Shown: piece by piece, positions 1 through 20,000 of the stretch | Layout of the letters: the number at the start of each line of letters is the position of its first letter | Numbering within the stretch: the first letter of the stretch is position 1 | Source of the DNA: an uncultured virus (IMG/VR IMGVR_UViG_3300025466_000001) | Lineage: Duplodnaviria; Heunggongvirae; Uroviricota; Caudoviricetes | Direction: 5' to 3' (one strand) | Virus record (IMG/VR): IMGVR_UViG_3300025466_000001 | Length of the DNA: 20,000 nucleotides | Program-made: the position numbers and the translations under genes | Notes under the pieces: generated by a model | The model's input: only the letters and a program-made list of their open reading frames with translations | Told to the model about the DNA's origin: nothing | Database searches by the model: none

Positions 1-74
1 AACTCCATGATGAAGCCGTCTTTTTTGTATGCAACTACGAAGCCTACGGGATTGCGTTTAGATTGGTTTAGCAT
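1..74 (-). CDS. 5' part of a leftward hypothetical gene (MLNQSKRNPVGFVVAYKKDGFIME...), truncated by the window edge
   Basis: Minus-strand ATG at 74-72 preceded by AAGGAG-TAATACC; the frame is open to position 1. Not in the ORF track because it is truncated. Confidence 0.7.
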   Translation of the reverse strand, partial: MLNQSKRNPVGFVVAYKKDGFIME

Positions 75-142
75 GGTATTACTCCTTAGTGTGTTGTGAA
101 TTGACAGAATACTTAACTGCGAAGAAGCCTCGCCCTTCCGCA

Positions 143-562
143 TTACTTGGCGATCTTTGTCAAAAATGCTTTGCGTTGTGCAACTGTGAGAGCTTTGAAT
201 TGTGTAAGTAACTTAGCAACTGGGTCAGGCTTCTTGGCTGCCTTTGGTTTCGTGGAGGTTTTCTCCACTTGGCTTGGCATATAGTATTTGAGCATAGCCC
301 TTGCACATTCACTCGCATCTGTACCACCATTCTTTTTAGACTCAAAGCCTAGCGAGCCTGTGTAAGAACCTTTGGTAATCTCAATCGTGGCTACCTTCTT
401 CTTGATACTGATGAGCCTTGCTATGTTGCTCCGTACTTCTAGCTGTGCCTCGACCTTCATAGCGTTAAATACAGGTGCAAACTTCTGCATGGCATCACCG
501 AGATTAAAACCTGATTCAATGTGTTGCTCTACTGCATTGAGATAGTTAGTAACTTGTTTCAT
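143..562 (-). CDS. hypothetical early-region protein, 139 aa, Lys-rich C-terminus
   Basis: ORF track; RBS AAGGAG-CAATACC-ATG nearly identical to that of the gene at 74; no recognisable domain. Confidence 0.75.
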   Translation of the reverse strand: MKQVTNYLNAVEQHIESGFNLGDAMQKFAPVFNAMKVEAQLEVRSNIARLISIKKKVATIEITKGSYTGSLGFESKKNGGTDASECARAMLKYYMPSQVEKTSTKPKAAKKPDPVAKLLTQFKALTVAQRKAFLTKIAK

Positions 563-624
563 GGTATTGCTCCTTCGTTTGTGTAGTTAATTAAGTATGT
601 GCCGTTACTACCAAGCACAACTCT

Positions 625-655
625 ATTATACCATATGGCTACTATCCGTAGTAGC
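625..655 (-). promoter_or_regulatory. leftward extended -10 promoter with a palindromic operator-like site over the -35 region
   Basis: Minus strand reads TGG-TATAAT (plus ATTATA 625-630). Perfect inverted repeat GCTACTA-tccg-TAGTAGC at 638-655. Confidence 0.6.
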
Positions 656-673
656 TTTGAGCCATTCCTTTGA

Positions 674-696
674 CCCCACCCATCCCCCATCCCCCC
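674..696 (-). other. potential G-quadruplex-forming tract
   Basis: Minus strand GGGGGG-AT-GGGGG-AT-GGG-T-GGGG: four G-runs of 3 or more with 1-2 nt loops. Confidence 0.55.
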
Positions 697-862
697 AAGT
701 TTCGACCATGCCCCGCTCGGCACTAGATCATTGTTTCGCAGGCGCAAACCAAAAAATGTCAAAATTTTGTAAAAAAATCCAAGGGTCTATGTCAAATCTT
801 AGACAAAAACATTATAAAAATTCTTAGCAAATTTCGGACAAGACCTCCCAGAAAAAACGCTG

Positions 863-875
863 TAACCTTATGATT
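863..875 (-). promoter_or_regulatory. IHF-like binding site
   Basis: Minus AATCATAAGGTTA versus the IHF consensus WATCARNNNNTTR (one mismatch), with an A/T tract on its 5' side. Confidence 0.35.
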
Positions 876-950
876 ACAAAAAATAAAGCCGTGCAAACAT
901 ATGACATGAGGTAAAAGTTATGTAAAAAGGATAAACCTACATAAGATTGT

Positions 951-1250
951 TATAAAAAAGTTTCCCAGTAGTGCCTATAGGTATCAAAACAACAAAACAA
1001 TTCCAACCTATAGGTATAAAAAAGTTTCCCGAACGGGAAGAATTGATAAAAAAGTGTGCAAAAGTAAAAAAATATTCCCGAACGGGAAAGTTTGTAAGAA
1101 AAAGTAATGACTCATAAATGAGTCCATATAGGGGTTAAAGCTTTATTTATGAGTCAACCAAAGAGCGCATAAACTCAACGACGTATACAAAATGTCAACA
1201 AATCTGCGCATATCCCCCAAACATGTCTACAAAACTGCAATTACTATACA
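951..1250. repeat. array of duplicated palindromic/operator-like motifs separated by A-tracts
   Basis: TATAAAAAAGTTTCCC x2 (951-966, 1015-1030); CCTATAGGTAT x2 (974-984, 1007-1017); TTCCCGAACGGGAA x2 (1026-1039, 1075-1088); GACTCATAAATGAGTC (1109-1124) plus a 12-bp inverted repeat 1108-1119/1145-1156; ATGTCWACAAA x2 (1192-1202, 1223-1233). Confidence 0.8.
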
Positions 1251-1275
1251 TACCAAAAACTGTCTAGTAACAATG

Positions 1276-1304
1276 TTGCACTGCACCATAAAACAAATTA
1301 AAAT
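1276..1304 (+). promoter_or_regulatory. sigma70 promoter with an overlapping PhaR-type box
   Basis: TTGCAC (1276-1281)-N17-TAAAAT (1299-1304). TGCACTGCACCA (1277-1288) fits the PhaR consensus TGCRNYGCASMA as recalled for Bradyrhizobium. Confidence 0.65.
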
Positions 1305-1352
1305 GGACCCAAAGGCTCCATAAGGGAACCGCACTAACCTAAAGGAAATAAA

Positions 1353-1487
1353 ATGAACGAACTATTCAAAGAGTGGGACAAAGCGTATCAACAAGTACAG
1401 AACGTACTAGAGGCGGTAAAGCAAGGGAATGAGTTTTGGTTAAACCACTACATCTCTTCTGTTAAAGAACTTTTCAAAACCAAATAA
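1353..1487 (+). CDS. 44-aa amphipathic helical microprotein, possibly phasin-like (MNELFKEWDKAYQQVQNVLEAVKQGNEFWLNHYISSVKELFKTK)
   Basis: AAAGGA RBS upstream of ATG 1353, TAA at 1485-1487, promoter upstream and hairpin downstream; hydrophobic residues in an i/i+3/i+4/i+7 pattern. Below the ORF-track size cutoff. Confidence 0.7.
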   Translation: MNELFKEWDKAYQQVQNVLEAVKQGNEFWLNHYISSVKELFKTK

Positions 1488-1520
1488 AAAAAAACCCCCG
1501 GGCGTTTTAAGTCCGGGGGC
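1486..1520 (-). terminator. intrinsic terminator on the minus strand; the hairpin may also end the convergent plus transcript
   Basis: Plus A9-CCCCCGGGC-gttttaa-GTCCGGGGG, which reads as a GC stem followed by U9 on the minus strand. Confidence 0.7.
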
Positions 1521-1571
1521 ACAACTCACGTAACCGATGGCACAACGAAAGGAGAAGTAAAACCACCGGTA
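1486..1571 (-). ncRNA. candidate ~85-nt sRNA with an anti-SD loop
   Basis: Bounded by a minus-strand promoter and terminator; stem ACCGGUGGU/GCCAUCGGU encloses a loop containing UUCUCCUUUCG; no RBS-led ORF seen inside. Confidence 0.55.
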
Positions 1572-1577
1572 AGAAGA

Positions 1578-1628
1578 ATTGTAAAGTTTTGGCTGCGGAT
1601 TGTAAAGTTAAGCCCCGATAATTGTAAA
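1578..1628 (-). promoter_or_regulatory. tandem leftward sigma70 promoters built from three ATTGTAAA repeats
   Basis: ATTGTAAA at 1578, 1599 and 1621. Minus TTTACA (1606-1601)-N17-TACAAT (1583-1578) and TTTACA (1628-1623)-N18-TACAAT (1604-1599). Confidence 0.6.
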
Positions 1629-1650
1629 AAAAGAAAATGTGTAATAAAAT
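1622..1650 (+). promoter_or_regulatory. rightward promoter of the packaging/head operon
   Basis: TTGTAA (1622-1627)-N17-TAAAAT (1645-1650), followed by a small hairpin CGCGG-attcc-c-CCGCG (1660-1675). Confidence 0.5.
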
Positions 1651-1693
1651 ACACAAAATCGCGGATTCCCCCGCGCAACAGAAAGGGTTTTAT

Positions 1694-2317
1694 TTGATCT
1701 TAGATCATTTAGTTTCAGCTGCAGCCGCTGACTTCGCTCCGGAAACACTACCGGACGGGGATTTGTTCGTCCCTGTAAAAGACCTATCTGTAAAAGAAAC
1801 CATAGATGCGCAGGTAAACACTGCCGACTGGCTCAAATCTATTACCGAAGATGACGACGAGGTACTAGACCGCGCCCAAGAACAACGTGTAGGCGAAGCA
1901 TTCGGTGCGCTAATCACGCAAAGCCCTGATACAAAAGAAAGATTCCTAGAGCTTGAGCTCCCAGAAGAAGTAAAGTCTGCCGTTTCCATGGTGACTGCCT
2001 ATCAATGGAAGTTTGTAGAGCAAGCACAAGAGCTACGAAGCATGAGCGTAGCCAAGATTGTTAAAGAAACCGACCACCCAGATGCAAGAATACGCTTAAA
2101 GGCGTTGGAATTGTTGGGAAAAGTCACAGAAGTTGCCCTGTTTACGGACAGAGTTGAAGTTAAGAAGACTGAACTAAGTGATGAAGAGTTGGAAAAACAA
2201 ATTAAAAAGAAACTTGAGAAGTACATGGGCGTGGTTGAGGTAACTGAGATTAAAGAAGAAGACATTGAGGACGTGGGAATAGTGAAAGTCATCAAAGCTG
2301 AGCCCCGCGACGAATGA
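1694..2317 (+). CDS. putative terminase small subunit
   Basis: Directly upstream of and overlapping terL (ATGA); helical segment RLKALELLGK is typical of TerS-like proteins. Start placed at TTG 1694 (after AAAGGG) because ATG 1637 lies inside the predicted promoter. Confidence 0.6.
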   Translation: MILDHLVSAAAADFAPETLPDGDLFVPVKDLSVKETIDAQVNTADWLKSITEDDDEVLDRAQEQRVGEAFGALITQSPDTKERFLELELPEEVKSAVSMVTAYQWKFVEQAQELRSMSVAKIVKETDHPDARIRLKALELLGKVTEVALFTDRVEVKKTELSDEELEKQIKKKLEKYMGVVEVTEIKEEDIEDVGIVKVIKAEPRDE

Positions 2318-3834
2318 AAACAGAAAGTCTAAGCCCAGAAGAAGCAATGGCTGCCAGAATGGCACTAAAAGATATGACGACTGTGGAAAAAGCGGCTTTC
2401 CTAGAAGAATTAAACGAAAAAGAACGCCGTGCCCAGCTAAAAAAAGCACAAGACGACCCAATTGAGTTTGCCAAGTACGTGTATCCGGGTTTCAAAGTGG
2501 GGCCCCACCACCGCAAGCTAGCTAAAATCTTCGAGGACGTCATTGCGGGGAAGAAAAAGCGCGTAATCATAAACATTGCACCACGTATGGGCAAATCAGA
2601 ATTTTCGTCCTACCTCTTTCCGGCATACTTCCTAGGTAAATACCCTGACAAAAAGATTATTATGGCGACCCACACTGCTGGCTTGTCAGAAGACTTTGGT
2701 CGTAGGGTACGAAACCTAATTGATGGAGAAGATTACCATGAAGTATTTCCCGGAACCGTTGTTGCTGATGATCAAAAAGCCGCTGGTAAGTGGAGTACTG
2801 GTGCCGGCGGCCAGTATTATGCTGTGGGTGTCGGGGGTGCTCTTGCCGGACGAGGCGCTGACCTTTTTGTTATTGACGACCCTCACTCTGAGCAAGATAT
2901 AAAAGCAAACAGCCGAGCCACGTTTGATAATGCGTGGTCTTGGTTTCAGACTGGCCCGTTGCAGCGTTTGATGCCGGGTGGTGCGATTATTGTCATTATG
3001 ACAAGGTGGTCGCTTGTTGATTTGACTGGCCGGTTGGTGAACTTCACCATACAAAATCCCGAAGCAGAACCATGGGAGGTAGTAGAGCTGCCAGCCATCA
3101 TGCCAAACGGGAAAAGTCTGTGGCCTGAGCAGTGGCCTCTAGAACAGTTAGAAGCTAAAAGACTTCAGATGGACCCACGGTACTGGAACGCCCAGTACAT
3201 GCAGAACCCCACCGGGGATACAAGCGCCCTGATAAAACGAAGCGACTGGAAAATCTGGGAACACGAAGACCCACCGACAGTCGAGTACGTCATCCAGTCT
3301 TGGGATACGGCGTTTGAAACAAAAACCACATCTGACTATTCCGCATGCACAACATGGGGGGTTTGGTACAACGAAGAAGATAACAATTCACCCAATCTAA
3401 TTTTGTTAGATGCGTTCAAAGACCGGATGGCGTTCCCAGAATTAAAGGCTGTTGCACTGAAGCATTATCAAGAATGGAAACCAGATGCGTGTATCATTGA
3501 GAAAAAAGCGTCGGGTGGCCCGTTAATACAAGAGCTGCGCAGAATGGGGATTCCGATTCAAGAGTTTACACCTAGCCGTGGCAACGATAAAATAGCTAGA
3601 CTTAATGCGGTTTCTGACTTATTTGCGTCCGGCCGTGTTTGGATACCGGATAGGCGTTGGGCTAAAGACGTTGTGGAAGAAGTAGCAGCATTCCCTGTAG
3701 GCGAGCACGATGACTATGTGGATACGACAACGCAAGCATTACTGCGCTATAGACAGGGCGGATTTGTTAATTTAAATACGGACGAGCAAGACGACTTGAC
3801 GTACAAGTATAGAAGAAGAGCAGCATACTACTAA
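2314..3834 (+). CDS. terL: terminase large subunit
   Basis: Walker A APRMGKS, Walker B LFVIDDP, coupling motif MTRW, RNase H-like nuclease motifs QSWDTA and HDDYVD. Confidence 0.96.
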   Translation: MKTESLSPEEAMAARMALKDMTTVEKAAFLEELNEKERRAQLKKAQDDPIEFAKYVYPGFKVGPHHRKLAKIFEDVIAGKKKRVIINIAPRMGKSEFSSYLFPAYFLGKYPDKKIIMATHTAGLSEDFGRRVRNLIDGEDYHEVFPGTVVADDQKAAGKWSTGAGGQYYAVGVGGALAGRGADLFVIDDPHSEQDIKANSRATFDNAWSWFQTGPLQRLMPGGAIIVIMTRWSLVDLTGRLVNFTIQNPEAEPWEVVELPAIMPNGKSLWPEQWPLEQLEAKRLQMDPRYWNAQYMQNPTGDTSALIKRSDWKIWEHEDPPTVEYVIQSWDTAFETKTTSDYSACTTWGVWYNEEDNNSPNLILLDAFKDRMAFPELKAVALKHYQEWKPDACIIEKKASGGPLIQELRRMGIPIQEFTPSRGNDKIARLNAVSDLFASGRVWIPDRRWAKDVVEEVAAFPVGEHDDYVDTTTQALLRYRQGGFVNLNTDEQDDLTYKYRRRAAYY

Positions 3835-3843
3835 GGAATAAAG

Positions 3844-6351
3844 ATGGCAATTGATAAGGGTTTATACCAAGCACCAAAGGGTATTCAAGAACTGGCAGAC
3901 AACATGGAGCCAGATATTACTGTTGAAGTTGAAGACCCAGAAGCCGTGCATATCAATGCCGATGGCTTTGAGTTAGATATTGAAAAGATGGACGAAGAAG
4001 ATGGTTCGCCAGAATTTAACGCCAACTTAGCTGAAGACATGGATGAAGGGGAACTGACTTCCCTAGCAGCAGAATTAGCACACGATATTGATAACGATTT
4101 AAACTCCCGCAAAGATTGGGAGAAGATGTATAAAGACGGTATTACTCTGCTTGGCTTGAAGTTTGAAGAAAGAGTAGAACCATGGGACGGCGCTTGTGGC
4201 GTGTTCCATCCGATGATTACCGAAGCCGTGGTGCGTTTTCAAGCTGAAGCAATCATGGAGACTTTTCCTGCAGCTGGTCCAGTACGTACCCAGATTATCG
4301 GTAAAGAGACTCGTGACAAAGTAGAAGCAGCGCAACGTGTTGAGCAAGATATGAACTATCAGCTCACAGAAAAAATGCCTGAGTTCCGTAACGAGCATGA
4401 AAGAATGCTGTGGAATTTACCATCTGCCGGTTCCGCATTTAAGAAAGTCTACTACGATCCAAACTTAGGTCGTCAAGTTTCTATCTTTATTCCAGCAGAA
4501 GACATCATGCTCCCATACGGAGCTAGTGAAATTGCGTCATGCCATCGTGTAACACATCGCATGCGCAAGACAAAGAATGACCTGATTAAACTTCAGAACG
4601 CTGGGTTCTACCGTGACATTGAGTTAGGTGAGCCAGAAAAGTTTCAAACAGAAATTCAGGAGAAGAAAGACAAAGAGACCGGGTTTACGGCAACGTATGA
4701 TGACCGCTTTGAGTTATATGAAGCGCACGTTGACCTTGATTTACCCGGATATGAAGACTTAGGGGATGACGGCGAACCAACAGGTATTGCGCTCCCGTAC
4801 GTCGTAACGATGATTCGAGGTACCAATGAAATTCTTGCAATTCGTAGAAACTGGAAAGAGGAAGATCCGCTCTGCCTTAAACGCCAGCATTTTGTTCATT
4901 ATCAATATATCCCCGGATATGGAGCTTATGGTTTTGGTCTTTTCCATCTTATTGGTGGTTTTGCTAAGTCCGCAACTTCTATCCTCAGACAGCTGGTTGA
5001 TGCGGGTACTCTTTCCAATTTACCGGGTGGCTTAAAGTCACGTGGTCTTCGCATTAAAGGCGACGACACGCCAATCGCACCGGGTGAGTTTAGAGACGTT
5101 GATGTAGGCTCTGGCACCATTAGAGACAACATCCTCCCGTTGCCATACAAAGAACCATCAGCAGTTTTAGCTGGCTTGATGGATAAAATCATTGAAGAAG
5201 GTCGTCGTTTTGCGGCTACTTCCGATATGCAAATCTCTGATATGAGTGCTAACGCACCTGTTGGAACAACGCTTGCAATTCTGGAAAGAACCTTGAAGGT
5301 GATGTCTGCCGTTCAAGCTCGAGTACACTACGCCTTAAGACAAGAACTCAAGCTGCTTGCCGGTATTATTAGAGATTACACTGATGATGACTACAACTAC
5401 CAGCCAGAAAGCGGCGACATCTACGTCAAAAAGTCCGACTACAGTCATGTGGACGTGTTACCTGTATCCGACCCTAATGCGGCCACCTTATCTCAGAGAG
5501 TGGTCCAGTACCAAGCTGTTATCCAGTTGGCGCAGAGTGCACCCCAGATTTATAACCTTCCCGAGTTGCACAGGCAGATGCTTGACGTTCTTGGAATTAA
5601 AAACGCCGACAAATTGGTGCCTTTGGAGGATGACCAAAAGCCAAAAGACCCAGTTACAGAAAATATGAACGTGCTAAAGGGCACTCCACTCAAGGCATTT
5701 ATTTTCCAAGACCACGAAGCGCATATTGCTGTTCATCAATCTATGATGACAGACCCAATCGTTCAACAGCTTATCGGCCAAAACCCACAAGCAAACATGA
5801 TTGTTCAAGCGCTTCAGTCTCACCTTGCTGAACACGTTGGCTTTGCATACCGTCAAAAAATCGAAGAGCGTTTGGGTATTGCCCTACCTTCTCCAGATGA
5901 TGAGATGCCAGAAGCAATGGAAAAAGAAGTTAGCCGTCTCATGGCTCAAGCTGCTCCACAAGTATTGGCACAAAGCAAAGCGCTCATGGCTCAACAACAA
6001 GCTCAGCAAAACGCACAAGACCCTGTACTACAGATGCAAATGCAAGAACTCCAGCTCAAGAAGCAGGATGTCGACGCTAAAGCACAGAAAGTTCAGAGCG
6101 ATGCACAAGCTAAAGCACAAGAGTTGCAGCTCAAACAAATGGAATACCAACTCAAGAAACTTGAAGTTGAAGCCAAGATTAAGCAAGATGGTATGAAAGC
6201 TGGCGCTGAAGTAGCGGTTAAGAAAGCTCAAATTACCGAAGGCTTGGCTCGCTCCAAGGAAGCAGGTATGCGTGTTAAACAAGACGGCTTAGCATTAGGT
6301 GCCGACATAGCAATGAAACGATTACAGTCCAAAAAACCTAAAGGAGAATAA
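3844..6351 (+). CDS. portal protein with a long Gln-rich coiled-coil C-terminus
   Basis: 835 aa immediately after terL; segments GSAFKKVYYD and GFGLFHLIGG; helical tail reminiscent of the P22-type portal barrel. Confidence 0.88.
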   Translation: MAIDKGLYQAPKGIQELADNMEPDITVEVEDPEAVHINADGFELDIEKMDEEDGSPEFNANLAEDMDEGELTSLAAELAHDIDNDLNSRKDWEKMYKDGITLLGLKFEERVEPWDGACGVFHPMITEAVVRFQAEAIMETFPAAGPVRTQIIGKETRDKVEAAQRVEQDMNYQLTEKMPEFRNEHERMLWNLPSAGSAFKKVYYDPNLGRQVSIFIPAEDIMLPYGASEIASCHRVTHRMRKTKNDLIKLQNAGFYRDIELGEPEKFQTEIQEKKDKETGFTATYDDRFELYEAHVDLDLPGYEDLGDDGEPTGIALPYVVTMIRGTNEILAIRRNWKEEDPLCLKRQHFVHYQYIPGYGAYGFGLFHLIGGFAKSATSILRQLVDAGTLSNLPGGLKSRGLRIKGDDTPIAPGEFRDVDVGSGTIRDNILPLPYKEPSAVLAGLMDKIIEEGRRFAATSDMQISDMSANAPVGTTLAILERTLKVMSAVQARVHYALRQELKLLAGIIRDYTDDDYNYQPESGDIYVKKSDYSHVDVLPVSDPNAATLSQRVVQYQAVIQLAQSAPQIYNLPELHRQMLDVLGIKNADKLVPLEDDQKPKDPVTENMNVLKGTPLKAFIFQDHEAHIAVHQSMMTDPIVQQLIGQNPQANMIVQALQSHLAEHVGFAYRQKIEERLGIALPSPDDEMPEAMEKEVSRLMAQAAPQVLAQSKALMAQQQAQQNAQDPVLQMQMQELQLKKQDVDAKAQKVQSDAQAKAQELQLKQMEYQLKKLEVEAKIKQDGMKAGAEVAVKKAQITEGLARSKEAGMRVKQDGLALGADIAMKRLQSKKPKGE

Positions 6352-6356
6352 TCCAA

Positions 6357-6569
6357 GTGATTGACCTACTAACGGCTGATTTCATAGCCGCCATGCGTGA
6401 CAAGTTGCGCACAGATATGAATAACTACACTGACGATTTGGCAAATGGTCAGTGCACAAGTTTTGAGCAGTACAAAGAGCTCTGCGGCGTGATTCGAGGC
6501 CTAGCGTTTGCAGAGCGCCACTTACTTGACCTCGCTGAGTATTTACAGAAAGAAGATGACGATGAGTGA
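6357..6569 (+). CDS. small hypothetical head-module protein
   Basis: AAGGAG upstream of the GTG start; YKELCGVIRGL helix; overlaps the next gene. Confidence 0.75.
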   Translation: MIDLLTADFIAAMRDKLRTDMNNYTDDLANGQCTSFEQYKELCGVIRGLAFAERHLLDLAEYLQKEDDDE

Positions 6570-7011
6570 TACCATCGCTTTACCCTCACAGGAGTTAATC
6601 CTCCCACCGGGCGTAGTACCAACGAAAGCCAATGCACCGACTGAAGAAGAGTTGGAAAACATGGACGCTATCGAAAAAGCAACGCAAATGCCGCAGCCAT
6701 CAGGACATAAGATTCTTTGTGCCTTGGTAGATGCAACCGATAAGTTCGACAGTGGGATTCTTAAAGCGGATGAAACAAAAATGGTTGAGGAATTAACTTC
6801 CCCAGTCTTGTTTGTTATTCGCCTAGGTGTCTCAGCGTATAAAGATAAAGATCGTTTTCCTGACGGGCCTTGGTGCCAAGAAGGTGATTTTATTTTGACC
6901 CGCCCGTATACCGGCACTCGAATCAAGATTCACGGCAAGGAATTTCGCATTATCAACGACGACCAAGTCGACGGTACTGTGATGGACCCCCGTGGCATTT
7001 CCCGCGTTTAA
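6562..7011 (+). CDS. groES: GroES/Cpn10-like co-chaperonin
   Basis: PSGHKIL..SGIL..VIRLG..CQEGDFIL..YTGTRIKIHGKEFRIINDDQVDGTV follows the Cpn10 pattern (PLxDRV, SGI, VGDxV, YxGxEV, ExDILA). Start is probably ATG 6562 or 6556. Confidence 0.85.
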   Translation: MSDTIALPSQELILPPGVVPTKANAPTEEELENMDAIEKATQMPQPSGHKILCALVDATDKFDSGILKADETKMVEELTSPVLFVIRLGVSAYKDKDRFPDGPWCQEGDFILTRPYTGTRIKIHGKEFRIINDDQVDGTVMDPRGISRV

Positions 7012-7023
7012 TAAGGAGCTACC

Positions 7024-7986
7024 ATGGCTGAACAATTTCAATTTCCAGATGAAGCAGGCACCGACGGTGCTGAGTTTAAGGAAGAGTTACACGTAACAAC
7101 AGAAGGCGATGAGGCCGAAATTGTTATCGAAGACGATACTCCTGAACGTGACCGTAGAGCGCAACCACTAGATCGTGAAGTCCAAGACCCTTCAGACGAA
7201 GAGATTGAGGGCTACACTAAAGGTGTCCAATCAAGAATCAAAGAACTAACCCACGCACGTCACGATGAGCGTCGGGCTAAAGAAGCAGTGTTACGTGAGA
7301 AGCAAGAACTCGAGCGTTTAACAAAGCAGATTCTTGAAGAGAACCGCAGACTTAAAGAGCGTGTAAATACCGGCGAGTCTAATCATGCCGAAGTATTAAA
7401 AGCAAAAGCTGAAGCTGACATGGAGATGGCACGTCGCCGCTACAAAGAAGCTGAAGAATCCTATGATGCTGATGCAAAGTTGGAAGCCCAAGAAGCATTG
7501 ACCGAAGCTAAGATGCGTTTAGAAGCGGTGAAAAATTTTAGGCCTACCCCTTTACAAACAACTGAAAAGGATGTAACAATACAACCAACAGCACAAGCTG
7601 TCCCAAAACCAGACGAAAGAACCCTGCGCTGGCAGGCAAAAAACCAGTGGTTTGGACAACCGGGATATGAAGAGTTGACAGCCTTCGCGCTTGGACTGCA
7701 CCAAAAGCTTGTCTCTACGGGTATTGACCCGCGCAGTGATGATTACTTCGAGAGAATCGACTCTCGCTTAAAGACGGTATTCCCAGAAGTTTTTGAAGAA
7801 GCCGCTAGCCAAAAAACGGAACCTGCTAAAAAGCCTGCAACAGTTGTGGCTTCAGCTTCTCGTTCAACGGGAGCGAAGAAGTCCGTAACGCTCACAAAAT
7901 CCCAAGCAGCTTTGGCTGACAAACTTGGAATCCCACGTGAATTGTATGCTAAGGAATTTTTAAAACAGGAGGCCCGCAATGGCTAA
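7024..7986 (+). CDS. putative capsid scaffolding protein
   Basis: Acidic N-terminus, long coiled coil, C-terminal LTKSQAALADKLGIPRELYAK helix; lies between portal and capsid genes; AAGGAG RBS. Confidence 0.65.
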   Translation: MAEQFQFPDEAGTDGAEFKEELHVTTEGDEAEIVIEDDTPERDRRAQPLDREVQDPSDEEIEGYTKGVQSRIKELTHARHDERRAKEAVLREKQELERLTKQILEENRRLKERVNTGESNHAEVLKAKAEADMEMARRRYKEAEESYDADAKLEAQEALTEAKMRLEAVKNFRPTPLQTTEKDVTIQPTAQAVPKPDERTLRWQAKNQWFGQPGYEELTAFALGLHQKLVSTGIDPRSDDYFERIDSRLKTVFPEVFEEAASQKTEPAKKPATVVASASRSTGAKKSVTLTKSQAALADKLGIPRELYAKEFLKQEARNG

Positions 7987-8431
7987 TAGTCGTACACCCC
8001 GTGAAATTGACACACGTGAAAAAAGTCAAGCTCGTGCAGTTTATCAACCTGCAGCAACTTTACCTACCCCAGCTCCCCAAGACGGATATATGTTCCACTG
8101 GGTAGCTACCCATGTGAATGGTCAAGCCGTTCCAACAAACGTGTCACAAAAGTTCCGTGACGGTTACGAGCCTTGCAAGGCGGCGGACCACCCAGAACTG
8201 ATGTTACCGGGGAATGCGGAAGGTAACATTGAAGTAGGCGGATTGATGCTCTGTAAGATTCTTGAAGAGCGTTACCATGCACGAAAAGAGTATTACGAGA
8301 AGCAAGCACAAGACCAAATGAATTCGGTGGATAACCATTTCATGCGGAATAACGATGCCCGTATGCCATTATTCTCAGAGCGTAAAAGCACTGTGAGCCG
8401 TGGTAGCGGGTTTGGAAACGGTTCAAAATAA
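7979..8431 (+). CDS. hypothetical head-module protein
   Basis: AGGAGG RBS, overlaps the previous stop; GYEP..HPEL..VGGLMLCK; function not recognised. Confidence 0.75.
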   Translation: MANSRTPREIDTREKSQARAVYQPAATLPTPAPQDGYMFHWVATHVNGQAVPTNVSQKFRDGYEPCKAADHPELMLPGNAEGNIEVGGLMLCKILEERYHARKEYYEKQAQDQMNSVDNHFMRNNDARMPLFSERKSTVSRGSGFGNGSK

Positions 8432-8444
8432 ATAGGAGCTTTTT

Positions 8445-9101
8445 ATGAGCACAGTATCGGCCCCGTACGGGCTTAAACCGATTAGTTTGATCGGCGGTCA
8501 ATCCTTTACTGGCGGAACAATCCGTGAGTATTTGTTGACTACAAACAATACAGCGCCAATCTACACCGGCGACTTAGTGCAGTTAGGTGCATCCGTAGCA
8601 GGACAACCTACTGTTGTTACAGCAACCCCAACTACTAGCACTGCTGGTATCGCTGGTGTTTGCGTTGGCGTTCGCTATCAGTTATCTGGTCAGCAACTTG
8701 GCTATCCTTTGTATGCAGAGTATTTACCTGCAAACGCTGTGACTGCTGGTTACACCAACATTTTCATCCGCGTAGTAGAAGACCCAGATCAGTTGTACCA
8801 AGTACAATCTTTGGGCTCTGTAGGTTACGGCTCTATCGGTAAGACAGTTGCTTTGGCAAACTTCACTGCTGGTACAGGCTCTACAACTGGTAACAGCACT
8901 TCTGGTAACTCAGTTGTTGCATTGTCAGCTACTATTGCTAACACAAACGCGCTTGCTGTTAAGATCGTTGACTTGGTTAACTCCAGCTCTACTTTCGGCG
9001 GCAACTTCCCATCTAACCCCGGTGATGCTTATACCGACTGTATCGTTAAATTGAACTTTGGCGTACATCAGTATTATCAATCTGCTGGTACAGCTAACTA
9101 A
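8445..9101 (+). CDS. putative capsid decoration/minor capsid protein
   Basis: Gly/Thr/Ala-rich beta-type protein (APYGLKP..IYTGDLV..DPDQLYQVQ) immediately upstream of the major capsid gene. Confidence 0.55.
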   Translation: MSTVSAPYGLKPISLIGGQSFTGGTIREYLLTTNNTAPIYTGDLVQLGASVAGQPTVVTATPTTSTAGIAGVCVGVRYQLSGQQLGYPLYAEYLPANAVTAGYTNIFIRVVEDPDQLYQVQSLGSVGYGSIGKTVALANFTAGTGSTTGNSTSGNSVVALSATIANTNALAVKIVDLVNSSSTFGGNFPSNPGDAYTDCIVKLNFGVHQYYQSAGTAN

Positions 9102-9114
9102 TAAGGAGCTATAA

Positions 9115-10026
9115 ATGGCTATTTCACGTTCACAACTCCTAAAAGAGTTACTCCCGGGTCTAAACGCTTTGTTTGGTTTAGAGTACAAGCGCTATGGCGA
9201 AGAGCATAAAGAGCTCTACGAAACAGAAACTTCTGAGCGTTCATTCGAAGAAGAAACAAAACTGTCTGGTTTCTCGGCTGCTCCAGTCAAGAACGAAGGC
9301 GGTGCAATTTCTTACGATAATGCACAAGAAGCTTTCACAGCTCGCTACTCACACGAAACCATCGCTTTAGGTTTCTCAATCACTGAAGAAGCGATTGAAG
9401 ATAACTTGTATGACTCTTTGTCTGCTCGTTACACTAAAGCATTGGCTCGCGCTATGGCTTACACCAAGCAAGTTAAAGCAGCTTCTGTATTGAATAACGG
9501 TTTCTCTGGTAGCTACGTAGGTGGCGACGGTCAACCATTGTTCTCTGCTTCACACCCATTGGTTAACGGCGGTACAAACAGCAACGTTCCTCCTACATCA
9601 GTTGACTTGAATGAGACTTCTTTGGAAGCCGCTACAATTCAAATCGCTGCTTGGACAGACGAGCGTGGTCTCTTGATCGCTGCTAAACCACGCAAGTTGG
9701 TAATCCCACCAGCATTGATGTTCGTTGCAACTCGTTTGCTTGAGACTAACCTCCGTGTTGGTACCAACAACAACGATATCAACGCCATCAAAAACAATGG
9801 TACCGTTCCAGAAGGTTACACAGTTAACCACTTCTTGACCGACACAAACGCTTGGTTCTTGTTGACCGACGTTCCAAACGGCTTGAAGCACTTTGAGCGT
9901 ACACCATTGCAAAACAGCATGGACGGCGACTTCGACACAGGTAACGTACGTTACAAGTCTCGTGAGCGTTACAGCTTCGGTTGGTCTGATCCACTCGGCG
10001 CTTGGGGCTCTGCAGGTTCATTCTAA
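9115..10026 (+). CDS. major capsid protein (HK97 fold, Mu gpT-like)
   Basis: 303 aa; KNEGGAI, ITEEAIEDNLY, GGDGQPLFSASHP, KLVIPPAL, AWFLLTD, RERYSFGWSDP; strong RBS, biased codons, terminator directly after. Confidence 0.92.
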   Translation: MAISRSQLLKELLPGLNALFGLEYKRYGEEHKELYETETSERSFEEETKLSGFSAAPVKNEGGAISYDNAQEAFTARYSHETIALGFSITEEAIEDNLYDSLSARYTKALARAMAYTKQVKAASVLNNGFSGSYVGGDGQPLFSASHPLVNGGTNSNVPPTSVDLNETSLEAATIQIAAWTDERGLLIAAKPRKLVIPPALMFVATRLLETNLRVGTNNNDINAIKNNGTVPEGYTVNHFLTDTNAWFLLTDVPNGLKHFERTPLQNSMDGDFDTGNVRYKSRERYSFGWSDPLGAWGSAGSF

Positions 10027-10042
10027 TCTGAATGTTCCTAAT

Positions 10043-10074
10043 AAAAAACCCAGCTCACAAGGCTGGGTTTTTTT
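10043..10074. terminator. bidirectional intrinsic terminator
   Basis: AAAAAA-CCCAGC-tcacaag-GCTGGG-TTTTTTT between the convergent capsid and HNH genes. Confidence 0.88.
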
Positions 10075-10405
10075 CATTGTAGTGGTGTATTCGGTGGCAG
10101 TTAGCGCATAGAACAATGCACTTTTTTATTTCTTCATAGGCTTTTTTAAACTGTCCATTACTAACTAAATTGCTTACTACGTTTTCTTTTTGGGTAGGGT
10201 CTTCGTGGTGAAAATCTAACGCCGCTGGGTGAGAAAAATCGCATTTTGCACATTTAAGTGTGCATTTAAATGTATCCCATTCTTTCTTTAATTCTTTCCT
10301 TCTAATGTTTATTTGCTCTCGACGTTCGGCATATTTGCCTAAATACTGCTTACGGCTGTACTCCGCATGTTTGGCTTTTTTTACGTTCGCGTCTTTGTAC
10401 GGCAT
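10055..10405 (-). CDS. HNH endonuclease with zinc-finger cysteines
   Basis: CAKC..LDFHH.DP..K...EIKKCIVLCANCHRIHH; probable start MPYKD at 10405. Confidence 0.85.
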   Translation of the reverse strand: MPYKDANVKKAKHAEYSRKQYLGKYAERREQINIRRKELKKEWDTFKCTLKCAKCDFSHPAALDFHHEDPTQKENVVSNLVSNGQFKKAYEEIKKCIVLCANCHRIHHYNEKNPAL

Positions 10406-10838
10406 CTGGGTGGACCTTATATTTCCAATAGATTGCGTTGCGAAAGCCCCATGGTTGTCCGGGCTGATAAATTTTGAAACCCGCACTGATTAACGAGTTC
10501 GATGACGCAGGATTTTTTGTTGTATCGGTGATTAACCAATTCCATCCTAACTTCCTAGCTTGTTTGATTCTTGCAGATATTAATCTCTTTTGTAAGCCGT
10601 GTCCAGTAAAGCCATCCATTACACCTGCTCTACATAAGTAACCTGTATCTGTCCATTTGATCGAGCGGACCATACCCGCAAAAGCGACAGGCTTTCCATC
10701 CTCCGCATACGCAATCCACCAATGACCCCTGTCCGGTTGGTACGGCGTATCCGCCGGAAGTATTTTCTTTTGTAGAAAAAGTAGTGTGGTTTGAACTGAC
10801 GGGACTCTGATGTCCACTTTTTTTATTGTAAATTTCAT
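10350..10838 (-). CDS. GNAT-family acetyltransferase
   Basis: Acetyl-CoA-binding motif A (RAGVMDGFTGHGLQKRLI) and motif B (NPASSNSLISAGF). Confidence 0.8.
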   Translation of the reverse strand: MKFTIKKVDIRVPSVQTTLLFLQKKILPADTPYQPDRGHWWIAYAEDGKPVAFAGMVRSIKWTDTGYLCRAGVMDGFTGHGLQKRLISARIKQARKLGWNWLITDTTKNPASSNSLISAGFKIYQPGQPWGFRNAIYWKYKVHPDAVQRRERKKSQTCGVQP

Positions 10839-10892
10839 TACCCATAGTCCCCCAAAAAGTTACCTGTTTTCTCTCATTTTACTGAAAAATCC

Positions 10893-10920
10893 TTGCACAA
10901 AAATTAAAAAAGAGTAAACT
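10893..10920 (+). promoter_or_regulatory. rightward sigma70-like promoter for the post-capsid genes
   Basis: TTGCAC-N16-TAAACT in the divergent intergenic region. Confidence 0.5.
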
Positions 10921-10928
10921 AGCACTAA

Positions 10929-11001
10929 CTGGGTGATTACCTGTACCGGACTGCCCCAGCAGACGATGCAACGATTGGTATGGGTGAACTTTTGCATAGG
11001 A
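10929..11001 (+). ncRNA. candidate structured cis-regulatory 5' leader with interleaved helices
   Basis: CTGGG 10929-10933/CCCAG 10955-10959; ACCTGTACC 10939-10947/GGTATGGGT 10977-10985; ATGCAA 10966-10971/TTGCAT 10992-10997 abutting the SD AGGA. Confidence 0.45.
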
Positions 11002-11010
11002 CAATTTATT

Positions 11011-11715
11011 ATGGCACGCTCCACCTTTGAAGGCCCGATTCTATCTGGCAATAACCGTTTTGGCCCACTACGTAACGTAGGCTACGCTCGTCTCTCACAG
11101 AACGCTATCGTCGACTATTCCGTAGCTACAGGCAATGGTACTCAGTACTACCCCGGTGCAGCGCAGCAATTCGTTAACGGCAACATCCTTTCTGCTGATG
11201 CTAACGTAAACGCCCCTGTTTATAGCCCTTCAGCTACTACTTTCCCTCCTGTTTTGGCTTCTATTCCAGCTGATACAGCTACTGCTATTTATCGTGGCGC
11301 AGTATTTTATCTGCCAACTGGCGCACAAATTGAGTCTATTATTGTTGATTATTTGACAGCAATCACTGTAGCTAACAGCACTTTAAGCGCAGTTAACATC
11401 TACATTTCTAACGGTTTTGTTACTTCTGCCCCAACATATGCTACTGTAGCTTTGGGTACTACTACTGTCGGTACAGCTGGTCGTCAAACAACAACTTACA
11501 CAGCCGCTAACTTGTCTAACATGGCTGCAACTACAGCAGACATCACCCAAGCACAACAGCCTGCAACTCTTTCACAAGTTGTTGCTACATTGGCTATTGT
11601 TGGTACAGGCCTTGGCGCTTTGACTGCTGGTAAGTTCAACATTGACATCAACTACGTACAGCCTGATGGTACATTGGGTACTGCAACTGTATATCCATAC
11701 GGCAACGCTGACTAA
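11011..11715 (+). CDS. putative virion structural protein
   Basis: Start ATG 11011 after AGGA; N-terminal MARSTFEGPILSG; Ala/Thr-rich beta composition. Confidence 0.7.
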   Translation: MARSTFEGPILSGNNRFGPLRNVGYARLSQNAIVDYSVATGNGTQYYPGAAQQFVNGNILSADANVNAPVYSPSATTFPPVLASIPADTATAIYRGAVFYLPTGAQIESIIVDYLTAITVANSTLSAVNIYISNGFVTSAPTYATVALGTTTVGTAGRQTTTYTAANLSNMAATTADITQAQQPATLSQVVATLAIVGTGLGALTAGKFNIDINYVQPDGTLGTATVYPYGNAD

Positions 11716-11724
11716 TTAATCCCG

Positions 11725-11745
11725 GGGGTCTTCGGACCCCTTTTT
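11725..11745 (+). terminator. intrinsic terminator with a cUUCGg tetraloop
   Basis: GGGGTC-TTCG-GACCCC-TTTTT. Confidence 0.85.
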
Positions 11746-11764
11746 AAAATTTAGGAGATTAGTT

Positions 11765-12274
11765 ATGACAATGCAATATGACGTCAAGTCGTCCCATAGT
11801 AGTGGGTCTGGTTACTTAGTAAAAGGCCGCACGCGCCTTAAAAACCTAGTGTATCTTGGTACAGGTACAGCTGGTGGTATTGATATTTTTGATGCCCCTT
11901 CTGCCCCTGTTTCAGCTACGTATGGTCGTTCTGGTACAACTGTTACTGTTACATTGACTGGACACGGTTTAAGCACAGGAAACTATGTAGGTATTTCTTA
12001 TTCAGCTGTAGGCGGCGTTTCCCCTGTTGCTGGTAACTATCCAGTTACTGTTGTTGATGCAAACACATTTACTATTACTGACTTAAACTCTGGAACTATT
12101 GCTACTAGTACTGCTTGTATAGTTGCAATTACAGGCCGTTGGATGTGTGGGTACAACACAGGTACAGCGGTTCAACCATTCCAAGTTTTGTATGCTGGTG
12201 AAGGTATTTTGGCGTTAAATGGTATTTACGCTGCAGTTACTAATATTAGCTTTCAAACAATTTTGTATGGCTAA
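11765..12274 (+). CDS. putative virion structural protein with a small inserted beta domain
   Basis: AGGAG RBS; internal segment TVTVTLTGHGLSTGNYV..GNYPVTVVDANTFTI of the kind seen in phage virion proteins. Confidence 0.65.
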   Translation: MTMQYDVKSSHSSGSGYLVKGRTRLKNLVYLGTGTAGGIDIFDAPSAPVSATYGRSGTTVTVTLTGHGLSTGNYVGISYSAVGGVSPVAGNYPVTVVDANTFTITDLNSGTIATSTACIVAITGRWMCGYNTGTAVQPFQVLYAGEGILALNGIYAAVTNISFQTILYG

Positions 12275-12533
12275 GAAAAAAGGCCCTTCTCTAGCTGTCG
12301 GTAGAGGTGAGAAGCTTCCGGTTTCTCAAGGGGCCGGTCTTACTGCAAAAGGCAGAGCTAAATATAATAAGGCTACTGGGTCTAATTTAAAAGCCCCACA
12401 ACCTGAAGGTGGTCCTCGCAAAAAGTCATTCTGCGCAAGAATGTCTGGTATGCCGGGTCCGATGAAAGATGAAAAAGGCAGACCTACGCGTAAGGCAGCT
12501 AGTTTAAAACGTTGGAATTGTGGCTCAAAATGA
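12267..12533 (+). CDS. small basic phage protein (DUF6321-like)
   Basis: GLTAKGRAKYN..GSNLKAP..RKKSFCARMSGM..SLKRWNC, recognised from memory; start MAKKK overlaps the previous stop. Confidence 0.65.
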   Translation: MAKKKGPSLAVGRGEKLPVSQGAGLTAKGRAKYNKATGSNLKAPQPEGGPRKKSFCARMSGMPGPMKDEKGRPTRKAASLKRWNCGSK

Positions 12534-12778
12534 CAAACATGAACCCAATCGAAACAGCTAGAGAATTGGCTACCCACGCTAACGACATTGAACACTTGCA
12601 GGCTGATATGGACAAACTCGTTAAAGACATGGAAGAAGTTAAAAAGTCCTTGGCTGATATTCAACGTTTACTGTCAGAAGATGCTGCTAGTAAGAAAACA
12701 ATGCACACTGTAGTTAATGTAGTAGCTGTTTTATTTGGTGGATTAATTGTCGCTCTTTTTGAGAAGTTTGTTAAATAA
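12530..12778 (+). CDS. coiled-coil protein with one C-terminal transmembrane helix (holin/XhlA-like architecture)
   Basis: Heptad region followed by VVNVVAVLFGGLIVALF and a basic end; ATGA coupling. Confidence 0.6.
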   Translation: MTNMNPIETARELATHANDIEHLQADMDKLVKDMEEVKKSLADIQRLLSEDAASKKTMHTVVNVVAVLFGGLIVALFEKFVK

Positions 12779-13263
12779 TGCCAAGCACATCTAAAAAACA
12801 GCACAACTTAATGATGGCTGTAGCGCACTCTCCTGCGTTTGCTAAAAAAGTTGGTATTAAGCAATCAGTTGGGCAAGATTTTGCTGCTGCTGACAAAGGT
12901 AAAAAGTTTGGTACAGGTGGAGATGTTAAATACACTCAAGGTGGTAACAAACAAGTAAACAAACAGCAGACTCGAGAAGGGTCTGTTTTTGGATACAAAA
13001 AAGAAGTACCAAATGTTAATATTAATAAATACGCAGGATTAAAGGGAGGCGGTATGGTTGAAAAAGAATCCAAAGCCGAAGAACGTAAAGAGATGTCTGA
13101 AGATAAAAAGCAAGACGTAGCTTTAATTAAAAAGGCTTTTAAGCAGCACGACAAGCAAGAGCATAAAGGCAGCAAAGGCACTACGCTCAAGCTTAAAAAA
13201 GGTGGCTCTGTAAAGGGCTGTGGTATTGCATCTAAAGGTTTAACAAAAGGAAAAATGGTATGA
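12778..13263 (+). CDS. basic hypothetical protein, possibly internal to the virion
   Basis: MPSTSKKQHNLMMAVAH..; three GGxV motifs; TAATG coupling. Confidence 0.7.
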   Translation: MPSTSKKQHNLMMAVAHSPAFAKKVGIKQSVGQDFAAADKGKKFGTGGDVKYTQGGNKQVNKQQTREGSVFGYKKEVPNVNINKYAGLKGGGMVEKESKAEERKEMSEDKKQDVALIKKAFKQHDKQEHKGSKGTTLKLKKGGSVKGCGIASKGLTKGKMV

Positions 13264-13457
13264 AAATGGATCACGCACCCCTCGAAGCTGGCGTAGAAAA
13301 AATTAAACACGAGACTTTAGCTAAGTCATTAAAAATGCACGCATCTGGTCACAAGCCACATGCAGAAGTTTTTGGTGAGCACGCTGCAGGTCATATGATT
13401 CACGACGACCACGTAGAAAAAATGTGTGGCGGCGGCATGGCTAAGGCTAAGAAGTAA
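13260..13457 (+). CDS. His-rich small protein
   Basis: 9 His in 65 aa; HAxGHxxH twice; ATGA and TAATG coupling on either side. Confidence 0.7.
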   Translation: MKMDHAPLEAGVEKIKHETLAKSLKMHASGHKPHAEVFGEHAAGHMIHDDHVEKMCGGGMAKAKK

Positions 13458-13687
13458 TGAAAGCTTCCCGTGGAATGGGCGCAACTAACCCTGCAAAAAT
13501 TCCTAAGAATGCAGGCTCTGCTGTCCTATTAAAAAAGGGTGGCAAAGTTGGGCTGTATGCAAACATTCACGCGAAGCAAGAACGTATTAAAGCTGGCTCT
13601 GGTGAAAAGATGCGTCCTGTTGTAGCTAAGGGCGCGCCTACTAAAGAGGCTTTTATTAAATCAGCTAAAACTGCAAAGAAGAAATAA
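13457..13687 (+). CDS. small basic hypothetical protein
   Basis: GLYANIHAKQERIKAGSGEKMR..SAKTAKK; coupled start and stop. Confidence 0.7.
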   Translation: MKASRGMGATNPAKIPKNAGSAVLLKKGGKVGLYANIHAKQERIKAGSGEKMRPVVAKGAPTKEAFIKSAKTAKKK

Positions 13688-13866
13688 TGGCTACTAAGAA
13701 CTGGATTCAAAAAGCAATTAAGAAACCCGGCGCATTAAAGGCTGAATTAGGCGTTGCTAAAGACAAAAAGATTCCGTCAAGCAAACTAGCCGCAGCTGCA
13801 AAGAAACCGGGCAAGATCGGTAAGCGGGCTAGGCTTGCGGAAACCTTAAAGGGCTTGAAGAAATGA
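13687..13866 (+). CDS. 59-aa basic protein (MATKNWIQKAIKKPGALKAELGV...RARLAETLKGLKK)
   Basis: Missing from the ORF track (<60 aa) but fills the gap exactly, with TAATG and ATGA overlaps on either side. Confidence 0.8.
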   Translation: MATKNWIQKAIKKPGALKAELGVAKDKKIPSSKLAAAAKKPGKIGKRARLAETLKGLKK

Positions 13867-14084
13867 GATTAATCGACTGGATTCTAGGTTTGTTTGGTAA
13901 GAAGGAAGAAGAAGTTACTTTCGAAAAAGTTGAACTAGCTGTTGAGGCTTGGCCTTTCCCTGTACCGGCAAAAAAGAAACGCCCACAGGTAAAGAAAGCC
14001 ACTACCCGTAAGGTTAAACCAGCGGCAAAAAAACCGGCAGCTAAAAAACCTGCTGTTAAGAAAACAACTAAAAAGGCGAAGTAA
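13863..14084 (+). CDS. small protein with an AWPFP motif and a histone H1-like PAAKK tail
   Basis: Amphipathic N-terminus, AWPFP, then KPAAKKPAAKKPAVKK. Confidence 0.7.
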   Translation: MRLIDWILGLFGKKEEEVTFEKVELAVEAWPFPVPAKKKRPQVKKATTRKVKPAAKKPAAKKPAVKKTTKKAK

Positions 14085-14839
14085 TGACTACTGCCGGCGC
14101 ATCAGCGTTTAATTTAGATTTATCAGACATTGTCGAAGAAGCGTTTGAGCGCTGCGGCAAAGAGCTGAGGTCTGGTTACGACTTGCGTACGGCGCGTCGT
14201 TCTTTAAATCTGTTGACTATTGAGTGGGCTAATCGTGGCATTAATATGTGGACGATTGAGCAGGGACAGATTACTTTGACCCAAGGCGTTAATACATACG
14301 ACCTACCAATCGACACTATCGACCTTTTAGAACACCAGATTCGTACCAACGCTGGCAATCAAGCAACACAGACTGACATAACAATTAGCCGCATCAGCGT
14401 TTCAACATACGCCACAATCCCAAATAAACTGAGTCAGGGTCGTCCTATTCAAGTTTGGATTCAACGCATGTCTGGAGCAAAATACCCACCTCCCGGACCT
14501 AACGGTACCGACCCGGTTACAGGCATTGATGCGCCTAAGATTACAGTTTGGCCTACACCAGATGGTTCACAACAATATACGTTTGTTTACTGGCGTTTAC
14601 GCCGCATCCAAGATGCTGGCAATGGCGTTAATACACAAGATATTCCGTTCCGATTCTTAAATGCTATGGTCGCCGGTTTGGCTTACTACCTGTCTATTAA
14701 GTTAGATGGCGTAGACCCAAATCGTAGTGTGATGCTTAAGGCGGATTACGAACAGCAGTTCCAGCTTGCTGCTGATGAAGATAGAGAAAAAGCCCCGGTT
14801 AGATTTGTTCCTCGCAGGATGTTCCTTGGAGGTGGCTGA
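14084..14839 (+). CDS. putative head-tail adaptor / tail tubular protein
   Basis: IVEEAFERCG..ARRSLNLL..WANRG..VWPTPD..IPFRFLNAMVAGLAYYL pattern of podovirus adaptor-like proteins. Confidence 0.65.
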   Translation: MTTAGASAFNLDLSDIVEEAFERCGKELRSGYDLRTARRSLNLLTIEWANRGINMWTIEQGQITLTQGVNTYDLPIDTIDLLEHQIRTNAGNQATQTDITISRISVSTYATIPNKLSQGRPIQVWIQRMSGAKYPPPGPNGTDPVTGIDAPKITVWPTPDGSQQYTFVYWRLRRIQDAGNGVNTQDIPFRFLNAMVAGLAYYLSIKLDGVDPNRSVMLKADYEQQFQLAADEDREKAPVRFVPRRMFLGGG

Positions 14840-15216
14840 TGCCTAATAAATTTGCCTCTGGTAAGTATGCGATTGCCCAGTGCGACCGCTGTGATTTTAG
14901 ATATAAGTTAACTGAGTTGCGCACGGAGATTATTAAAACCAAGCCATATCAGTTAAAAGTTTGTAATACCTGTTGGGACCCAGACCAGCCTCAGTTACAA
15001 TTAGGCATGTACCCAATTAACGACCCACAGGCCGTTAGGGAACCTAGAAGGGACAACAGTTATGTTGCATCAGGTTTAGACGCTAATGGGTATCCTAGTG
15101 GTGGTAGCCGTGATATTCAGTGGGGTTGGGCTCCTGTAGGAATGAAGTATGATTTTGGGGAGACGCCAAACTATTTGGTGGCTAATGGGCAAGTAGGAAC
15201 AGTAACAATTAATTAG
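14839..15216 (+). CDS. hypothetical protein with a CxxC...CxxC zinc ribbon
   Basis: CDRC..VCNTCWDPDQPQL..DPQAVREPR. Confidence 0.75.
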   Translation: MPNKFASGKYAIAQCDRCDFRYKLTELRTEIIKTKPYQLKVCNTCWDPDQPQLQLGMYPINDPQAVREPRRDNSYVASGLDANGYPSGGSRDIQWGWAPVGMKYDFGETPNYLVANGQVGTVTIN

Positions 15217-15225
15217 GAGTAGGAT

Positions 15226-15420
15226 ATGACATTCAAAAGCGCAGCCGATGGAATTACAAGCAAAGGCAAAACAAAAGGCAAGAATCTGGGTGACTCAGGT
15301 TCTAACGTAGGTATTGAAGTAGGTAAAAAAGCTAGCAAAGGCACAGCAGGCGGTATTGACCAGAATAAAATGGAAGCCGTTGGACGTGGTTTAGCTAAAG
15401 TTTCAGCGAACGGAAAATAA
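15226..15420 (+). CDS. small Gly/Lys-rich protein
   Basis: AGGA RBS; ADGITSKGKTKG motif. Confidence 0.7.
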   Translation: MTFKSAADGITSKGKTKGKNLGDSGSNVGIEVGKKASKGTAGGIDQNKMEAVGRGLAKVSANGK

Positions 15421-15422
15421 TC

Positions 15423-15719
15423 ATGGTTGCTCAAGTTAAACCCACAAGCAAAAATAGCCCAGCTATTAAAGTCGGAAATAACAAAAACATTCTGCCTGCT
15501 GAAAAGTACGCTACTCCACATGATATGAGCGGAAACCCAGTTAAGGGTGGTTTGCCTACTGTGTCTGATCAAGACGGTACAAGCTGGTCTAATGAAATGA
15601 AAATTTCTGTAGGCAACGTTACCAAAGGTCCAGACCCTAAGACTAAAACTACCGGTATTGAGACTCGCGGTAATGGCGCTGCTACTAAAGGTCGCACTGC
15701 ACGTGGCCCAATGGCCTAA
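15423..15719 (+). CDS. small hypothetical protein
   Basis: C-terminal GIETRGNGAATKGRTARGPMA motif. Confidence 0.7.
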   Translation: MVAQVKPTSKNSPAIKVGNNKNILPAEKYATPHDMSGNPVKGGLPTVSDQDGTSWSNEMKISVGNVTKGPDPKTKTTGIETRGNGAATKGRTARGPMA

Positions 15720-15733
15720 TAGGGAAAACCCTA

Positions 15734-16663
15734 ATGAATTACACCCAACTGTACCAAGCAATAATTGACTACAGCGAGAACAGTGAACCGCTGTTTATAA
15801 ACAATATCCCACGCTTTGTAATGGAAGCAGAAGATAGGGTTTATAACAGCGTTCAAATTCCTTCGCTTCGTAAAAACGTAATTGGTACTTTAACGGGTAG
15901 TAATAAGTATTTATCTTGCCCTAATGACTATTTGTCGACTTACTCTTTGGCTGTAATTGGTGCTGATGGCACATATACATACCTTTTAAACAAAGATGTT
16001 AACTTCATCCGTGAAGCATACCCAGACCAAACAGCTACTGGCTTGCCAAGATACTATGCTTTATTTGGTTCGCAGTACACCAATCCTAATGAACTAACTT
16101 TCATTCTCGGACCAACACCTGATATTAACTATCAGGCGGAACTGCACTATTTCTACTACCCTGTATCCATTGTTCAGGGCGCTATTTCGACTTTTGGTGT
16201 TTCTTCAACCCAAGGATTTAACGGTGGATCACAGTACACTAACGGCGTTTATTCTAACGTACCTTTAACTGGCGGAAGCGGTTCTGGGGCAACAGCAACT
16301 ATCGTTGTTGCAGGTGGTTCTGTAACATCAGTGACTTTAACTAACCCCGGTAATTTTTATGCGGTTGGAAACTTACTTAGCGCAAGCACTTCATATCTTG
16401 GGGGCGGTACGGGCTTTGTGGTTCCTGTTACAACCGTTAATAACCCAACTGGTACAAGCTGGCTTGGCGATAATTATGACCCAATCTTGTTTTATGGCGC
16501 TATGCGTGAAGCCATTCTGTTTATGAAGGGCGAGCAAGATATGGTAAATTACTACGAAAAAATGTACCAAGAAGCCGTTGCCCAACTCAATCGTCTTGGA
16601 ACTGGTCTGGAACGTGGCGACGCGTACCGTGATGGGCAAGCTAAAATTAAGGTTAATCCATGA
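15734..16663 (+). CDS. putative adaptor/tail tubular protein with an inserted Gly/Thr-rich beta domain
   Basis: MNYTQL..IPRFV..AEDRVY, GLPRYYA, LGPTPD..Y..ELHY, WLGDNYDPILFYG, YEKMYQEA. Confidence 0.7.
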   Translation: MNYTQLYQAIIDYSENSEPLFINNIPRFVMEAEDRVYNSVQIPSLRKNVIGTLTGSNKYLSCPNDYLSTYSLAVIGADGTYTYLLNKDVNFIREAYPDQTATGLPRYYALFGSQYTNPNELTFILGPTPDINYQAELHYFYYPVSIVQGAISTFGVSSTQGFNGGSQYTNGVYSNVPLTGGSGSGATATIVVAGGSVTSVTLTNPGNFYAVGNLLSASTSYLGGGTGFVVPVTTVNNPTGTSWLGDNYDPILFYGAMREAILFMKGEQDMVNYYEKMYQEAVAQLNRLGTGLERGDAYRDGQAKIKVNP

Positions 16664-17097
16664 GTATTGTTCAAGGGCAGTGCACAGTCTTCAAAACCAA
16701 CCTGCTAAGCGGGTTGGAGAATTTTGCTGTCGGTTCTACATACACATACAAAATCGCCCTTTATACCGGCAGCGCCAATTTAAACAATTCAACAACGGCA
16801 TACACAACTTCTAATGAGGTTATTGGGACTGGATATACCGCTGGAGGCAAAACCCTTACTGTAACTGTGTACCCAACAGGTGATACAAACTCTAATACGG
16901 CATATATCTCATTTGCCAACGTTGTTTGGAGCCCTGCTAGCTTTACGGCTAGGTGTGCATTAATCTATAATAGCACTACTGGTGCGGCTGTTTGCGTATT
17001 AGATTTCGGTTCAGATAAGACCAATACGCAAGCAGGAACATTTACAGTAACTTTCCCAACACCAACGGCGTCCAACGCCATTATTAGACTTAGCTAG
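16660..17097 (+). CDS. putative tail-associated structural protein
   Basis: FKTNLLSG..YKIALYT..NEV.GTGYTAGG..ALIYN..VLDFGSDK; ATGA coupling. Confidence 0.65.
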   Translation: MSIVQGQCTVFKTNLLSGLENFAVGSTYTYKIALYTGSANLNNSTTAYTTSNEVIGTGYTAGGKTLTVTVYPTGDTNSNTAYISFANVVWSPASFTARCALIYNSTTGAAVCVLDFGSDKTNTQAGTFTVTFPTPTASNAIIRLS

Positions 17098-17105
17098 GAG
17101 CAATT

Positions 17106-17684
17106 ATGAGTGACGAAAAAATGGGCATGGGCGACTTCGTTGACGCAACAGTAACCCGCAATGCAGGTAGCGCAGAACAAGTTAACGTAGACGGCGTATA
17201 TACAGCCGAATGCTACGACGCAGCTGGCAATTTAAAATGGTCAGATGTTATTGAGAACCTTACAACTAACGTAGGTCGCGCTTCATTGAACGATGCTTAC
17301 TTAGGTAACACTGCGGCTGGTGCCGTTGTTATGGGTTTAAAAGGTACTGGTACTGCAGCTTACACAGACACACAAGCATCACATGCAGGTTGGTTGGAAG
17401 TTGGTGGTACTAATGCTCCAACATATTCTGGCACACGTAAGACTCCAGCTTTCTCATCTTCTACTTCAGCTAACCCAGCAGTTAAAACAACTTCTGCTGC
17501 TGTTGTGTTTACGATGACTGGTTCTGGTACTGTTGCTGGTGCATTTATTAACGTTGGCGGTTCAGCTACTATTGATAACACTACTGGTGTATTGTTCTCT
17601 GCAGGTGACTTTACTGCTGGTTCTAAGACTGTAACTTCTGGCGATACAATTAACGTTACATACACTCTAAGCGCTGCTGGCTAA
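17106..17684 (+). CDS. putative tail-associated structural protein
   Basis: AGGAG RBS; KWSD.IENLTTNVG and KTVTSGDTINVTY; beta-rich composition. Confidence 0.65.
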   Translation: MSDEKMGMGDFVDATVTRNAGSAEQVNVDGVYTAECYDAAGNLKWSDVIENLTTNVGRASLNDAYLGNTAAGAVVMGLKGTGTAAYTDTQASHAGWLEVGGTNAPTYSGTRKTPAFSSSTSANPAVKTTSAAVVFTMTGSGTVAGAFINVGGSATIDNTTGVLFSAGDFTAGSKTVTSGDTINVTYTLSAAG

Positions 17685-17731
17685 TAGTTGTTGTTTGTTG
17701 TACCCGTTAAAAATTAGATAGAGAGTTATAT

Positions 17732-20000
17732 ATGAGTTTAGTCCTACAGGATAGAGTAAGAGAAACCACAGCCGTAACGGGTACAGGTTCGGCTACGCTA
17801 TTGGGCGCTGTTACTGGATACCAGCCGTTTTCAGTTGTTGGTAACACAAACATTTGCTACTACACTATTGCAGATCAATCTGGCCCAAACTGGGAAGTAG
17901 GTATTGGTACATACTCAACTACTGGTCCTACCCTTGCTCGTACAACTGTTTTAGCTTCTTCTAATTCTGGCGCATTAGTTAACTTTACTACTGGTACTAA
18001 AGATGTATTTTTAACTTACCCATCTGAAAAAGCTGTTTATTATGATGCAAACAATTATGTAGGTATTGGTACTGGCGCGCCAGTTGCCCCTCTTACTGTA
18101 TATAACGCAACATCTGCAATCTTATCTGTTGATGGTGATGCTGGCGCAAACATGAGGGTAACAAGATACGGGAATGACGCAAATAATTCATTTGTATCAA
18201 TCAGAAAAGCAAGAGGAACATTTGCATCTCCTACTGCTGTTGCATCTGGAGATGTTCTTGGAACTTTACAATTTGTAGGATATGGCGGTACAAACTACAG
18301 AGGATTGGCTTATGTTTCTTCTACCGTAGGTACTTATACTTCTGATACAGATATTTCTGCATTTCTTGCTTTTTCAACTACGCCAACTGGAACAACAACA
18401 GCTGTAGAGCGTATGCGTATTGATACAACTGGTTTTGTTGGAATTAATACAACAACACCATCTGACCAATTAACAATTCAATCGCCAACTACAGCAGTTA
18501 GACCAGCTGGCTCTCCAACATTATTAATTTATGGAGATAACAACACTGAGCGTGTTGTTGTTGCTTCTGTTACACAACCTGTTCTTGGTGGACGTGGTTA
18601 CAGCGGTAGTTATGCTTCAAAAGGGGCTGTAGCAGCTAACCAATATTTAGCAGACTTCCAAGGTCAAGGATATTACGATAGTGTGAGTAATCCTTCTCTT
18701 GGTGGTCGTATGGGTATATATGCTGAAGAACTTTGGACTTCAACTGCTCGTGGCACATATATTGCGTTTACAACTACTAATGCTACAACCACTAGTAGCT
18801 CTGAAAAGATGCGCATTACCTCTACTGGTAACGTAGGTGTTGGAACTAATAGTCCCGGTGGAGATTCAACAAACAGAGTAGTTGCTGCATCAGGGTCTAG
18901 TTCAGCTAGTTTTAGCACATTTTGTGGATCAGTTAATACTAACTATGCTTCTATTGGCACAGCTGGTCTCCACGGTACAGTATCCAACCATGATTTTACT
19001 TTTATTACCAATAACACGGAAAAGATGCGTCTCACCACTGGTGGGTTAGTTGGTATTGGAACTACAGCTCCAACTGCAACTGTAAGTATTAATTCAACTG
19101 GTAATGGCACTGCAAATGCTGTTGCGCTATTAGCGTATGGTGGCGCTCTTGGAACAACTCTTGACTCAATGCAATATGTTTCAGAGTTTAATGCTAATGC
19201 TGGTAATAATATCCGTTTGCTTTTTGTTGCGCATAGAACTGTTGCTGGCGCAGATTGGACAACAAGTGCTTGGCGTATTCAGCCAGCTGTAGATGCTTCA
19301 TTTACTAGCCCTGGTGGTAATAGAGGTTACATTGAACTAGCCTTTGGTAGCTCTAGTTCTTACACGGGTATTGGTTTAAGTGGTACAGGAACTACTACAC
19401 CAGATTTTATTGTTAATAGTTCTGGTAACGTAGGTATTGGAACTCTTGCCCCAGGAAATAAGGTAGTAGTAAATACAAACACAAACTCCGCAAATTGGAT
19501 ATCTTTAAATAACGCCAATGCTGGTAGTTCTGCCACTATGGGTGTATTGCTTGGTAATGATGCCAACGGTGCTTATGGCGCATTAAGAGTTAATAGCTCT
19601 ACCAACACAGCTGCTCCTGGCGGTGCAAATGGTATTTCTATTGGATCATATGGCACAAACAACTTTGCCTTAATGACCGCTGGTACAGAGCGAGTAACCA
19701 TTAGTGGCTCTACCGGTTATGTTGGTATTGGTACTACTAGCCCAACAGCTTTGCTTAATGTTTCTTCTGGAACTGGTGTAACACCATCGGCTTTAGTTGG
19801 CCCACAGGCTAAATACACATTTGATTATCAAGGTAATGGTATTAGTTATTTTGATCAAGCACAAATTTCATTTAGAACTTACGCTGGAGTTGGTTGCGGA
19901 TATTTAGCTACTTCAACAAATACTGTTTTAACTTTAACTTCTACTACTGGTTATTCTGCTTTTGTAGTAAATTCAGCTACTGGAACTACGTCATATTATA
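17732..20000 (+). CDS. long tail fibre / receptor-binding protein, 5' part (>750 aa, runs off the window)
   Basis: ATG 17732 MSLVLQDRVRETT..WEVGIGTY..LARTTVLASSNSG..GTKDVFLTYP; frame open to 20000; VG(I/V)(G/N)TxxP repeats at 18059, 18437, 18833, 19049, 19430 and 19721, several preceded by E(R/K)MR(I/L). Not in the ORF track because it has no stop in the window. Confidence 0.88.
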   Translation, partial: MSLVLQDRVRETTAVTGTGSATLLGAVTGYQPFSVVGNTNICYYTIADQSGPNWEVGIGTYSTTGPTLARTTVLASSNSGALVNFTTGTKDVFLTYPSEKAVYYDANNYVGIGTGAPVAPLTVYNATSAILSVDGDAGANMRVTRYGNDANNSFVSIRKARGTFASPTAVASGDVLGTLQFVGYGGTNYRGLAYVSSTVGTYTSDTDISAFLAFSTTPTGTTTAVERMRIDTTGFVGINTTTPSDQLTIQSPTTAVRPAGSPTLLIYGDNNTERVVVASVTQPVLGGRGYSGSYASKGAVAANQYLADFQGQGYYDSVSNPSLGGRMGIYAEELWTSTARGTYIAFTTTNATTTSSSEKMRITSTGNVGVGTNSPGGDSTNRVVAASGSSSASFSTFCGSVNTNYASIGTAGLHGTVSNHDFTFITNNTEKMRLTTGGLVGIGTTAPTATVSINSTGNGTANAVALLAYGGALGTTLDSMQYVSEFNANAGNNIRLLFVAHRTVAGADWTTSAWRIQPAVDASFTSPGGNRGYIELAFGSSSSYTGIGLSGTGTTTPDFIVNSSGNVGIGTLAPGNKVVVNTNTNSANWISLNNANAGSSATMGVLLGNDANGAYGALRVNSSTNTAAPGGANGISIGSYGTNNFALMTAGTERVTISGSTGYVGIGTTSPTALLNVSSGTGVTPSALVGPQAKYTFDYQGNGISYFDQAQISFRTYAGVGCGYLATSTNTVLTLTSTTGYSAFVVNSATGTTSYY

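Follow-up and report, generated by a model that had tools for sequence, protein, structure and literature searches.

Clusters of operators between divergent promoters are known from phages such as lambda, with its OR and OL regions, and phi29, with the p4 sites of its A2c-A2b/A3 region. Phages also carry boxes for regulators of their hosts, among them Pho or NtcA boxes in cyanophages and LexA boxes. A further kind of short palindrome is found in REPs, which are mobilised by a transposase of their own and number tens to hundreds per genome. Here we analysed an array of paired dyads (positions 951-1290) within a 20,000-nucleotide stretch of DNA from an uncultured virus (IMGVR_UViG_3300025466_000001), which as a whole we call the window, and in which an earlier note had seen a possible decoy or sensor panel for transcription factors of the host.

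Like the control regions of lambda and phi29, this locus is non-coding, lies between divergent units and combines dyads at helical-phase spacings with sigma-70-type promoters and with A-tracts between the sites. Those regions have one or two operator types with known phage binders and are essential, whereas here at least five unrelated motif types stand together, the set differs between close relatives and the array is dispensable. With host-regulator boxes it has in common the idea that phage promoters read the state of the host; unlike them, no motif was matched to a known factor, and the one pair for which we sampled Actinomycetota and Bacteroidota genomes (cassette C, below) was not above control there. 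The pairing of short palindromes in intergenic DNA, at a distance that is short and fixed, also recalls REP/BIME elements and REPIN doublets, but each cassette type here is found once per genome.

The PeSLs of T4-like phages are, in the available excerpt of the paper on them, one composite terminator/promoter type that stands in a series of hyperplastic regions (PMC4122927). Our array is like them in that short conserved regulatory cassettes lie at the indel borders of a hyperplastic region, where PeSLs are proposed in the same excerpt to mediate modular exchange (PMC4122927), and also in that cassette E here reads as a promoter and cassette C has a hairpin and T-run on one strand. Compared with what the excerpt describes, it differs in bringing many unrelated paired-dyad types together at one locus, most of them without promoter or terminator features. 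The composite unit of stem-loop terminator plus early promoter is absent, since E lacks a stem-loop, the hairpin and T-run of C and D are weak and on the minus strand only, and B has neither; as for location, the PeSL-like placement at indel or replacement borders in a hyperplastic region was found, but the several regions per genome of the excerpt were not. What sets the array apart from operator clusters and from PeSL cassettes is how many unrelated types of site one locus combines, together with the pan-phage C pair and its fixed geometry. Searches of open-access papers and preprints returned nothing on phage decoy arrays, no relevant match to the motif strings of the array and no description of the C pair.

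Genome context and the divergent control region

The window is part of the ~65-kb genome of a freshwater podophage. Two unassigned minus-strand ORFs occupy its left end, and PHROG searches placed portal, head and tail genes on its plus strand. The rightward structural arm starts with a small-terminase-like ORF and the large terminase (1637..3834, plus strand), of which the former (1637-2317) matched phrog_51 weakly (E = 0.0021) and probably has its true start at an in-frame TTG at 1694, and the latter (2314-3834, plus strand) matched phrog_38 with E = 4e-105. By terminase, the closest cultured kin were HTVC023P-type pelagiphages and similar podophages at ~50% identity, and the excerpts available from the transcriptome literature held no promoter data for HTVC023P-type phages. 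Region 560-1700 had no similar DNA in GenBank phages, and a terminase scan of bacterial genomes was uninformative on the host, as it returned four metagenome-assembled contigs from four unrelated groups in three phyla.

Relatives were taken as the best 80 of 383 in IMG/VR, five of which have records of 64-67 kb that are complete or nearly so. In those five genomes two gene arms diverge from exactly the array region, the leftward arm with small ORFans followed by DNA polymerase, helicase and primase, and the rightward arm with packaging, structural and lysis genes, which places the array in the only divergent control region of the phage. Within this region the array is situated between a leftward extended -10 promoter, PL, and a rightward promoter, P1, both of which we propose from their sequence. 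PL (625..633, minus strand) reads TGG TATAAT on the minus strand, and P1 (1276..1304, plus strand) consists of a -35 TTGCAC at 1276-1281, a 17-bp spacer and a -10 TAAAAT at 1299-1304. As read from these elements, the promoters of the region carry sigma-70-type consensus features.

Motifs of the array and chance controls

All motifs of the earlier note were verified at their positions. They comprise CCTATAGGTAT at 974 and 1007 (33 bp apart), TTCCCGAACGGGAA at 1026 and 1075 (49 bp apart), TGACTCATAAATGAGTC at 1108 with an inverted arm, ATTTATGAGTCA, at 1145-1156, GTATAC at 1183-1188, ATGTCAACAAA at 1192 with ATGTCTACAAA at 1223 (a separation of 31 bp) and GTTGCACTGCAC at 1275. We also find a third member of the last of these repeat families, with GTCAAC..GCGCATA at 1153 and again, 41 bp on, at 1194. 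Against 1000 dinucleotide-preserving shuffles of 951-1290, direct repeats of at least 10 nt within 60 bp numbered 3 (shuffle mean 0.13; reached by 0/1000 shuffles), perfect dyads with arms of at least 5 numbered 8 (mean 1.49; 1/1000) and dyads occurring twice numbered 2 (mean 0.21; 15/1000). Allowing up to one mismatch, the motifs are confined to the array region in the 20-kb window, bar one exact ATTGTAAAGTT at 18262. The plus strand of the array is A-rich, with an AT skew of about +0.3 and a GC content of 0.31-0.35.

The sites have the shape expected of targets for dimeric DNA-binding proteins, as the earlier note had held, being two-fold symmetric and about 14-22 bp long, and a 5-N4-5 layout can be made out in B, C, D and G. 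The motifs may resemble, variously, sites of the Noc/ParB type, 5-N4-5 sites of the FNR type, Pho boxes and the spacing of class III tandem activators. The description of the array as non-coding and made of distinct paired dyads was borne out as well, with cassettes that are rearranged in relatives and with small ORFs (971-1117 and 1192-1323) that had no PHROG match and that cannot be conserved because relatives rearrange the cassettes. A CRISPR mini-array, with repeats of ~28-37 nt, spacers of about equal length and usually more than 2 units, was considered and rejected; the repeats here are 14-22 bp, with a period of 49-50 bp and two units. Again as first described, the locus is not a CRISPR array, and it is not a tandem repeat either. 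Rfam matches in the region were all below the gathering threshold, the best being, for example, 22.3 against 67 and 16.4 against 50.

Cassette exchange among relatives

Around a constant frame, the relatives carry about ten cassette families in differing sets, orders and orientations, and families F, G, K and others are missing from the window. In each cassette two dyads of 14-22 bp are kept at a set distance (33 bp for B, 49-50 bp for C, 31 bp for D and 21-22 bp for E); our frame-detection script was strict (9 regions), and only its spacing counts were used. These cassettes are modular and dispensable. The earlier note had proposed comparing relatives for modular gain or loss of motif pairs, and this is what the comparison revealed, with pairs gained, lost, inverted and reordered as modules and with motif spacing conserved while spacer sequence diverges. 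The array motifs are conserved in relatives with 59-94% identical terminase (94% for the large terminase, down to 59% for the small-terminase-like ORF) while the flanks diverge, cassette presence is patchy against the TerS tree, and each motif is limited to one locus per genome.

The variable slot that holds the array can be empty, as in L014, L017 and L020, where the array, P1 and the small ORF behind it are all missing together. In other relatives it holds array, P1 and ORF, to which three tRNA genes are added in L045, while L024, L030 and L031 have a structured-RNA-like element in the slot and L079 has GNAT and HNH ORFs. The complete genome G003 (direct terminal repeats, CheckV 100%) has none of the variable cassettes anywhere, and the array is therefore accessory rather than an essential origin or packaging site. 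Replication origin iterons and a pac/cos site were accordingly rejected as candidates, given also that C is patchy against TerS identity.

Cassette B (974..1017) is (A)CCTATAGGTAT twice, 33 bp apart, with the consensus (A/G)TACC-N4-GGTA(T/C), and within the group its spacing is 33 bp in 9/10 adjacent pairs. In the wider collection, among the matches listed, 18 spacer families of B have 33 bp vs 1-7 at any other spacing, and most of these collection pairs look like members of one mosaic supergroup. Cassette D (1108..1156) joins TGACTCATAAATGAGTC to the inverted arm ATTTATGAGTCA (inverted repeat I8, 12/12 complementary), and as a whole it is flipped compared with the D of L004, L016 and L053. 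Direct D pairs of the GACTCAT type are 31 bp apart in 4/4 cases within the group, and 77/119 collection pairs, among the matches listed, are at 30-31 bp, mostly from two lineages. Cassette H/I (1153..1241, plus strand) consists of three related GTCWAC-N-CTGC-type sites, GTCAAC-N6-GCGCATA (1153 and 1194) and ATGTCTACAAAACTGC (1223), and includes the GTATAC at 1183; related copies are found in L004 and L013. With their TGTCA-type half-sites in an ~11-bp register, the H/I units and the core-box unit A (see below) presumably recall response-regulator boxes. As sigma-70 promoters, B, C, D and H were rejected by eye for want of an acceptable -35/-10 pair.

Cassette C in unrelated phages

Cassette C (1018..1102) has its TTCCCGAACGGGAA boxes at 1026-1039 and 1075-1088, 49 bp apart, with A-rich flanks and an A-rich spacer. 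Its core is TTCCCG-WW-CGGGAA, twice, and within the group the spacing is 49-50 bp in 5/5 cases. Three tandem 49-bp C units stand in L128, and in G002 the whole cassette including its spacer is found 9 kb away, inverted, after capsid-side genes. The second box ends 3-5 nt before the P1 -35 in L011, L023, L081 and L172, and the C of the window lies ~190 bp upstream of P1. In three of four freshwater metagenome runs (DNA contigs), summed contig depth over C was 5-20x that of the flanks, with 32-160 over 1003-1136 vs about 0-17 in the flanks; contigs in these metagenomes end at the C borders with differing flanks, and many co-occurring genotypes therefore share C.

Among B, C and D, only C is clearly pan-phage. 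Five phage records of 34 to 295 kb, without a terminase relative and chosen because a second C box was nearby, have one C cluster each with the pair at 49-50 bp in 4/5, and a reversed control pattern gave 0 matches in the same five. All told, each of the 7 records searched whole had one C cluster. A first scan of the collection with CCCGAACGG-N20-50-CCCGAACGG found at least 120 loci with 126 C pairs, and among these 126 listed pairs 43 were at 49 bp and 39 at 50 bp (82/126), vs 1-6 at any other spacing; after spacer clustering, among the matches listed, 26 families remained at 49-50 bp vs 1-6 elsewhere. The second scan, restricted to 49-50 bp, revealed at least 35 spacer families in unrelated contexts with GC contents of 0.31-0.71. 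The C boxes are conserved and the 36-bp spacers unrelated, and the consensus of the box widens to a palindrome of ~20-22 bp, aAAT.TTCCCGAACGGGAA.at. In the whole collection the second box is inverted at 53 loci, 20/53 of which have a start-to-start distance of 50-52 bp, and since inverted-box pairs peak at the same centre distance, the C boxes act as symmetric sites.

Neither the neighbourhood nor the orientation of C is constant. No gene family within 2.5 kb of the C pairs recurred in more than 2 of 35 contexts, the boxes lie variously sense, antisense, divergent or convergent to the genes beside them, and C is found outside obvious promoter regions after capsid-side genes (G002 and G010), between tRNA genes (G007) and inside ORFs. 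Because the distance of C to the nearest promoter varies and non-promoter sites occur, a promoter-independent role fits C better. While common in phage contigs, the C pair was present in 4/401 Actinomycetota genomes vs 9 for the reversed control and in 0/121 Bacteroidota genomes vs 4 for the control. With the pair not above control, a host regulon with C geometry was not seen in these 522 sampled genomes from two phyla. Scanning for the exact 14-mer returned mostly single chance or coding matches, for example in terminase genes. Two coding explanations were also rejected. A C pair in a cobS-like gene (phrog_249), taken as DNA-level selection, proved to be a sub-lineage feature, as among 80 unbiased homologues 2 had the pair, 5 a single box and 73 none; and a leader peptide ATG-TTC-CCG-AAC-GG within C holds in L338 and fails in G013.

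Whether a protein or a folded strand reads the C boxes can be approached through their variants. An uncompensated C:T in the arm occurs in 17/70 boxes, which argues against a plain hairpin requirement, and no T-runs follow the boxes in the C-pair contexts inspected outside the window and G002, which together with the mixed orientation speaks against a role as terminators or mRNA elements. Immediately outside the box, the flanking position shows Watson-Crick pairs of all four types in 34/70 cases vs 18.6 expected, and this covariation hints at a structural constraint, be it hairpin or cruciform. On the minus strand of the window a terminator scan picked up D as well as the two C boxes, each as a hairpin followed by a T-run, with stems of 5-6 pairs only; intrinsic terminators, for which a stable G+C-rich stem and a U-run on the transcribed strand would be expected, were rejected on account of these short stems, the lack of T-runs in the other inspected C contexts and the mixed orientation. 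We weigh this evidence as favouring a protein site over a structure, recognition of a cruciform or hairpin being the less likely alternative.

As for the binder, a search of the complete relative G002 (54 ORFs against PHROGs and 29 against Pfam) recognised no DNA-binding regulator, and we found no protein that is common to the C-bearing phages compared (the phage of the window, G002, G010, G011 and G012) and missing from the C-less G003-G006. An exactly conserved box without a shared phage protein argues for a conserved cellular partner, and the host-factor idea thus survives for C. Invariant boxes and spacing across unrelated phages would imply a common partner or mechanism, for which the C pair offers a short, synthesisable bait.

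Possible roles of the cassettes

The reading that we tentatively favour, and that may quite possibly be right, is that dimeric DNA-binding proteins act on the divergent promoters through the array, whose cassettes would be operators that can be exchanged. On this view recombination has shuffled a bank of such operators within a single divergent control region, each cassette offering two symmetric sites at a centre distance of about 2, 3 or 5 helical turns, a geometry that would be expected for two dimers of a DNA-binding protein binding cooperatively. Placed upstream of P1 and of the leftward early promoter, the cassettes would most likely set when both fire, and at least one unit (E) would itself be a promoter. 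Since relatives carry different sets, regulatory inputs may be swapped by recombination between co-infecting phages, and for C the binder would need to be a factor common to many phages or hosts. We infer protein binding to the cassettes, the control of P1 or PL that this would exert and the identity of the binders; what supports the operator reading is that dyads and pairs exceed chance, that their spacing is fixed, that the array abuts P1 and that array, P1 and ORF are lost jointly, and what stands against it is that C has no recurrent neighbour, that no protein tracks C and that no regulator is recognisable. If the cassettes are operators, this phage group would rewire the inputs of its early or accessory switch by swapping ready-made site pairs. 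These abundant, uncultured freshwater phages would then show, in compact and natural form, how cis-regulation can evolve by modules.

It is chiefly with C in mind that the cassettes can be seen as promoter-independent docking sites, which would bind a conserved host protein or a widely shared phage protein to titrate it as a decoy or to recruit it. Such docking would account for box sequence and 49-50-bp spacing kept in at least 35 unrelated contexts with no common neighbour gene, for the single C cluster in 7/7 whole records at variable positions that include ORFs and sites after capsid-side genes, and for the lack of a phage protein that tracks C, which points to a conserved non-phage binder. 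We nevertheless hold it unlikely for the array, as most cassettes of the window lie directly at promoters, relatives can do without the array, the C pair was not above control in the Actinomycetota and Bacteroidota genomes (4 vs 9 and 0 vs 4), and with two sites per genome there would be little titration of any but a scarce protein. Decoy or titration, one of the functions that the earlier note had in mind, is thus a minority possibility. It is doubtful, if by no means far-fetched, that C is one case of an undescribed pan-phage cis-element, namely two ~20-bp palindromic boxes 49-50 bp apart in dozens of unrelated lineages (from phages of 34 kb to jumbo phages of 295 kb), which would dock a conserved cellular protein or fold the DNA into a defined structure, whatever the genes nearby. 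Several such elements would then have gathered in the array of the window, which comes near to the earlier idea of a panel.

Exchange itself could also be what maintains the cassettes, as largely neutral or selfish recombination units that persist by mediating exchange in a hyperplastic slot, in T4-like style, with little sequence-specific function. The very different cargo of the slot among relatives, the patchiness against the TerS tree, the metagenome contigs that break at the C borders with different flanks and the C cassette moved with its spacer in G002 are all in keeping with this, but exact boxes at strict spacing with unrelated spacers across phages need selection on the boxes themselves, and the single-locus occurrence is unlike the dispersed T4-type cassettes, so we consider it improbable. 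We give similarly little weight to elements that fold as a hairpin or cruciform in RNA or single-stranded DNA, serving for example as weak leftward terminators, processing sites, or priming or packaging signals. The minus-strand hits of the terminator scan at D and the C boxes, the place of C behind a gene in G002 with its T-runs on the sense strand, the Watson-Crick covariation flanking the C box and an AT-rich region with A-tracts speak for such folding; against it are stems of only 5-6 pairs beside strong terminators of the phage's own, no T-run in the other inspected C contexts, the arm mismatches left uncompensated in 17/70 boxes, the mixed orientation to transcription, the inability of B to form a stable hairpin, complete relatives without the array, the independence of C presence from TerS type and the absence of an Rfam family at threshold. 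Chance clustering of low-complexity sequence has in its favour that an AT- and A-rich region inflates short repeats, but the shuffle controls were exceeded, the motifs are conserved in relatives while flanks diverge and the spacing peaks are collection-wide; in our view these observations already refute it, and its probability is next to nil.

Conserved frame around the array

The frame common to the relatives runs, from left to right, through a 139-aa gene, the extended -10, a C-rich block, two core boxes, the variable slot, a hairpin, a conserved stem-loop and a promoter, P2. The 139-aa gene (143..562, minus strand) was taken from the ORF list as the first gene of the leftward arm and is conserved in relatives, with homologues of its protein in 11 diverged loci. 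This protein belongs to no PHROG or Pfam family, and its AlphaFold model (pLDDT 81.5) is predicted to be all-helical and had no PDB match at E≤0.001. The block around PL, ...CTATTATACCATATGG..., is kept in the relatives compared and in the module map. It is followed by the C-rich block GACCCCACCC...CCCC (672..698), which is in all regions compared and whose 10-mers are common to up to 8 other loci. The core boxes (756..809, plus strand; repeat family D1), A2 ATGTCAAAATTTTGTAAAA at 756 and A ATGTCAAATCTTAGACA at 789, contain the most widely shared 10-mers of the region (more than 20 loci) and are kept even in relatives without the variable array; a third, weaker copy lies at 909-929.

On the right side of the slot, the -35 of P1 lies inside the palindrome GTTGCAnTGCAC. 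What the earlier note had called a PhaR-type box reads as this palindromic -35 region of a conserved sigma-70-type promoter, as a TAnnnT hexamer follows the palindrome 16-17 bp downstream in 13/13 distinct instances in relatives. A search for an RBS plus ATG (AGGAR, then 3-9 nt) found a small-ORF start after P1 in 10/13 instances, and the other three (L047, L049 and L057) are near-identical and have AAAGGA and then ATG, outside the search pattern. In the window this accessory ORF, presumably driven by P1, encodes 44 aa (1353..1487, plus strand; from the ORF list and the comparison of relatives) and had no Pfam, PHROG or Atlas match.

Beyond it lies a candidate leftward small RNA (1486..1572, minus strand), in which a stem-loop with a CU-rich, anti-Shine-Dalgarno-like loop is followed by a hairpin (1495-1519) and U9. 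Its predicted fold has -31.1 kcal/mol (z = -3.4), and across 15 relatives 9/16 pairs show changes on both sides, a score reached by 0/500 shuffles. For helix 1, pairing extends to only 63.6% of cells in these 15 relatives, RNAalifold recovered the terminator alone, and Rfam matches were sub-threshold only. P2 (1622..1654, plus strand), read as TTGTAA-17-TAAAAT from a promoter scan with 9/12 matches, stands ahead of the small-terminase-like gene and has a palindrome, Q GTGTAATAAAATACAC, over its -10; Q-type -10 regions also serve at P1 in relatives. As corrected, the map of the region has three promoters of the sigma-70 type and, in antisense, a conserved candidate small RNA whose loop is of the anti-Shine-Dalgarno kind.

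The remaining cassette, E, reads as a sigma-70-type promoter. In the window (1578..1609, minus strand) it is formed by ATTGTAAAGTT twice, 21 bp apart, which matches a minus-strand promoter TTTACA-17-TACAAT in 10/12 positions of the promoter scan, and it is directed leftward, at the small-RNA candidate. Within the group it takes the form of AACTTTACAAT two to three times, at 21-22 bp in 4/5 cases, and in L004, L023 and L045 it is directed rightward just upstream of P1. This ATTGTAAAGTT pair is a promoter cassette that lies just outside the range covered by the earlier note.

A candidate small RNA, and the cargo of the variable slot in relatives

On the minus strand of the window, evaluation of positions 1486-1572 revealed a candidate small RNA that is kept across the phage group and that in most relatives has its own -10 element (TATACT), while in the window the -10 comes from cassette E, a sigma-70-type promoter cassette. 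Its stem-loop shows covariation in the stem and presents a loop, CUUCUCCUUUCG, that is complementary to Shine-Dalgarno sequences, and 3' of this stem-loop lie a hairpin and then U9. Rfam searches of the candidate returned only sub-threshold matches (Betaproteobacteria toxic sRNA and anti-hemB).

The cargo of the variable slot differs among relatives. In three loci (L024, L030, and L031), a conserved element of ~100 nt replaces both the paired-palindrome array and the small ORF; in L030, for example, it spans roughly the stretch from 250 to 100 nt ahead of the conserved stem-loop that forms part of the right-hand frame of the slot. This element reads GGGG..GATTTGG.AGTT....CTACATCCTC.. and, from its sequence, looks like a putative structured RNA. 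One further relative, L045, carries an insertion of three tRNA genes (Pro-TGG, His-GTG, and Leu-TAG; 2922-3194) that separates the small ORF from the conserved hairpin.

Cassette C at other sites

The two palindromic boxes of cassette C (the C pair) were also found within the coding sequence of a phage cobS-like AAA gene (phrog_249), at L474 1688-2785 and at 37 other loci. These genes with an internal C pair form one sub-lineage, and among cobS-like homologues in an unbiased set only 2 of 80 possess the pair. Within these genes the reading frame differs between the two boxes, and the central dinucleotide flips among members such that amino acids are altered. In G007 (L228/L496; 284-366), a 78.6-kb piece of a large phage genome, the spacer separating two tRNA genes contains three C boxes at distances of 21 and 50 bp.

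Further proteins of the window and of a relative

Past the capsid gene terminator, the rightward structural arm of the window holds two minus-strand ORFs (10055-10838), one being a GNAT acetyltransferase of 162 aa (Pfam, 1.9e-06) and the other a 143-aa ORF with a faint zinc-finger match (Pfam, E = 0.98). At the matching position, the relative G002 has a GNAT ORF (weak PHROG acetyltransferase match, E = 0.0038) that adjoins that genome's copy of cassette C. The structural arm of G002 ends in a 2418-aa protein with an LPD38 domain (L082 8787-16043; Pfam, 6.1e-30), and the only sign of an RNA polymerase recognised in G002 was a weak match of a 63-aa ORF to a beta subunit family of that enzyme (phrog_2044, E = 0.00073). 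In the window, a 167-aa ORF (6508-7011) situated between the portal gene and the head genes has a C-terminal part that is GroES co-chaperonin-like (phrog_3188, 1.1e-08).

Follow-up and report, generated by a model that had tools for sequence, protein, structure and literature searches.

A variable micro-protein cassette with a candidate PhaR-type operator in an uncultured tailed phage

Phages read host regulators for nitrogen, phosphate and DNA damage, and boxes for such regulators are found in phage promoters, for example NtcA and Pho boxes in cyanophages and LexA boxes in temperate phages. Some phages also make short convergent or antisense RNAs, such as lambda oop and P22 sar. A limited literature search, confined to listings, found no phage link to the sensor of the polyhydroxybutyrate (PHB) carbon store. 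In PHB-storing Alpha- and Betaproteobacteria (B. diazoefficiens, H. seropedicae and S. meliloti), this store is coupled to gene expression by the PhaR/PhbF/AniA-phaP circuit, whose operators have been described. The PhaR consensus of B. diazoefficiens, TGCRNYGCASMA, was footprinted, and the phaP4 site overlaps the -35 (PMC6201568). For H. seropedicae, the PhbF site TG[N]TGC[N]3GCAA was confirmed by footprinting, and the same source cites the form CTGC[N]3GCAG for R. sphaeroides (PMC3206438). The PhaR/AniA palindrome of S. meliloti is given as WNWD2NYGCRNYGCRNH2WNW, with an EMSA shift that is lost on mutation, and the sites flank the -35 or fall between the -10 and the start (PMC12542648).

Here, we describe a phage locus that resembles this circuit in the sequence of a candidate operator, in the placement of that operator (over the -35 or the spacer, or just past the -10) and in its apparent target, which is likewise a small amphipathic helical protein. 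Unlike the bacterial circuit, the phage unit is a one-gene indel whose 44-aa product matches no phasin model, and its regulator would need to come from the host. Like phage morons, it is a small gene unit with its own promoter, lying between conserved blocks and present or absent among relatives. The regulator implied for it, a PHB-granule sensor, would differ from those whose boxes are known from phage promoters. The overall best explanation is an insertable micro-protein cassette under a PhaR-type operator, a reading whose chances of being right or wrong we put as about equal.

The phage, the insertion and the micro-protein gene

The window, i.e., the whole 20,000-nucleotide stretch of DNA that was analysed, is part of the genome of an uncultured tailed phage. 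It carries the gene for the large terminase TerL (2314-3834) and also encodes a portal-sized protein, a capsid protein and SU10-type adaptor proteins; its GC content is 41-47%, and no tRNAs were found in the phage. TerL shares approximately 50% identity with the terminases of Pelagibacter phage HTVC027P, phage DSL-LC04 and others. By capsid protein, the nearest isolates are Planktothrix phage Pag-Yong1 and Synechococcus phage MinM2 (73% identity), both of which lack the cassette and have 67% GC near TerL. Near and distant searches of the phage collection gave no DNA-level match to the window among deposited phages, and queries of isolated phages with the peptide (tblastn) and the promoter (blastn) returned chance-level matches only. 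A TerL search of genome contigs recovered four MAG contigs from four lineages in three phyla, labelled Elusimicrobia, Chitinophagales, Patulibacter and Lysinibacter. The cassette is missing from all four, which are probably phage contigs binned in error. The phage is an uncultured podovirus of approximately 65 kb with the cassette in its early/late intergenic region. This non-coding gap of 1.07 kb has a minus-strand gene (143-562) on one side and the TerS-like, TerL and portal genes, all on the plus strand, on the other.

The cassette lies in a segment that is variable among relatives (Table 1). In blastn comparisons with two loci lacking the ORF (L010 and L012), window positions 171-820 and 1489-2247 match adjoining L010 positions, 2201-2842 and 2838-3593, respectively, and the 668 nt between them (821-1488) are without counterpart in either locus. 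By this comparison, the segment is an apparently insertable, moron-like unit with one gene.

Table 1 Features at and around the micro-protein cassette, in window positions
Feature	Positions	Strand	Basis
Variable moron-like insertion with micro-protein cassette and several small hairpin repeats	821..1488		blastn against L010 and L012
15-bp imperfect palindrome TGTTGCACTGCACCA, candidate PhaR-type operator	1274..1288		kept upstream of 16/16 cassettes
Sigma-70-type promoter TTGCAC, 17 nt, TAAAAT	1276..1304	+	sequence; -10 spacing kept in relatives
Ribosome-binding site AAAGGA, 6 nt 5' of the ATG at 1353	1341..1346	+	sequence
44-aa micro-protein gene, one amphipathic helix	1353..1487	+	conservation, coding signal, profile matches, AlphaFold2
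Candidate small RNA of ~83 nt (~1570 to ~1488), converging on the ORF	1486..1570	-	conservation, covariation
GC-rich hairpin CCCCCGG/CCGGGGG, arms 1495-1501 and 1513-1519	1495..1519	-	sequence; compensatory stem variants
Promoter-like site TTTACA, 17 nt, TACAAT	1578..1606	-	consensus scan, 10/12
Second promoter-like site TTGTAA, 17 nt, TAAAAT, within ATGTGTAATAAAATACACAAA, ahead of the TerS-like gene	1622..1660	+	scan, 9/12

For the comparison with relatives, 79 distinct loci were collected around relatives of the neighbouring TerS-like protein, and their ORFs and six-frame translations were searched by iterated profile for members of the micro-protein family. A member was found in 17 of the 61 loci for which 450 nt or more of DNA upstream of the TerS-like gene was available, and the other 44 lack one. 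The members are 36-48 aa long and always lie on the TerS strand, immediately 5' of the TerS-like gene, with AAGGA or AAGGAG at the place of the ribosome-binding site. Coding tests were run on 15 distinct sequences retained after removal of identical copies (L001, L002 and L004, identical to the window; L009 to L008; L032 to L031; L053 to L052); L042/43 was left out because its ORF was undetected by the profile. Over the 105 pairs, the median pS was 0.84 and the median pN 0.39, i.e., synonymous sites are saturated and the protein is kept. In the family alignment, F28 and K38 never vary, and K23 and W29 hardly do. A protein search found the identical 44-aa sequence from 29 contigs and a 77%-identical relative, also of 44 aa. 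Furthermore, searching 1.84 billion representatives with a profile yielded 64 matches at E<=1e-3, of which 62 are 34-100 aa long; the remaining two, long repetitive proteins, are taken to be spurious. Conservation in relatives, the excess of synonymous change and the profile matches together bear out the 44-codon ORF that the preliminary description had proposed from the window, and we consider it almost certain that this is a real gene. The micro-protein matched no Pfam, PHROG or NCBIfam family and had no usable match in the ESM Atlas; by these searches it is a member of an apparently new family of 36-48-aa phage micro-proteins.

With the family alignment, AlphaFold2 predicted one continuous helix over residues 2-43 (mean pLDDT 84.8). 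The helix is amphipathic, with a hydrophobic moment of 0.40 (z 4.1 relative to shuffles) and z>=2.6 in 10 of the 15 members; it lacks a basic region and is close to neutral, its net charge being 0 to +1. A ribbon-helix-helix identity had been entertained and was dropped after the single-helix model. The micro-protein thus has the amphipathic alpha-helical build of phasins, a resemblance common to many coiled coils. Its earlier description as phasin-like holds for the amphipathic helix, in view of the model and the moment, and fails for homology, for which Pfam, NCBIfam and PDB were consulted. The phasin families PF09361 and PF05597 were absent when seven family members were run by hmmscan against Pfam at E<=10, the phasin models TIGR01841 and TIGR01985 were absent when the window protein was compared with NCBIfam at E<=1, and a PDB search with the family profile gave no phasin and no match at all by sequence. 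The phasin reading is therefore a likeness of form only. That the micro-protein binds granules is doubtful.

The palindrome and its likeness to PhaR operators

TTGCAC (1276-1281) with TAAAAT 17 nt further on (1299-1304), a TGC box over the -35, the AAAGGA ribosome-binding site and the 44-codon ORF can all be read where the preliminary description had placed them. The -35 has three of six consensus bases and so goes unlisted by a consensus scan, which found 24 promoter-like sites in the window, fewer than the 30.4 in shuffled sequence. Likewise, the 12-mer TGCACTGCACCA occurs once exactly in the window (1277-1288), and matches with up to three mismatches are not enriched (27 vs 19.7 expected). 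Taken alone, the window is weak evidence, and the promoter, box and ORF features exceed chance only via conservation.

Across relatives, a -10 of the form TAnnnT lies exactly 17 nt past TTGCAN in 14 of 16 distinct cassettes, and ORF, ribosome-binding site, box and -10 at this spacing recur together in those proportions (14/16). The palindrome was sought in the window and in every locus, with a tolerance of three mismatches outside an intact TGC and GCA. Each of the 16 distinct cassettes (L042/43 counted) has it upstream, and just three other matches occur in approximately 426 kb of loci, all outside the TerS-upstream region; related complete genomes have one best site each, at the cassette. 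The family consensus is TGTTGCAnTGCAACA, with the TGC box as its core, and the window copy has one mismatch in the right arm. The co-occurrence of box and gene anticipated from the window is found throughout, as every homologue with enough upstream DNA has the box. Many public ORF calls start too far 5' and translate the box (e.g., as MLHCNK); among 29 family ORF calls with 5' extensions, 17 encode it, compared with 17 of 5800 shuffles.

The position of the box relative to the promoter is not fixed. It lies over the -35 in 14 of the 16 cassettes, within the spacer of another promoter in L015 and 3' of the -10 in L042/43; in members recovered later by the palindrome scan, it lies 3' of the -10 in L130 and over the -35 in L137. 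Sigma-70 reads nothing in the promoter spacer. The right arm (TGCAAC/TGCACC), within the spacer, is nonetheless conserved as much as the -35. Since the palindrome is kept despite shifts relative to the -10, and its right arm lies outside the bases read by sigma-70, it looks like a repressor operator, and on this pattern of conservation it is very probably the operator of some regulator.

Compared with the published motifs on at least one strand, all 16 phage boxes fit the S. meliloti core YGCRNYGCR, 15 fit the H. seropedicae motif TGNTGCN3GCAA, eight fit the B. diazoefficiens 12-mer (the window box exactly) and one fits the R. sphaeroides form CTGCN3GCAG. Half of the boxes have A at the place of C or G in the Bradyrhizobium consensus. 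The likeness extends beyond the core YGC-RNY-GCR to the published flanks, with TG-N preceding the core, A/CA following it and the AT-rich arms matching three PhaR motifs, and to the overlap with the core promoter (-35, spacer or past the -10). The PhaR-box consensus on which the preliminary description relied is the published one of B. diazoefficiens (PMC6201568), and the window fits it exactly. Counting against PhaR is the shortness of the core, TGC-N3-GCA.

As to the identity of the regulator, the cassette is a one-gene indel, so that the regulator of a box travelling with it should be either the gene's own product or a host protein. A neutral 44-aa single helix, as modelled, would be ill suited to recognising a 15-bp palindrome. 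In the complete relative G002, the proteins scanned (57 against Pfam and 35 against PHROGs, of 93 ORFs) included no recognisable regulator, nor was a PHA gene seen in the 57 of 93 ORFs scanned there, and the PhaR DNA-binding domain PHB_acc_N was found in none of five related phage records in which it was sought. Together, the missing domain, the lack of a recognised regulator and the cassette indel point to a host factor. We propose, with moderate confidence and on motif likeness and context, that this factor would be a host PhaR-family protein. The PhaR reading is the best available and is better founded than it was from the window sequence alone.

The -35 and the upstream spacer of the promoter are enclosed in a 15-bp palindrome that corresponds to a PhaR (PhbF/AniA) operator both in sequence and in position. 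In the proposed mechanism, a PhaR-family repressor of the host, acting as a dimer or tetramer, would most likely sit on the palindrome and block RNA polymerase; PHB granules would then titrate PhaR, and the micro-protein would be made. Its role can only be guessed at, possibly at the granule surface or in the PhaR circuit. The phage may in this way read the carbon reserve of its host through a PhaR-type operator. If PhaR gates the cassette, this would be a simple case of a virus timing a gene to the stored carbon of its host, the new micro-protein family would have a likely role at storage granules, and PHB-storing bacteria would be indicated as hosts of widespread uncultured freshwater phages.

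Other readings of the palindrome and its occurrence in other viral contigs

The palindrome might instead be the operator of another dimeric regulator, be it a different host protein or a phage protein that has escaped recognition, with the likeness to PhaR sites coincidental; we consider this a possibility, if a rather unlikely one. Most early phage proteins are without family assignment and could hide such a regulator, and half of the boxes miss the strict TGCRNYGCASMA 12-mer. Moreover, viral contigs contain at least 117 copies of the perfect 15-mer, most of them within apparently coding sequence. A regulator encoded elsewhere in the phage would, however, have to occur both with and without the one-gene indel, and each genome has a single best site instead of several on early promoters. 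Also speaking against coincidence, three independently derived PhaR motifs match, flanking positions included.

The viral contigs bear on this question in both directions. We examined 80 of the at least 117 stretches with the perfect 15-mer, two of which contain the micro-protein family. In 57 of the 80, an open frame of at least 75 aa runs across the site, and these are therefore probably chance copies in genes. Among the 23 non-coding sites listed, at least ten lie ahead of small helical ORFs (39-81 aa) in unrelated contigs, including three of 39-40 aa with FW motifs and five of 70-81 aa. Such a palindrome before small helical ORFs in unrelated contigs argues for a factor common to the hosts. 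Two of the five 70-81-aa proteins have sub-threshold phasin matches (PF09361, E 0.024; TIGR01985, E 0.022; TIGR01841, E 0.021), and the other three have no phasin match; 88 relatives of these proteins contain no Pfam domain, and a PDB search with their profile gave no phasin. The 39-40-aa proteins align with the micro-protein family over 16 C-terminal columns at an hhalign probability of 7.5%, which leaves homology unsupported. A TATATA motif abuts the palindrome in many of the 23 non-coding sites.

Extending the PhaR reading to these contigs, we tentatively suggest, as a speculation that is unlikely to hold in full, that unrelated aquatic phage lineages share a small PHB-sensor regulon. Its members, single-helix micro-proteins and short proteins of phasin-like type, would be controlled by a PhaR operator and act at the granule surface or on PhaR, such that the phage senses, and perhaps mobilises, stored carbon; at the present locus, the cassette would stand beside a novel antisense RNA guarding the packaging/structural operon. 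The lineages concerned include the ~65-kb podovirus group and low-GC contigs with T4-late-like TATATA motifs.

It is also conceivable that no regulator is involved, the palindrome being part of a strong phage promoter only and the ORF the first gene of a late TerS-TerL-portal transcript. The left arm of the palindrome is the -35, the 17-nt spacing to the -10 is kept in 14 of 16 cassettes, and the hairpin behind the gene has no plus-strand T-run, making read-through towards the TerS-like gene likely. We nevertheless regard this account as improbable, as it leaves the conservation of the right arm in a spacer unread by sigma-70 and the displaced palindromes of L015, L042/43 and L130 without explanation, and as the TerS-like gene has a promoter-like site of its own and 44 of 61 relatives do without the cassette. 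Least probable is that the micro-protein is an autorepressor, its 44-aa helix binding the palindrome as a coiled-coil dimer: box and gene never occur apart and travel as one, each genome has a single site and the heptad-like hydrophobic stripe would permit oligomers, but a near-neutral single helix without a basic region matched no DNA-binding family, and the perfect palindrome also precedes the unrelated 70-81-aa proteins and the 39-40-aa proteins, which are weakly alike at best. Sigma-54, CRP, NtrC and LexA boxes were considered and dropped, their spacing or half-sites being unfit.

A convergent minus-strand RNA beside the cassette

The preliminary description had closed the cassette with a downstream hairpin, as a complete mini transcription unit. 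The hairpin is present, at 1495-1519 and thus just outside 1276-1487, and its role as terminator of the ORF is not borne out. On the plus strand, it is preceded by A9 and followed by CACAACTCAC, with no T-run. The same holds for all 35 distinct versions listed, in which the plus strand has 6-11 A ahead of the stem and lacks a T-run behind it. The stems vary in a compensatory manner (CCCCCGG/CCGGGGG, CCCCCAC/GTGGGGG and CCCCAG/CTGGGG), with the A-run always on the plus-strand 5' side. With an A-run before it and no T-run after it, the hairpin looks like a minus-strand terminator. Furthermore, the hairpin and the next 70 nt form the right flank of the indel and are kept in 47 rows (the window and 46 loci), many without the ORF. 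Because the hairpin is kept in loci without the ORF and is oriented to the minus strand, the unit is not closed.

On its conservation and covariation, we read the region as encoding a predicted convergent small RNA of approximately 83 nt on the minus strand. The candidate RNA has a 5' stem (1563-1570 paired with 1533-1540), with CUCCUUUCG in its loop, and then the terminator hairpin and U9; the U-tail overlaps the stop codon of the micro-protein ORF. The loop of the 5' stem carries CUCCUU(U)CGUU, in which CUCCUU is anti-Shine-Dalgarno-like. The 5' stem is 88.4% paired across 29 sequences, compared with 25-48% in slid controls, and six of its eight pairs change on both sides. Its covariation is 0.639 against 0.236 in shuffles (0/500 reach this value), where the counts overstate independent events as the sequences are related. 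G-U pairs fall in 30 cells on the minus strand vs six on the plus strand, again in related sequences and not as independent events, and RNAalifold gave -11.1 for the minus strand vs -7.1 for the plus strand. In all 32 distinct sequences, a -10 (TATACT, TATAAT or TACAAT) lies 7-8 nt before the RNA stem. A search of the window and 15 loci against Rfam gave nothing at the gathering score.

Like lambda oop and P22 sar, the candidate would be a short minus-strand RNA with its own promoter and intrinsic terminator opposite a plus-strand transcript. It differs from the known convergent phage RNAs in having no sequence or Rfam relation to them and in sitting between the micro-protein and TerS-like genes. 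The hairpin 3' of the stop codon would terminate the convergent minus-strand RNA and not the micro-protein transcript, and micro-protein transcripts would probably read through the antisense region of the small RNA and on towards the TerS-like gene. Kept in 46 related loci, the RNA would be a separate new candidate regulator of the late-gene switch. On the plus strand beyond it, the second promoter-like site ahead of the TerS-like gene is embedded in the motif ATGTGTAATAAAATACACAAA; in several relatives, this motif also makes up the -10 region of the promoter for the micro-protein.

Candidate transcription signals ahead of the TerS-like gene

On the minus strand, upstream of the TerS-like gene (the plus-strand gene downstream of that for the 44-aa single-helix micro-protein), lies a candidate convergent small RNA that is kept at 46 related loci. 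It has a promoter-like site of its own, a 5' stem that shows covariation, a loop (CUCCUUUCG) resembling an anti-Shine-Dalgarno sequence, and a strong terminator; no Rfam family matches it. The listed ATG of the TerS-like ORF (1637) falls within a conserved promoter-like palindrome, ATGTGTAATAAAATACACAAA, and alignment of the protein with its relatives begins only at about residue 10-20. An in-frame TTG lies 6 nt after an AAAGGG RBS, which is itself immediately preceded by a small hairpin that covaries among relatives. This TTG, rather than the ATG, looks like the true start.

Repeats and an insert around the micro-protein gene

The recurrent motif ATGTCAA/ATGTCTA, a perfect minus-strand -35 when reverse-complemented, is kept by most relatives and was seen translated as KKCQIL/KKCQNL within spurious ORFs; its copies may be leftward early promoters. 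Three small hairpins are terminator-like on the minus strand because a plus-strand A-run precedes each, and both hairpin types recur, at differing positions, in the relatives' cassettes (micro-protein gene, promoter and operator-like box). In five relatives, an additional stretch of conserved DNA separates the micro-protein stop codon from the GC-rich hairpin read as a minus-strand terminator. The insert contains nested helices (GGGCAG...CTTGCCC and GCCGA...TCGGC) with an RNAalifold value of about -16.8 on either strand, and has no match in Rfam.

Coordinates of the features described (window positions unless relatives or contigs are named)
Feature	Location	Strand	Details
TerS-like start region	1637-1700	plus	promoter-like palindrome, hairpin 1660-1675, RBS AAAGGG, TTG 1694
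Candidate small RNA, ~83 nt	1486-1606, including promoter-like site	minus	promoter-like site, stem, loop, terminator
ATGTCAA/ATGTCTA motif	756-776, 789-809, 1192-1212, 1223-1243	-35 on minus	reverse complement TTGACAT
Repeated small hairpins	1026-1039, 1075-1088, 1109-1124		TTCCCGAACGGGAA x2, GACTCATAAATGAGTC x1
Extra insert, ~110 nt	L006:2728-2846, L007:2759-2864, L008:600-721, L014:1125-1230, L015:2748-2863		
TGTTGCAnTGCAACA-preceded helical ORFs	L096, L098, L112, L131, L133, L157, L163, L164		unrelated low-GC viral contigs
TTGCAAC clusters	L092, L094, L101, L104, L121, L128, L132, L139, L141, L145, L155, L156, L161		contigs of 31-36% GC
GNAT acetyltransferase gene	10350-10838	minus	Pfam E 1.9e-6

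The palindrome in other viral contigs

Among the matches listed from the scan for the perfect 15-bp palindrome, a candidate PhaR-type operator, TGTTGCAnTGCAACA preceded helical ORFs of 39-40 aa and 70-81 aa and was often adjoined by a TATATA motif; two of the five 70-81-aa proteins gave sub-threshold phasin matches. The listed matches also included a different element, clusters of TTGCAAC repeats (e.g., TGCAACAAATTGCAACATTTTTGCAAC). These look like iterons and are unconnected with the micro-protein and its palindrome.

A GNAT gene in the structural module

A GNAT acetyltransferase gene lies within the structural module, on the opposite strand; the complete relative, G002, likewise has one.

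Follow-up and report, generated by a model that had tools for sequence, protein, structure and literature searches.

A conserved predicted small RNA with an anti-Shine-Dalgarno loop, divergent from the terminase genes of uncultured freshwater phages

The region between the early and late arms of an uncultured freshwater phage genome of about 65 kb raises the question of whether a small RNA (sRNA) is encoded back to back with the terminase genes and, if so, which leaders its loop, complementary to the Shine-Dalgarno (SD) sequence, could pair with. The window analysed here is a stretch of 20,000 nucleotides of this genome (IMG/VR record IMGVR_UViG_3300025466_000001), to which all positions refer unless another record is named. 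A sequence-only reading had proposed at this site a trans-acting translational repressor that serves the early-to-late switch or lysogeny, or that targets host mRNAs. To our knowledge, few phage small RNAs have been given a function. Those treated in the accessible text of a recent review come mostly from temperate phages and have single targets (PMC12197685).

In the window, the plus strand carries a gene in the position of the small terminase subunit (terS), terL, and the portal and capsid genes, and small early genes run leftwards from 562 on the minus strand. The terS gene (1694..2317, plus strand) is named by position only, since it has no Pfam or PHROG match, and its likely start is a TTG at 1694 behind a conserved leader. 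The terL gene (2314..3834, plus strand) encodes the large terminase subunit, with 46-51% identity to HTVC023P-type and similar phages, which are the best named relatives. The DNA polymerase of G002, a record identical to the window, is not closest to those phages; the phage was therefore left outside that group and membership is not claimed. The first early gene (143-562, minus strand) belongs to a fast-changing family of 130-155 aa without Pfam or PHROG match, is preceded by an extended -10 promoter (TG-N-TATAAT near 625-633), and is a candidate host-takeover or anti-defence gene. Positions 690-1160 form a non-coding control or terminus region, near which the contigs of many relatives break; it includes TGTC-N8-GACA-like palindromes (756-810) that recur in relatives, two copies of TTCCCGAACGGGAA (1026 and 1075), and a ATGACTCAT-type inverted repeat (1108-1156), and a C-rich run lies at 674-696. 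Within the structural module, two minus-strand ORFs (10055-10486 and 10350-10838) are presumably one HNH-like and one GNAT-like, judging from motifs. Atlas and family searches gave no pointer to the host, the relatives of the capsid protein are spread over bins of many unrelated taxa, and in a scan for loop-like continuations of 16S 3′ ends none of the 80 loci returned was a 16S gene. Neither a tyrosine integrase nor a resolvase turned up in five near-complete relatives, which makes lysogeny unlikely.

The predicted sRNA of about 85 nt occupies 1486..1570 of the minus strand, with a putative start at its first stem. Stem 1 pairs the 5′ arm ACCGGUGGU (1570-1562) with the 3′ arm GCCAUCGGU (1541-1533) over 9 bp, two of them G-U, and its 5′ arm shows compensatory changes among relatives. 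It encloses a U/C-rich loop of 20 nt (1561-1542) containing CUCCUUUCGUUG, in which the anti-SD core CUCCUUU (1554-1548) is followed by the 3′ extension CGUUGU; the mean unpaired probability of this seed is 0.86. A variable single-stranded linker (1521..1532), which in many relatives holds extra UCCUU motifs and in the window none, leads to an intrinsic terminator (1486..1519) composed of a 7-bp GC hairpin (1519-1513/1501-1495) with an 11-nt loop and a run of nine U (1494-1486). Both the stem-loop and the GC hairpin with its U9 tail (1519-1495 and 1494-1486) lie exactly where the sequence-only reading had placed them. The plus strand has no U-run for a terminator. A plus-strand ORF of 44 aa (1353..1487) converges on the sRNA terminator; it has only two database proteins as relatives and no family match, and short ORFs like it, present in some relatives, have been gained or lost at the same spot.

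The 88-nt minus strand folds at -30.8 kcal/mol (z -3.35), and only one of 200 shuffles folded equally well. The layout of a -10 box, CTCCTT, and a GC-run with U-run occurs once in the window and never in 200 dinucleotide-type resamplings. At the sequence level, the unit is stand-alone and non-coding, with its own promoter and intrinsic terminator, and in computed folds its conserved anti-SD seed is unpaired.

Comparison of 27 distinct hairpins showed that stem 1 is kept by compensatory change. In the alignment, 85.8% of cells were paired against 71.4% in shuffles, and two-sided changes were found in 34 cells against 13. Stem covariation reached 0.50, a score of a kind that the tool itself warns is inflated by the relatedness of the sequences, against 0.26 after shuffling and 0.05-0.18 in slid registers, and none of 500 shuffles attained these values; two measures that count pairs or types were unexceptional (100 and 130 of 500 shuffles). 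RNAalifold recovered both helices and left the loop open. The hairpins were stabler on the minus strand, that of the RNA, in 28 of 30 distinct cases, and G-U pairs numbered 73 against 6, an excess that fixes the RNA strand. On the plus strand, the AAGGAG opposite the core might have been the ribosome-binding site (RBS) of a longer terS; this candidate was rejected, since in none of 43 distinct loci does a usable terS start follow in frame, in agreement with the earlier remark that the motif lacks one. The unit upstream of terS is very probably a functional RNA gene.

Regarding the promoter, the letters TTTACA-N17-TACAAT that had been read as such are present, and its two halves differ in conservation. 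The -10 box TACAAT (1583-1578, minus strand) lies 6-7 nt before the stem, a position conserved in 38 distinct promoter regions, and reads TATACT or TATAAT in most relatives. The putative -35 hexamer TTTACA (1606-1601, minus strand), 17 nt from TACAAT, is part of a lineage-specific repeat, TTTACAAT, present in three minus-strand copies (1628-1621, 1606-1599 and 1585-1578) and peculiar to a few lineages; a -35 hexamer with at least five of six matches was found in only 3 of the 38 regions. The conserved promoter part is the -10 box with a T-rich stretch upstream. Promoter-like matches within 1-5000 stand at chance level (8 found, 7.7 expected).

Back to back with the -10 box of the sRNA lies a candidate -10 box (1645..1650, plus strand) for the divergent promoter of terS and the late genes. 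The two boxes are 21 bp apart in 20 of the 38 promoter regions and 20-23 bp apart in 24, and the mirror box was not called in 3; in the window the distance is 61 bp because of the insertion of the TTTACAAT repeat. From this arrangement we infer co-regulation with the packaging operon, which suggests that the RNA would be expressed late. A second back-to-back TACAAT pair without a -35, perhaps of the same promoter class, was seen in the late region of G003 and G004, about 31.3-31.9 kb from terS.

A search with terS returned 79 loci, and 69 were examined after leaving out 10 with less than 150 nt upstream. The complete unit (-10 box, stem, UCCUU(U)CRUU loop and terminator) is divergent from terS in 53 of these 69 loci, so that stem and loop are conserved as the sequence-only reading required; including the window, the carriers comprise 39 distinct sequences with terS identities of 55-100%. 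Among the other 16 loci, 14 have a CUCCU motif and a terminator at the same place, the motif lying mostly just 3′ of a 5′ hairpin (8 were folded). The CUCCUU core is invariant, even where it has shifted from loop to linker in distant lineages, and many relatives have two or three CUCCUU-type motifs per RNA; the loop is under selection. A covariance model built from 27 sequences gave matches at E<=0.01 in 39 of 45 metagenome loci, on contigs partly shared with the terS set, and found a single copy in each of five near-complete genomes. An exact 22-nt stretch of the loop had 16 matches in viral contigs, 15 of them being terS loci already known.

In five more distant phage contigs, whose capsid is 82-84% identical, neither the covariance model nor a relaxed layout scan, which recovers 7 of 8 known carriers, detected the unit. 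A stricter scan of the region before terL did not find it in 20 of 21 distant loci, and none was seen ahead of terL in five named HTVC023P-type phages. Searches of window positions 1300-1700 against named phages (blastn), and of the loop pattern and terS in species genomes, gave no match.

The L041/L042 lineage has a near-type unit whose RNA layout is unchanged but which is turned round onto the strand of terS (L042 record, L189 and L190); this argues against cis-antisense action. These inverted units lie at 9010-9130 of G022 (the L042 record) and 2500-2620 of L189 and L190, ahead of a 46-aa ORF, and carry the loop variant CUCCUUUCAUUUG; among the early leaders of that phage, one has the matching CAAAUGAAAGG. 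A distant contig with about 35% terS identity has a possible analogue, missed by the scans, on the strand of terS (L241:1140-1250, plus strand), where TACAAT is followed by a 5′ hairpin, ACUCCUUG and a terminator. In L247 (1836-1924, minus strand; terL 74%), a 5′ hairpin comes first, followed by two anti-SD motifs in single strand and then the terminator. Other structured-looking units follow the sRNA terminator in some relatives: one, GGAAAGCCGAAAAA...ACATCCTTCTGCGTCGGCTTAAC, recurs in L005-L008, L013 and L014, is absent from the window, and resembles a mobile or catalytic RNA motif; the other, hairpin-rich, GTGTCCTTCACGTGGAC...GCTTCGCATACTT, occurs in the second clade (L016-L020, L033, L038-L040, L049 and L053).

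What the loop would pair with was then the main question. In all 10 contigs searched, the exact complement of an 11-mer of the loop is confined to the locus, so there is no single strong target, and a perfect phage target was rejected. The sequence-only reading had singled out the leader of the gene at 562 and the SD of the gene at 74. The 13-bp pairing with the former (570..583, minus strand), with two single bulges, is as described, at -14.4 kcal/mol; it ranks only 8 of 34, and the SD of the latter (82..87, minus strand), with an ordinary fit, ranks 12 among the 34 same-strand genes of G002. Neither stands out as a target. For the first early gene, orthologous leaders in five relatives are perfect complements of 12-13 nt of the loop; in the window and others the match has bulges, and in most second-clade phages there is none. 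A single conserved target gene was rejected too, as this gene fits well in some lineages only. The leader of a second family has a 14-nt loop match in L053.

The fit appears instead as a property of a class of leaders. Those of the early arm (small early genes, ATPase, polymerase and helicase-like genes) are A/C-rich before AGGA, with early and replication leaders of the CAAC(G)AAAGGAGAA type, whereas late leaders are U-richer. For the window phage, the median pairing energy of the loop was -12.1 kcal/mol for 34 early-arm genes (from G002) and -8.4 for 24 late genes (from the window; p=1.3e-4). In this and the following comparisons, energies were computed without target accessibility, "early" was assigned by strand and gene content, and a simple caller supplied the gene starts. 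In six close genomes, which as members of one clade are not independent, early fit also exceeded late fit among leaders with an SD (p from 1.5e-6 to 3e-3). When the flanks were shuffled around a fixed core, leaving out genomes with fewer than five SD-bearing leaders on a strand, 0 of 100 shuffles reached the early-late difference in each of these six; the corresponding numbers were 0, 0, 0, 2, 6 and 21 in six second-clade genomes, and 7, 16 and 28 in three distant genomes, where the effect is absent. In five non-carriers, the window's loop was matched or beaten by 14, 15, 52, 86 and 92 of 100 shuffles. A raw early-over-late preference was also present in two of the five non-carriers (p 0.007), which indicates that the family at large shares part of this leader style. 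In carriers, the motif AYGAAAGG/AYGAAGGA was found in 35 of 495 early leaders and in 5 of 380 late ones, pooled counts that near-identical genomes inflate; among early leaders it was found in 3 of 135 from distant-type carriers (p 0.04) and 4 of 152 from non-carriers (p 0.05).

Joint change of loop and leader is no more than suggested by the sequences. The leader at 562 is a perfect match to the loop register found in the other clade, not to that of its own, and loop against leader register on motif counts, in about two clades, was not significant (Fisher p values of 0.07 and 0.11). The fit to a phage's own seed over 7 lineages had permutation p values of 0.018 and 0.031 at two thresholds, with lineages and thresholds of our own choosing, and the own-seed z was positive in just 11-12 of 20 genomes. 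The second-clade seed also fitted distant genomes better, which makes that half of the contrast generic. The resemblance of the loop to early leaders could reflect an origin from an inverted leader.

With moderate confidence, we propose that the unit encodes a late, trans-acting anti-SD sRNA that would damp translation of the early and replication arm. The RNA would be transcribed from the -10 box back to back with the terS promoter, together with the late packaging operon, and stem 1 would keep the U/C-rich loop open. The CUCCUU(U) core would pair with SD sequences, and the flanks of the loop (UUACUU 5′ and CGUUG 3′) would lengthen the duplex on A/C-rich early leaders and not on the U-rich leaders of structural genes. 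Such pairing would keep 30S subunits off numerous mRNAs of early and replication genes simultaneously, and ribosomes would shift to late mRNAs. Of the earlier proposal of a trans-acting repressor, the early-to-late option is the one favoured by a conserved predicted minus-strand RNA, an exposed anti-SD loop and the better early fit; the lysogeny option finds no counterpart in the five near-complete relatives (integrase or resolvase in 0 of 5). A more tentative extension, which we hold possible rather than probable, is that this apparently lytic family has two RBS classes, A/C-rich early and U-rich late, and that one RNA fired with the terminase promoter may turn the whole early arm off in translation, with no protein regulator.

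The same RNA might have mainly host mRNAs as targets and act as a broad anti-SD repressor, in host shut-off or in silencing defence or metabolism genes, as NfeR1/AbcR or the betaproteobacterial toxic sRNAs do. We consider this rather unlikely as the main role, and it is not exclusive of early-arm damping. The invariant part of the RNA is the generic CUCCUU core, kept even in the linker of distant lineages, many relatives have two or three such motifs, no perfect phage target exists, and bacterial anti-SD sRNAs have large targetomes in the accessible text of two reports (10.1101/2025.11.14.688489; 10.1101/2024.11.19.624354). On the other hand, only in carriers do the flanks pair with the early arm of the phage itself better than shuffles do, and broad repression would presumably strike host machinery required for virions. 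A further use of the pairing would be superinfection exclusion, with the RNA blocking the first early genes that related phages bring into the cell, like the heteroimmunity of P1/P7 c4, a precedent taken from the accessible text of PMC12197685. An identical loop across the clade, facing first-early-gene leaders that match perfectly in five relatives and with bulges in the window and others, is what escape would give; however, a lysogenic state is not indicated and well-fitting leaders are found deep within the replication arm as well. The mechanism would be the same as in early-arm damping and only the purpose differs. We regard superinfection exclusion as improbable.

The position between divergent arms would also suit a cis-antisense RNA, or a terminator or insulator that keeps read-through out of the terS promoter; the apparent anti-SD would then be the reverse complement of a plus-strand RBS. 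In the L064/L072 lineages, an ATG follows the plus-strand AAGGAG by 7 nt and opens a frame of 6-13 codons, and some second-clade loci have GTG or TTG at 8-9 nt; among near loci, however, a usable in-frame start is absent (0 of 43) and the spacing to any start codon is scattered. The structure favours the minus strand, the RNA sequence is kept when the unit is inverted onto the terS strand, and the RNA starts upstream of the terS leader and points away from it. For the near clade this explanation is already largely refuted, and overall we give it very little credence. Just as improbable is a decoy, in place of a base-pairing RNA, that binds a protein such as S1, Hfq or a translational regulator by which the phage reads its early leaders: the U/C-rich single-stranded loop, the U tail and the lack of a perfect target would agree with it, but the conserved letters are the complement of early leaders, not a copy, and the order of the flanks matters for pairing.

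In these abundant uncultured freshwater phages, an RNA family that is conserved and covaries is linked with the terminase promoter, and its seed would discriminate early from late leaders. If early-arm damping is its function, it would offer a model, open to direct testing, of how a lytic cycle is timed at the level of translation, and a natural example of an anti-SD RNA that gains specificity from the letters flanking the SD.

No description of the phage RNA was found in the literature searched. It may be among the 10,006 unnamed candidates of Fremin 2023 (PMC10690425); its loop motifs were absent from the three supplementary files searched. Rfam gave nothing at E<=1 over the window, only sub-threshold matches on short stretches, and nothing at the gathering threshold in 12 loci except a tRNA. 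The Rfam C4 model had no match. The anti-hemB family RF02837 scored 16.5 and 17.2 bits on the same strand, far below its gathering threshold of 49.5; it shares the hairpin and terminator with the phage RNA and differs in context.

The c4 antisense RNA of P1/P7 is the phage precedent, a trans-acting RNA whose loops pair near an RBS and block translation, as set out in the accessible text of PMC12197685. The RNA described here is likewise predicted to pair near the RBS through its loop. According to the same text, c4 serves one antirepressor operon of temperate phages through dedicated a/b sites, whereas here the seed is the anti-SD itself, the apparent targets are class-wide, and no integrase was found in five genomes. 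The betaproteobacterial toxic sRNA family RF02278 (bdhR1, Bordetella S17S) comprises RNAs of 60-90 nt with a hairpin, an intrinsic terminator and C/U-rich single strands complementary to RBSs, for one of which, S17S, multi-target repression has been shown, as far as the accessible texts go (PMC4603805, PMC7011215, 10.1101/2024.11.19.624354). The phage RNA is similarly small, with a hairpin, an intrinsic terminator and a C/U-rich single strand complementary to RBSs. It is phage-encoded, while RF02278 RNAs lie on the host chromosome; the RF02278 model scored 16.4 bits in the window and 17.9 bits in L049, below the gathering threshold of 50, and the consensus 5′ UGUCUCCUCC and loop CUCCUCCU are absent from the phage RNA alignment.

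NfeR1 (cuckoo, alpha-r14) and AbcR1/2 of rhizobia have unpaired anti-SD motifs that pair at the RBSs of many mRNAs, in the accessible text of 10.1101/2025.11.14.688489, which also describes them as chromosomal and alphaproteobacterial, with CCUCCUCCC in three hairpins. Unlike them, the RNA of these phages is phage-encoded, consists of one stem-loop and a terminator, has a CUCCUU(U)CGUU seed and no Rfam match, and lacks CCUCCUCCC in two or more hairpin loops, the cuckoo/alpha-r14 criterion. Like them, it has unpaired anti-SD motifs, often several per RNA. It is a previously unnamed sRNA family, a member of none of these groups by Rfam score, and judging from its sequence it would work in the manner of the bacterial sRNAs with an anti-SD seed.
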